Positions 1-53,601 of a stretch of DNA of 53,601 nucleotides are shown piece after piece; positions within the stretch are counted from its first letter, which is position 1, and the number at the start of each line of letters is the position of its first letter. Position numbers and translations under genes: made by a program. Location: sequence record DRR723986_13570; one strand, 5' to 3'. The notes beneath the pieces are model-generated. The model did not search any database. It worked only from the letters and a program-made list of their open reading frames with translations, and was not told the DNA's origin.

Positions 1-30
1 TCATCACTCATCACTCATCACTCATCACTC
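1..30. repeat. Heptamer tandem repeat (TCATCAC)x4+, truncated by the window edge
   Basis: Read directly: tcatcac tcatcac tcatcac tcatcac tc. Confidence 0.95.
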
Positions 31-148
31 GATTTTCCTAACTTAAACCAATCACCAATTAATACAATAATCTCGCAATCGTCAATCGAAGAACGAAAAA
101 ACGATTTACCCCGCATTGATTCTTTAGAAGGGTCATATCGTTCGAAAA

Positions 149-1093
149 TCACTTATAAATATCTTTTCTATAATTTTCTTCATCATCATCTTCGTGCATC
201 TGACAATAGTTAAAGTAGCGTTCTCCTGCAATAAGTCCGTCTTCAACTGCTGCTTTGATGGCGCACTGCGGTTCATTGATATGTTGACAATCATTGAATT
301 TGCAAGCCTCAATTAATTCTCTCATCTCAGGGAAATAATGAGACAACTCTTTTTTGTCAAAATCGATCAATCCAAACGCTCTAATTCCTGGTGTATCGAT
401 TATAAACCCACCAGTTGAAAGTCGAAACATTTCTGCAAATGTGGTGGTGTGTTGACCAGATAAATTGGCCATTGAAATGGCGCCAGTTCTCAAATCTAAC
501 TTGCTATCTAAGGTGTTGATTAGGGTAGATTTTCCAACCCCAGAATGTCCTCCAAACATCACCTTATGCCCATCAATTTCTTTTCTAAGAAAATCAACTG
601 AATCTTCTTGCTTAGCAGAAATGGTGAGGCACCGGTATCCAGCACTTTGATAGATGGCCATAAAACTTTCTAATACAGCCAAGTCTTCTTCTGCATACAA
701 ATCTACCTTGTTAAATAATATGGTTACTGGAATATGATATGCTTCAGCTGTGACTAAAAATCGATCTATAAATCCTGTAGTGGTTTGTGGAGCAACCAAT
801 GTTACCATGAGGTATACGTGATCAATGTTGGCGGCAAGGATATGTGATCGTTTACTGAGGTTGATTGATTTACGAATAATGTAATTCTTGCGTGGTAAGA
901 TGTTCTTAATTACACCTGTTTCTTTGCTTTCTTCAAGTTCAAACTCTACTTCATCTCCAACAGCAACAGGGTTGGTAGATTTGATTCCTGACATGCGTAA
1001 TTTCCCACGAATTCTGCAGTCGAATTCTGTAAGTTCAGCATCCATTACTCGGTACCAACTTCCGGTAGATTTTATGACAATTCCTTTTTTCAG
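149..1093 (-). CDS. rsgA: Ribosome small subunit-dependent GTPase A
   Basis: Circularly permuted GTPase motifs NKVD, GHSGVGKS, HTTT, DTPG and Zn-finger CKFNDCQHINEPQC. The frame extends 16 codons upstream of the ORF-track ATG (1045) to CTG at 1093, restoring the N-terminal KKGIVIKSTGSWY. Confidence 0.95.
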   Translation of the reverse strand: MKKGIVIKSTGSWYRVMDAELTEFDCRIRGKLRMSGIKSTNPVAVGDEVEFELEESKETGVIKNILPRKNYIIRKSINLSKRSHILAANIDHVYLMVTLVAPQTTTGFIDRFLVTAEAYHIPVTILFNKVDLYAEEDLAVLESFMAIYQSAGYRCLTISAKQEDSVDFLRKEIDGHKVMFGGHSGVGKSTLINTLDSKLDLRTGAISMANLSGQHTTTFAEMFRLSTGGFIIDTPGIRAFGLIDFDKKELSHYFPEMRELIEACKFNDCQHINEPQCAIKAAVEDGLIAGERYFNYCQMHEDDDEENYRKDIYK

Positions 1094-1188
1094 CTATTAC
1101 AAAAGTAAGGCTTTAGTTTACTGCAATAAATATTCTCTAACAAAGTTATGAAATGATAAAAGTCAATACTTTGAGTATCTTCGCAATC

Positions 1189-1902
1189 GTGAAAAAATTA
1201 TCCATCATTATTCCTGTTTACAATGAAGATGCCACTATTGGTGAGGTGATTCGTGTTATGGGATCATTAGAAATGATGAATGGTATTGAAAAAGAGTTGA
1301 TTGTGGTTAATGACGCTTCAACCGATTCTTCACTAAACGAAATAACATCTGCGGTAGAGCAGATTAAACATCCTGTAGAGGTAATCACACATGCCGTTAA
1401 CAAGGGTAAAGGAGGTGCAATTCATACAGGAATCCAAAAGGCCACCGGCGATTACACGATTATTCAAGACGCAGATTTAGAATTGGATCCAAAAGAAATT
1501 AATCGATTAATTGAGGCACATTTGGAGGCGAAAGCAGATATAGTTTACGGTTCTCGTTTTTTGATCAAAGGGCAAAAAGGTGGATCTGCCATGAGTAATT
1601 TGGCCAATAGTTTTTTGACGAGGCTTTCCAATATAGTTTTCGGAATCAAAATCACCGACATGGAAACCTGTTATAAACTGGTTCCAACACCAACTTTTAA
1701 ATCACTTAATTTAGTAGAGCAGCGCTTTGGATTTGAACCAGAAATCACCGCTAAATTGGCGAAATTCAAAGAGTTGAAATGGGCAGAGGTTCCAATTACC
1801 TATAATCCAAGAACCGAAGAACAAGGCAAAAAAATTGGATGGAAAGATGGTTTCAGAGCCGTTTGGTGTATTTTGAAATATGGGTTGAGTTCTAAAAGTT
1901 AG
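1189..1902 (+). CDS. Glycosyltransferase family 2 (DPM1-like polyprenol-phosphate glycosyltransferase)
   Basis: LSIIIPVYNE, VVNDAS, NKGKGGA, QDADLE, DMETCYK, RFGFEPEIT; GTG start at 1189 preferred. Confidence 0.9.
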   Translation: MKKLSIIIPVYNEDATIGEVIRVMGSLEMMNGIEKELIVVNDASTDSSLNEITSAVEQIKHPVEVITHAVNKGKGGAIHTGIQKATGDYTIIQDADLELDPKEINRLIEAHLEAKADIVYGSRFLIKGQKGGSAMSNLANSFLTRLSNIVFGIKITDMETCYKLVPTPTFKSLNLVEQRFGFEPEITAKLAKFKELKWAEVPITYNPRTEEQGKKIGWKDGFRAVWCILKYGLSSKS

Positions 1903-1957
1903 AAACATTTATACTTTAAATTTGTTCTTCTTGTAAATCATCCAAATTCAAATAGAC

Positions 1958-3118
1958 ATGAACAATTTTGACTACAAAAACCCAACTAAAATCATTTTTG
2001 GAAAAGGTGAAATCTCTAAGATTGCTATTGAGATACCGGAAAATTCAAAAGTATTGATGCTTTACGGTGGTGGAAGCATTAAGAAAAACGGAATCTACGA
2101 ACAGGTAGTTGATGCCTTGAATGGATTTGATTTCGTTGAATTTGGTGGGATTCCAGCAAATCCAGAATACGATATATTAATGGATGCCTTGGCTGTTATA
2201 AAAGAGCAAAAAATTGACTTTTTGCTAGCCGTTGGTGGTGGCTCCGTAATTGATGGGACCAAGTTTTTATCATCTGCGGCATTGTTTGAAGGAGATCATC
2301 CTTGGGATATTCTAGACAAGAAAATCCCTACTCAAAAAGGAATGCCTTTTGGAACTGTGTTGACACTGCCAGCAACAGGTTCTGAAATGAATTCTGGTGC
2401 CGTTATCACAAGAAAAGAAACAAAAGAGAAACTCGTCATGGGAGGTCCTGGGCTTTTCCCAGTATTTTCAATACTTGATCCTTCAGTAGTGGCATCAATT
2501 CCTGAAAGGCAAGTCGCAAATGGATTGGCAGATTCATTTACTCATGTTCTTGAACAGTACATGACCTATCCAATTGAAGCGAATCTTCAAGATAGATTTG
2601 CAGAAAGTATTTTACAAACCATTATCGAAGTTGCACCAAAAATTTTAAAAGATCCTGCTGATTATAAAGCTGCAGCGAATTTCATGTGGAGCTGCACCAT
2701 GGCATTAAATGGCCTAATTCAGAAAGGTGTTCCTACAGATTGGGCAATCCATATGATGGGTCATGAACTCACAGCACTTTATGGTATAGATCATGCAAGA
2801 ACTTTAGCGATACTTGCCGGTCCCCATTATATGTACAACTTCGAAACTAAAAAAGCAAAGCTCGCTCAATATGCAGAGCGTGTTTGGAATATTACCGAAG
2901 GTACAATAGATGAAAAAGCGAAAGCCGGCATTCAAAAAACAGTTGAATTCTTTCATTCGATTGGTATTCAAACCAAATTATCTGAATACACATCAGAGTA
3001 TGAAGGCACAGGAAAAGAGGTGGCCAGAAGATTAGCAGAAAGAGGACTGAATGGATTAGGGGAGTATGGGAAATTGGCGCCTGAAGATGCTGAGAAGATT
3101 GTGGAGAAAGCATATTAA
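1958..3118 (+). CDS. Iron-containing NAD(P)H-dependent alcohol/aldehyde dehydrogenase (YqhD/BdhA-like)
   Basis: YGGGSIK, AVGGGSVID, TLPATGSE, DWAIHMMGHELTALYGIDHA metal-binding His motifs. Confidence 0.92.
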   Translation: MNNFDYKNPTKIIFGKGEISKIAIEIPENSKVLMLYGGGSIKKNGIYEQVVDALNGFDFVEFGGIPANPEYDILMDALAVIKEQKIDFLLAVGGGSVIDGTKFLSSAALFEGDHPWDILDKKIPTQKGMPFGTVLTLPATGSEMNSGAVITRKETKEKLVMGGPGLFPVFSILDPSVVASIPERQVANGLADSFTHVLEQYMTYPIEANLQDRFAESILQTIIEVAPKILKDPADYKAAANFMWSCTMALNGLIQKGVPTDWAIHMMGHELTALYGIDHARTLAILAGPHYMYNFETKKAKLAQYAERVWNITEGTIDEKAKAGIQKTVEFFHSIGIQTKLSEYTSEYEGTGKEVARRLAERGLNGLGEYGKLAPEDAEKIVEKAY

Positions 3119-3259
3119 CCAATTAAACTCATGCCTTTTAAAGGACTTAAGCAGACCTTCATACCAGAAAATCAATGCGAATACCATTCTTTACGCTAAC
3201 ATTTTAACGAAATTTAGCAGTACCAAGACGTTACATTGCTAAATTTGTGTGTTATTATT

Positions 3260-3691
3260 ATGGTAGAAGTAGATTCAAAACAGTTAAAGTACGATAAAGC
3301 TTATTTGAAAATGGCAAGTGAATGGGCCCAACTTTCTTACTGCGAACGTAAGCAGGTAGGGGCTTTGATAGTCAAAGACAATATGATTATTTCTGATGGA
3401 TATAACGGAACACCATCAGGATACACAAATTGCTGTGAGAATGAACAGGGTGAAACGCATTGGTATGTGTTGCATGCTGAAGCAAATGCAATTTTAAAAG
3501 TGGCAAAATCAACGCAAAGCGCAGATGGTGCAACATTGTATATTACACTTTCACCTTGTAAGGAATGCAGTAAATTGATCATTCAAGCCGGAATAAAGCG
3601 AGTAGTGTATCAAGTAAAATATAAGGACACTTCAGGTATTGACTTTTTAGAACAATATGGAATAGAAGTTTGTCATATAAATGAAATTTAA
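3260..3691 (+). CDS. dCMP deaminase family protein (ComEB-like)
   Basis: GYNGTP, HAEANA and PCKEC Zn-deaminase motifs; ATG 3260 lies downstream of -7 TAAATTTG (3240-3247). Confidence 0.92.
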   Translation: MVEVDSKQLKYDKAYLKMASEWAQLSYCERKQVGALIVKDNMIISDGYNGTPSGYTNCCENEQGETHWYVLHAEANAILKVAKSTQSADGATLYITLSPCKECSKLIIQAGIKRVVYQVKYKDTSGIDFLEQYGIEVCHINEI

Positions 3692-5301
3692 TGGAAGAAA
3701 ACCAAAAAAATAAACTGTTCATTGTGCCTCTTTTGATAGCGGCCGCTATGGCTATTGGTATATGGGTGGGCACTTTGTTTGTTCCACAAGGAGTACCTTC
3801 TGATCCAATTGCTCAGAACACAAGTAAGTTCAACACTATTCTAGAAATGATTGAGGATAAATATGTTGATTCTGTTGATCATGATATGCTCATTGAGAGT
3901 TCAATTGAGGGGATGATTCATCAATTAGATCCTCATTCGGCTTATATACCACCACAAGATCTAGATTTAGTTAATGAGCAGCTTGACGGCAAATTTGGAG
4001 GAGTTGGAATTCGATTTTTAATTCATAATGACACTTTGGTGGCAACGCATATTTTGCCGGGATCGCCATCTGAGCGCTCTGGTCTATTGCCAGGAGATCG
4101 AATTGTTGAAATTGATGACACGCTCGTTGCAGGAATAGGCTTAACAAATCAAGATGTTATGAACAGGTTGAAAGGAGAGGCAGGTTCTAACGTAAAAGTC
4201 AAAGTATTTAGAGGCGGGGAACAAAAAAACATCAATATTACTAGAGGTTCTATTCCAATAAGCAGTATTGATGCAGCAGTGATGTTAACGGATGAGGTAG
4301 GATTTATCAAGTTAAATAGCTTTACTTATAATTCAGCTGATGAATTTCAATCTGCGGCATCTGGGCTTAAGTCTAAAGGGATGAAAAAACTCATATTTGA
4401 TTTAAGAAATAATGGAGGAGGCTTGATGTTTGCAGCAACGGATATTGCCGATCAATTTTTAGAATCTGGTAAATTAATTGTTTATACAGAAGGACGAAAA
4501 AGCAAGAAAAAAGAATATTATTCCACCGCAAAAGGGATTCTTGAAGATACTGAAGTAATCATATTAATAAACTCTTTATCAGCATCAGCTTCTGAAATTG
4601 TGGCAGGAGCGATTCAAGATAATGATCGAGGCCTAATTATGGGAAGAAGATCGTTCGGAAAAGGTCTTGTTCAAGACCAATCAGAATTCACGGATGGATC
4701 AGCTTTAAGACTTACAATTTCGAGATACTATACGCCGTCAGGAAGGTCTATCCAAAAACCATATGGTGAGGGTGTAGATTATAATAGTGATTATTTAGAT
4801 CGTTATGAAAGTGGTGAATTGATGAATGAAGATAGCGTTAAGTATGACGAAAACTTGAAATACACAACTTCTGCCGGAAGAACTGTTTATGGAGGTGGTG
4901 GAATTTACCCGGATGTTTTCATCCCGAATGACACTGTTGGTGCTTCTTATTATTTGACCAATTTGTATTATAAGAATGTATTTAATCACTACGCGATTCG
5001 ATACTTAGATCATCACCGCGCGTCTTTCACCAATTTTGATGCTTTTTACAAGAGTTTTCAAGTAAATGCATCAATTTTTGAAGACTTCGTGGCTTATGCG
5101 AGCACCTTAGGTGTGGAGGAAGATCCGATTGATATTGTGACTTCTCGAACAACTATCAAGAATAGAATCAAGGCAGAATTTGCGCGTCATATTTGGCAAG
5201 ACAATGGCTACTATATGGTTTATGCGCAAGACGATTTAGATGTGCAAGAGGCTCTTGCAAAATTCAGGTCTGGAAAATCACTGATTTCAATGTTAGATTA
5301 A
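3691..5301 (+). CDS. S41 family C-terminal processing protease with PDZ domain (CtpA/Prc-like)
   Basis: N-terminal TM, LDPHSAY, FGGVGI PDZ loop, DLRNNGGG, SASASEI catalytic Ser, SFGKGLVQ, RYYTPSGRSIQ; TAATG overlap with the upstream gene. Confidence 0.93.
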   Translation: MEENQKNKLFIVPLLIAAAMAIGIWVGTLFVPQGVPSDPIAQNTSKFNTILEMIEDKYVDSVDHDMLIESSIEGMIHQLDPHSAYIPPQDLDLVNEQLDGKFGGVGIRFLIHNDTLVATHILPGSPSERSGLLPGDRIVEIDDTLVAGIGLTNQDVMNRLKGEAGSNVKVKVFRGGEQKNINITRGSIPISSIDAAVMLTDEVGFIKLNSFTYNSADEFQSAASGLKSKGMKKLIFDLRNNGGGLMFAATDIADQFLESGKLIVYTEGRKSKKKEYYSTAKGILEDTEVIILINSLSASASEIVAGAIQDNDRGLIMGRRSFGKGLVQDQSEFTDGSALRLTISRYYTPSGRSIQKPYGEGVDYNSDYLDRYESGELMNEDSVKYDENLKYTTSAGRTVYGGGGIYPDVFIPNDTVGASYYLTNLYYKNVFNHYAIRYLDHHRASFTNFDAFYKSFQVNASIFEDFVAYASTLGVEEDPIDIVTSRTTIKNRIKAEFARHIWQDNGYYMVYAQDDLDVQEALAKFRSGKSLISMLD

Positions 5302-5377
5302 AATGCAGCAATCCAATTGACATTTTAATGAAATTCTTTTTTTATCGTAATATTGCAATCTATTAGATGAATTGATA

Positions 5378-6109
5378 ATGAAAGGATTTTTAGGAGAACT
5401 TATTGGAACTTTTGTTCTTGTTTTTATCGGCTGCGGCTCAGTTGGCTGGGCAATTTTTATTGACCCTCTTGTATTGTGGCAAATTGCTATTATTTGGGGT
5501 GTTGGGGTTGCGTTAGCCATTTACAGTTCTATGGCTCTTTCACATGCGCATTTAAATCCAGCAGTGAGTTTGGGCTTTTTATTCAAAAAAGAATTAAAAT
5601 TGAATCAACTACCAGCTTATTTATCGGGTCAATTTGCTGGAGCTTTTATCGCAGCATTAGCGCTTTATTTTTGTTTTGAATCTTATTTCGTGACCAAAGA
5701 TATTCAATCGGCAATGATGTTTGGTGAGTATTTTCCAAATCCCGGAAATCACAATTTGAAAGACTTAAGTTTGTCAGAAGCGTTTGCATTTGAGGCCTTA
5801 GGAACCTTTTTATTAATGTTTGGTATATTATTGATTATCGGTTTAAAATTGAAATACAAGAAAATACTTAATCCTCTGTTAATTGGCGTTTTGCTAGCTG
5901 TGTTAATCTATTTTATTGCCCCTTATACCCAGGCCGGTTTTAATCCGGCAAGAGATTTTTCACCAAGGTTACTGAGTACAGTATTTGGTTGGGATGTCAA
6001 GATTACTTTTTCTGGTATGGGTTGGTTATTCGTATATATTATTGCTCCAATTACGGGAGCAATTATAGCAGTCGTACTCAATTCTTTAATACAAAAAAAG
6101 GCCGCCTGA
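5378..6109 (+). CDS. MIP family channel, aquaglyceroporin (GlpF-like)
   Basis: HLNPAVS and FNPARD motifs, about 6 TM segments. Confidence 0.9.
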   Translation: MKGFLGELIGTFVLVFIGCGSVGWAIFIDPLVLWQIAIIWGVGVALAIYSSMALSHAHLNPAVSLGFLFKKELKLNQLPAYLSGQFAGAFIAALALYFCFESYFVTKDIQSAMMFGEYFPNPGNHNLKDLSLSEAFAFEALGTFLLMFGILLIIGLKLKYKKILNPLLIGVLLAVLIYFIAPYTQAGFNPARDFSPRLLSTVFGWDVKITFSGMGWLFVYIIAPITGAIIAVVLNSLIQKKAA

Positions 6110-6126
6110 TTGAATCAAACGGCCTC
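6093..6126. terminator. Intrinsic terminator between convergent genes (U-tract on the - strand)
   Basis: AAAAAAAGGCCG-cctgattgaatcaaa-CGGCCT hairpin. Confidence 0.7.
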
Positions 6127-6144
6127 AACTTATCTTAATTAAGC

Positions 6145-8565
6145 TTAGTTGATTTTTCCAACAATTGCTTCTGTTACATTGATGATGTGATCACCAACTT
6201 TCTCACATGATGAGAACATGTTGCTAAACACCATTCCGCTTTCCATATTGAAATCTTTTTTACCAAGATTTTGAAGATGTTCTTTACGCATTGCATCTCT
6301 TTTCTTGTTAATCTTGTTTTCAATCTCTGCGGCTTTATCTATCGTTACTCCATCCCAATCAGCATTTAAGTTTTCAGTCATGGTAACAAAGGCCTCATCC
6401 ACTAATTTGAACATGTCCATTAAGCTGGCTCTTTGCTCAGGTAAGAAATAGATTTTTTGCTCATCTTTTCTTTCAATTGCTTTAGATACTTGATAAAAGA
6501 TGTCTCCAATTCTTTCTAAGTCATTTACAATTGCATTCATTGATCTTACTCTAATCGAAGTTTCTTCAGACATTTCTCCTTCCGAAACTTTCGCTAAGTA
6601 ATTCGCTACTTCAATCTCAACTCTATCTGTGATCTCTTCGTACTTAGCCATTTTATCATGCAATTTGACTTTCGCTTTTTTGTTTTGTTCTTTCAACAAG
6701 TCTTGTGCAAATGTTGACATACGTCCTGTCAGTTCACCGAACTTAGCTACTTCTTTTTTAGCTTCAAGGATCGATAAATCAGGAGTACCCATAATTCCAG
6801 TACCGATATAATCTAGGTGAAATTCTTCATCAGCACCACCTTTTGACTTCACAGTTTTTTCCGCTACTCTAACCAACCATGGCACAAACCAGATTAAGAT
6901 TAATACGTTCATTAAGTTGAACGCCGAGTGGAATATTGCGATTCCTAAGTTGGCAGCGTTTCCATCTGTGTACGGATCGCCATCTATAAGGGCAGCGATT
7001 CCCTTCAAAATGAATGGGAATAATAAAATAGCCCAACCAACACCGATAATATTGAATAAGGAGTGAATTCTAGCAGAACGCTTCGCGTGAACGTTTCCAA
7101 TTAATGAAGCTAACTCAGCTGTAATAGTTGTCCCGATATTTTCACCCAAAATCATTGCGGATGCAACTTCAAAAGGAATAACTCCTCCTGCAACCATTGT
7201 CATGGTCAAAGCCATTGCTGCAGATGACGATTGAATCACTACTGTTACCAATGCACCTAGAATAACGAACATTAATGGTCCGTACCAAACATCTTTAAAA
7301 TCAATAAAAAACTGAACGATTGACGAGTCAGCTCCTAAAGAAGGTACTGCATGTTTCAATTCCCCAAGTCCCATAAATAGTAACGCGAAACCAATAATTA
7401 CAGAGGCCCACATTTTTGCTTTTCCTTTGGAGAAAAATAACATTGGTGCACCAAAAGCAATGAAGATTAAAGCATAAGAAGCTAAACTTACTTTGAACCC
7501 AAATAAAAGGATCAACCATGCTGTGATTGTTGTTCCAATATTGGCTCCCATCATTACTCCAGCTGACTGACGTAAGGTCATTAGTCCAGCATTTACAAAA
7601 CTCACTGTCATTACCGTGGTAACAGATGAAGATTGAACAATAGAAGTAATACCGAATCCTGTAAATACACCTTTAACTCTGTTAGAAGTGATAGATCCTA
7701 ACATATTTCTCAATCTTGAACCTGCAGCTTTTTGAAGACCTTCTGACATGATTTTCATACCGAAAATGAACATCCCTAAGGCCCCGATTAACACGAGAAG
7801 TTTAAAGATACCCCAAGCTCTTTCAGTTTTTACTTTGCCTTTAGGAGACCAAACTGTCGTTTCACCAAGATTTAATCCAACTTTATACACATAGTTTTCT
7901 CCACCTACTAAATCTGATAATTTATGTTTAACGCTATTTATCGAAATCCCATCTTCTTGTACCCATGGAGCTTTAGCTTTGTCAGCTTTATTTTGCTTTT
8001 CTCCAATTTTTGTGTTGTACTTTACTGAGAAAGATGCATCAGGGTAAATTGAAAGGATTTCAACTAATTTATTGTGCTCAATAGCAAACATTAAATCAGC
8101 AGCTTCTTCTTTACCTTTTGAAGAATGATTTTTGAAAATAGATTCGCTTAAAGAGTTAAAATGATTAGATCCACTTTCAGCAAATTTGCTAGAATTTTCA
8201 TCAGCCGCGTATACGTTAAATTCAAAAATGTGATTTTCCTCAATATCCTTTAGTTGCAGCTCGCCCTTAGCAACATCAATTTTTTGACTTAGCCATTGAT
8301 CAGTTCCTAATTGACGGTAACTTAAAATAGCTGATTCACCAGCACCTTTAATGGCTGTCCACCTTAAGGTCAGTTTTCCAGTTTCAAAAGGAACTAGGGT
8401 TAAAGAGTCTTTATCATTCTTGAATTCAAATTCAAATCCCTCAATTGATAAAGTTTGAGCTTCTAGCGAAATTGATTCTATGTTGACTGAATCTGGATTG
8501 ATCTGAGCATTTAACACTCCTCCTAACAAGAAGATAAATCCTAATAATGCGCTTAATTTTTTCAT
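6145..8565 (-). CDS. Na+/Pi cotransporter (NptA/SLC34 family) with C-terminal PhoU-like domains and an atypical ~250 aa exported N-terminal FN3-like extension
   Basis: Two QSSS motifs, GANIGTT and GENIGTT repeats, PhoU-like DLERIGD and CEKVGDH; signal peptide plus soluble beta-rich region before W251. Confidence 0.92.
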   Translation of the reverse strand: MKKLSALLGFIFLLGGVLNAQINPDSVNIESISLEAQTLSIEGFEFEFKNDKDSLTLVPFETGKLTLRWTAIKGAGESAILSYRQLGTDQWLSQKIDVAKGELQLKDIEENHIFEFNVYAADENSSKFAESGSNHFNSLSESIFKNHSSKGKEEAADLMFAIEHNKLVEILSIYPDASFSVKYNTKIGEKQNKADKAKAPWVQEDGISINSVKHKLSDLVGGENYVYKVGLNLGETTVWSPKGKVKTERAWGIFKLLVLIGALGMFIFGMKIMSEGLQKAAGSRLRNMLGSITSNRVKGVFTGFGITSIVQSSSVTTVMTVSFVNAGLMTLRQSAGVMMGANIGTTITAWLILLFGFKVSLASYALIFIAFGAPMLFFSKGKAKMWASVIIGFALLFMGLGELKHAVPSLGADSSIVQFFIDFKDVWYGPLMFVILGALVTVVIQSSSAAMALTMTMVAGGVIPFEVASAMILGENIGTTITAELASLIGNVHAKRSARIHSLFNIIGVGWAILLFPFILKGIAALIDGDPYTDGNAANLGIAIFHSAFNLMNVLILIWFVPWLVRVAEKTVKSKGGADEEFHLDYIGTGIMGTPDLSILEAKKEVAKFGELTGRMSTFAQDLLKEQNKKAKVKLHDKMAKYEEITDRVEIEVANYLAKVSEGEMSEETSIRVRSMNAIVNDLERIGDIFYQVSKAIERKDEQKIYFLPEQRASLMDMFKLVDEAFVTMTENLNADWDGVTIDKAAEIENKINKKRDAMRKEHLQNLGKKDFNMESGMVFSNMFSSCEKVGDHIINVTEAIVGKIN

Positions 8566-8589
8566 TTTATAACGTATAATTTTACGCTA

Positions 8590-8645
8590 CAAAAGTAGAC
8601 CATCAATCAACCTAATTAGAAGTTTCAATGTTAAGCTTACGTTAT
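8590..8645 (-). promoter_or_regulatory. Na/Pi cotransporter promoter: -7 TACTTTTG plus tandem box ATAACGT-aagc-TTAACAT (candidate Pho box)
   Basis: -7 at 8590-8597; heptamers at 8628-8634 and 8639-8645 (11-bp period); 30-nt gap. Confidence 0.7.
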
Positions 8646-8855
8646 CAAAATTCGTTGAAATGTTAACAGTCCAAGATCTCATCAGAAATTTCAAGAATTT
8701 TTTTATTCTGAAAGGCCTGATTTATAAGATTTAGCCATGTTATGCTAATTTATATTTAATGTTATCAAATCATTATGAATCGCCCTCTAATATAAATCGA
8801 ATGTTAATTATGCTCTTTCTTTGTGCCAGATTTAAAACAGAAAAAAATAAATCTC

Positions 8856-10088
8856 ATGAAGAAAATAGTTGCAATCAGTTTATTAATTTTTATTTCAACA
8901 GCCTCTATCGCTCAAGTCTCAGCTTATAAGTTTGGTAAAGGGTTAAATATTTATGGAGCAGATTCAAGTTTCTATATGAAATTCGGAATGCGTTTTCAAA
9001 ATTTGTTCTCAAACGAATGGGATGTGACCAATGATGACTTAAGTCAGATAGAAAATTATGATGCCAACTTTTTGGTGAGACGAGCACGACTTAAATTTAA
9101 CGGTTATGCCTTTACACCTAAGTTGAAATGGAAAATGGAGCTAGGACTTTCTAATAGAGATATTAGTGGTGGAAATACTCCACAACACAGAAATGTTGCA
9201 AGAGTAATTTTAGATGCATGGGCCGATTGGAACTTCGCAGGTAACTTCTCATTGAAAATTGGACAGGGCAAGTTACCTGGTAACAGAGAGCGTGTAATTT
9301 CTTCAGGTAACCTTCAGTTTGTAGATCGATCAAGAGTTAATAGTCGATTTAATATAGACCGTGATATGGGATTACAGTTGACACATCACATGACTTTAGG
9401 AAAACAGTTTTATATCAAAGAATGGGCCTGTTTAACGCAAGGTGAAGGAAGAGATATCACAGGTGGATTTAATGGTGGATTTGATTATACTTTGAGAGTA
9501 GAAATGATGCCATTCGGAAAATTTGCTTCAAAAGGTGATTATGTAGGTGCAGATTTGAAAAGAGAGGAGAAACCAAAACTTTCAATAGGAGCTTCTTATG
9601 ATATCAACGTTAATTCAATTAGAGAAAGAGGCCAGTTAGGATCTTTTATTCAAGATGCCAATGGAGATTACCATGGTAAAACCCTACAAACTTTATTTGT
9701 TGATTTAATGTTTAAATACAAAGGTTTTTCTGTGATGGCCGAGTATGCTAATAAGCAAACGGCAGATGGAGATTACAATGTTTATGACGACTCGTCAAAT
9801 GTTGTTGGAACTATGTATACTGGAGAAGGTTTGAATGTTCAAGCTGGATATGCCTTCAAAAATAATTATGAGGTTGCTTTAAGGATGACAAATATACGTC
9901 CTGACTTTGGAGTTTCTGCTAATGAAAATGAGTACGGAATTTGTTTATCAAAATATTTTGTAGGTCATAAGTTGAAGGTTCAAACAGATATAAATTATAG
10001 ACAACGATACGTTTACGGGTCAACAGCACCTGATCAAGGAGCGACAGATAATTTGTTTTATCGTATCCAGATGGATTTGCACTTTTAA
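8856..10088 (+). CDS. Phosphate-selective porin OprO/OprP family
   Basis: Signal peptide, FLVRRARLKFNG, GQGKLPGNRERVISSGNLQFVDRS, DRDMG, C-terminal F; divergent from the Na/Pi transporter. Confidence 0.85.
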   Translation: MKKIVAISLLIFISTASIAQVSAYKFGKGLNIYGADSSFYMKFGMRFQNLFSNEWDVTNDDLSQIENYDANFLVRRARLKFNGYAFTPKLKWKMELGLSNRDISGGNTPQHRNVARVILDAWADWNFAGNFSLKIGQGKLPGNRERVISSGNLQFVDRSRVNSRFNIDRDMGLQLTHHMTLGKQFYIKEWACLTQGEGRDITGGFNGGFDYTLRVEMMPFGKFASKGDYVGADLKREEKPKLSIGASYDINVNSIRERGQLGSFIQDANGDYHGKTLQTLFVDLMFKYKGFSVMAEYANKQTADGDYNVYDDSSNVVGTMYTGEGLNVQAGYAFKNNYEVALRMTNIRPDFGVSANENEYGICLSKYFVGHKLKVQTDINYRQRYVYGSTAPDQGATDNLFYRIQMDLHF

Positions 10089-10141
10089 CAATTTGATAAT
10101 ATTGGTAAATAATCTAATGAACCAATAGCCAGTTATTTTTG
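10085..10141 (+). promoter_or_regulatory. chrA-regulator promoter: tandem box TTAACAA-tttg-ATAATAT plus -7 TATTTTTG
   Basis: Heptamers at 10085-10091 and 10096-10102; -7 at 10134-10141; 31-nt gap. Confidence 0.6.
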
Positions 10142-10156
10142 TCAAAAACAAGGAAT

Positions 10157-11293
10157 TTGGAAGAGGATAAAAAAGGAACATTATTAGAGGTGGCCAAGGT
10201 TTTTTTTAAACTTGGCTGCTTTGCGTTTGGGGGACCCGCTGCTCATATTGCCATGATGGAAGAGGAGGTGGTCACCAAACGAAAATGGATGACTAAACAA
10301 TATTTTCTTGATTTAATTGGGGCCACTAATTTGGTTCCTGGGCCCAATTCAACTGAGATGACTATGCATTGTGGTCATGAACGAGCAGGGTGGAAAGGCT
10401 TGTTTGTGGCAGGAATTTGTTTTATTGTTCCTGCCATCATCATAACGGGAATTTTTGGTTGGGTATATGCCGAGTATGGGCATTTAGAAGGAATCAAACC
10501 TTTTTTTAATGGAATTCAAGCTGTTGTTATTGCAATCATTCTAGGCGCGGTTATCAAATTAGGTAAAAAAGCACTAAAAAATTGGGAATTGGGAGTGCTT
10601 GGTGTTTTGGCCTTAGCCGGAACGCTTTTTGGCTTGAGCGAAATTTATGCATTGCTAATGGCCGGTGCTTTAGGAACCCTATATTTTTATTCTAAACATA
10701 AAATAGGAGGGCCAACTAAAGCAGTTTTGCCACTTATTTTATTACAAACATCCTCACCTGTAATGGCTTCGGTTACAACGGCTAAAGTATTTTGGTCATT
10801 TCTAAAAGTTGGGTCAATATTATACGGGAGTGGAATGGTTTTGGTCGCCTATTTGAAGGTAGAGCTGGTTGAACCAGGTTTGTTAACTGCAGAACAATTA
10901 AATCATGCCATTGCGGTTGGACAAATGACACCTGGCCCGGTTTTATCTACGGCAACTTTTATCGGTTATCAAATGACGGGATTGGGTGGAGCACTTGCTG
11001 CTACGGCAGGTATGTTTTTACCGTCTTTTTTGTTCGTGTTGATCTTAAAGCCTTTAGTTCCCAAGATGCGAAAATCAAAAATTTTGGGCTATTTCCTTGA
11101 TTGTGTAAATGTCGGAGCAGTTGCAATAATGGTTTCAGCTTTGATTTATTTGACGCAAACAGCTATCGTAGATTGGCAATCTATCGTAATTTTGGGTGTG
11201 GCGCTTGCCTATACTTTTGGTGTAAAAAAATCTAATCCTATTTATTTAATAGTCGGAGGAGCAATTCTCGGCTATGTGCTCTATATGTTCTAG
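10157..11293 (+). CDS. chrA: Chromate ion transporter (CHR) family, long-chain ChrA-like oxyanion transporter
   Basis: FGGPAAH, LVPGPNS, LYGSG, GQMTPGP in two homologous halves; TTG 10157 chosen because the ORF-track start overlaps the -7 element. Confidence 0.88.
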   Translation: MEEDKKGTLLEVAKVFFKLGCFAFGGPAAHIAMMEEEVVTKRKWMTKQYFLDLIGATNLVPGPNSTEMTMHCGHERAGWKGLFVAGICFIVPAIIITGIFGWVYAEYGHLEGIKPFFNGIQAVVIAIILGAVIKLGKKALKNWELGVLGVLALAGTLFGLSEIYALLMAGALGTLYFYSKHKIGGPTKAVLPLILLQTSSPVMASVTTAKVFWSFLKVGSILYGSGMVLVAYLKVELVEPGLLTAEQLNHAIAVGQMTPGPVLSTATFIGYQMTGLGGALAATAGMFLPSFLFVLILKPLVPKMRKSKILGYFLDCVNVGAVAIMVSALIYLTQTAIVDWQSIVILGVALAYTFGVKKSNPIYLIVGGAILGYVLYMF

Positions 11294-11320
11294 AAATTCT
11301 TAATTTAGAATTTTAGAAGC

Positions 11321-12004
11321 ATGAACAAATCAATCCTAATTATTGATGATGAACAAGATATTCGTGTCTTGTTAAAGTATAATCTTGAAAAAGAAGGATT
11401 TACTATTGCGGAGGCTGAAAACGGGCAGCTGGGTATTGAACTCGCCTTGAAATTTAATCCAGATTTAATTTTATTGGATGTGATGATGCCGGATATGGAT
11501 GGCATTGAAACTTGTGAGAAGATTAAAACGCATGACTCGCTTAAAAACACCATGATTTGTTTTTTAACCGCCAGGGGAGAAGATTACTCCCAAATTGCAG
11601 GTTTTGATGCAGGTGCTGATGATTATATCACGAAGCCCATTAAGCCGAAAGTTTTGGTTAGCCGAATCCATGCACTCTTAAGAAGACAATCAGATGTTCA
11701 ATCTGAAGATACAACTTCAAGTTCTGAAAGTAATGCAGGCATTGTTTTGGATAGAGAAAAGTACAAAGTATTTAAGGATGGTCAGCCCGTTAAATTACCA
11801 CGAAAAGAGTTTGAATTATTGGCCCTTATCATGTCAAAACCTGAAAAGGTGTTTCACAGAGATGAAATAATGAATAAGGTTTGGGGAACAGAAGTAGTGG
11901 TTGGAGACCGAACTATTGATGTTCACATCAGAAAACTCCGAAAAAAATTAGGAGAAGAACATATCCATACCATAAAAGGAGTTGGGTATAAATACGAAGC
12001 TTAA
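11321..12004 (+). CDS. OmpR/PhoB-family response regulator (PhoB/PhoP-like), copy 1
   Basis: IIDDE, LLDVMMP, FLTAR, ADDYITKP, wHTH DRTIDVHIRKLR, TIKGVGY. Confidence 0.92.
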   Translation: MNKSILIIDDEQDIRVLLKYNLEKEGFTIAEAENGQLGIELALKFNPDLILLDVMMPDMDGIETCEKIKTHDSLKNTMICFLTARGEDYSQIAGFDAGADDYITKPIKPKVLVSRIHALLRRQSDVQSEDTTSSSESNAGIVLDREKYKVFKDGQPVKLPRKEFELLALIMSKPEKVFHRDEIMNKVWGTEVVVGDRTIDVHIRKLRKKLGEEHIHTIKGVGYKYEA

Positions 12005-12014
12005 TTAATCGCAT

Positions 12015-12050
12015 AAAAAAAGCCTGTCTCTTTTCGAGAGACAGGCTTTT
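12015..12050. terminator. Bidirectional intrinsic terminator
   Basis: AAAAGCCTGTCTCT-tttcg-AGAGACAGGCTTTT perfect stem between convergent genes. Confidence 0.9.
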
Positions 12051-12067
12051 ATATTTTTAAAGAGGGA

Positions 12068-13318
12068 TTATAAATCTCTTGTCCATCCTGAAGTCCATCC
12101 TGAATCAGCTCCAACTCCGTTTCCGTTAACTGCGGTTGATCCTAGGTTAGCAGCATTTGTGCTGTCTGTTCCAACAGTTGCAGCAACGACCCAATCATTG
12201 GTTACATTAGATGTTGTTACGTTTGTCACTTGGAAATTTCCAGCAGTTACATTCGCAACGGTAACGTCATGTTGAATATCAATTCCATCTTTCGCATCCT
12301 GAATATATACGTTGTCTAAGTTCACAGCCGTACCTTCTCTTAATTTGATGGCATCTTTGCCAGCAGAAACACCTCTTCCGTAAATTGAAAGTTTAGAAAT
12401 AGTTGGGTAAGACATTGGTGTTGCAGCATTGTTAGAACCATTGTTGTCAGCCTCAATTCCTCTATCTCCTAATGAAGGGTCTTGTTCAACGATCCAGTTT
12501 TCACCAGTTCCTATCCAACCATGAGTCCAATCGAATGAATCATCACCATTTCCTGTTGAAACCGCGTAAGATAAGTTTGCTGCTCCACCAAAAAACTCAA
12601 AGCCATCATCATTTCCTCTGTAGGCTTGTAAGTGGTGCAAGGTTGTTCCTGATCCAACACCGTTAAAAGAAAATCCATTTAATTCGTTGTCAGTAGATAA
12701 TAATTTACCAGCATATTCAACTCTTACATAACACATGGTTCCTGAGTTGTCGGTGTTATCTGTTCCACCATAAGTTCCTGTGTTTCCTTCACCCTCAGCA
12801 GTAGCGCCAACGTTAATTTCAGCATAACCGTTTAAGATGATTCCTCCCCATGCTCCTGGAGCAGGATTGTCAGCAACTGGTGTAAATACAATTGGTGCAG
12901 AAGCTGTTCCGCATGCATTAATCATTGCACCTTGTTGAATTGATAAGAAAGGAACTGTTCCGTCATCAGCTGTATGAACTGTTGTTCCTGCTTCAATCGT
13001 TAAAGTAACTCCGTCATTAACAAATACGCCACCAGATAATAACCAGTTTGAAGAAGCATCTAAAGTTAAATCTGCAGTAATATTTCCAGATAATTGTTTG
13101 TATTCAACTCCATTTATAACTTGATCATCCCAAGGATTGTCTGTATAAGTACATGGGTTGTCTTTGTCTTCTTTTTTGGCTTCTGCATTGTAATTGTCTG
13201 CAGTTGGATCTGTACATCCTTTCTTCTTACAAGAAGGAGTTGCCATGATAACACCTCCTAAAAGTGCCATTCCAATGATAGTTGATTTTCTTAGTTTCAT
13301 TTCTTTTATTTTTCTCAT
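12068..13318 (-). CDS. Surface lipoprotein with beta-helix-like Gly/Asn/Asp repeats, probable partner of the adjacent TonB-dependent receptor
   Basis: Lipobox ATPS-C then KKK..D; GCTDPTADNYN motif; WGGIILNG, YVRVEYAG, NELNGF, DDGFEFFGG, DDSFDW, GIEADN. Confidence 0.75.
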   Translation of the reverse strand: MRKIKEMKLRKSTIIGMALLGGVIMATPSCKKKGCTDPTADNYNAEAKKEDKDNPCTYTDNPWDDQVINGVEYKQLSGNITADLTLDASSNWLLSGGVFVNDGVTLTIEAGTTVHTADDGTVPFLSIQQGAMINACGTASAPIVFTPVADNPAPGAWGGIILNGYAEINVGATAEGEGNTGTYGGTDNTDNSGTMCYVRVEYAGKLLSTDNELNGFSFNGVGSGTTLHHLQAYRGNDDGFEFFGGAANLSYAVSTGNGDDSFDWTHGWIGTGENWIVEQDPSLGDRGIEADNNGSNNAATPMSYPTISKLSIYGRGVSAGKDAIKLREGTAVNLDNVYIQDAKDGIDIQHDVTVANVTAGNFQVTNVTTSNVTNDWVVAATVGTDSTNAANLGSTAVNGNGVGADSGWTSGWTRDL

Positions 13319-13330
13319 TTATTATTGATA

Positions 13331-13422
13331 CAAATATCGGTAGCTTACGTGCCAATGCATTTAAGCTGAGGTTATACTTAGGTTATCTAATGGTGAATTG
13401 CTACTTAACATTGGCTTAAGAT
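13331..13422 (-). promoter_or_regulatory. Lipoprotein promoter: -7 GATATTTG plus ATAACCT-aagt-ATAACCT, with an extra oppositely oriented pair TTAACAT-tggc-TTAAGAT
   Basis: -7 at 13331-13338; heptamers at 13369-13375 and 13380-13386 (30-nt gap); + strand pair at 13405-13411 and 13416-13422. Confidence 0.7.
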
Positions 13423-13427
13423 TGAAC

Positions 13428-13460
13428 AAAAAAAGCGATTGCCAAATGGCGAATCGCTTT
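13428..13460 (-). terminator. Intrinsic terminator of the TonB-dependent receptor gene
   Basis: Minus strand AAAGCGATTCGCCA-tt-TGGCAATCGCTTTTTTT. Confidence 0.85.
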
Positions 13461-13489
13461 AGAAAGTACTTTGAGCTACTAAACGTCAA

Positions 13490-16450
13490 TTAATCTACTT
13501 TCTGTTTTTTAGAATTTGTTTTACCAATAAAATTGTAGGATAATGATAAACTAAAATCAATTCCTCTTCTAAAACTCGATACTTGTAATTCTTGACCTAC
13601 ATTTTGCATGTCTTCTTGAACTACATTAATGAATGGATTCAATAAGTTTTTTCCTTTTATTCCGATAGAGAAACGCTCATCAAATGTAATTTTTGACACA
13701 AGGTTAAGCGTTCCCACTGGCTGAGCGTATTGATCACCAATTCCATTACCTCCTACTGCAACTAATCTTCTTCCAAAGACATTGTAAGCCAATGCAACTA
13801 ATACATCTTTAGATTTTCCATCTTCATTTTTTAATCGCTTTTGGTATCTGAGGTCTAAGTTCACAAGATACGGAGATGCTCCTTCCAATGGTCTTCTATA
13901 ATTCGTGCTGATATTTCCCGCATCCAATGTATCAATGGTAACTTGTGTCCACATATAAGATGCATTAAATCCTAATCCGAAATCTTTTAAGAAAGATGAA
14001 TCTCTGTTCTCTTCTTTAACTAAGAAATCTAAACTTCTAACATACTCAACTTCTACACCAGCTACATGCCCTTGTTTGGCATTTGAAAAACTGGCTAATT
14101 GGCCAGATGCTGTACCTCTCATAGTTTGTTCGATAGGATTTTTTAGGTATTTGTAAAACCCTCCGATAGTAATCATTTGACCTGGGCTAGGGTATCTCTC
14201 ATATCTGAAATCAACGTTATAATTCTCACCATTTTTCAAAGTATCGTTTCCTTGGGCTTTAGTACCAGCAAAGAATTGGATATACTGAAATGGCGCTACT
14301 TCGTTAAACTTAGGACGGGTAAGTGTTTTGCTTGCTACGAATCTGAAAACATCTTTTTCAGACGCATCATATTTTAAAATTAGGCTAGGTAGCAGGCCTT
14401 GCATTGGGTCGTTTGGTACAATTGTATTGTTAAATTCAGAAGGTACTGTTTGATTTCTATTATACACTCTTTGATAACCATCTTCAAATCTGATTCCAGG
14501 TGTTACTTGTAATTTATTGAATCTGAACTTCGCATCTACGTAACCTGCTAACACTGTTTGCTCAGCCAAATATGATGAACCAAAGTTCGACAACTCATCT
14601 ATATAGAACAATCCACTTGTGTGATTTTCGTTAGATAGATAATAATCTGTGTTGTAGATGTCAATTGGCTGAATGCTGTCAGATAAGGCTTTAATGTTGT
14701 AGTTGTATTGTTTATAATCGAATTCTCTGGTTTTGGTCTTATAATCCACACCAGCTCTGATAGTAATTAAGTCAACCACTTCAACTTGTTTACGTTTGTT
14801 CAATTCTTCTTTAAATTTCAATACGTAAGCCACCTGACCCTTTGCCGCAATTTCTTGCTCTTTTAATATTGAGAAAAAGCGGTGATTTTCATTAACATCT
14901 AAGGCGTTCCACATATCGTAAGCACCTGTTTCTTCTCTGTCTCCTGTGTATAATGCTACTAATTGTCTTCTGTCCGGTTCTTTGCTTCCGGTAAAACTTA
15001 CTGATCCACGCCAATCAACAATTAAGCGCGCGAAGTTTTTGTCTTCTTTATGGGTCATTAGTTTATGCGTTCCAATAACTTGATTTACGTTGAGGTAGTT
15101 TTGAGAGTAAGTCATTCTTCTAGAGTAAACATTGAAAGGGTCATAGTCAAAATGATATCCCCATGTTTCTCTTGTTTCATCATCTGATTTATTCACGAAA
15201 ATTGAATTGAATGAAATGTTATGATTAGGGTTTAAACGCAAATACAAGTTCAATAGCCCAGTAGTTGAGGTTTCATAATTGTACTTATAAACATCATAGT
15301 TTAATCGCTCTTCAGATTGTGCATTGATGATTTTTACAACACCTTCTTGGTAAGATAGCTTATTATCATTTTTAAGTAAAGCCATGATCCCAAAACCTTT
15401 AGATTTATCTTCTGATTTTGAGAAAGGAATAAACCCTCCGCCTGTCATTGAAATGCTTGTGTTAGGTCTGGCAGTTTTCTCAATTAACCCAAAATTATTT
15501 TGAAAATCTGATCCTATATCTGGGTTAGTATTGTATAACTTGTCTGGAAATAAATCGTTGACACCAGGGAAAGAAGTTAAATCTTTTGAATTCGCGTAAA
15601 CGCCTTCAGGGATGTCTCTAGTGCCGTCATCAAACCCAAGAAAGTCTAATTTCCCTCCATTATAGGTTTTGAACGTTCTACCCGTAGTTTGAGAATTACC
15701 TCCAGTGCTCATAGACATTTTGAATGTCGGCTCATTGTAAAAGCTTTTGGTGGTGATATTGAAAGCACCTCCTGCAAAATCACCATAAAATTCTGGAGAC
15801 ATTACCTTAGAAACTTGAACAGAGCTGACCACATCAGTTGGGAACAAATCAAGAGGAATCACTCTAAAGTCTGGGTCGGGAGAGGGTAATGGTAATCCAT
15901 TCATGTAAACCACATTGTATCGATCACCTAATCCTCTTACATATAAAACCGACCCTACAGTTGACAATCCCGTAATTTTTTTCGTTGCATCTGCGACATC
16001 ACCAGCACCTTTTTGCTCCATTTGTGAAGCAGTTTGAACAGTAACTACTTTGTTATCATCTTTCGTGTCTTTTGCTGCTTTAATCTCAGATCCACCTCCG
16101 CTTGAAATTTTACCATTTACAACTACAACTGGCAATTCGTCATTGGCAGACATTTGAACATCTAGTTTTGAAACTTCTCCTGCTTTTACCATGAAGGTTA
16201 TGGTATCTTTTCTCATTCCCGTATACGAAACCATAATTCTATGCTCTCCTGGAGAAAGGTTAAAATTGAAATGACCGTCAAAATCGGTTTGAGCAAATTT
16301 GCCTTCATTCAATTCAACAACTTTAGCAAATACTAATGGCTCTTTTTTACCATCTTCTATTTTAAATAGATTACCATTTACGGTTCCTGTTTGTCCAAAA
16401 GAACTAAACAACAACCCTGCGAACAATGCGATTAAACTTATTTTTTTCAT
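13490..16450 (-). CDS. TonB-dependent receptor with N-terminal CarboxypepD_reg-like domain
   Basis: Signal peptide, QTDFDGHF, plug motif VRGLGDRYN..MNGLPLPS, SKTLTRP, YKYLKNPIE, GVEVE barrel motifs; ATG 16450. Confidence 0.92.
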   Translation of the reverse strand: MKKISLIALFAGLLFSSFGQTGTVNGNLFKIEDGKKEPLVFAKVVELNEGKFAQTDFDGHFNFNLSPGEHRIMVSYTGMRKDTITFMVKAGEVSKLDVQMSANDELPVVVVNGKISSGGGSEIKAAKDTKDDNKVVTVQTASQMEQKGAGDVADATKKITGLSTVGSVLYVRGLGDRYNVVYMNGLPLPSPDPDFRVIPLDLFPTDVVSSVQVSKVMSPEFYGDFAGGAFNITTKSFYNEPTFKMSMSTGGNSQTTGRTFKTYNGGKLDFLGFDDGTRDIPEGVYANSKDLTSFPGVNDLFPDKLYNTNPDIGSDFQNNFGLIEKTARPNTSISMTGGGFIPFSKSEDKSKGFGIMALLKNDNKLSYQEGVVKIINAQSEERLNYDVYKYNYETSTTGLLNLYLRLNPNHNISFNSIFVNKSDDETRETWGYHFDYDPFNVYSRRMTYSQNYLNVNQVIGTHKLMTHKEDKNFARLIVDWRGSVSFTGSKEPDRRQLVALYTGDREETGAYDMWNALDVNENHRFFSILKEQEIAAKGQVAYVLKFKEELNKRKQVEVVDLITIRAGVDYKTKTREFDYKQYNYNIKALSDSIQPIDIYNTDYYLSNENHTSGLFYIDELSNFGSSYLAEQTVLAGYVDAKFRFNKLQVTPGIRFEDGYQRVYNRNQTVPSEFNNTIVPNDPMQGLLPSLILKYDASEKDVFRFVASKTLTRPKFNEVAPFQYIQFFAGTKAQGNDTLKNGENYNVDFRYERYPSPGQMITIGGFYKYLKNPIEQTMRGTASGQLASFSNAKQGHVAGVEVEYVRSLDFLVKEENRDSSFLKDFGLGFNASYMWTQVTIDTLDAGNISTNYRRPLEGASPYLVNLDLRYQKRLKNEDGKSKDVLVALAYNVFGRRLVAVGGNGIGDQYAQPVGTLNLVSKITFDERFSIGIKGKNLLNPFINVVQEDMQNVGQELQVSSFRRGIDFSLSLSYNFIGKTNSKKQKVD

Positions 16451-16468
16451 AACGTTCAAATTCTTGTG

Positions 16469-16618
16469 CAAAGTTATGATGATGGCATCCAGGAGTTTTA
16501 ATAAAGGGTGTTATCAATAAGTTAAACATCATTAACATAGCCTTAACATTCAAGAAATTCATTTAACAATTGCATAACCTAGCCGAAACGTTTATGCGAT
16601 ACTGTAGGTGTAATTTTG
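16469..16618. promoter_or_regulatory. Divergent promoters (receptor and regulator 2), each with a -7 element and a tandem 11-bp-period box, plus a central TTAACAT-agcc-TTAACAT pair
   Basis: - strand: -7 TAACTTTG 16469-16476, boxes 16508-16514 and 16519-16525. Central pair 16532-16538 and 16543-16549. + strand: boxes 16563-16569 and 16574-16580, -7 TAATTTTG 16611-16618. Confidence 0.75.
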
Positions 16619-16639
16619 TAGAAATAAATGAAGTGAGAT

Positions 16640-17302
16640 ATGGATGGATTGAAATTATTGATTGTAGATGACGAGCCAGATATTGTAGACCTGTTGGCTT
16701 ATAATTTCGAGCAGGAAAACATGCGAGTAAAAAAGGCTTATAATGGTTCTGAAGCCATAGATCTAGTTAACAATTTCGCTCCTGATGTTATTTTATTGGA
16801 TGTGATGTTGCCAGATGTTGATGGCATTGATGTGTGTGAACAAATCAGAAAAATTCCAGGGAACGAAAACACGATCATTATCTTTTTATCTGCAAGAGGT
16901 GAAGACTATTCTCAAGTTGCTGGATATAAAGCAGGAGCTGACGACTATGTGGTGAAACCGGTAAGGCTTAAAATTTTAAAGCACAAAATTGAGGTATTTA
17001 CTCAGCGTTTGATACAAAATCACACTAAAATTGAAACGTCAATTTCTATTGATAAAGATCGTTACTCCGTGCGTTATGAAGGAGAAGAATTCATTATCCC
17101 GAAAAAGGAATTTGAGTTACTAGCTTTATTGCTGAGCTCTCCTGAAAAAGTTTTTCGTAGAGATCAAATATTGAGAGATGTTTGGGGAGACACTGTGATT
17201 GGAGATAGAACAATTGATGTTCATGTCAGAAAACTTCGTGAACGATTTGGCGATACTGTAATTCAGACCATCAAAGGAGTAGGTTATAAATTTGCGGGAT
17301 AA
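16640..17302 (+). CDS. OmpR/PhoB-family response regulator (PhoB/PhoP-like), copy 2
   Basis: IVDDE, LLDVMLP, FLSAR, ADDYVVKP, DRTIDVHVRKLR, TIKGVGY. Confidence 0.92.
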   Translation: MDGLKLLIVDDEPDIVDLLAYNFEQENMRVKKAYNGSEAIDLVNNFAPDVILLDVMLPDVDGIDVCEQIRKIPGNENTIIIFLSARGEDYSQVAGYKAGADDYVVKPVRLKILKHKIEVFTQRLIQNHTKIETSISIDKDRYSVRYEGEEFIIPKKEFELLALLLSSPEKVFRRDQILRDVWGDTVIGDRTIDVHVRKLRERFGDTVIQTIKGVGYKFAG

Positions 17303-17340
17303 AAAAATCCCGTCTCAGTAAAACCAAGACAGGATTATTT
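17301..17340. terminator. Intrinsic terminator between convergent genes
   Basis: AAAAAAATCCCGTCT-cagtaaaacca-AGACAGGATT hairpin. Confidence 0.75.
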
Positions 17341-17355
17341 AAATGGCTTAAAAGC

Positions 17356-19722
17356 TTATCTAATTACCGTGAATCTTTTCACAATACGCTCATCATTTTC
17401 ACCTAAAACTGTCACAAAGTAAATTCCCTCTGCTAAATTATCTGTAGCAATTGAAATTTTGTTTTGAGTGGTTGTTATGGTGTTGATACGTTGACCCAAT
17501 TCATTTGTTAATTCTATTTGTTGTACTAAATCTACATTGTCAATTTGGATGAATAAAACTGTTGATGAAGGGTTAGGATACAACTGAATACCGTTTTCAG
17601 ACAGCTCGTCCATACTTTCAGTATTCCCGCTAGCGTCTGTGTAAACCGAGAAATCGTCAAAATAGAATCCGTCTTCTTTTACACCACCATCAGCAATCAA
17701 CTGGAATTTAAATAAGCAATTCGTTTGTCCAATATATCCAGATAAATCAATCTCTTCAAATACCCAATCTGACTGGAAATTATCATATAAAGGATTATCA
17801 AAATCTTGGTTATTTCCTCCTTGATTCGTGTATTTACCACATAATGGAATCCATGTTGTTCCGCCGTCTGTTGAAATCATGAATTGTGCATAATCCCAAT
17901 CATTTTCAATTTCCCACATGGCCCAGAAGTTAATGTAAGCGTAAGTTGCATCACCAAAATCAAAAGCCTGATTCAATTGACATTCTGTTTGTGAATTATG
18001 GCTATAATCTGTAAACGGACTATCAGTAATACAGTTGTTAGGCGATACAAACTCTTCGTTAGTAAAACTCCAATCTCCTGACCAGTTATTCAAGTTTGAA
18101 CAATCATCTGTAAACACGGCATTTCCAACTCCATAAGTTTTAACTATCGTATCCATTTTAGTCCAAGATCCATTATCTGTTTCAAGGATGTAAATCACAT
18201 CATCACCAAATTGGATACCTGCGTCTAAAGTGTATGAGATAGAATCTTCTACAATTTCCATTAAGTTTAAATTGTGCGTATTTCCAGTTCCCATAGTTTG
18301 AATTCCTGTAAGAGGAGTCATACTAACAGTTATAGGACCGTTCGTTAAACCTAAACGCTCTAATTCGTAGCTAAAGTATCCCGTTGTGTTGGTGACTTTA
18401 CTCAACTCAATATCTTCAGTAACACCAAATACTAATGGCATATGGGCTAATGACATGTTCATGTGAATATTTGCTTTACAAATTGCTTCAATTGATGAAG
18501 ATGGAGGCCAAAAATCATTTCCGGTTCCTTCAGATGAAACTTCTGGAGTAATAGCGAAAATGGTGTCTTTGATTTGTAAACTATCTATATACATCCAATC
18601 ATCAGAATCACCGGCTGCTGGATACAATCCTGAACTTTTAATATTTGAGTATCCATTGTGTTTTACCATATGGCTACTGTAGGCCTCAAAGTAAGGGGCA
18701 TGTGGGGCAACATCTACACTTGACCATCCCATTGGATATAGTAATAAATTACCATGGGTGTGAGCGTTGAATGCGAACTTAAAATTGTGATTAGCACAAA
18801 ACCATTTAATTGCGTTTGTTTCAACCTCAGTGAATTCTGCAGTCCCCGGCCAGGTGTCGTTTCCAGGATTATTTGAAGTCCCAGATTCATCCCAGTGATA
18901 AGAGTAGTTTCTATTTAAATCAACTCCTGCGTTTCCACCTCCGCCACTCACTAAATTTCTGTTTTTTCTGTGCATTCCTCCACCGTTCGGGTCAGTCAAT
19001 TCATTGTGTCTGTATCCGTCAGGGTTAATCATTGGAACGAAATACATTTCTGTATTATCCACTAAATAAGTCACTTCAGGGTCAGTGCCATAATTCTCTA
19101 GCATATACCACATGTAGTAGATGGTTTGCGACAATGATGCAGGTTCTCTTGCGTGATGCAGTGAAGTGTACAATACTTCTTCTTCAGCCTCATCTGTATC
19201 TGCATTGTCTGAAATTCTTAGCCAGTAAATCGGATTTCCATCTACTGTAACAAAGTTGTCGATAGGTGCTTTTGCCGTAATTAAATTGGGATACTGGGCC
19301 TTCATGTCATCCAACTCGTCAATGAACTCCTGATATTTATAGAATCCACCCATGGTTCCTAAATTGAAGTTTGAAGGAGTGGTAGGATTGTAAGCAGAAC
19401 CTCCTACAGATGGGCAAGACGCTCTGTCCTGTCCTTTAAATTGAGAAGGTCGAGTTTGATCTTTGTAATAAGCTTTTACATCTGCAATGACAATTTCGTA
19501 GTTGAAGCCGTGAGCATCAAGTTTCGCAATATCAGTAGCCGATAGATCGGTCATAAAGTGCACATTTGATTTGTGTTCTCCATGGTCAATAGGAAGTCCT
19601 AAATTCCCAAGTTGACTGAGTTCGGCATCTGAGCCGTAAACTTTAACTCGGCTCCAAGTCTCTTGTCCGAATGAAACATTGAAACACAATGCGGCTAGTA
19701 GTAAGCTGTAAATTTTTTTCAT
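17356..19722 (-). CDS. M14 zinc carboxypeptidase (carboxypeptidase T-like) with beta-sandwich domain and T9SS type A CTD
   Basis: HHAREP, NPDG, RKNR, GVDLNRNY, HTHG, TPEV; C-terminal LYPNPS...GIYFV CTD. Confidence 0.9.
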   Translation of the reverse strand: MKKIYSLLLAALCFNVSFGQETWSRVKVYGSDAELSQLGNLGLPIDHGEHKSNVHFMTDLSATDIAKLDAHGFNYEIVIADVKAYYKDQTRPSQFKGQDRASCPSVGGSAYNPTTPSNFNLGTMGGFYKYQEFIDELDDMKAQYPNLITAKAPIDNFVTVDGNPIYWLRISDNADTDEAEEEVLYTSLHHAREPASLSQTIYYMWYMLENYGTDPEVTYLVDNTEMYFVPMINPDGYRHNELTDPNGGGMHRKNRNLVSGGGGNAGVDLNRNYSYHWDESGTSNNPGNDTWPGTAEFTEVETNAIKWFCANHNFKFAFNAHTHGNLLLYPMGWSSVDVAPHAPYFEAYSSHMVKHNGYSNIKSSGLYPAAGDSDDWMYIDSLQIKDTIFAITPEVSSEGTGNDFWPPSSSIEAICKANIHMNMSLAHMPLVFGVTEDIELSKVTNTTGYFSYELERLGLTNGPITVSMTPLTGIQTMGTGNTHNLNLMEIVEDSISYTLDAGIQFGDDVIYILETDNGSWTKMDTIVKTYGVGNAVFTDDCSNLNNWSGDWSFTNEEFVSPNNCITDSPFTDYSHNSQTECQLNQAFDFGDATYAYINFWAMWEIENDWDYAQFMISTDGGTTWIPLCGKYTNQGGNNQDFDNPLYDNFQSDWVFEEIDLSGYIGQTNCLFKFQLIADGGVKEDGFYFDDFSVYTDASGNTESMDELSENGIQLYPNPSSTVLFIQIDNVDLVQQIELTNELGQRINTITTTQNKISIATDNLAEGIYFVTVLGENDERIVKRFTVIR

Positions 19723-19815
19723 GGTTTTTTAACAGTTTGAGACTTTAAAGATAAGATTAATACAGTTAACCTTCAAATTTATAGGATGTTTGGCCAGTTT
19801 TATTGAGTGAACGGT

Positions 19816-19950
19816 TGTACATAAGTTGAAGATGGCGAAAAATGTACACTTTGAACACTTTGTTAATTTTTTCTTAAAAAAGCTTTCTAAAACGGTTAGT
19901 TACTAAACCGTTTAAAGTAATGGTCTACCGATTTTGGCACAAGATTTGGA
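19816..19950 (+). promoter_or_regulatory. Putative sigma54 (-24/-12) promoter with upstream candidate enhancer elements
   Basis: TTGGCAC-AAGAT-TTGGA at 19934-19950 (one mismatch at -12); TGTACA at 19816 and 19843; inverted repeat AAACGGTTAGT/ACTAAACCGTTT at 19890-19913. Confidence 0.55.
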
Positions 19951-19979
19951 GATTGCTAACCAAACTAAAATGAATCGCA

Positions 19980-20405
19980 ATGAAAAAAATTTTTACACTA
20001 TTGGCAATCGCCAGCTTAACAGTTTCGTTTGGACAGGATTTGGCTCCTGACCAAAATCCGAACTATCAGATCAGCCAAGATAAATACATGCAAAAAAGTG
20101 ATGAGTTAACTGCTGCACATAGCACGACAATTCAAGATACTTACAAAGCATATGATTGGAGAGAAGCTAAGGAAGAGCAAAAACAATTAAGAAGAGATCG
20201 CAGGTTTGAATTGAGAAAAATGCGCATCCAAAGCAGATATCCAGTTTGTTGTAATCAAGGATATAGAAGATATGGAAACCAGGGTTGGAATCAACCAACA
20301 TACTACGGTTATCCAAACTATAACTATGGATACAACAATTATTATGCAAATCCATACTGGAATTCAATGTATTTAGGAGCTGGATTGTATTCAATATTCT
20401 TTTAA
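19980..20405 (+). CDS. Secreted hypothetical protein with Tyr/Gly/Asn-rich low-complexity C-terminus
   Basis: Signal peptide, charged helical middle, YGYPNYNYGYNNYY tail. Confidence 0.75.
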   Translation: MKKIFTLLAIASLTVSFGQDLAPDQNPNYQISQDKYMQKSDELTAAHSTTIQDTYKAYDWREAKEEQKQLRRDRRFELRKMRIQSRYPVCCNQGYRRYGNQGWNQPTYYGYPNYNYGYNNYYANPYWNSMYLGAGLYSIFF

Positions 20406-20430
20406 TAGCAACCTTTTAAAACCAAAGAAA

Positions 20431-21015
20431 ATGAAAACTAGAAAATTATATATCGCGGCCCTTGTGGCCATTTGCTTGGGACTATTTAGTTGCCATAGCG
20501 TAAGTAGATTAGATGTTGAAGAAGAAATCGATTTATCAGGAAGATGGAATGATGTCGATTCTAAATTGACTGCAGAATCAATGATTGCTCAAGTATTGGA
20601 AGATGCTTGGTTAGCCGATCATATGAGAGCTAAAAATGAAAAGCCAGTTGTAATTGTTGGTTTTGTAAAAAACAAAAGTCATGAGCACATTGAAGCTGAA
20701 ACTTTTATGAAGGATATTGAAAAATCATTTATCACTTCTAAAAAAGTAAGATTGGTTCAGGGCGGTGAAAAAAGAGAACAGATTAGAGGTGAGAGAGCTG
20801 ACCAACAAACCAACGCTTCTGCATCTACCATGAAAAGATTTGGATTAGAGCATGGTGCAGATTACATGATGCAAGGTTCAATCAATACCATTGTAGATAC
20901 TTATAAAAAGAAGAAAGTGTCTTACTATCAAGTTGACCTAGAGTTGACAAATATGGAAACCAACGAAATCGTTTGGATTGGAGATAAAAAAATTAAAAAG
21001 TATATCAAAAACTAA
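20431..21015 (+). CDS. LpoB-family (CsgG/TolB-N-like fold) lipoprotein
   Basis: Lipobox LFS-C, DLSGRWND, VKNKSHEHI, GADYMMQGSI, YQVDLELTNMETNEIVW. Confidence 0.8.
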   Translation: MKTRKLYIAALVAICLGLFSCHSVSRLDVEEEIDLSGRWNDVDSKLTAESMIAQVLEDAWLADHMRAKNEKPVVIVGFVKNKSHEHIEAETFMKDIEKSFITSKKVRLVQGGEKREQIRGERADQQTNASASTMKRFGLEHGADYMMQGSINTIVDTYKKKKVSYYQVDLELTNMETNEIVWIGDKKIKKYIKN

Positions 21016-21031
21016 TGATTGATTAGTCTAT

Positions 21032-21067
21032 GGGTGTCCTTCTCCTCACAGTGAAGGCGCCCTTTTT
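21032..21067 (+). terminator. Hairpin plus U-tract between the LpoB-like and TPR lipoprotein genes
   Basis: GGGTGTCCTTC-tcctcacagt-GAAGGCGCCC-TTTTT. Confidence 0.7.
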
Positions 21068-21085
21068 AACCAAAAAATAAAATCC

Positions 21086-22420
21086 TTGATCGCGAAAATT
21101 AGACATATCATTTTTATTGGACTTACTGCTTTGCTGTTTTCATGCGGCACCTATTATCAAAAAACGTTGGCTACTGAACAAGCCTTGGTTGTTGGTAATT
21201 ATCATGAAGCAAAAGAAGCAGTTGAAGGCAGTAAGTTTTTAAAACGCAAAAGAAATTCATTGCTCTATGCACTAGAAATGGGCAAAGTCTTGCACCTAAA
21301 AGGCGATTTTAAAGAAAGCAATAAATACTTGGAATATGCCGATTACAAAATGCAAGAATTTAATTCTATCGGAGATCATGCAGTAGGGGCCTTGGTAAAT
21401 CAATCTATGCAAACTTACCGTGCCGAGGAGCATGAAAAAATCATGGTACATTACTACAAAGCCTTGAATTATATGCAAATGGGGGATGTAGAGGAGGCTT
21501 TGGTAGAGGCTAGAAAAATTAATTTGGCGCAACAAGCGCTTAATATTGCTGCAAAATCTAAAGACCATAAATACAGACAAGATCCTTTTGGTTTAATGTT
21601 GATGGGCATGCTATATGAGGCAGACCATGATTATAATAACGCCTTTATCGCATACAGAAATGCGAAAGAAGTTTATGATGCCGATCAAAGTGGGCTGTTT
21701 CATTTGAACAAACCGAGTCATTTAGAGCAAGATATCGTGAGAACTGCTCAGTATGCAGGAATCACTTATTCATCAGCTCTTCAAATTGAAGAGAATTATG
21801 CTGAACACGGTGAACTCATTTTGTTTTGGGAAAACGGATTGTCTCCAGTGAAAAATGAAAAGGATATGTTCTTTAGTTTAGATCAGAATAATGATGGTTT
21901 TTTCTTTGCTTCTGATGGATTAATGATTCCAATAGATTATAATTTTGCTGCTAGTGACCCCGATTTTGATCCAGGTTCTGTAGGCCTTATTCGATTGGCT
22001 AGATCTTACTATGTAAATAGAATGCCCATGACAATGGGAGTGAATGTTGAGGTGAATGGACAACAGCAAAAATTGGAGATGGCTCAAGATATATCGGCCT
22101 TGGCATTTCAACAAGAAAAAGAAAATTACCTGAAAGACTTAGGTGCTGATTTGTTGCGCTTGACCTTGAAAAAGATATCTGAAGCGGCACTTAAAGAGGC
22201 TGATGAAACTGCTGGAACCTTATTGAATATTGCGAATTTTGCCACTGAAAAAGCAGATACCAGAAACTGGCAAAGCCTTCCGAGTCAAATTCAGTTTGCC
22301 CGTATACCTTTAAAAGAAGGTCTGAACAAAGTGAAAGTTGAAACTTCGTTAGGAGAAACGATTGAATTGGAAGTGTTTGGAACGGGTCGCGTTCTTTTTA
22401 GAAATGTGGTGACTTACTAG
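21086..22420 (+). CDS. COG3014-like TPR lipoprotein
   Basis: Lipobox LFS-C, LLYALEMG, YYKALNY, ALVEARK, KADTRNWQSLP; this family typically neighbours LpoB-like genes. Confidence 0.75.
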   Translation: MIAKIRHIIFIGLTALLFSCGTYYQKTLATEQALVVGNYHEAKEAVEGSKFLKRKRNSLLYALEMGKVLHLKGDFKESNKYLEYADYKMQEFNSIGDHAVGALVNQSMQTYRAEEHEKIMVHYYKALNYMQMGDVEEALVEARKINLAQQALNIAAKSKDHKYRQDPFGLMLMGMLYEADHDYNNAFIAYRNAKEVYDADQSGLFHLNKPSHLEQDIVRTAQYAGITYSSALQIEENYAEHGELILFWENGLSPVKNEKDMFFSLDQNNDGFFFASDGLMIPIDYNFAASDPDFDPGSVGLIRLARSYYVNRMPMTMGVNVEVNGQQQKLEMAQDISALAFQQEKENYLKDLGADLLRLTLKKISEAALKEADETAGTLLNIANFATEKADTRNWQSLPSQIQFARIPLKEGLNKVKVETSLGETIELEVFGTGRVLFRNVVTY

Positions 22421-23133
22421 TATTCAATGTGATGAGATTCACCAGATGAACAAGTAGCTACCGGTAAGTACATGTGCACATACGCAATACTTTGACCCCC
22501 AGAATAACAGCTGTAGGTAAAAAATACGGCATGCTTTCCGTCTGAATCTTCAAATCGATAGGTAATTGGATGATGTAAATGTGTCCAATTATACTCCATC
22601 TCAAATTGTCCTGATGATTTATCAGTTAAGGTTAATAAATGTTCTGCTTGATAAGTTGAGAACAGAACTGAATCGATAACTTGACCTTCGTATAGCGTAT
22701 CTGCTGTAACTTTAAAAGACAGAGTGGCTGAACTTTCATAGACAATTCCTACATCTTGAATTAAATGGCTAATATCTCCTGCGTTTTCGCCTTTTCCTTT
22801 GCCAATATCTCCGACCAGAATAGTGGTTTCTTCATCCAATCGAATGGATGCCTCATTTAAACTCGTGGTTCCATCATTAGTGTAACCATCTCCCCAAAAA
22901 TAGAAGTTACCGTTTTCATCAGTTGTGGTACTTTCAAGTATTTTTTCTTGCGTGTCATTAGTTAACACATTAGGGGCCGGAACAAAGTTTTGATACAAAT
23001 AAATCGTTCGATTAGCAACAGGCGTATTTGAGCAGTCAGTCACTAATTTGCCTTTCAAGAATGCCTTGTTTGGATTCTTTTTACACGAAGCTGCAAGAAT
23101 AACTACAGCTAAAAATAATATCAAGTTTTTCAT
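22417..23133 (-). CDS. Hypothetical lipoprotein with transthyretin/carboxypeptidase-regulatory-like N-domain
   Basis: Lipobox AAS-CKK, TTTDENGNFYF; -7 TAATTTTG 4 nt upstream of the ATG. Confidence 0.7.
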   Translation of the reverse strand: MKNLILFLAVVILAASCKKNPNKAFLKGKLVTDCSNTPVANRTIYLYQNFVPAPNVLTNDTQEKILESTTTDENGNFYFWGDGYTNDGTTSLNEASIRLDEETTILVGDIGKGKGENAGDISHLIQDVGIVYESSATLSFKVTADTLYEGQVIDSVLFSTYQAEHLLTLTDKSSGQFEMEYNWTHLHHPITYRFEDSDGKHAVFFTYSCYSGGQSIAYVHMYLPVATCSSGESHHIEY

Positions 23134-23189
23134 GGTTCAAAATTACATTAAACATTTATTTCAATACCTTAGTTAACAGAAACTTATCA

Positions 23190-24068
23190 ATGGCGGATTG
23201 TAAAAATTGTAATACCCCAATTCAAACGACTGATCAATTTTGTGCCAATTGCGGACAAAAAAATCGTGAGAAACTGACCTTAAAAGTTTTATTAGGAGAG
23301 TTAGCAAATGCTTATTTGTCTTGGGATTCTAAATTATTCAGAACACTTAAACCGTTGTTTTTTAAACCTGGAGAGGTATCCAAAAATTACTTAGCCGGAA
23401 AGCGTAAGCACTATGTGGCACCTATGCGAATTTATTTATTCGCAAGTGTGATGTTTTTTATTTTGGTTTCTTTATTCGGTACGAGAGTAAGTCCAGGTCC
23501 TGCGAGTGAAGATGATCAAATATTTCACTTATCCTTTGATGAAGAATCTGAAAACATTCCGAGAGACAGTTTACTCTTGATGATTGAACATGATCGTCTT
23601 GGCGAGTTGAGTATTTTAAAAGAACGACAAGATGGATTTTGGAAGGAGTTTGTAAAACAAGGAATTATCGTTAGCATTCAATCAGGAAATTTTTTAGGCT
23701 TTTTGCAAAAGAACATTTCTTTTATGTTCTTCATTTTTATTCCTGTTTTTGGATGGATACTGAAGCTTTTTCACCGTAAGCGGAGAATGGATTATATTGA
23801 ACATTTGGTGTTTGGCTTGTATTTACATGCTTTCATTTTTTTCACCCTTTTTATAACATTGAGTATCGCCCACATTATTGGGCAGGGTTGGCCAGTGTTT
23901 GTTGGTGTCCCGTCATTGGTGATTTATTTGGCAGCAGGGATGCATAACTTTTATGAGGCAAGTTGGTTAAGAACAATTCTAAAAACCATTTTTATTCTCT
24001 TGGTTTATATCATCTTGTTTAGCATGTTTTCTTTGCTTACTATTGGCATCACGATTTGGTTTTATTAA
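23190..24068 (+). CDS. DUF3667 domain membrane protein with N-terminal zinc ribbon
   Basis: CKNC...FCANCGQK, KLFRTL..LFFKPG..SKNYLAGKRKHYVAPMRIYLF, YIEHLVFGLYLH. Confidence 0.85.
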   Translation: MADCKNCNTPIQTTDQFCANCGQKNREKLTLKVLLGELANAYLSWDSKLFRTLKPLFFKPGEVSKNYLAGKRKHYVAPMRIYLFASVMFFILVSLFGTRVSPGPASEDDQIFHLSFDEESENIPRDSLLLMIEHDRLGELSILKERQDGFWKEFVKQGIIVSIQSGNFLGFLQKNISFMFFIFIPVFGWILKLFHRKRRMDYIEHLVFGLYLHAFIFFTLFITLSIAHIIGQGWPVFVGVPSLVIYLAAGMHNFYEASWLRTILKTIFILLVYIILFSMFSLLTIGITIWFY

Positions 24069-24172
24069 AAAAGAGCTGTTCATCTTTTGTTTCAAGTAAT
24101 TTATCGAGAAAATCGTTTAAAAAAGAATTTGATAATTAGTTTTACGCAATAATTTTAAACTCACTTACTTAA

Positions 24173-25516
24173 ATGAAAAAAATAACGATTCTCGCTGTTA
24201 CAGCATTGTTGACGAGTTGCGCAACTTTAATGCGGAAAGAATTTAATGAAGACGTAAATTTTACTGCAAACGGTGAACAAAATGTTGATGTTTATATCAA
24301 TGATGAATACAAAGGTCAAGCGCCTGTCCAGGTCAATCTAGATGCAAGAGAACAGTACCAAGTAAAATATGGTAAAGCCGGATACAAACCTAACGAATAC
24401 GAATTACGAGGAAGTGTTCAACCAAAATATGTAATCGGTGATATTGTAATGGGAGGTGCCTTGTTAGGTCCAATTCCAATAATAGTTGACGCGGTTACTG
24501 ACAAATGGAGAAGTTTTGATGAAGATGAAATCAATTCACGTTTCACCAGATTCGAATGGGAACAAGGTAGCTATACTAGCCCTGATGGGACCGCAGTTGT
24601 TGACGTGCCAGATTCTGACGGAGATGGCATTAACGATAAAGAAGATGATTGTCCGAAAATAGCTGGTTTAGACAAGTTTAATGGTTGTCCAGATACTGAT
24701 GGTGACGGTGTTATAGATAAAGAGGATGGTTGCCCTAAAATCAAAGGTTCAATTGAAAATCACGGTTGTCCAGATGGTGAAAAGCTGTTGGACACAGATG
24801 GAGATGGAATCATGGATGATGTTGATAAATGTCCTAAAGTACCAGGCCTTGCCGAACTAAATGGCTGCCCTAAAGAAGATAATATTGATTCTGACGGAGA
24901 TGGTATAATTGACTCTGAAGATGATTGTCCTCAAGTTGCGGGAATTAAAAAGTTAAAAGGTTGTCCAGAAGCAATTGAGCCGGATACAGATGGAGATGGG
25001 ATTATTGATTCAGAAGATAAGTGTCCTAAAGTAAAAGGTATTAAAGAGTTGAATGGATGTCCAAAAATCGTTGATGAGTCGCATGGGGCTGATGGAAAAA
25101 TCATTCCGAAGCTTGGAGATCATGGTCAAATTTTAAATTGGCGTGACATTAGAAATGAAGATTTACCAGATGTTAAAGGAAAGATGTTTGAAATAAAGAA
25201 CCTAAACTTTGAAACAGGTTCGGCTAAAATCAAACCTTCATCCTATAAAGAATTAGATGAGGTAGTAACATTCATGAAGGCTGCTCCTGATGCTAAAATT
25301 GATGTTGAAGGTCATACAGATAGTCAGGGAAGTGAGTCAGGCAACTTGTCATTGTCTCAGAAAAGAGCAAAATCTGTTGTTGCTTACTTGGTTGAAAAAG
25401 GAATTGATGCAACCAGATTATTTGACCATGGATATGGCGAAGAAAAACCAGTTGCTACAAATGAAACGCCAGAAGGTCGTGCAACTAACAGACGTGTAGA
25501 GTTTCATTTTAAATAG
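24173..25516 (+). CDS. OmpA-family peptidoglycan-binding lipoprotein with PEGA-like domain and TSP3-type Ca-binding repeats
   Basis: Lipobox LTS-C, VYINDEYKGQAP, five DxDGDG..D..DxCP repeats, LNFETGS, EGHTD, LSQKRA, NRRVEF. Confidence 0.9.
   Translation: MKKITILAVTALLTSCATLMRKEFNEDVNFTANGEQNVDVYINDEYKGQAPVQVNLDAREQYQVKYGKAGYKPNEYELRGSVQPKYVIGDIVMGGALLGPIPIIVDAVTDKWRSFDEDEINSRFTRFEWEQGSYTSPDGTAVVDVPDSDGDGINDKEDDCPKIAGLDKFNGCPDTDGDGVIDKEDGCPKIKGSIENHGCPDGEKLLDTDGDGIMDDVDKCPKVPGLAELNGCPKEDNIDSDGDGIIDSEDDCPQVAGIKKLKGCPEAIEPDTDGDGIIDSEDKCPKVKGIKELNGCPKIVDESHGADGKIIPKLGDHGQILNWRDIRNEDLPDVKGKMFEIKNLNFETGSAKIKPSSYKELDEVVTFMKAAPDAKIDVEGHTDSQGSESGNLSLSQKRAKSVVAYLVEKGIDATRLFDHGYGEEKPVATNETPEGRATNRRVEFHFK
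24611..25063 (+). repeat. Five intragenic thrombospondin type-3-like repeats (27-33 aa)
   Basis: DxDGDG units start at 24611, 24692, 24791, 24887 and 24983. Confidence 0.9.
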
Positions 25517-25539
25517 ACATACATAAGAATCATACAGGT

Positions 25540-25573
25540 AAGCCATCTCGAATTTTTTCGAGATGGCTTTTTT
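25540..25573 (+). terminator. Intrinsic terminator after the OmpA-family gene
   Basis: AAGCCATCTCGAA-tttt-TTCGAGATGGCTT-TTTT. Confidence 0.9.
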
Positions 25574-25598
25574 CGTATATTTTTCGAAAAAATACTCG

Positions 25599-25922
25599 AT
25601 TAAGAAAAAGATTAACGGAATCTTTAAGTTGATGCTGGGAACAGCCGCTATTGTATTTGCGTTTGCAGCTTTGTCTTATACTACTAAAACTGCGCATGCG
25701 GATAATTCGACAAACAATGAAGCCTTGATGTTACCTCAACCGGGCCAATCTTTTGGTAAGTATCGCATTCAATATGTTTGCGGATTAGACGGTAATTCTA
25801 AATTTTATTGGCATATCTGTGCTACGAATACTGAGACTGGCAAATTTAAAGTTTTCCGTTGGTCAAAAGATAGCCAAGATTGGGTAGAGCAATTTGGAAA
25901 AGATTTACCAGAATTACCCTAA
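25599..25922 (+). CDS. Small secreted hypothetical protein (start uncertain)
   Basis: Signal-peptide-like KKKINGIFKLMLGTAAIVFAFAALSYTTKTAHA; the ORF-track ATG (25563) lies inside the upstream terminator. Confidence 0.6.
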   Translation: MKKKINGIFKLMLGTAAIVFAFAALSYTTKTAHADNSTNNEALMLPQPGQSFGKYRIQYVCGLDGNSKFYWHICATNTETGKFKVFRWSKDSQDWVEQFGKDLPELP

Positions 25923-27652
25923 ACAATCACTCGACTCTTGCGAATATCCTTAATCATCAATTGAAGGCTAGAACTTCCATTCCAATGGTTTTCTTCTAAG
26001 GTGTACACAATGTCAATCGGCCCAGCCTGAAGTGCTGAAAACCAATCGGCTTGTCCAAAAGCAATCCCGTTCAAAATCAATCCGGGATACTCATCTTGCA
26101 CTAAAACCAATTTCAAATGTTCATCTTTTAAAACTCTAGAGTTGCCGGTATCTTTTACGGCACGACTCACAAAAACTGGTCTCTTATTTTCTGGTCCAAA
26201 AGGCCCAATTTGTTTTAAGATTCTGTAAAATCTAGGGATGCCTCCTCGTTGTTCTTCAAAAATATCTCGAAAGTCAATCTCGCAATCAATAGATATTTCG
26301 GGCACTTGTTGTTCTTCAGTAATCTGACGCGCAACTACTTGATCAAATTTCAGTTTGAAGGGCACCACTTGATTTAAATCTAGCGTCATTCCAGCTGCAT
26401 AAAAATGCCCGCCAAATTGTTCAATTAAGTCTGAGCATTCATTGATAGCCTCGTATACATTGAAGCCTTGAACTGATCTGGCAGAGCCTACTGCTTTACC
26501 GTTTGATTCAGTTAAAACCACAGTTGGCCTGTAATAGGTTTCTGTTAGTCTGGATGCTACAATTCCAACAACTCCTTTATGCCAATTCTCATTGAAAACT
26601 ACCGTTGATTTAGCGTTTAACAACCATTCGTCTTTTTCAATCATACTCAAGGCCTCTTGCGTAATTTCACGGTCAAGCCCTTTTCTTGTTTCGTTGTGTG
26701 TATTGATTAATTTCGAGATGTCTTCAACTTCTGCAAGCGTCTCGGCCAAAAGCAACTCCACTGCCTTGTTTCCAGAATCAATTCGGCCTGCGGCATTAAT
26801 TCGCGGTGCAATTGAAAAAACGACATCTGTAACACTCAATTCTCCAGTTTTATTTGCCAATTTTAATAAGGCTTCAAATCCAACTCTCGGTGTCTGATTT
26901 AACAGGTGTAAGCCATAATAGGCCAAAATTCTATTTTCGCCGGTCATGGGAACAATATCTGCTCCAATTGCAACCATTACTAAATCTAACAGATGGTAAA
27001 TATCATCTAATTCTTTGCCTCTTGTTTGATTAATGGCTTGCGCTAACTTAAAGCCCACGCCGCACCCGCACAGTTCTTTATAAGGATATTCACAACCTTC
27101 TTGTTTAGGGTTTAGTAAAATGGCATCTGGCAATTCAGATCCCGGCATGTGATGATCACACACTATAAAATCAATGCCTTTTGCTTTCGCTTCGGCTATT
27201 AATCCGACTGCTTTAGTTCCACAGTCTAAAGCGATTATCAATGAAAAACTGTTGTCTTCAGCGAATTCAATTCCAGCTTTGGATATGCCATATCCTTCTT
27301 TGTATCGATCAGGAATATAATATCCTACTTGGTCATATTCTGCAGTTAAAAAACTATACATCAAAGCCACCGAACTTGTACCGTCAACATCATAATCACC
27401 ATAAATTAAAATGTTTTCGTTCCTGGCAATGGCTTGTTCAATGCGATCCACCGCGGCCGACATCCCTTTCATTAAGAAAGGGTCATGCAGGTCTTTTATT
27501 TCAGGTCTAAAAAATGATTTTGCTTCGTCAAAAGATCGTATTCCACGCTGCGCTAATATACTCGCTACTGGTCTTGAAACTCCTACTTCTTCGATTAATT
27601 TGGCGACAACTTCGCGCTCCGGATTGTCTTTGATAACCCACCTTTTTTCCAT
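25919..27652 (-). CDS. recJ: Single-stranded-DNA-specific exonuclease RecJ
   Basis: YGDYDVDG, PDRYKEGYG, LDCG, CDHH, PRINAAGR, GSARS, FGGH..AAG; ATG 27652. Confidence 0.96.
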   Translation of the reverse strand: MEKRWVIKDNPEREVVAKLIEEVGVSRPVASILAQRGIRSFDEAKSFFRPEIKDLHDPFLMKGMSAAVDRIEQAIARNENILIYGDYDVDGTSSVALMYSFLTAEYDQVGYYIPDRYKEGYGISKAGIEFAEDNSFSLIIALDCGTKAVGLIAEAKAKGIDFIVCDHHMPGSELPDAILLNPKQEGCEYPYKELCGCGVGFKLAQAINQTRGKELDDIYHLLDLVMVAIGADIVPMTGENRILAYYGLHLLNQTPRVGFEALLKLANKTGELSVTDVVFSIAPRINAAGRIDSGNKAVELLLAETLAEVEDISKLINTHNETRKGLDREITQEALSMIEKDEWLLNAKSTVVFNENWHKGVVGIVASRLTETYYRPTVVLTESNGKAVGSARSVQGFNVYEAINECSDLIEQFGGHFYAAGMTLDLNQVVPFKLKFDQVVARQITEEQQVPEISIDCEIDFRDIFEEQRGGIPRFYRILKQIGPFGPENKRPVFVSRAVKDTGNSRVLKDEHLKLVLVQDEYPGLILNGIAFGQADWFSALQAGPIDIVYTLEENHWNGSSSLQLMIKDIRKSRVIV

Positions 27653-27803
27653 ACTTTTAATGAAATTAATTGTTGTTCTGTCTACTAATTGAATAGTATC
27701 CACCTGAAAATAATCAGGGTTTTGCGCGAGTTAATGCAAGATAAAAATAAATTTAATTTATGGAATCATTATTGCGGCATCATCCTCCAAAAAAAGTGTA
27801 TTT

Positions 27804-28433
27804 ATGAAATTGTTATCATTATTGAGCTTTCTCTGTGCTGCCTTCTTTGCATCTTCACAAACAAAATTGATTGCCTTTAAAAGTCATTCGGGGAATATGA
27901 TCAATTATAATTTAGCGCTTACAAACAAGCATTTTGACTTAGGGTTTCATAATTTAGGTATGGCACCAGAGCCTAAAATTCTAGAGGCTGAAATCGATTC
28001 GGTAATTTTTATCTCAGATTCTGTTGCGGTGATGGTGACTTCAAACGTTTGCAGAAACAGCCCCTGGTTTTATGGGAATGATTCTACGGTAGATTTTGAG
28101 AGCAAAACATTATGGTCTGCGGGTAGAGATACTGTTGTTAATCATCCCTTGTTTTCACAACAACATTCTTTAGATAGTATTAAAACGGAACTAAAAAGAA
28201 ACTATTATTTTCAAAACGACATTGAAAAAACGGTTTTTGTAGGATTCGATAACGGTGATGTTGAGTCGGAGGAACGAGAGAATGAGTCTGCTCCAGTAAT
28301 TGATAGCGACCCGCCTCAAACACCTGGACCAGGAATGATGATTTTATTTCTTGGGCTCTTTGCCCTTTTCGCAGGATTAATTTCTTGGCGATTTGCTATG
28401 ATCAAACGTGAAAATGCCATAAAAACGGCATGA
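27804..28433 (+). CDS. Exported hypothetical protein with Pro-rich linker and C-terminal membrane anchor
   Basis: Signal peptide, IAFKSHSG, DPPQTPGPG followed by a TM and a basic tail. Confidence 0.7.
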   Translation: MKLLSLLSFLCAAFFASSQTKLIAFKSHSGNMINYNLALTNKHFDLGFHNLGMAPEPKILEAEIDSVIFISDSVAVMVTSNVCRNSPWFYGNDSTVDFESKTLWSAGRDTVVNHPLFSQQHSLDSIKTELKRNYYFQNDIEKTVFVGFDNGDVESEERENESAPVIDSDPPQTPGPGMMILFLGLFALFAGLISWRFAMIKRENAIKTA

Positions 28434-29560
28434 AACAGCAACTGTATCATCTAACATTAATTTATGCGGTAGTTGCAATCGTTTTTATCCCAGCAGCCTT
28501 TAAATTAAGTGATGTTCAATACGATTTAATCAATCATCTTTTTGGATGGATTTCTGATGACCCCAACAAATTTTCATCAGATTCACGGAGTTTGTTGAAA
28601 CTGTTCGGAGTACTTTCTGTTCTGTCTGTTGGGCTATTCGTGCTGTTGTCTAGAACCCAATTCTGGGACAAAAACAAATCAAAATTGGCGGTTTTGTTCA
28701 AATTAATCATAGCCTATTACTTAGCTAGCAGATTTTTGGTTTACGGATTTGATAAAGTGGTGAAGAGTCAGTTTTTTATGCCCGAGCCAAATACATTATA
28801 TACACCAGTTGGTTATTTGTCAAAAGACATTTTGTATTGGACCAGCATGGGAACCTCTTATTGGTTTAATATTTTGACAGGATGCATTGAAATTGGGGCG
28901 GCCATTATGCTGTTGTTTGGAAAAACGAGATTTACCGGGCTTCTGTTACTGACAGGAATTTTGGTCAATGTTTTAATCATCAATATTGGCTTCGATATTT
29001 CGGTTAAAATGTATAGCCTGTTTTTACTATTTCTAGTTGTTTTATTGCTGTCTCCAAACCTAGCAAGATTGATGAAGTTTTTAACTGGTCATTCTACTCA
29101 ACTACAGCAACCGAGTAAAACGTTTGATGTCTTTTATCGCCCGTTTGTAAAAACTGCAACGAAATGTTTTGTTGTTGGATTAATGCTTTTAGATATGTCC
29201 TTGTTTGCGATTCAAACAGGGAATATTAATGATGATTTGGCTGAGCGTCCTCCTCTGCATGGGGCTTATCAAGTAGTAAATGAAAACGCATTAGGAGTCA
29301 AGCGGTTTTTTATTCATAGGAGAGGGTATCTCATTTTTCAACATGAAGATGAATCATTTACGGATTATGCCGTAAAGATTTTTGAAACGAAAATGAGCTT
29401 AATTAATTATAAAGATGAAATGAATGAAGTACCGTTTCGAGAAAAAAATGGACAGTTAGCATTAACCTTTAGAGGAAATCAATTAATTGGAAAAGAGTTA
29501 GACTGGAAAAGTATGCCTGCTTTACAAGACTCATTTCATTTTTTCATGCAGATAAATTGA
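28430..29560 (+). CDS. DoxX-like multi-pass membrane protein
   Basis: YGFDKVVKSQF..PEPNTLYTPVG..SKDILYWTSMGTSY..TGCIE; ATGA overlap with the upstream gene. Confidence 0.65.
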   Translation: MKQQLYHLTLIYAVVAIVFIPAAFKLSDVQYDLINHLFGWISDDPNKFSSDSRSLLKLFGVLSVLSVGLFVLLSRTQFWDKNKSKLAVLFKLIIAYYLASRFLVYGFDKVVKSQFFMPEPNTLYTPVGYLSKDILYWTSMGTSYWFNILTGCIEIGAAIMLLFGKTRFTGLLLLTGILVNVLIINIGFDISVKMYSLFLLFLVVLLLSPNLARLMKFLTGHSTQLQQPSKTFDVFYRPFVKTATKCFVVGLMLLDMSLFAIQTGNINDDLAERPPLHGAYQVVNENALGVKRFFIHRRGYLIFQHEDESFTDYAVKIFETKMSLINYKDEMNEVPFREKNGQLALTFRGNQLIGKELDWKSMPALQDSFHFFMQIN

Positions 29561-29583
29561 AGTCAATAGACTATCTTTAATAA

Positions 29584-30660
29584 ATGAATATGGCTGGTTT
29601 GTATCATGATTTTTTAGGATGGAATTATGTGCTGTGGTTTTCAGGAGGCCTCGTATTGGCCTGGCTATATTTAATTCATTTGATTAAGAAACGAAAAAAA
29701 GCGATCTCAATAAAAACGAATGTAGCTTTTGTTAGCATTACTATTATTTTGATTTTACATTTTGTGTTCGTAGCTATTATCAATCCTTATTTTTTTGGAT
29801 ATGGAAGTCCAAAAAAGCTGGATAAAATGCTATTTATTGATAATTATATATGCTTGTTCGATACAGAAACAGACGTGATGACACCAGAAGATGATTATGG
29901 AGATCAAGAATTAAATATCCATACTCGAGTTCATGTGGTGGATAAAAATTCGCAGGAGTTGCTTTATTCCGAACAGTTAGGAACCAATTACACTTATCAA
30001 GGGATTCAGAACAGAATTTACTTTATTGGGAACTCTACCAGCCCAAAAGAGAATGATAATTATATCAAATCTATTGAGCAATTCAATCCTAAAACAAAAG
30101 AACGAAAAATGATTGCCGAACAAGGCGAGGAGGTCAGTGTCGGTGATAAATCCGCATATGTTTTTGAAATAATAATTGAAAACGGGATTTTGATTAATAC
30201 TAAAAAGGCAGAAAGATTCGCTTATGATGCAGATAAAGAGCAGTTTAAACCCGTAGATTCCGTTCAGTATTTTCCACCCAATCCAACAGTGAATTTCAGA
30301 TATTTAGAAAAGCAGAATAATTCAGATGTTTCAAGTATTTCTTATAAGCACAAAGACTTAAATCAACGGTTTATTCTTCCAAACTATTTATGTGAGTTCA
30401 GTATATCAAATAAAGATTATTGTCTTGTGAGGGCATATAATGATTTGACAAAACAACTTGAAGAAATCAGTGTCATTAATGATCAAGGTGAACTTATGTG
30501 GAAGAAATCTGTAATAAATTTGGGAGATGCTTGTGATGTTAGTTTAGACGGTTTTGATCTTATGCTTATTAATCAGGAAAACTGTTACCTTACAAGTGGT
30601 TCTTACTTATTTGAGTGTGACGCATTAAACGGAAACCTCAATTGGTGGATTAAATTATAA
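29584..30660 (+). CDS. Hypothetical membrane-anchored protein with probable beta-propeller (PQQ-like) periplasmic domain
   Basis: Two N-terminal TMs; GELMWK and DALNGNLNW blade-like motifs. Confidence 0.6.
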   Translation: MNMAGLYHDFLGWNYVLWFSGGLVLAWLYLIHLIKKRKKAISIKTNVAFVSITIILILHFVFVAIINPYFFGYGSPKKLDKMLFIDNYICLFDTETDVMTPEDDYGDQELNIHTRVHVVDKNSQELLYSEQLGTNYTYQGIQNRIYFIGNSTSPKENDNYIKSIEQFNPKTKERKMIAEQGEEVSVGDKSAYVFEIIIENGILINTKKAERFAYDADKEQFKPVDSVQYFPPNPTVNFRYLEKQNNSDVSSISYKHKDLNQRFILPNYLCEFSISNKDYCLVRAYNDLTKQLEEISVINDQGELMWKKSVINLGDACDVSLDGFDLMLINQENCYLTSGSYLFECDALNGNLNWWIKL

Positions 30661-30664
30661 TTAC

Positions 30665-31378
30665 ATGAAAAAGAATTTTTTATTAACCTTATTTTCGGTT
30701 TTAGTGCTGCATTCAGCTCAGGCAGATAAAGGAGAGCTTATCTCTTTTTATTTCCATAAGGATGCCTTGTTTGAACTGAGCTCGGTTGCCAAAGTTGCTC
30801 CACAACAATTTGGTAAGTATGAATTAAAGGAAGCACCAGGTAACGAGATGAGACGTGCAGCAGGTAATTATATATATGTTGATGAAACGGGAATCTATTT
30901 GAAAAAAAATAAACTCTTGAATATCTCTAGAGAAGAAGTGAGGGAAAATTCTAAATACACAGTTCGCGACAATTATATTCATGGAGTAGTGGAAAATGAT
31001 TCACTACCAGTGGCCCTAGATGGTGAGGAGTATTACTTTTTAGTTCCAGCAAAAACCTATTTAATTCAGAATCCTGGTGGAGCAGATCGGATGATGCAAA
31101 TTAGCAAGAGTAGATACGCTATATTTACCTATGAGGACAATGGATATTACTCAGCGATAATAGTTGATTTTGTGGCAGGCGGAATTGAGTTAAAAGAAAT
31201 ATCAATGTCTAGTACTGGCGATCAGTCCGTTGAGCAAATAGAGAAAAAAGAAGTCAAAGAACCTGAGGGAAACGGGTTTAAAACTTATATCTTGAGCCCA
31301 ACAAAAAGTGAATGGTCGTCAATCATCTTCTCAAAGTGCTTGGTGACCTACGATAGTTATTCAAAATTAGCTGGATGA
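30665..31378 (+). CDS. Secreted hypothetical protein
   Basis: Signal peptide, 237 aa ORF in a tightly packed gene run. Confidence 0.7.
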   Translation: MKKNFLLTLFSVLVLHSAQADKGELISFYFHKDALFELSSVAKVAPQQFGKYELKEAPGNEMRRAAGNYIYVDETGIYLKKNKLLNISREEVRENSKYTVRDNYIHGVVENDSLPVALDGEEYYFLVPAKTYLIQNPGGADRMMQISKSRYAIFTYEDNGYYSAIIVDFVAGGIELKEISMSSTGDQSVEQIEKKEVKEPEGNGFKTYILSPTKSEWSSIIFSKCLVTYDSYSKLAG

Positions 31379-31662
31379 GAAATGTCTTAATTGGAACTGG
31401 TTTATTGGTGAGTTTAATCGTAGTAATTGTTTTACAGGCACTTCTGGTTTGGTATTCTAACAAACCAGAAGTATGGATGTCATATTGGTTGGGTTACGAG
31501 AATATTAAATTGATACTCACTATCGCCAGCATCATATTTTTAGGTCATATTTCATTTGTAGTTTGGGCTGCTAGATCTAGAAAAGTTGAATGGCACTGGG
31601 CGATTCCTTTGACGATTATGCCTTATATGATTGGCGTCATTATTCAAGGACTTCTTTTTTAA
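31375..31662 (+). CDS. Small membrane protein (3 TM)
   Basis: ATGA and TAATG overlaps with both neighbours, three hydrophobic segments. Confidence 0.65.
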   Translation: MRNVLIGTGLLVSLIVVIVLQALLVWYSNKPEVWMSYWLGYENIKLILTIASIIFLGHISFVVWAARSRKVEWHWAIPLTIMPYMIGVIIQGLLF

Positions 31663-32522
31663 TGCGTCAGACCTACTGCATACTATTGTTGTTTGTTATT
31701 CAGTCTTGTAAAAGTGACGGACTCGATCGAAACCCAGATCCCAATCAATCAATAGAAATAGCAGAAGAATTAGTATCCTCAGAATATGGTTTGATTTGGC
31801 ATTATGATGATGAATTTGAAGCCAGTCAACAAGATATTTATGAAAGGTGGTTGACAGATGTGTATGAGGCTTGTACGACAAGTTTAGGTGCATATCCCTT
31901 TGACATGAACGTACATTTTCACAAATCTTCAAATAGATCTGTTCCGGTTTCATTCGGGCATACAAGGCGCAATGAGTTTAACGAACTCCATTTTTATGTT
32001 AACCCTGAAGCCACCTATGATGAATTAATTGCCGATTGGACAGCTCAACATGAAATGAGTCATCACTCCATTCCATTTGTAGGTAAAAAATTCCAATGGT
32101 TTTCTGAAGGATATGCAACCTATATGAGTAGAAGAATCATGATTTTACAAGGGTTTTATACCGAAGAGAGTTTTGATAGTCTTTATTTGAACAATATTAT
32201 TGACAAAAAGCGCTTTTACACTGACTCTACCTTGACTTTTTCTGAGGCATCTGCTCAACTCTTCAAACAATCAAATTACGGTGCTGTTTATTGGGCAGGG
32301 TCAGGTTTTTTCTACAAAGCAGATCAATTGCTTCAAGAACATCACAATATGCGAATGGAAGATGTCATCAAAAAGTACCAAGGCTGTTGTCGTTTGAAAG
32401 ACAAGAATTATCGCAGTGTCATTCGCTCGTTTGATGAGATTATCAATTCAGATATCTTTACAACATTGAGTGATCAATACACGCTGGCGCCTTGCACCGA
32501 AGTGATGGCCGCTTTTAATTAA
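31662..32522 (+). CDS. Lipoprotein zinc metallopeptidase, gluzincin type (M1/M61-like catalytic domain)
   Basis: Lipobox IQS-C from ATG 31662; HEMSH followed by WFSEGYATY; VYWAG. Confidence 0.75.
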   Translation: MRQTYCILLLFVIQSCKSDGLDRNPDPNQSIEIAEELVSSEYGLIWHYDDEFEASQQDIYERWLTDVYEACTTSLGAYPFDMNVHFHKSSNRSVPVSFGHTRRNEFNELHFYVNPEATYDELIADWTAQHEMSHHSIPFVGKKFQWFSEGYATYMSRRIMILQGFYTEESFDSLYLNNIIDKKRFYTDSTLTFSEASAQLFKQSNYGAVYWAGSGFFYKADQLLQEHHNMRMEDVIKKYQGCCRLKDKNYRSVIRSFDEIINSDIFTTLSDQYTLAPCTEVMAAFN

Positions 32523-33106
32523 GCTTTAGATTCCTCATCTGATGACTTTTCTTCTTTTTTGTCATCATCATCATCCAAACCTAACTTATCCTCAATTTTA
32601 TCTTCTACCTTATCCGCTATATCTTCCACCTTATCTTCTACAATTTCAGCGCTATCTTCGATATCACCAATAACTTCTTTTACCGTTGGCATATCTACAG
32701 AGCCATCCGCGTTAAAAAAGTAAGGTGTCAACGCAGTAAGTAGAGAAGCAACCAATGCTAGATATACACCTATTTGTGCGGAATCATATTTCGATAAAGC
32801 ATAGGCAATGATTACAAAACCTGAAAATAGCAAGGCTAAACCACTTACAACCAAAATGGTCATTTTAGGAAAGCCTTTGGCAATCATTTTTTCTTTTGGA
32901 CCAATTAGCGCAGCAACAGCAATAACAAGGAACAATATGATGTTCACGTATCCCAACCATGTGTCAATACCATACTGAGTCAATGGTTCCATGTTAAAAT
33001 TGAAACCAAATTCTGATCCGTCAATGGTTACCGTTCTCCAAGGTAATAATGAAGCAAACATTCCAATTCCGGCCATCACAGCCACTGATATTCTTCCTTT
33101 GTGCAT
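32519..33106 (-). CDS. Membrane protein (4 TM) with acidic repetitive C-terminal tail
   Basis: LLPW motif, four TMs, VEDK/IADK/VEDK/IEDK tail. Confidence 0.75.
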   Translation of the reverse strand: MHKGRISVAVMAGIGMFASLLPWRTVTIDGSEFGFNFNMEPLTQYGIDTWLGYVNIILFLVIAVAALIGPKEKMIAKGFPKMTILVVSGLALLFSGFVIIAYALSKYDSAQIGVYLALVASLLTALTPYFFNADGSVDMPTVKEVIGDIEDSAEIVEDKVEDIADKVEDKIEDKLGLDDDDDKKEEKSSDEESKA

Positions 33107-33144
33107 TTTGTTATTTTTAGAATGCGAAGCTATGAAATTACTAC

Positions 33145-35013
33145 CTAAAGTTTGACAAACTCTTGCTGAAAAATTGTGCCTTGCGAATTCTGCAGTAAAA
33201 TGAAGTAGGTGCCTCTTTCTAAGCTAGAAACGTTAATTGAAGCTTGGTTGAATAGGTTTGACTGTACAGTCTTTCCAGCAATATCAATAATGGAGTAATC
33301 GTAAATGTCATCAGGTGTGGAAATAAAAAGTAACTCACTTGTTGGATTAGGATAAATTGAAACGCTCGGGATCTCTTCGTTTAATTCGAGATTTTGATTT
33401 TGGCCTGGTAGGTTGATTTTACTCGGATATCCAGCTGAATGATGAATGGTCATATTGGCCACATTTCCTGTGCCGGATTGATACATGGTTCCACCATCCT
33501 GAAGATTAACATTAAACCTAATTGCATGATTCCCGCTTACATAAATTTTTATTTGATGGCCTGCTTTCCAAGTGTAACGAGTAAATGGTAATTCAACAGT
33601 CGCTAATACAACTTCACCAGGAGTTAAAAACTCTTCACCTGAACTCGTATAATCTCCATTTCTGAATCGTAATCGTTGAATTCCATCTGTAATTAACATG
33701 CTATTTCCGTTTGGATAAACATCCGTTAAGCGAATGGCAATATCACCATCAGCTTGATCTGAAGAAACATAAACATCAATACTAACCCTTCCTGTAATGG
33801 TCACATCTTGATTGAGTATGGCAGATGAAAATGTAAGAAGATCTGACCGTGTGTTTAAACTGTTTTGATCGTAAGGGCCCTGATCCAAATTGCTATGTAG
33901 AGTCGCGCCGCCAATAGTAGGAGAGGGGTCAGAAGGATCACAGATAAAGTTGGAGCTAGAAACTCCCATTCCTGAAGTAAGCTGGCCGTTTGCATTGAGG
34001 TAAAGTACATCTGATCCGGTTGCCTCAATGGTAGTAGCGTTTGAGGTTAACCATTGATCGCTTCCACCCATATCGAAATAAGTAATCATATCGGTGTTTT
34101 GCCAGTTGTTAGGATTATCTAACAGATAAAATTGAAAAAAGTCCCAAGCCATAGAATCACTTTTGAATTCTGCAGAAGGATAGGTTAACTCCCCTTGAAT
34201 TGATGATCCTACATAAGCTGCGCCCGTTCCACCATGAGCCCAAGGTCCAACTAATAACCATTGTTCATCTTGAACTGAGGCAGCTGCTAAATTTCTACTG
34301 TCTTCATAAAAATCCATCATTTTATCAATATTGTGATCATACCAACCTCCAATTTGTAAAGTTGGAATTTGGATATCGTCAGCATACCATGTGTTACTAT
34401 TGCTTATTTGCCAAGTTAAATTATCGTAGACATTCGCCATTACTATTGGTGATAACCCATAGCCCAGAGCGTCTAAGGTGTTGAGTCTTGCTTCTTCCAG
34501 CACTCCACCGTAGAAATAAGTGTCGTATGATTGATGACCAGTAGCTACGATTGGAACGGCACATGTATGGTTAGGGTGATTTTCTACCATTGTGTTGTAT
34601 TGAACACCACCTAATGCGGATGGACCCCAGGTTCCGATTCTATCTTTATGCCAAGTCTGTTGAACTATCCAATCCATAATGTCATAACCATCCTCTCCTC
34701 TCGTAAAATTGGATAAATCAGCCATGTTTGAACCATAGAATCCCCTCCAATCAACAATTACGAAAATAAATGGCTGACTGTCTAAATTCATTCCTACTCC
34801 CATTGGTAAAGACCAAGCAAATGTGTTTTTATTGTAAGGTGTTTGAATTAATATCACTTCAGCAGAATCAACTCCTGTTGGTATATAAACATCCGCTTGT
34901 AAAGATTCACCATCACGCATAGGCACCCAAACATCATCTAATGCCGGAGTCATTTGGGCAATGCTAAGAATTGAAATTGAACAGAATGTGAAAAAAAGTA
35001 TTACTTGTTTCAT
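33145..35013 (-). CDS. CocE/NonD family alpha/beta hydrolase with T9SS type A CTD
   Basis: VPMRDG, QTPY, DWRG, GPSALG nucleophile elbow, GGWYD, GPWAH; IYPNPT...GTYFI CTD. Confidence 0.88.
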   Translation of the reverse strand: MKQVILFFTFCSISILSIAQMTPALDDVWVPMRDGESLQADVYIPTGVDSAEVILIQTPYNKNTFAWSLPMGVGMNLDSQPFIFVIVDWRGFYGSNMADLSNFTRGEDGYDIMDWIVQQTWHKDRIGTWGPSALGGVQYNTMVENHPNHTCAVPIVATGHQSYDTYFYGGVLEEARLNTLDALGYGLSPIVMANVYDNLTWQISNSNTWYADDIQIPTLQIGGWYDHNIDKMMDFYEDSRNLAAASVQDEQWLLVGPWAHGGTGAAYVGSSIQGELTYPSAEFKSDSMAWDFFQFYLLDNPNNWQNTDMITYFDMGGSDQWLTSNATTIEATGSDVLYLNANGQLTSGMGVSSSNFICDPSDPSPTIGGATLHSNLDQGPYDQNSLNTRSDLLTFSSAILNQDVTITGRVSIDVYVSSDQADGDIAIRLTDVYPNGNSMLITDGIQRLRFRNGDYTSSGEEFLTPGEVVLATVELPFTRYTWKAGHQIKIYVSGNHAIRFNVNLQDGGTMYQSGTGNVANMTIHHSAGYPSKINLPGQNQNLELNEEIPSVSIYPNPTSELLFISTPDDIYDYSIIDIAGKTVQSNLFNQASINVSSLERGTYFILLQNSQGTIFQQEFVKL

Positions 35014-35276
35014 GGTAGGTTTATTGAATGTCGATTTGTTGATTTAAATCCCCTATTGATTTATTCCAAAGATTCTTAAATCGTATTAAATCTATTCATT
35101 TTACCTTAATGAATTGATTTACAGACAGTCTATTTAACAAGAAATTTAAACCTAAACTTTCCTAAAAAGTAAATTTAACGCCTGAAAACTAACATATTTA
35201 GAAATAATACCGCATCTTTGTGGCCGTTAATAACCAATGGTCGCAAGCAAAAGACCTTGAAACAAATAAGAAAAGA

Positions 35277-35906
35277 ATGAAAAAATTAATTTATGTTTTG
35301 CCGTTAGCTTTTACAATGATGGCATGTGGAGAAGGATCAAGTGCAGATGATTTATCATTAGATTCTAATTCTGGAATCGAAGATATCGATAACGCCGTTC
35401 ACAGTTTTGCAGATGGTGAAGCTTCAACAGCACAACAATATTTCTCAGGATTAGTTGCTGAGGTAGTTAAAGTTGACGTTAAATTCAGAGAAGTTGAAGC
35501 ATTAGATGAAATTGATGCATCAGAAGATAAATTTAATGCAGTGTTAGATTCTGCAATTGTTTTGATTGCTGACGGTAGAAAAGCTTTAGACTTATATGCT
35601 GACAAAACATGGCCGAAAAGAGCAGAATTTCATGATTTAACTTTGGAGTGGTTTGCTGCTATCGAGGGAATGATCAACGATTATTTATATGATCTTGCTG
35701 GACCAATGTCTAGAGCTGATGAAACTTGGACAGATGAAGAATTAGATTTCTACACTGAGTATACTGAGGCTTACGAAGATTATTATGAAGTTGACGCACG
35801 TTGGGTTGATTTTCAATATGAATTTGCTGCAGCTAACAACTTTGAGTTAGGTGGAACAATTGATGAAGAAGCAATGGTGAACGAAGAAGTTTCTCACATG
35901 GAGTAA
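35277..35906 (+). CDS. Highly acidic helical lipoprotein of unknown function
   Basis: MKKLIYVLPLAFTMMA-C lipobox from ATG 35277; D/E-rich; own promoter and terminator. Confidence 0.8.
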   Translation: MKKLIYVLPLAFTMMACGEGSSADDLSLDSNSGIEDIDNAVHSFADGEASTAQQYFSGLVAEVVKVDVKFREVEALDEIDASEDKFNAVLDSAIVLIADGRKALDLYADKTWPKRAEFHDLTLEWFAAIEGMINDYLYDLAGPMSRADETWTDEELDFYTEYTEAYEDYYEVDARWVDFQYEFAAANNFELGGTIDEEAMVNEEVSHME

Positions 35907-35929
35907 TATTCGTTTAAGAATACTATTAA

Positions 35930-35964
35930 AAAAAGGCCTAAAGAAGAACTCTTTAGGCCTTTTT
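35930..35964 (+). terminator. Intrinsic terminator
   Basis: AAAAAGGCCTAAAGA-agaac-TCTTTAGGCCTTTTT. Confidence 0.9.
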
Positions 35965-36021
35965 GCGTATAATCACCTAAATAGTTGATTATTTGATAAT
36001 TAATGCTTATACTATTACACT

Positions 36022-36396
36022 ATGATTTCAACAGAAAAACAAGAACATCAAGATTTAATTAAAAAGACAATCACCTATTTGGAAGCGAGAGGCTATACAA
36101 ATATTTCGGCTAATTTAGAGGGATATGAAAAGCCTAAAGGTTTTACTCTAAAAAGTCAAAATCTTGAAATTATTCCGGATATCGTTGCCGATACTAAAAG
36201 AGGAAAAACGCAGTACATAGAAGTAGGAATGAAGTCCGAGTCACCAAGCCTATTAAAATCGAAATGGAAGTTTTTAAAGACCATTAGCGAGATGAAAAAT
36301 AGAGGTTTTGGAGTAGTATCGCACAGAGGACATTATACCTTCGCAGATCAAATCATGAAAGAAATTGAAATGACTAAAAAGTCAACTCGAATTTAA
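36022..36396 (+). CDS. Small hypothetical protein with PD-(D/E)xK-like motif
   Basis: YLEARGY..IIPDIVA...YIEVGMK. Confidence 0.7.
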   Translation: MISTEKQEHQDLIKKTITYLEARGYTNISANLEGYEKPKGFTLKSQNLEIIPDIVADTKRGKTQYIEVGMKSESPSLLKSKWKFLKTISEMKNRGFGVVSHRGHYTFADQIMKEIEMTKKSTRI

Positions 36397-36399
36397 AGT

Positions 36400-37104
36400 T
36401 TAAAGATCTTCTTGAATTTCTACAGGACCAGTTTCATCTGTTTTTTGAAACATTGGTATTCTGCAGCCTATATTTAATCCAAATAGCAAGTTTTTTTGAT
36501 CCGATTCTGGTTGAGTCGAATCCGGTTTAAAAGCGTTGGTGAGTCCATGTTGATATTCCAGACAAACATAGAACTCGTTTGTTTTATGGTTCACAGAAAA
36601 TTCTGTACTTATCAATGCATTAATCGTGAATTGATTGGTTTTATCTAAAAAAGTGGTTGATTTAGCTAAGGACCCAACTCCAGTTAATGATTTAGGCAAA
36701 ACAGTATTCGCAGAAAGAATATAATTCGCTCCAATTCCAATGTTGGGTGTAATTTTAAATTTTTCTCCGAATTGATACCCTATTCTTGCTGGGATACTTA
36801 GACTCATGAATCGGTATTGGATCCGTCCTTCTTTTATAATACCGCCGCTTTGAATAGAAAATATTGCGTTATAATCATAGCCAAACCTTTGAACTCTTAA
36901 TCCAGAGTAAAACTTAAGTTTGTTTTTTGTATTGAAATGATATTGGATTCCACCATTAAATCCAGCGTGTAATTGGTAGTCTACTAATTTTGGTTTCCAA
37001 TGGATGTGACTTGCAACAAAACCTGCCTCTAAACCTATAAAACTTTGAGCCTTAATTGAAAAAGGAAGAATAAAGAGCAATATGAAAAATACTTTTTTAA
37101 ACAT
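36400..37104 (-). CDS. Outer membrane beta-barrel protein (PorT/OMP_b-brl_2-like)
   Basis: Signal peptide, alternating beta-strands, LSIPARIGYQF, YQHGLTN. Confidence 0.75.
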   Translation of the reverse strand: MFKKVFFILLFILPFSIKAQSFIGLEAGFVASHIHWKPKLVDYQLHAGFNGGIQYHFNTKNKLKFYSGLRVQRFGYDYNAIFSIQSGGIIKEGRIQYRFMSLSIPARIGYQFGEKFKITPNIGIGANYILSANTVLPKSLTGVGSLAKSTTFLDKTNQFTINALISTEFSVNHKTNEFYVCLEYQHGLTNAFKPDSTQPESDQKNLLFGLNIGCRIPMFQKTDETGPVEIQEDL

Positions 37105-37139
37105 AGAGTTAAACGAATAACTCTCAAGTATAGGAAATA

Positions 37140-37556
37140 TTATCCTACATCATAATCACGAAACTCTTTTTCAAAATGATATTCAATGAAGGTGTTTTGA
37201 TCTTCATGACGCTCAACGATAATGAGTTTGTTAAAAGTTAATCTTTTGATTTCCCAATCTTTACCTCCTTCAAACCCTAACATTTGTTGTGTTTTAAATA
37301 CTAAGTTAGAATAGTCATTTCTAAATTGGATGAGACCAGTTTTAGCCTTTGTCCAAGAAAATTTAAATTCAGTATTCACTCTTAAAGAGTCTGAAAATTT
37401 TGCAACGTTCTCAACGATTGTTGCATTTCCACTTTGTTTAAGAACTTTCGTTTTCTTCCCTCTCCAGGCACCAATTAAATTATGTTCTCTCTTAGACTTC
37501 GTTTTAACAACGAGCTGCTTTATTTTTTTTCCGAGTAATGTATTTTTCATAATCAT
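37140..37556 (-). CDS. Hypothetical protein, possible lipocalin-like fold
   Basis: LIGAW and WEIKRLTFNKLII motifs; start trimmed to ATG 37556 or 37550 to avoid overlap with the upstream gene. Confidence 0.55.
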   Translation of the reverse strand: MIMKNTLLGKKIKQLVVKTKSKREHNLIGAWRGKKTKVLKQSGNATIVENVAKFSDSLRVNTEFKFSWTKAKTGLIQFRNDYSNLVFKTQQMLGFEGGKDWEIKRLTFNKLIIVERHEDQNTFIEYHFEKEFRDYDVG

Positions 37557-37657
37557 AAATTCTATGATGCAAATTTGGAACCAAAAAAACGATTGGATAA
37601 ATTTTTTTACGCAAAGCCCTTGACTTTGTTGCGTTTTTTGCAAAAAACTAGTTGAGA

Positions 37658-38884
37658 TTATGCCTGTAATTCCATGACGGTGATCTCTGGCATTATGCCT
37701 AATCTTCCGGCGTAGCCTAAAAATCCAAAACCTCTGTTGATATACAGGTACTGTCCATTTTCTTCGTAAAGCCCAGCCCACTTTCTATATCGGAGGGATA
37801 TCGGACTCCATTTAAAGTTGGCAGTTTCTATTCCCATTTGAGCGCCATGTGTGTGTCCAGCAAACATGATGTCAATGTCCTTAAAATCTTTTTTGACTAC
37901 TTCATCAAAATGTGTAGGGTCATGCGATAGTAACAATTTAACCGGTGCGTTAACGCCATCATAAGCTTTGGCTAAATCACCTTCTTTATGGAATCCGGCC
38001 CCCCAATTTTCAACTCCGATTAAGGCGATTTTATCTTCACCTTTTTCTAAATAGACATGTTCGTTCAACAACAATCTCCAGCCCATCCTGCCATGTAATT
38101 CTCGGATTGCTTTATTGTTTGCTGCATGCGCTTCTTCAGATTCCCATTGCACATAATCACCATAATCATGGTTTCCCAAAATAGAATAAACGCCCAAGGG
38201 TGCTTTTAGCCGTGAGAACATTTCAATATAAGGTTCCATTTCAGTGGCCTTGTCGTTCACAATATCACCAGTAAAGAAAATGACATCAGCATTTTGCTGC
38301 ATAATGAGGTCTATTCCTCTTTGCACCGCTTCTTTGTCGTAGAAGCTTCCTGAATGGATGTCTGAAATTTGGACAATTTTTAATCCATCAAATGAAGGTG
38401 GTAAGTGGGGAAGCTTTACTTTTTCAGAAAATACTTTGTACCGGTAGGGGCCGGCAATCATTCCCCAGCTGAGAGATACCATTGGAATCGTAGCAGCAGC
38501 TAAACCAGCTTTAATCAAGAAATCAGATCGCTTAATTCCACCTTCAGGACTGGGGACATTATTGATTTTATTGCGCGTAAAAATTCCGAGACGTCTGATA
38601 TCATCTATGATTAAAAAGATGCCGAACCCTGCTTTGACGATCAAGTTGAAAATCACGAAAGAGAACCAAAAGTTCATTACCCATCTGGGTTGAAACTTGT
38701 TAGCAAAAAACATCATCAAAATAGAAATGACAGATAGTCCAAGTAAAACGAAATAGGAGATTTTAACTGTATTCCTTAGCCAATTTTGCCAAGTAGTCCA
38801 TCTTGAACTCAAGGCAGAATAGACATACCATTCCAGTAATCCTCCAATTATGATGAACGTAATGAATAATAGAAAAAATCTCAT
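37658..38884 (-). CDS. Membrane-anchored calcineurin-like metallophosphoesterase (YkuE-like)
   Basis: SDIH, TGDIVN, GNHD, SHDP, GHTHG. Confidence 0.92.
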   Translation of the reverse strand: MRFFLLFITFIIIGGLLEWYVYSALSSRWTTWQNWLRNTVKISYFVLLGLSVISILMMFFANKFQPRWVMNFWFSFVIFNLIVKAGFGIFLIIDDIRRLGIFTRNKINNVPSPEGGIKRSDFLIKAGLAAATIPMVSLSWGMIAGPYRYKVFSEKVKLPHLPPSFDGLKIVQISDIHSGSFYDKEAVQRGIDLIMQQNADVIFFTGDIVNDKATEMEPYIEMFSRLKAPLGVYSILGNHDYGDYVQWESEEAHAANNKAIRELHGRMGWRLLLNEHVYLEKGEDKIALIGVENWGAGFHKEGDLAKAYDGVNAPVKLLLSHDPTHFDEVVKKDFKDIDIMFAGHTHGAQMGIETANFKWSPISLRYRKWAGLYEENGQYLYINRGFGFLGYAGRLGIMPEITVMELQA

Positions 38885-38948
38885 GGCTTCAAAGCTATAA
38901 AGTATCGAACAGCATAAGACGTTTAAGGTTCAGAAATATGCTGATTGT

Positions 38949-41741
38949 TTAATGAGCTGCTAGCCAATTGTCTGCAAATTTGTAATCAACATCAAGTGGT
39001 ACGGCAATAGATACGGCAGATTCCATGCCTTCTTTCACCAATTTTTCCATGAGTTCTTTTTCATTTTCAACTACATCAAAAACCAATTCATCATGTACCT
39101 GTAGCAACATTTTTGATTGTACTTGCTGTTTATTCATGTCTTCATGGATTTTAATCATGGCTAATTTAATAACATCAGCTGCTGAACCTTGAATTGGAGC
39201 GTTAACCGCATTTCGTTCTGCAAACCCTCTTACAATTGCATTGGCAGATTGAATGTCTTTTAAATACCTCCGTCTTTTCATGATCGTTTCTACATATCCG
39301 TGTTCTCTGGCAAATTCAACTGAATCGGCCATGTATTTTTTAATGTTCGGATACTGTTCCCAATAACTATCTATTAATGCTTTGGCTTCTTTTCTCGATA
39401 TACCAAGGTTTTGCGATAATCCAAAAGCCGATTGACCGTAGATAATTCCGAAGTTAACTGCTTTAGCTGATGATCTCTGTTCTCTGGTAACATCCTCTAT
39501 TTTCTCTACGCCGAAAACTTTTGCTGCAGTGGCCGCGTGAATATCATATCCGTTTTTAAAGGCCTCAATCATATTGTTATCGCCACTTAACGCAGCAATT
39601 ATTCTCAATTCAATCTGTGAATAATCGGCTGCTAGCAAGTCTGTTTTGTCATCAGCAGAAATAAAGGCCTTTCTGATCTCTCTACCTTTTTCTGTTCGAA
39701 TAGGGATATTTTGAAGATTTGGATTGTTAGAAGCCAATCGTCCTGTTGCAGCCACCGTTTGCATATAGCTCGTATGAACTCGCTGCGTTCCTTTATTCAC
39801 CATTTGAGGTAGGGTATCTACATAGGTGCTCTTCAGTTTTCTTAATGATCGGTAATTCAAAATCAATGGAATGATCTCATGTTTAGATTCTAACTTCGCT
39901 AATACGTCCTCTGAAGTTTTGTATTGACCAGTTTTTGTCTTTTTAGCTTTAGGATCTATTTGCATGTGATCAAATAGAATTTCTCCCAATTGCTTTGGTG
40001 AGTCTAAGTTAAAATCTTGTACTCCGGCCAATTCTTTAATATCTTTTTCAAGCTTGTTGATGTCAACTTCTAGTTCTGCCGAGAATTTTTCTAAGGCCGG
40101 AACATCCAAATTAATCCCGTTCATTTCCATGTCTTTTAACACTCTTACTAGTGGCATCTCCATGTTATAGAACAGATTTTCTAGGTGATCTTTTTTGATT
40201 TCAGGCTCAAATATTTCTTTGAGTTGAAAAGTAATGTCAGCATCTTCACAGGCGTAATCCACAACTTGATTAGGGTCAACATCTAGCATGGTACCTTGAT
40301 TTTTGCCCTTTTTACCAATGAGTGTTTCAATTGAAATTGGTCGGTAATTTAAGTAAAGCTCTGCCAGATGATCCATGCCGTGTTTGCCTTCTGGTGTAAT
40401 TAAATAGTGGGCAATCATGGTATCGAATAATGGACCTTTGACTTCAACTCCATACTTCTCAACTATCTTTAAATCATACTTAATGTTATGTGCAATTTTC
40501 TCAATGGATTCGTTTTCAAAGAAAGCTTTAAAATCTTGCACAACTTCCTCTCTTTCTTCTGGCTTCGCGACTACATAAAAGCCTGTTTCTTTTTGAAATG
40601 AAAAAGCAATCCCAACTAGTTCAGCATCTATGGCATCAATGCCCGTTGTTTCGGTATCAAAACAAACTGACTTTTGCTGCAAAAGAATCGCCAATAATTC
40701 TTGTCGTTTTTCTTTGCTGACAACAATTTGATAATCTGCCTTTACATCAGCAATTGTGCGTACCACGTCTGTTCCTGCAGCTTCAACGGCAGCTGTTTCA
40801 ATTGCCGGTCCACCGAATAAATCGAGCTGACCTTCAGAAGATTGACCAATGATAATTTCTTCTCCTAATACTCTCTTTGCTAAAGTTCTAAATTCTAGTT
40901 GAGTAAAAATGGCCTTAATTTTTTCATTATCCGGCTCTTCCATGATGAGACTTTTCTCATCAAATTTTACATCCACATCTAAAATGATTGTGGCCAATTT
41001 TTTTGAGTCTAAGCCTTGCTGTTTGAACTCAATAAAGTTTTCTTTTTGTTTTCCTTTAAGCTCTTCTACATTTTCCAGAATCCCTTCAATTGAACCATAT
41101 TGACCTATTAATTTTTTAGCTGCAACGGGTCCTACTCCTGGTATCCCAGGGATGTTATCTGCGCTATCACCAACGAGCCCTAAATAATCAATCACCTGCT
41201 CAGGAGTTTCAACTCCGAATTTTTCTTGAACTTCTGGAATCCCCCAAATTTCTGGTGGTTTACCCCCTCTACTTGGTTTATACATGAAAATTTTGTCAGA
41301 CACGAGCTGTGCAAAATCTTTATCCGGCGTCATCATATAGGTATGAAATCCGTTTTGTTCAGCTTGTTTAGCAATGGTTCCAATGATATCATCAGCTTCA
41401 TCACCGGGGCTAATTAAAATTGGAATATTGAATGCTCGGACAATTTCCTTGATTGGTTCAATCATTGAGGCGATATCCTCTGGCATTGCTTCACGGTGCG
41501 CCTTATAATCTTCAAACTCTTCAGCTCTTTTAGTTAAACCGGGCGAATCAAACACAACCGCCAGATGAGTAGGATTCTCTTTTTTAATGACATCCAACAT
41601 GGCATTTGTAAAACCAAACGCTGCAGATGTATTTTGTCCTTGACTATTTATTCTAGGATTCTTTATAAAAGCATAATAAGCTCTGTAAATTAAGGCAAAT
41701 GCATCTAAAAGAAATAATTTTTTATCGTGTACTGGAGTCAT
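38949..41741 (-). CDS. polA: DNA polymerase I
   Basis: 5'-exo (LLDAFALIYR, EADD, DKD), 3'-exo (FDTETT, HNIKYD, YACED), pol motifs DYSQIELR, KAVNFGIIYG, QVHDE. Confidence 0.98.
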   Translation of the reverse strand: MTPVHDKKLFLLDAFALIYRAYYAFIKNPRINSQGQNTSAAFGFTNAMLDVIKKENPTHLAVVFDSPGLTKRAEEFEDYKAHREAMPEDIASMIEPIKEIVRAFNIPILISPGDEADDIIGTIAKQAEQNGFHTYMMTPDKDFAQLVSDKIFMYKPSRGGKPPEIWGIPEVQEKFGVETPEQVIDYLGLVGDSADNIPGIPGVGPVAAKKLIGQYGSIEGILENVEELKGKQKENFIEFKQQGLDSKKLATIILDVDVKFDEKSLIMEEPDNEKIKAIFTQLEFRTLAKRVLGEEIIIGQSSEGQLDLFGGPAIETAAVEAAGTDVVRTIADVKADYQIVVSKEKRQELLAILLQQKSVCFDTETTGIDAIDAELVGIAFSFQKETGFYVVAKPEEREEVVQDFKAFFENESIEKIAHNIKYDLKIVEKYGVEVKGPLFDTMIAHYLITPEGKHGMDHLAELYLNYRPISIETLIGKKGKNQGTMLDVDPNQVVDYACEDADITFQLKEIFEPEIKKDHLENLFYNMEMPLVRVLKDMEMNGINLDVPALEKFSAELEVDINKLEKDIKELAGVQDFNLDSPKQLGEILFDHMQIDPKAKKTKTGQYKTSEDVLAKLESKHEIIPLILNYRSLRKLKSTYVDTLPQMVNKGTQRVHTSYMQTVAATGRLASNNPNLQNIPIRTEKGREIRKAFISADDKTDLLAADYSQIELRIIAALSGDNNMIEAFKNGYDIHAATAAKVFGVEKIEDVTREQRSSAKAVNFGIIYGQSAFGLSQNLGISRKEAKALIDSYWEQYPNIKKYMADSVEFAREHGYVETIMKRRRYLKDIQSANAIVRGFAERNAVNAPIQGSAADVIKLAMIKIHEDMNKQQVQSKMLLQVHDELVFDVVENEKELMEKLVKEGMESAVSIAVPLDVDYKFADNWLAAH

Positions 41742-41913
41742 ATTTGACGGTTAAAATAAGGAGGTACAAGATAGGGATTTTGGATGGGAAGAATATTAAA
41801 ACGTGTCAGCTAATTTCAACTTCTGTGCGCTTTTTACCCAATAAGTTTTTTAGTATCTATAAATTAGCAACGCATTGATGATTTTACCGTCAATGTCAAA
41901 AATGCCCAAACTT

Positions 41914-44900
41914 ATGTCTATAAACCCCAAAAATTATTTGACTTGGTTTTGTTTACTGTTAGCAGGATTCTGTCAAGCACAAACTGTTTCAAACATAAAC
42001 GTTCAACCCGCAGGAGGTCCTTGTGGATTGGTTGATTGTAATGGTCAAGCAGCCATTTATATTGATAACGGAACGCCCCCATTCACAATTTCTTTGTCTA
42101 ATGGAGATTCCTATTCCACCTCATATAACTACCTAGCTTTGGATAGTTTGTGTGCAGGGTTTTATTCGTTCACTGTAACTGATAATTCAGGGGCTACTTT
42201 TACGGATGGATTTCAAGTTGATTTAACTTCGAATGTAATCATTGACAGTGTTGAAACCTTGAAAGAAATTGAGTGCTATGGTGCGTTGAATGGTGTAATA
42301 GCAGTGCATGCGAGTGGAGGTGAGGGACCTTACTCCTATGAATTACCAGGAGTGTTAATTCAATCCGGCAATGTTTTTCAGGGTATTTCTCCATTCGGAT
42401 CAATAATTGTTTCTGATCAAAACGGATGCGCTGATACGACTAATTATTCAATAAATTTTCCATCTCAGGTTACGTTTGTGGCTAATGCTCAAAATTCATG
42501 TTCCAATAATTGTTCTGGAAGTATTAATCTTACAGCTATGGGCGGTTTTCCACCCTATTCATATTCTGATAATAATGGGCTAACTTATCAATTAAGTAAT
42601 TCATTTTCTGGATTATGTCCAAATACCTATTCAATGGTCGTCAAAGATTCAAAAGGATGTTTAAGCAATACACAAGTTAGTTTAAATGGAGGTCCAGCAC
42701 TTTCTATGTCTCCATCCGTGACTCAACAACCTTCCTGTAGTGGTGTTGCTGACGGATCAATAGCTGTGAATCCTTCAGGCGGAACACCCCCTTATTCATC
42801 AAGCATAGATGGAGGCCCATTACAGGCATCCATGAATTATTCGAATATACCTAGCGGTCAACATCAAATTTATTTAATTGATAACAATGGTTGTGACCTA
42901 TACATGAATATTACATTAACCGCCTCCAGTAACTTTGTTTTTAATTACGTAGCGAATAATTCAACAAGTACTTGTAATGGAAATGACGGTTCGTTCGAAA
43001 TTGCGGTGACGGGTATGGTTGCACCTTATATCTATACAATTGATAACTGGGTGAGCGCACAAGCGGTGGGTTTGTTTAGTGGATTGTCTGCAGGAATTTA
43101 TCACTTTACAGTAATGGATGGAAATGGTTGTGTTGACTCAGTATATACTGCTATCTCTGATGGACCAATAACTACACAAACTGATGTGGCTATTGACCCC
43201 TCTTGCGGAGGAGCTTGTGATGGAGTTGTGCAAGCCAGTCCAACATCTGGCTTAGCACCCTATTCTTATTTTATTGATTTCGATAATACACCCTATCCTA
43301 CAAATACTTTTACTGGCTTGTGCGGTGGGCAACATTTTGTCGGAATTCAGGATAACAATAATTGTCTAGCTTATGAGGAGATTGATTTGGCTGTTATCCA
43401 ACCTATTACATTCACTACCAGCACCGCTAGTCCTGTATGTTCGAATGGAACAGGTCAAATCACGATAAATAGTGTTATTGGAGGTGATGGTGGACCGTAT
43501 CAATATTCGATCGATAACGGAGCAAGTTTTCAATCTGGAAACGTATTTTCGGGCCTAAGTCCAGGAACATATACACCAGTTGTTCAAGATGGAAATGGTT
43601 GTCAAGGAACACAAAGTGTATCACTGATGGGCCCCACCAATCCTCTAGGAATAACCGCTTCATCTGCTGATGTTCAATGTTTTGGAGGTAATTCAGGTTA
43701 TATATTTATCTCGGCATATGGTGGTACAAGTCCTTATAGCTATGATTTAGGTGGAAACTTATCATCAGTCGGGAATTATCCTAATTTGGTTGCAGGATCT
43801 TACTACTTTGTCGTAACTGATGGGAACGGGTGCTCAGTTGATACTACAATTTTAATCAGCCAGCCGAGCTCGGCAGTTCAAATCAATTCCACGGCACTTA
43901 CTAATCCAGAATGCAACGGAAATATGGATGGGAGCATTGAAATTAATGCATCCGGTGGAACTCCTTATTTATTATACAGTCCAGATAATGGAACAAGCTT
44001 GTTCTCTTTTGATTCTATTCCTTTTTTAGGAGGGGGAACCCATACTGTTTTGGTTCAAGATGTAAAAGGGTGCACTCAAACAAGTACTGTCACCCTGACT
44101 GATCCTCTTGCAGTAATAATAGACACGTTGAATGTAGTTCCAGAGTTCTGTGCTGGCTTCTGTGACGGTACAGTTGAAGTGACCGTGGTGAATGGTACGA
44201 CTCCTTATTTTATGAGTACGAACGCCGGCAATTTCCAATGGTTAACATTGAATCACTTTTTACTAGATTCAATTTGTTCAGGCCCCGTGAATATAACTGC
44301 TATAGATGATTCAGGATGCGTAAACTCTTTTAATTTCAATATGGTTTCGCTTACTTCATTGAGTATTGATACAACAAATTTTATTGAGGCAGATTGTTAC
44401 AATGATTGTGACGGTATTGTCGACTTAACTATATCAGGTGGTAGCTCTCCTTACGTTTTAACGGCTTCTTCAGGATACGTAAATGCTATTTCTCCAGGCA
44501 TTTTTCAGTTGGATAGTATTTGCAGTGGATCTATTCTTGTATCTGCTACAGACAATAATGGCTGTTCTGAAAATGCAACTTTCGTATTTACTGAACCAAC
44601 TGCTCTTTCAATGGATACATCAAACTATGTATCGCCAACTTGTTTCAATGACTGTGATGGAATAGTGGATGTCTCAATTTCAGGAGGCAATCAGCCCTAT
44701 TCATTAACGGCTAATTCGGGTCATATCGTTAACATGGGATCTGGACAGTACCAATTAGATAGCATCTGCGCCGGTTCGATTCAGCTAATGGTTTCCGATA
44801 ATTCAGGCTGTACTGAAATTCAAACTATTGCATTTTCTGATGCAGATAGCATGTACTTTAGTTTTAATCAATTATCTGTTGCATCATGCACGGCATGTAA

Positions 44901-45342
44901 TGATGGGGTAGGCGAGATTACGGTTTTCGGTGGGACAGCCCCTTACAGCGTAGATTGGAGTCCGTTTGGTTCAGCAGATATTGATACCAGCTGTTCAGAT
45001 TTAATGGGCGGAACAGGATTACTCTGTGTTACGGACGCTAATGGTTGTCAGTTTTGTGATTCGGTCACAGTGAATTTTATTGATGATATCGGTTTTGAAG
45101 ATTTTGAACAAGAATACAAGGTTTATCCCAACCCAACAGAAGGAGAATTATGGCTTGAGCTTCCATCAATTGAAGGAGAAATGCGTTTGAACGTTTATTC
45201 AACTGACGGTAAAATTGTATACACAATAATTGTAAATCAAACCAAACAATTAATTGATCTGACTGAATTAGAAGGTGGCATGTACGTGCTAGAGTTAATT
45301 CAAAACGATAACAAATTTAGAAGAGAACTTGTGTTGTTTTAA
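41914..45342 (+). CDS. Large SprB-repeat surface protein with T9SS type A CTD (start uncertain among 41875-41914)
   Basis: About 13 C..G.I.....GG..PY.Y.......D.NGC repeats; VYPNPT...GMYVL CTD. Confidence 0.88.
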   Translation: MSINPKNYLTWFCLLLAGFCQAQTVSNINVQPAGGPCGLVDCNGQAAIYIDNGTPPFTISLSNGDSYSTSYNYLALDSLCAGFYSFTVTDNSGATFTDGFQVDLTSNVIIDSVETLKEIECYGALNGVIAVHASGGEGPYSYELPGVLIQSGNVFQGISPFGSIIVSDQNGCADTTNYSINFPSQVTFVANAQNSCSNNCSGSINLTAMGGFPPYSYSDNNGLTYQLSNSFSGLCPNTYSMVVKDSKGCLSNTQVSLNGGPALSMSPSVTQQPSCSGVADGSIAVNPSGGTPPYSSSIDGGPLQASMNYSNIPSGQHQIYLIDNNGCDLYMNITLTASSNFVFNYVANNSTSTCNGNDGSFEIAVTGMVAPYIYTIDNWVSAQAVGLFSGLSAGIYHFTVMDGNGCVDSVYTAISDGPITTQTDVAIDPSCGGACDGVVQASPTSGLAPYSYFIDFDNTPYPTNTFTGLCGGQHFVGIQDNNNCLAYEEIDLAVIQPITFTTSTASPVCSNGTGQITINSVIGGDGGPYQYSIDNGASFQSGNVFSGLSPGTYTPVVQDGNGCQGTQSVSLMGPTNPLGITASSADVQCFGGNSGYIFISAYGGTSPYSYDLGGNLSSVGNYPNLVAGSYYFVVTDGNGCSVDTTILISQPSSAVQINSTALTNPECNGNMDGSIEINASGGTPYLLYSPDNGTSLFSFDSIPFLGGGTHTVLVQDVKGCTQTSTVTLTDPLAVIIDTLNVVPEFCAGFCDGTVEVTVVNGTTPYFMSTNAGNFQWLTLNHFLLDSICSGPVNITAIDDSGCVNSFNFNMVSLTSLSIDTTNFIEADCYNDCDGIVDLTISGGSSPYVLTASSGYVNAISPGIFQLDSICSGSILVSATDNNGCSENATFVFTEPTALSMDTSNYVSPTCFNDCDGIVDVSISGGNQPYSLTANSGHIVNMGSGQYQLDSICAGSIQLMVSDNSGCTEIQTIAFSDADSMYFSFNQLSVASCTACNDGVGEITVFGGTAPYSVDWSPFGSADIDTSCSDLMGGTGLLCVTDANGCQFCDSVTVNFIDDIGFEDFEQEYKVYPNPTEGELWLELPSIEGEMRLNVYSTDGKIVYTIIVNQTKQLIDLTELEGGMYVLELIQNDNKFRRELVLF
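44122..44859 (+). repeat. Three tandem 246-nt (82 aa) closely related repeat units within the SprB-like gene
   Basis: Units begin at 44122, 44368 and 44614 (DT...C...CDG.V...PY......LDSIC.G.....D..GC). Confidence 0.85.
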
Positions 45343-45383
45343 TTATTCTCTACAAAGGATGCATGTTTGGTGTAAATGATGTA

Positions 45384-45836
45384 CTAATGTCTTCTACGCT
45401 CAACACACTGCTCTCTAAGCTCCTCTTCAAGAATTCGTGAATAATACCAAAATGTTTTGGTAGGAACATTGCTTAATGTAATTGTTCTGTAGAAAATGAA
45501 TTGGTCATTATTTACTTTAAGTAAATAGCTTTCACGTCTTTCTTCTGGTGTAATGCGAACGAATTTTATAGAATCATTTTCATCTTTAAAAAGTTCATAA
45601 AGTGCATTATCCCAGTTACCAGCTGAACAAACTTTTATGCTGTCTTCGGTGTATTCAAAATAATACTCCAATAACCTTATCGTTTCAATGGTATCTTTTT
45701 TAAAAGCACTCATAGAATCTAATTTCCAAAAGCCCTGTAAGTTGTAGGTTTCAGAATTATTGTATGTGTTTTGTGCTACTAAATTTGATTGGCAATTGAT
45801 CATGATTAGTAAGAGAAATATCTGCGTCTTTATCAT
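45384..45836 (-). CDS. Secreted hypothetical protein, lipocalin-like
   Basis: Signal-like N-terminus from ATG 45836, LQGFWKL motif. Confidence 0.6.
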   Translation of the reverse strand: MIKTQIFLLLIMINCQSNLVAQNTYNNSETYNLQGFWKLDSMSAFKKDTIETIRLLEYYFEYTEDSIKVCSAGNWDNALYELFKDENDSIKFVRITPEERRESYLLKVNNDQFIFYRTITLSNVPTKTFWYYSRILEEELREQCVERRRH

Positions 45837-45837
45837 G

Positions 45838-46395
45838 TTAATTTTTATGTAGGATTTGATTTTCAAATTCTAAACAAAACTCGATTATTATTTCGAAGAT
45901 TTCTTCAAGTTTTTCAAAAGATTGATAATTAATGTCTAATGAAAAATATGTGTTGTGGTTTTTACCTTGAATTACTGGACTGAACTCAGCAGTGTATCTT
46001 ACGGCTCTGAATATTTTTTTTATTAATGGGTTAGATATGAGTTGTTTCTTAAAGCTTTCGTCTTTGCACCTGATTCGAACTTGTTCTCTAAAAATTAACT
46101 TTTGAAAAGGGCCATGCTCCATGATTAAAAAATCAGGAAATAAATTCTTGTAGAGGTGAATTGTGCAGCTGACTGTGTATTTGTCTGGTGTATTGCCTGA
46201 CCAAACACTAGGAGAGTTGGATGTTCCAAACATAAAGTTTCGACTGACCGCAAAATTAAACTGATCAGTCTTTTTTTTTAATATCATATGAGTTGATGGT
46301 AAATTTCTGATCATAAAACCTAGGTCGTAATTGTTCTCAGATATTTCTATTTCGCAGTCAAATTTATCTGCTACTTTTTTCATGAACTCTTCCAT
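45838..46395 (-). CDS. Hypothetical protein
   Basis: ORF ending 1 nt before the next start; ATG 46395 preferred over 46461. Confidence 0.6.
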   Translation of the reverse strand: MEEFMKKVADKFDCEIEISENNYDLGFMIRNLPSTHMILKKKTDQFNFAVSRNFMFGTSNSPSVWSGNTPDKYTVSCTIHLYKNLFPDFLIMEHGPFQKLIFREQVRIRCKDESFKKQLISNPLIKKIFRAVRYTAEFSPVIQGKNHNTYFSLDINYQSFEKLEEIFEIIIEFCLEFENQILHKN

Positions 46396-46443
46396 AACAT
46401 CAAGATATGGAATAATTATTGATTTGATCTGAGCGTTCAAATC

Positions 46444-46500
46444 TTTACATAAATAAAACATACTGAATGCTATTTGAATGAATTTGGATAGGTACTTTTA
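46444..46500 (+). promoter_or_regulatory. Candidate Pho-box-type promoter of the nuclease gene
   Basis: TTTACAT-aaat-AAAACAT (46444-46461), 31-nt gap, -7-like TACTTTTA (46493-46500). Confidence 0.4.
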
Positions 46501-46508
46501 CAATACGT

Positions 46509-47762
46509 ATGATCAAAATTAAATTGCTACTTTCTTTTTTCTTGTTGACTTCATTAAGTCTGGCTCAGAACCTTGATGAACAAATTAAGTCGGTCAACGA
46601 TCAGTTGGATACTCTGGAGTTGGAGCGCATTCAGTTACTTCAAAGAATGGAAGTATTGAAACAACAATGGATCCAAGAAAAAATTGATGAAGTAGGCGTT
46701 CCGAAAAAAGAAGGGGATGGAGAGATTATCTCGCATGCGGCTATGCGTTTGAGTTACAATGAAAAGCACGAGCAAGCCAATTGGGTGATGCATGTGATTC
46801 TGACGGATGTTTTAACAGGCGGAGCCTCCAGAACAAATGACTTTAGAGTTGACCCCAAAGTGACGACAGGGTCGGCTGTAGAAGCGGACTATTTTTTAAA
46901 AGAATTAAAATCAGATGGAGAAACTTACAAATATGATGGCTTTGGCTACGACCGAGGCCATTTAGCTCCCTCTGCTGATTTCAAATGGAGCAAAACAGCT
47001 TTATCCGAAAGTTATTATTATTCAAACATGTCACCTCAATTAGGTGATTTTAACAGGTTAAAATGGGCTGAATTAGAAAACTGGATGAGGGCATATGTCA
47101 GTCAGTACAACACTGATTTGGTAATCGTAACTGCTCCTATTTTAACAGAAGATTTGCCTAAAGTTGAAAGAAGTGTTAATGGTCTTTCTATACCAAAGCT
47201 TTATATCAAAGCAGCATTAGATATAAAAAACCAACGAGCAATAGGCTTTGTTTTACCCAATCAGAAAATTGAAAAACCATTAGAATCTTATGCGGTAAGT
47301 ATTGACAGCATTGAGGCCGTTTTAGGCTACGATTTGTTTGCTAACCTTGATGATGTTCAGGAGGCAAAAATCGAATCTGTACTTGATTATTCTTACTGGT
47401 TGCCGGAGGAAGAAAAGGCAGATGTAGTAGCAATACACCAAAAACGATTACCTAAAAATGCCCTCAGCACCTACATGATCCATGTTGCAGCTGATGGAAA
47501 AAAGCATACTGTTTGTGGTAAAGTAGTCAGTGCAACGAAACATGAAAAGGGCCATGTTTTTATCAATTTGGATAAAAAATTCCCGAATCAGATTTTCTCG
47601 GTGTCGATCTTTGAGAGCAACATCAAAAATTTCCCTTATGAACCTGAAGTTTACCTCATTAATCAAGAGGCTTGTTTCACAGGTGTAATCGGTGATTATC
47701 AAGGTACACCGAACATGGTACTAGATCATGGTAAACAAGTGAAGTTGTTGGGCGATTATTGA
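46509..47762 (+). CDS. Secreted DNA/RNA non-specific endonuclease (NucA/EndoG-like) with N-terminal coiled coil and C-terminal OB-fold-like domain
   Basis: Signal peptide, ANWV, YDRGHLAPSAD, YYSNMSPQ..FNR..W..LE; C-terminal VCGKVVS..VFINLDKKFPNQIFS. Confidence 0.9.
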   Translation: MIKIKLLLSFFLLTSLSLAQNLDEQIKSVNDQLDTLELERIQLLQRMEVLKQQWIQEKIDEVGVPKKEGDGEIISHAAMRLSYNEKHEQANWVMHVILTDVLTGGASRTNDFRVDPKVTTGSAVEADYFLKELKSDGETYKYDGFGYDRGHLAPSADFKWSKTALSESYYYSNMSPQLGDFNRLKWAELENWMRAYVSQYNTDLVIVTAPILTEDLPKVERSVNGLSIPKLYIKAALDIKNQRAIGFVLPNQKIEKPLESYAVSIDSIEAVLGYDLFANLDDVQEAKIESVLDYSYWLPEEEKADVVAIHQKRLPKNALSTYMIHVAADGKKHTVCGKVVSATKHEKGHVFINLDKKFPNQIFSVSIFESNIKNFPYEPEVYLINQEACFTGVIGDYQGTPNMVLDHGKQVKLLGDY

Positions 47763-47781
47763 GAAGGTATTTAGCTTTTTT

Positions 47782-48180
47782 TTAGGATTGAGATTGAAAA
47801 TTCGCAATCAAATCTAGAATTTTTGGAATGAAAATTACAAGTCCAACTACGGCAGCGGAAAATGCAGAAACAAGGACACCTGCAGCTGCTAAGTCTTTTA
47901 CTTTTTTAATAGCATTTCTTTTTTCTGAACATACAAAATCAGCTAAATTTTCAATTGATGAATTAATCAGTTCCATAGCCAGAACGAAACCAATACAGAG
48001 TATTATTGCTATCCACTCAAAGGAATTAATTTCTAAGATTATACCCGTCAAGATGGTAAGTACTGCTACGAATGCATGGATTCGAGAGTTATGCTCTTCT
48101 TTAAACATAATAATGAGTCCATTAAAAGCATAACTAAAGCTTTTCAGCCTTGATTTTAAGGAGAAATTGCTCTTTTTCAT
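47782..48180 (-). CDS. dgkA: Prokaryotic diacylglycerol/undecaprenol kinase family protein
   Basis: SFSYAFNGL, EHNSRIH, ELINSSIENLAD, KDLAAAGV; ATG 48180. Confidence 0.9.
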   Translation of the reverse strand: MKKSNFSLKSRLKSFSYAFNGLIIMFKEEHNSRIHAFVAVLTILTGIILEINSFEWIAIILCIGFVLAMELINSSIENLADFVCSEKRNAIKKVKDLAAAGVLVSAFSAAVVGLVIFIPKILDLIANFQSQS

Positions 48181-48205
48181 AATATTATGTATCCCTAAAA
48201 AGTCG

Positions 48206-49759
48206 CTATGCATGCGCTCCTGCTTTCGCAGTCGCTTTAACACCCGTCAATTTTTCAACCATGTGCCAAGAGTTGATGATTTCTGTGTAGGTCCAAACAT
48301 CTCCATCTTCAGCCATTCGTTTGATATTATTAGAATTCAGTTCGCTCGGATGCGTGGCACCAGTTGCACCCATCAATTCTAAGAAGGCTTTCACTGTATT
48401 GTGGTGATAATTGTAACACCTCACATATTTATCCTCCACATTTAAGCCTTTCATTAAAGCCTTATTCTGTGTCGCTACACCAACTGGGCAGGTATTTGTA
48501 TTACACAGCTGTGCATGAATACATCCAATAGAAAGCATGAAAGATCTTGCAGACTGTGTTAAATCTGCACCCATAGATAGTGCTTTAAAAATGCCAAATC
48601 CGGAAAATATTTTTCCAGAAGCAATCACCTTAATTTTATCTCTTACACCATATTTTTTTAATAAGGTATCGGCTAACACTAATCCAACGTAAAGTGGAAG
48701 GCCGACATTATTCGCAAACTCAAGGGGAGCTGCTCCGGTACCACCTTCTGCACCATCAATACCAATAAAGTCAGGATGTTGACCTGTTTCTTTCATGGCT
48801 TTGCATATTTCCTCAAACTCTTCAACTTTTCCAATACACAACTTAAACCCAACAGGTTTACCTCCTGATAAATCTCTTAATTTATCACAGAAATCTAACA
48901 ATCCTTTCGGATCAGAAAAAGCCGTATGGTGAGACGGTGAAAGTACATCTTGTCCAACAGGAACGGCTCTAATTTTTGCAATTTCAGGGGTTACTTTTTT
49001 ACCTGGTAATATTCCTCCCTTACCTGGTTTTGCTCCCTGCGAGAGTTTAACTTCTATCATCTTTACGGAATCGTGGGTAGCGTTTTCTTGAAACATTGTC
49101 TCGTTAAAAGTTCCATCTTCATTTCGGCACCCAAAATAACCAGTTCCAATTTGCCAACTCAAATCTCCACCTACCTTGTGGTAAGGTGAAATCCCTCCCT
49201 CTCCTGTGTTGTGATAAAAATTACCTTTTGCAGCACCTTTATTCATGGCTAAGACTGCGTTTTTAGACATTGACCCAAATGACATGGCAGAAATGTTATA
49301 CAAAGAGGCTGAATAGGGTTTTGCACACTGGGCTTCACCAATCATTACTCTAGGCTCTTCTTTAATTTTTTTAGGATACATGGAATGGGTGATGAATTCA
49401 TATCCTTCTTCATAAACGTTCATCTCGGTTCCAAAGGGATGAGTTGCTCCAAGGTTTTTAGATCGTTGATAAATAATGGCTCTGCTGTTTTTGTTGATCG
49501 GTGCTCCATCCGTTCTTCTTTCTACGAAATATTGCTGAATTTCTGGCGAAATTGCCTCCAGCATGTATCTAATGTTTCCAATCAATGGAAAGTTTTTTCG
49601 AATCGCATGCTTGTTTTGCAACATGTCTCTAAATCCTATTAACATTAAGGGACCAAAAAGAACAAATGCAAAAAGCCAATAAATATGATGAAAATAAGCT
49701 GCGGCTGCAATGCCAGCTGAAATAGCGACAGACGCTAATACAAAAATCGTACGTACCAT
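48206..49759 (-). CDS. FMN-binding glutamate synthase family protein (YerD-like)
   Basis: ISAMSFGS, NTGEGG, EVKLSQGAKPGKGG, DGAEGGTGAAP, CIHAQLCNTNTCPVGVATQ. Confidence 0.93.
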   Translation of the reverse strand: MVRTIFVLASVAISAGIAAAAYFHHIYWLFAFVLFGPLMLIGFRDMLQNKHAIRKNFPLIGNIRYMLEAISPEIQQYFVERRTDGAPINKNSRAIIYQRSKNLGATHPFGTEMNVYEEGYEFITHSMYPKKIKEEPRVMIGEAQCAKPYSASLYNISAMSFGSMSKNAVLAMNKGAAKGNFYHNTGEGGISPYHKVGGDLSWQIGTGYFGCRNEDGTFNETMFQENATHDSVKMIEVKLSQGAKPGKGGILPGKKVTPEIAKIRAVPVGQDVLSPSHHTAFSDPKGLLDFCDKLRDLSGGKPVGFKLCIGKVEEFEEICKAMKETGQHPDFIGIDGAEGGTGAAPLEFANNVGLPLYVGLVLADTLLKKYGVRDKIKVIASGKIFSGFGIFKALSMGADLTQSARSFMLSIGCIHAQLCNTNTCPVGVATQNKALMKGLNVEDKYVRCYNYHHNTVKAFLELMGATGATHPSELNSNNIKRMAEDGDVWTYTEIINSWHMVEKLTGVKATAKAGAHA

Positions 49760-49805
49760 AGTGAGGGTTTAAATTCACTTAAATATAACAAAAGAATTGA
49801 AAGAT

Positions 49806-50951
49806 TTAGTTGGGAGACTTGGGAGACTTCTTTCTGTCTACATGGATATCCATCTGAGGATATGGATATTCTACTCCATGCTCTCTAAATTTTTTGTCAA
49901 TTTCAAAACGAATATCGCTTTTATGAATCTCTATGTAAAGACTTTGATGCGCCCAAAAAACTAGGTCCAACTCAAGTCCGTTATCACCAAAATGAAGTAA
50001 ACGAACAAAGATTTCGTGATGGTTACTGACCTTAGGATGTCCCTGAGCTGCTTCGCGTAAAATTTTTCTAACCAAATCAAGGTCTGACCCAAACATCACG
50101 GTAACAGGAATGGTAAAACGGGTATAGTCAGTTGCTGAATCCCAGTTATGTACTTTTTGAAATGATAAATGCGAGTTAGGAACTATCAACATTTTACCAT
50201 CTCTTGTTTTTACTTTTGAAGTTCGGATATTGATTTCTTCAATGTTGGCGACAAAGCTTTCACGACCGTCTTGTCGATCGATTTCAATGACGTCACCAAC
50301 CTTTATTGTTCCTTCAAAAAGCAATAATAATCCGGCAAAAAAGTCTTTAAAAATATCCTGTAATCCCAGTCCAAGACCTACTAATAAAAAGGCGGTTGCT
50401 GTGATGAATAAATCTAGGTCAATACCCAAACTTCTCATTACGAGAATAATACCAATGGTAATCAGCAAATATTTGGTTAATTGCAGATAAACAAATTCTG
50501 ACCCTTCATCCACACCATCTTTTCTCTTAAATCTCTTTTGAAGATAAATACGGACAATGTTCATTAAAATTCTACCGCCGATATACACCACAATGAAAAC
50601 AAAGAAATGGTAGATGGCAACATGGAATTTATCGAACCTGAAAAACTCAATTGCGAGAATTCTAGAAAGGTCCAAATTTGGATTATTGATACCGAGTGAT
50701 CTGATTCCAATTAACAGAGAAACCAACCAAATGAACTGTTTCACTAATCTCCAAACCGGAACCTCTTTGCCGTCTAAGGTGGTGATTGATTTGTCTGTAA
50801 TTTCTCTGTAATTGAAGAACTTTTTTAAGTACTTCAACAGAATGATGGTGGCTAAATACAAGCCAACAAGAATAATAATGTGGATAGGACTTAATATAAG
50901 GCCCTCAAATTCCAATAGTTTGTACAGGAGTATTTCTTTTACTTGGTCCAT
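49806..50951 (-). CDS. Small-conductance mechanosensitive channel (MscS family)
   Basis: VGLGLGLQDIFKDFFAG, IKVGDVIE, IRTSKV, IVPNS, YPYPQMDIH. Confidence 0.92.
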   Translation of the reverse strand: MDQVKEILLYKLLEFEGLILSPIHIIILVGLYLATIILLKYLKKFFNYREITDKSITTLDGKEVPVWRLVKQFIWLVSLLIGIRSLGINNPNLDLSRILAIEFFRFDKFHVAIYHFFVFIVVYIGGRILMNIVRIYLQKRFKRKDGVDEGSEFVYLQLTKYLLITIGIILVMRSLGIDLDLFITATAFLLVGLGLGLQDIFKDFFAGLLLLFEGTIKVGDVIEIDRQDGRESFVANIEEINIRTSKVKTRDGKMLIVPNSHLSFQKVHNWDSATDYTRFTIPVTVMFGSDLDLVRKILREAAQGHPKVSNHHEIFVRLLHFGDNGLELDLVFWAHQSLYIEIHKSDIRFEIDKKFREHGVEYPYPQMDIHVDRKKSPKSPN

Positions 50952-50952
50952 T

Positions 50953-53022
50953 TTAATGAATTACTCGACCCAAACTGTCGTTGTTGGTTAATAGCCCGAT
51001 TACCTTATCCAATTTAATTTGACGTGCCATCAATACTCTGATTTCTTCAATACTTTCTTCATCTTGCATTTCATTCAAGCGATCTATTTCTTTTTTAATG
51101 GCATCTTTTTCGTTTCGCAAACGGGCAGTTTTATAAGAGTAAATAGACTGTTTAACTGCCAATTCTAGTTTTTCTAATTCCGTTGTGGTATATACTTTCT
51201 TTTCAATCCATTTGGGCGAAATTTCATATCTATTTGAGACGATATCTACTGCTTTGGATGAGATATCGGGGTCTTGATGTTGTAGAAAAAACTTTTCACC
51301 ATACATTTCACCTTTCTCAACCCCTTCTCTGAACAGCTGATGAATGGTTTCGTAAATTGGATTCTCGAAGTTGATCCCGTCTTTTTCTAATTCGTGCAAT
51401 ATCAACTCAATGACTGAAACTTCAACTTCACTCACTTCCTCGTTTCCTTCTTCATCTTCTTCGACATGCTCGGTTTTTATCATAAACAAACCATAATTGA
51501 GTAAAATACGAATCAGATCATGTTCTTGAGATGATATTCGATCTGTGCCTTTCGTTGCCGTTTGCGCCTGTTCCTTGTATTCGTCAGGAATCATGGCTTC
51601 AATCGGAATGTCGTATTCTATAGGAACGTCATTATTTCCAGTTTGAATCTGCGTTTGCGTTTGGCTTGAAGAAGATGTTTGAGTCGGGGTATTCTTGCTC
51701 TTATAACGGCTAGTGGTTTTATTAGCCCGCACTTTATTAACGGCCTGAATAATCGTCTGCTCGTCAATTCCAAATATGCTTGAGCACTCTCTGCAATAAA
51801 TCTGACGTTTGATGGCATCCTCTATCACTGCAATTGATGCCACGATATCATTAATGAGCTCAGCTTTCTTGATGGGGTCGTTTCCAGCACCTTCTAATAA
51901 AACATCTGATTTAAAGACAATAAAATCTTTTGAGTTGTCTTCAATATAAGCCTCTAATTCTGAGGTTGTAGATTTCTTCGCATACGAATCGGGATCTTCG
52001 CCATCCGGGAAAAGCACAACCTTAACGTTCATTCCTTGAGCCAAAATCATGTCAATTCCTCTAAACGAAGCTTTGATTCCGGCTGCATCACCATCATAAA
52101 GAATAGTAATGTTATTCGAATAACGTTTGATCAATTTGATTTGATCTTCTGTTAATGCGGTACCAGAAGATGCAACTACATTTTCTACACCCGCCTGGTG
52201 CATTGAAATTACATCTGTATATCCTTCAACTAAAAAGCAACGATCATATTTAATGATGCTGGTTTTAGCAAAATATAATCCATAAAGGATTTTAGATTTG
52301 TTGTATAATTCAGACTCAGGCGAGTTGAAATATTTTGCAATCTTTTTATCACTCTTAAGAGTACGGCCACCAAATCCTAAAACTTTACCAGCAACCGAAT
52401 GAATCGGGAACATTACCCTTCCTCTAAAAAAGTCAAATGAACGATCTTCTTTGGTTTTGGTTAAGCCAACTTTCTCGAGATATTCTAACTTATAATTCTT
52501 GTCTAAGGCTTGTTTGGTAAAGCCGTTTGATTCATCTAAACAGTAACCTAATTGAAACTTATTAATGATATCTTCTCGAAAACCTCTTTCAATAAAATAA
52601 CTTAAGCCAATTGCCTTTCCCTGTTCGTTGTTATGCAGGTTGTAGACAAAATGGTCTCTTGCAAATTCATTGATAATACTTAAGTTTTCACGAACCGTAT
52701 AGGCCGCGATTTCTTCAGGAGTCCTTTCTCGGTCTTCCTTAATTTCAATGTTGTATTTATTCGCCAACCACTTTAAAGCTTCTACATAAGTGAAATGTTC
52801 AGCTTCCATTAAAAAAGAAACAACATTCCCTCCTTTACTTGAGCTGAAGCACTTCCAAATTTGTTTGGCCGGAGAAACCATAAATGAAGGTGTTTTTTCA
52901 TCAACGAATGGGCTTTTGGCTTTGAAATTTGATCCTGATTTTTTCAAATGCACAAAATCTCCAATCACCTCCTCAACACGAGCAGTTTGAAAAATTTCAT
53001 CTATGGTTTGCTTAGGAATCAC
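50953..53022 (-). CDS. dnaG: DNA primase
   Basis: SPF..EKTPSF, WKCFS, FRGRVMFPI, GFGGR, KYFNSPE, VEGYTDV, YDGDAAG, DPD. Confidence 0.97.
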   Translation of the reverse strand: MIPKQTIDEIFQTARVEEVIGDFVHLKKSGSNFKAKSPFVDEKTPSFMVSPAKQIWKCFSSSKGGNVVSFLMEAEHFTYVEALKWLANKYNIEIKEDRERTPEEIAAYTVRENLSIINEFARDHFVYNLHNNEQGKAIGLSYFIERGFREDIINKFQLGYCLDESNGFTKQALDKNYKLEYLEKVGLTKTKEDRSFDFFRGRVMFPIHSVAGKVLGFGGRTLKSDKKIAKYFNSPESELYNKSKILYGLYFAKTSIIKYDRCFLVEGYTDVISMHQAGVENVVASSGTALTEDQIKLIKRYSNNITILYDGDAAGIKASFRGIDMILAQGMNVKVVLFPDGEDPDSYAKKSTTSELEAYIEDNSKDFIVFKSDVLLEGAGNDPIKKAELINDIVASIAVIEDAIKRQIYCRECSSIFGIDEQTIIQAVNKVRANKTTSRYKSKNTPTQTSSSSQTQTQIQTGNNDVPIEYDIPIEAMIPDEYKEQAQTATKGTDRISSQEHDLIRILLNYGLFMIKTEHVEEDEEGNEEVSEVEVSVIELILHELEKDGINFENPIYETIHQLFREGVEKGEMYGEKFFLQHQDPDISSKAVDIVSNRYEISPKWIEKKVYTTTELEKLELAVKQSIYSYKTARLRNEKDAIKKEIDRLNEMQDEESIEEIRVLMARQIKLDKVIGLLTNNDSLGRVIH

Positions 53023-53191
53023 CTAACAAAGTTAATGGTTTTATGCGACTTAAAAGAGTAAAAATTCGCATTCAAAATTTCACAAAAAATTTAAAAAGCA
53101 TATTTTTTTTTCAGCTTAGACAACCTTTTATTTTTTCGAATTGTATTTGCTATAGATGAATGAAAAAATTATTCGCTTAAAATTTAAAATC

Positions 53192-53601
53192 ATGAAAAAA
53201 CTGCTACTCGTTTTAATCACCTTGATCAGTTCGCTTACCTATTCGCAATGTATGTTAAATGCTGATTTTTCATATGTAAGTTCAGGAGGGAATGTTTCGT
53301 TTACGAATACTTCTACCAATGAACCTGCAATTCCTTATTATCAATGGGACTATAATGGACAAAGTTCAACAATGGAAAATCCTACATTTACGCAAGCGGC
53401 AACAGATGAGGTTGTTTGTTTTACAGTTTATGATTCAACATGGACTTGTTATGATTCACTTTGCGTTTTAATTCCTGGTGATTCTACAGTTTGCAACTTG
53501 AATATAACATGGACACAATCAATTAGTGGAGGTAATATCACCTTTACCAATACATCTACAGGAGAACCTGTGGGAGCTTATTATAGTTGGTTGTATAACG
53601 G
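53192..53601 (+). CDS. PKD-domain secreted protein, 5' part (truncated by the window edge)
   Basis: My own translation: MKKLLLVLITLISSLTYSQC..ADFSY...VSFTNTS...YQWDY...ENP...VCFTV, then a second PKD unit ITFTNTS...YSW; no stop before 53601. Confidence 0.8.
   Translation, partial: MKKLLLVLITLISSLTYSQCMLNADFSYVSSGGNVSFTNTSTNEPAIPYYQWDYNGQSSTMENPTFTQAATDEVVCFTVYDSTWTCYDSLCVLIPGDSTVCNLNITWTQSISGGNITFTNTSTGEPVGAYYSWLYN

Follow-up and report, generated by a model that had tools for sequence, protein, structure and literature searches.

A Na/Pi cotransporter family of the Flavobacteriales with predicted FN3 domains ahead of its transport core

Introduction

Why would a bacterial phosphate transporter carry folded domains outside the membrane, ahead of its first transmembrane helix (TM1)? 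A signal peptide followed by folded exported domains ahead of TM1 is uncommon among bacterial secondary transporters, and such a build is not described for any phosphate-uptake transporter in the literature that we searched. A 53,601-nucleotide stretch of DNA (record DRR723986_13570; the window) encodes a putative Na/Pi cotransporter that seems to be built in this way. The first-pass annotation of this DNA marked 7816-8565, which is exactly amino acids (aa) 1-250, as an exported region with two fibronectin type III (FN3)-like domains. Here we ask if the fusion is real, how widespread it is, and what the exported domains might do.

One uninterrupted gene

The list of open reading frames and the translation give a single ATG-started frame of 806 aa with no internal stop (6145..8565, minus strand). 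The earlier claim was that a putative signal peptide, both FN3-type domains, the NptA core, and PhoU all belong to one gene. The single frame, the profile matches, and a structural model uphold this. The features of the gene and its neighborhood are:

6145..8565, minus strand: the whole gene, with signal peptide, FN3 domain D1, FN3 domain D2, NptA/YjbB-type core, and PhoU pair (Pfam, NCBIfam, and translation; 41 full-length homologues were also aligned)
8506..8565, minus strand: signal-peptide-like N-terminus, aa 1-20 = MKKLSALLGFIFLLGGVLNA, then Q21 (read from the sequence)
8461..8505, minus strand: low-confidence linker, aa 21-35 (pLDDT)
8191..8460, minus strand: predicted FN3 domain D1, distal, aa ~36-125; variable, net acidic, and absent from one-domain relatives (strands 40-120)
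8149..8190, minus strand: inter-domain linker, aa 126-139 (dip in pLDDT between the domains)
7816..8148, minus strand: predicted FN3 domain D2, membrane-proximal, aa ~140-250; in every extended relative (VIA-align and profile)
7966..8022, minus strand: conserved basic C-C' segment of D2, aa 182-200 = KYNTKIGEKQNKADKAKAP (alignment of homologues)
7810..7821, minus strand: R249-A-W251-G252 junction from D2 to TM1 (R249 in 68/70, W251 in 69/70, G252 in 70/70)
6841..7815, minus strand: Na/Pi core, aa 251-575 (PF02690, TIGR00704, helices, loop charges, and match to SLC34A2a)
6163..6783, minus strand: PhoU-like helical pair, aa ~595-801, predicted to be cytoplasmic (Pfam PhoU; long helices 595-801)
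8566..8822: divergent intergenic region, a candidate operator, with four copies of AATGTTAW on the plus strand at 8627, 8659, 8758, and 8800
8823..10088, plus strand: divergent gene for a porin of the OprO/P type, with ATG 8856 as its likely true start (Pfam Porin_O_P)
11321..12004, plus strand: PhoB-like response regulator of the OmpR family (best NCBIfam match PhoB TIGR02154, 222 bits, below the cut-off of 296)

We considered that two genes, one for a secreted protein with FN3 domains and one for a plain NptA, might have been joined by an assembly or sequencing error. The chance of this is vanishingly small. An uninterrupted fusion is likewise present in 72 of the 80 best related loci. In whole genomes, 63 of 65 matches to a profile of D2 sit in open frames of 688-830 aa, and the other two are in frames of only 359 and 65 aa, which resemble pieces from contig ends. 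A separate, independent contig, L001, has a gene for the identical protein. Across 6100-8900, contigs from four public runs differ from the window only by substitutions; they show neither indels nor joints. One of these contigs (7730-8099) spans the junction between D2 and the core. A stop or frameshift that splits the frame was the first-pass annotation's own worry; we found none in the frame itself, in the contigs of the four runs, or in the related loci. As far as comparative data can refute an artefact, these data do so.

Three database proteins are short (147-192 aa) and either end or diverge at the junction. They are singletons or a pair, on contigs of just 535-1482 bases, and we did not count them as free-standing genes. 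Nine of the 12 short matches that we inspected continue into TM1.

Two predicted FN3 domains

AlphaFold2, run on aa 21-252 with a 70-row alignment, predicts two all-beta domains (pLDDT 93.5, pTM 0.85). A Foldseek search of the PDB with this model placed tandem FN3 pairs on top, such as FN5-6 of neogenin (6z3m_E, E = 1.8e-9, probability 1.00), and the full-length model gave the same type of FN3 matches. With VIA-align, D2 matched an FN3 domain of Ihog (2ibg_A, Z = 12.3, rmsd 2.2 over 96 residues), and both domains together matched FN3-4 of LAR (6tpu_B, Z = 11.5 over 182 residues). Thus, each of the exported domains is predicted to be a beta sandwich of seven strands that can be superposed on solved FN3 structures, as had been suspected from short motifs. 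Those motifs fall on predicted strands: in D1, LTLRW is strand B, LSYRQL is C, LQLKDIE is E, and HIFEFNVY is F; in D2, VKY is C, HKLSDL is E, and ENYVYKVG is F. D2 has two helical insertions, in the B-C loop (164-173) and in the C-C' loop (186-194). The linkers are less certain. In the full-length model, pLDDT is below 50 at aa 16-35 and is 56 for block 121-130, between the domains; the corresponding values in the N-terminal model are 68 for its first block and 70 for model block 101-110.

Sequence comparisons gave a fainter signal. In the FN3 clan of Pfam, the best-scoring family for D2 is Pur_ac_phosph_N (PF16656), the FN3-like N-domain of purple acid phosphatases. It matches the window protein at aa 180-247 with 17.4-20.9 bits, below the gathering score of 30 bits, so we class the region by its FN3 fold and not by a Pfam family. 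Across the family, 41 of 70 extensions match Pur_ac_phosph_N at E <= 0.01 (best E = 2.3e-8) and 17 of 70 match fn3 at the same threshold. D1 had no match in Pfam. Comparing aa 1-255 to the sequences in the PDB gave nothing significant (best E = 1.1), and a search of the ESM Atlas with aa 21-252 gave only generic FN3/Ig clusters with scores of at most 0.87, which is under the level of a lead. BLASTP found no similarity between D1 and D2 (E = 7.1), so they are not shown to be an internal duplication. We also considered a fused substrate-binding domain of the periplasmic-binding-protein fold. A Pfam scan of the protein and of the extensions found no family of this kind, and we rejected this candidate, as the exported part folds as FN3.

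Transport core and topology

By its profile matches, the protein belongs to the C-terminal PhoU-bearing subtype of the NptA/YjbB-type Na/Pi cotransporters. The first Na_Pi_cotrans repeat (PF02690) matches at 265-404 (E = 3.7e-60, in two stretches), TIGR00704 matches at 256-573 with 221.6 bits (cut-off 210.1), and NF037997 scores 163.2 bits (cut-off 50). Because the two former matches begin at 265 and 256, we place the start of the core at about W251, in agreement with the first-pass annotation. TM1 is at 252-273. Two hairpins, of helices 296-310/313-326 and 429-444/447-459, contain the QSSS motifs (311-314 and 445-448), and the core probably has seven crossings besides these hairpins. PhoU (PF01895) matches at 608-695 in two stretches (E = 3.8e-11, 43.6 bits, cut-off 23.5), and TIGR02135 matches part of the C-terminal region.

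The N-terminus resembles a signal peptide. Read by eye, MKKLSALLGFIFLLGGVLNA/Q21 begins with a basic n-region, continues with a hydrophobic run of 15 residues, and has a small residue at -1 and glutamine at +1. A basic n-region and a hydrophobic run open all 69 of the 69 aligned homologous extensions, and [AGS]-Q occurs at residues 18-28 in 30 of them. PMC5837995 describes a Q-rule for the signal peptidase I substrates of Bacteroidetes. We infer from the pattern that signal peptidase I probably cleaves before Q21.

The transporter is probably N-out. The loops that are rich in lysine or arginine (274-295 with five, 379-384 with three, 488-501 with three, and 567-576) alternate along the chain with loops that are acidic or neutral (407-428 and 527-534), and the C-terminal PhoU pair is necessarily cytoplasmic. 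Both fit the N-out topology that had been proposed from one basic loop, and together they would put the FN3 part in the periplasm. However, around 80 residues stand ahead of the aligned TM1 in SLC34, whose N-terminus is reported to be cytoplasmic, and our N-out topology is not reconciled with that.

Distribution and evolution of the fusion

The fusion is common in Flavobacteriales. The D2 profile matches 62 of the 151 genomes that we sampled from this order and 0 of the 246 sampled from elsewhere in the phylum. Among the 113 genomes of the order sample that carry NptA, 61 have the D2 profile and 52 have plain NptA. The architecture is not rare, and the extension is largely unannotated: aa 1-255 has 43 database relatives, which all have a length of 696-829 aa and contain Na_Pi_cotrans and PhoU, but only three of the 43 have a Pfam match of any sort on the extension. 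Our literature search found no paper about an NptA with FN3 domains.

The 80 best related loci comprise 72 extended forms (27 with two domains and 45 with D2 only) and eight plain forms. The first-pass annotation stated that relatives begin at TM1, and this is true of those eight. Each of the 72 extended loci has a signal-peptide-like start. In a tree of the cores, a single branch splits extended from plain (SH-aLRT 93), and D2 is retained in all 72 proteins on the extended side. The one- or two-domain state changed at least 6-10 times on the same tree. D1 thus appears to be variable, with repeated gains or losses.

In a library of representative proteins, the full-length matches to the D2 profile were short fragments, and the others were giant multi-FN3 proteins that aligned only at profile positions ~90-130. 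Few full-length fusions were among the matches listed, probably because they cluster with plain NptA at 50% identity.

Conserved residues of D1 and D2

D2 has a mean pairwise identity of 0.58, as against 0.32 for D1. D1 is acidic (mean net charge of -3.9 across 27 rows). The mean net charge of D2 as a whole is only +1.2, with values from -9 to +10 and a positive charge in 42 of 70 rows; its C-C' segment has a net charge of at least +2 in 57 of 70 rows. Most of the conserved residues of D2 are positions of the FN3 core: W160, L219, G221, Y225, G230, and W239. Beyond that core, Y183 (67 of 70 extensions), I187 (58 of 70), W201, R249, W251, and G252 are conserved, as are the C-C' residues K182, N184, T185, K186, and G188, which are invariant among the 41 two-domain proteins. 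From the canonical order of FN3 strands and the short linker to TM1, we deduced the probable orientation of D2 on the core: these family-specific residues would lie at the C-terminal pole of the sandwich, beside TM1, and not at its distal end.

Just three positions of the core separate the extended cleanly from the plain forms (L277/I, S360/K, and F420/L). We dropped these as a sign of a docking site for D2: the contrast is confounded by phylogeny, since the eight plain forms are one outgroup.

Phosphate importers and neighboring genes

The window protein is a putative Na+-coupled phosphate importer. A passage of PMC13170248 treats S. aureus NptA, which likewise has a PhoU-like domain, as a phosphate importer; E. 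coli YjbB, a PhoU-bearing relative, is reported there as insufficient for phosphate import, so the direction of transport is an assumption.

In the nearest genome (93% complete), this is the sole Na_Pi_cotrans gene, and we found no match to PBP_like_2 or PHO4 and no PstB above the cut-off. Across the order sample, at a threshold that we picked after seeing the scores (E <= 1e-15), strong PstS matches occur in three of the 62 D2-positive genomes; among genomes that have plain NptA they occur in 17 of 52, and among those that lack NptA in 28 of 37. At E <= 1e-3, the counts are 16/62, 30/52, and 31/37. Neither a strong PstS nor any PHO4 (E <= 1e-3) was found in 40 of the 62 D2-positive genomes or in 28 of the 52 with plain NptA; these contrasts overstate independence because the sampled genomes are kin. 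As genomes with plain NptA often lack a strong PstS match and PHO4 as well, NptA does not depend on the extension in order to act as main importer.

The transporter gene adjoins a divergent gene for a porin. The Porin_O_P match has 39 bits (cut-off 20.9) and covers only profile positions 8-129 of 370, and the porin has no match in NCBIfam. In the flanks that we fetched, a homologue of the porin is near the transporter in 50 of 80 loci: seven of eight plain, 22 of 45 one-domain, and 21 of 27 two-domain loci. Homologues of the PhoB-like regulator are within the flanks of 40 of 80 loci.

A proposed role for D2

We tentatively propose that D2 caps the main Pho-type phosphate importer from the periplasmic side and that its conserved basic loop is close to the mouth of the transport path; our confidence in this stays well short of even. 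The protein would be exported by Sec and then probably cleaved by signal peptidase I ahead of Q21. Both FN3 domains would lie in the periplasm, TM1 (252-273) would run from outside to inside, and the PhoU pair would be in the cytoplasm. The short and nearly invariant R-x-W-G junction would couple D2 to TM1, and D2 would cap the periplasmic face of the transporter in a fixed position. The Lys/Arg-rich C-C' insertion (Y183-N-T-K-I-G-x-K...) would face the membrane and the outward-facing mouth, and it might draw in phosphate or anchor the cap to anionic lipid head groups. D1 would be a dispensable, fast-evolving add-on. Against this reading, basic residues beside a membrane can just bind lipid head groups, FN3 is a generic scaffold that is not known to have a phosphate site, and the mean net charge of D2 as a whole is low.

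A bolder idea is that D2 captures or concentrates phosphate in place of the periplasmic binding protein PstS. A secondary Na+/Pi transporter would have gained an FN3 "antenna" once in Flavobacteriales, which would permit life without the ATP-driven Pst system. We think that this is unlikely. It is also somewhat unlikely, to a lesser degree, that the exported part has no direct role with phosphate and is a module for structure or biogenesis: the signal peptide and FN3 would fix TM1 as N-out, and would stabilize the transporter or make it oligomerize. FN3 is mostly a scaffold or spacer fold, most of the conserved residues of D2 are those of the FN3 core, and the invariant R-x-W-G suggests rigid coupling to TM1. 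Furthermore, D2 was never lost once it was gained (72 of 72), which fits a part that is needed for folding. However, plain relatives insert, and presumably work, without D2 (eight of 80 loci and 52 of 113 NptA genomes), and folding of FN3 does not require the family-specific basic insertion in the C-C' loop.

The FN3 part might instead be an arm that docks to the OprO/P-type porin, to peptidoglycan, or to a periplasmic or lipoprotein phosphatase, which would hand phosphate on. FN3 domains often mediate protein contacts, the porin gene is adjacent in the window and near 43 of the 72 extended loci, and the resemblance of D2 to the N-domain of purple acid phosphatases (41 of 70 extensions) is a lead, but only a lead. 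But the pairing with the porin is independent of the FN3 arm, since it also occurs at seven of eight loci that lack the extension, and this weakly disfavors the tether to the porin that the first-pass annotation suggested. A single FN3 spans about 3.5-4 nm, too short to cross the periplasm, and 45 of the 72 extended forms have a single FN3 and would not reach the outer membrane. Further points against docking are that D1 is the least conserved part (identity of 0.32) and was repeatedly gained or lost, and that the family-specific residues of D2 would be at its membrane pole. We regard docking as quite improbable. Finally, we considered a "transceptor," in which D2 would report external phosphate or the state of the envelope through the core to PhoU and so control the PhoB-like regulator. 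The protein would indeed reach from the periplasm through the membrane into the cytoplasm, and a PhoU pair forms its C-terminal end; domains of the PhoU family are described, in a passage of PMC13170248, as importer-linked regulators of the phosphate response. Also, 40 of 80 loci have a PhoB-like regulator nearby, and 59 of 62 D2-positive genomes lack a strong PstS match. However, a plain NptA-PhoU would already link transport to PhoU without any periplasmic domain, and there is no ligand-binding fold (PAS, Cache, or PBP). This explanation seems very unlikely to us.

Comparison with known proteins

S. aureus NptA and E. coli YjbB begin at TM1. The window protein has the same two Na_Pi_cotrans repeats with QSSS hairpins, followed by a PhoU pair, but it also has a signal peptide and 230 exported residues that form two predicted FN3 domains. 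SLC34 (NaPi-II) is homologous in the first repeat (aa 255-354 vs. residues 80-181 of SLC34A2a, 9z60_A, E = 2.6e-15), but it has a large extracellular loop and neither FN3 nor a PhoU domain. In ABC importers such as OpuA and GlnPQ, an extracytoplasmic substrate-binding domain is fused to the membrane part. These resemble the window protein in that they, too, link an exported domain covalently to the part of an uptake system that lies in the membrane, which offers a model for how capture would work. But OpuA and GlnPQ are ATP-driven and use the periplasmic-binding-protein fold, while the window protein has FN3 on a secondary transporter. Unlike the purple acid phosphatases, the window protein has no phosphatase domain, and D2 has two helical insertions. 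Basigin and embigin are single-pass partners of SLC16 with Ig domains; they are separate eukaryotic proteins that act in trafficking. They also place an Ig-like sandwich at the outer face beside a transporter helix, but in the window protein the domain is fused, bacterial, and predicted to be periplasmic.

The Flavobacteriales are abundant degraders in marine and fresh waters. The fusion is fixed in a large share of them, and the transporter is often the sole recognizable phosphate importer of a D2-positive genome (40 of 62). If the FN3 cap changes affinity or regulation, then models of how these bacteria acquire phosphorus would change, and the family would be a compact and testable case of the recruitment of a scaffold domain to a transporter. 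If the cap has only a structural role, then several hundred proteins labeled as "Na/Pi cotransporter family," with 140-250 residues at their start that carry no annotation, should still have this corrected.

Upstream region and transcription

Contigs from an RNA library reach 8562 but miss the intergenic positions 8638-8825, where DNA runs give coverage. This is a weak hint that the gene is transcribed. ATGTTAA occurs within 250 bp upstream in 55 of 67 related loci, as compared to 5 of 67 random windows. The intergenic AATGTTAA repeats are candidate sites for the PhoB-like regulator.

Fusion of an exported region to a Na+/Pi cotransporter

The open reading frame at 6145..8565 (-) starts with ATG and continues unbroken through 806 codons. 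According to Pfam, two stretches of the protein match Na_Pi_cotrans (E = 3.7e-60, the first at amino acids 265–404) and two match PhoU (E = 3.8e-11); TIGR00704 from NCBIfam (Na/Pi-cotransporter II-related) spans amino acids 256–573, above its cut-off. No Pfam or NCBIfam family is above threshold in amino acids 1–250 (7816–8565), where Pur_ac_phosph_N has a sub-threshold match at 180–247 (17.4 bits versus 30).

The first-pass annotation described a fusion of an exported region to the cotransporter, and this holds. With amino acids 1–255 as the query, we found 43 clusters (E ≤ 1e-3) from Crocinitomicaceae, Lishizhenia, and other Flavobacteriales, and every one is 696–829 amino acids long with both PF02690 and PF01895. 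Their source names go no further than "Na/Pi cotransporter family protein" or "phosphate:Na+ symporter," and just 3 of the 43 have a precomputed Pfam match on the extension. Scanning species-representative genomes gave 582 relatives; we retained the best 80 loci, a set biased towards the query's own kind, and classified them by how far the first QSSS lies from the start codon. Among these best 80 of 582, 27 have about 250 extra N-terminal residues, 45 have about 140–175, and 8 have none, so the fusion is kept in 72 of 80. All of the extended forms in this set start with a basic-then-hydrophobic N-terminus.

We also considered that two separate genes had been joined by error. We set this aside on the strength of the repeated fusion, the identical 806-amino-acid protein in locus L001 (an 11-kb contig from another assembly), and contigs of four public runs over 6100–8900, which have substitutions only: no indels or joints. 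An RNA-library contig (7730–8099) spans the junction between the exported region and the first transmembrane helix (TM1, amino acids 252–273), and DNA-run contigs beginning at 7791 extend only 25 letters beyond this junction. The neighboring genes of L001 differ slightly from those of the window, with 99.3% identity for the porin and 98.4% for the chromate transporter.

Features near the transporter gene
8823..10088 (+), divergent: neighbor matching Porin_O_P (Pfam)
Beyond the porin: chromate-transporter-family gene
11321-12004 (+): OmpR-family response regulator; best NCBIfam match PhoB, 222 bits, below cut-off
12068-13318 (-): 416-aa ORF after the TonB-dependent receptor, with a lipoprotein-like start (…ATPSC…)
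13490-16471 (-): TonB-dependent receptor (Pfam/NCBIfam)
16640-17302 (+): OmpR-family response regulator; best NCBIfam match PhoB, 184 bits, below cut-off
17356-19722 (-): ORF of 788 aa, T9SS type A sorting domain at the C-terminus

The exported region is a tandem FN3 pair

The proposed FN3-like domains were recovered by structure prediction and by both structural searches. A full-length AlphaFold2 model, built from a 41-row alignment, has mean pLDDT 79.2 and pTM 0.55, with beta domains at amino acids 40–120 and 134–246 (pLDDT about 80–89). Modeling amino acids 21–252 with a 70-row alignment of extensions drawn from the loci (the window's, 26 two-domain, and 43 one-domain) gave pLDDT 93.5 and pTM 0.85. 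When this model was compared to the PDB with Foldseek, tandem FN3 pairs were on top (neogenin FN5-6, 6z3m_E, E = 1.8e-9; also Tie2, DCC, LAR, and others), and they likewise came first for the full-length model. With VIA-align (48,161 chains), the membrane-proximal domain (D2) matched an FN3 domain of Ihog (2ibg_A, Z = 12.3, rmsd 2.2 over 96 residues), and the distal domain (D1) together with D2 matched LAR FN3-4 (6tpu_B, Z = 11.5 over 182 residues). D2 is predicted to have two helical insertions, at 164–173 (B-C loop) and 186–194 (C-C' loop). Pur_ac_phosph_N matches 41 of the 70 extensions (best E = 2.3e-8) and fn3 matches 17 (E ≤ 0.01). Searched against a library of 1.8 billion proteins, the D2 profile picks up repeats in giant multi-FN3 proteins, too. 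Sequence comparison of D1 with D2 found no mutual similarity. That this PhoU-bearing NptA carries an exported two-FN3 N-terminal extension is, as a description, secure.

Membrane topology

Of the loops between the model's helices, 274–295 (5 K/R), 379–384 (3 K), and 488–501 (3 K/R) are basic, as is the stretch following 566; 407–428 and 527–534 are acidic. Because of this pattern and the PhoU pair in the cytoplasm, we infer seven crossings and two hairpins with the N-terminus of TM1 outside, as originally suggested; hairpin 1 would enter on the inner side and hairpin 2 on the outer side. Plain relatives (those without the extension) open with an acidic MEFG... immediately ahead of TM1, which fits this orientation. 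With or without cleavage of the signal peptide, the FN3 part should therefore be periplasmic.

The N-terminus is MKKLSALLGFIFLLGGVLNA, followed by Q21. The first pass saw a Sec-type signal peptide and then Q here, and [AGS]-Q occurs at residues 18–28 in 30 of 69 relatives; cleavage before Q21 is likely under the Bacteroidetes "Q-rule" (PMC5837995).

Residues 80–181 of SLC34A2a (9z60) align to amino acids 255–354 of our protein. SLC34 N-termini, with about 80 residues ahead of the aligned region, are reported to be cytoplasmic. This is a loose end for a protein that is probably N-out.

Distribution and history

We examined 151 genomes of the window's order, Flavobacteriales, with a completeness of 80% or more. 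Of these, 62 have matches to the D2 profile, 65 in all; 63 matches are in open frames of 688–830 amino acids, and the other two are in short frames (359 and 65 amino acids) that look like contig-end pieces. Na_Pi_cotrans is found in 113 of the 151 genomes, and 61 of the 113 have D2, so the architecture is not unusual for NptA in this order, contrary to the initial impression. Of 251 genomes sampled across the phylum, just two match the D2 profile, both of the window's order; no match turned up in the 246 searched from other orders (up to 11 candidates scored per genome). The window protein is securely one member of a large clade-specific family. Among 12 short database matches to the full D2 profile, 9 continue into TM1, and the 3 that end or diverge at the junction are from contigs of 535–1482 bases.

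In a maximum-likelihood tree of the 80 cores (midpoint-rooted for drawing only), a single branch divides the 72 extended from the 8 plain cores (SH-aLRT 93). The one-domain/two-domain state needs 6–10 changes on this tree. D1 positions F48, N50, G63, W69, Y83, W91, E110, and N111 are common to at least 24 of the 27 two-domain rows, which argues that D1 is one homologous domain that was repeatedly lost or transferred. In the 41-row alignment, mean pairwise identity rises from 0.32 in D1 through 0.58 in D2 and 0.73 in PhoU to 0.82 in the core.

Some genomes have two FN3-NptA genes, in tandem (G036, G137) or at separate loci (G031). Three loci (L048, L055, L079), on contigs labeled Henriciella (Alphaproteobacteria), Verrucomicrobia, and Comamonadaceae, have FN3-NptA genes nested inside Flavobacteriales clades; these are probably mis-binned metagenome contigs. 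In the family of the nearest genome, only 3 of 24 sampled genomes have D2 and 4 have any NptA, so the window's lineage is an exception within its family; PBP_like_2 matches in 21 of the 24 and PHO4 in 23. The window protein nests among Crocinitomicaceae sequences, and gene transfer and lineage-specific replacement both fit.

Other phosphate importers

The nearest genome (G001; 93% complete, with 67% of the window's sampled words) has a single Na_Pi_cotrans gene, the FN3-NptA. It has no match to PBP_like_2 (PstS) or PHO4, and its best PstB score, 154 bits, falls short of the 343-bit cut-off. In the order sample, strong PstS matches (E ≤ 1e-15, a threshold we set) are found in 3 of 62 D2-positive, 17 of 52 plain-NptA, and 28 of 37 NptA-less genomes; for PHO4, these counts are 21, 15, and 35, and for neither, 40, 28, and 1. 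In this order, then, NptA often takes the place of Pst and Pit, whether it carries FN3 or not. PstS is rarer still alongside the FN3 form than alongside plain NptA, a contrast that is descriptive only as the genomes are kin. In PMC13170248, PhoU-bearing NptA is regarded as a type of phosphate importer, and E. coli YjbB is reported to be insufficient for phosphate import.

Both the transporter family and the FN3 fold are ordinary; what is new is that the two are fused ahead of TM1, that this fusion is fixed in about two fifths of the Flavobacteriales genomes sampled, and, descriptively, that it and PstS nearly exclude each other in this sample of kin genomes. We found no paper on FN3-bearing NptA in the main text of open papers, and public annotations name only the core of these proteins.

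Proposed role of the FN3 domains

Across the 70 extensions, N146, W160, Y183, I187, W201, L219, G221, Y225, G230, W239, S240, T247, R249, W251, and G252 are at least 80% conserved, and K182, N184, T185, K186, and G188 are invariant in the two-domain set. We take W160, L219/G221, Y225, and G230 to be ordinary FN3 core and EF-loop positions. The family-specific residues of D2 are Y-N-T-K-I-G-x-K (the end of strand C and the next helix), W201, and the R-x-W-G junction; assuming the canonical FN3 strand order, they are at the sandwich pole from which the chain runs on to TM1. This placement suggests that the part of D2 under selection is the one facing the membrane, and not the distal tip of the arm. 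In 57 of 70 rows, the net charge of the C-C' segment (amino acids 180–200) is at least +2; the mean net charge of D1 is -3.9.

We tentatively favor the view that D2 would sit as a fixed periplasmic cap over the transporter, with its basic C-C' loop on the membrane surface near the transporter's mouth; D1 would be an optional outer addition. The main rival, which we rate only a little lower, is that the FN3 part has a purely structural or biogenesis role. It had also been proposed that the FN3 part tethers the transporter to the porin or to peptidoglycan. A porin homologue does lie within the flanks examined at 50 of 80 loci (21 of 27 two-domain and 22 of 45 one-domain), but plain forms are paired with a porin as well (7 of 8), single-FN3 forms predominate among the loci examined, and the distal end is poorly conserved. 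So a docking arm to porin, peptidoglycan, or a phosphatase seems unlikely. A sensory role through PhoU is possible but about as unlikely.

Neighborhood and regulation

Of 67 extended loci, 55 have ATGTTAA in the 250 bases before the gene, compared with 5 of 67 random windows, and the 257-base transporter/porin intergenic region (8566–8822) has four + strand copies of AATGTTAW. This motif is a candidate operator of a PhoB-like regulator. Neither PhoB-like regulator (11321-12004, 16640-17302) is adjoined by a histidine kinase in the window's ORF list.

The porin ORF is listed from GTG 8823, and starting at ATG 8856 (MKKIVAISLL…SIAQ/V) yields a normal signal peptide; RNA-library contig cover restarts at 8857, by this ATG. 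The 416-aa ORF has no match in Pfam or NCBIfam, and it could form a SusC/D-like pair with the TonB-dependent receptor within a phosphate-related neighborhood. The intergenic regions on the two sides of the receptor gene have one AATGTTAW each (13405-13412 and 16543-16550).
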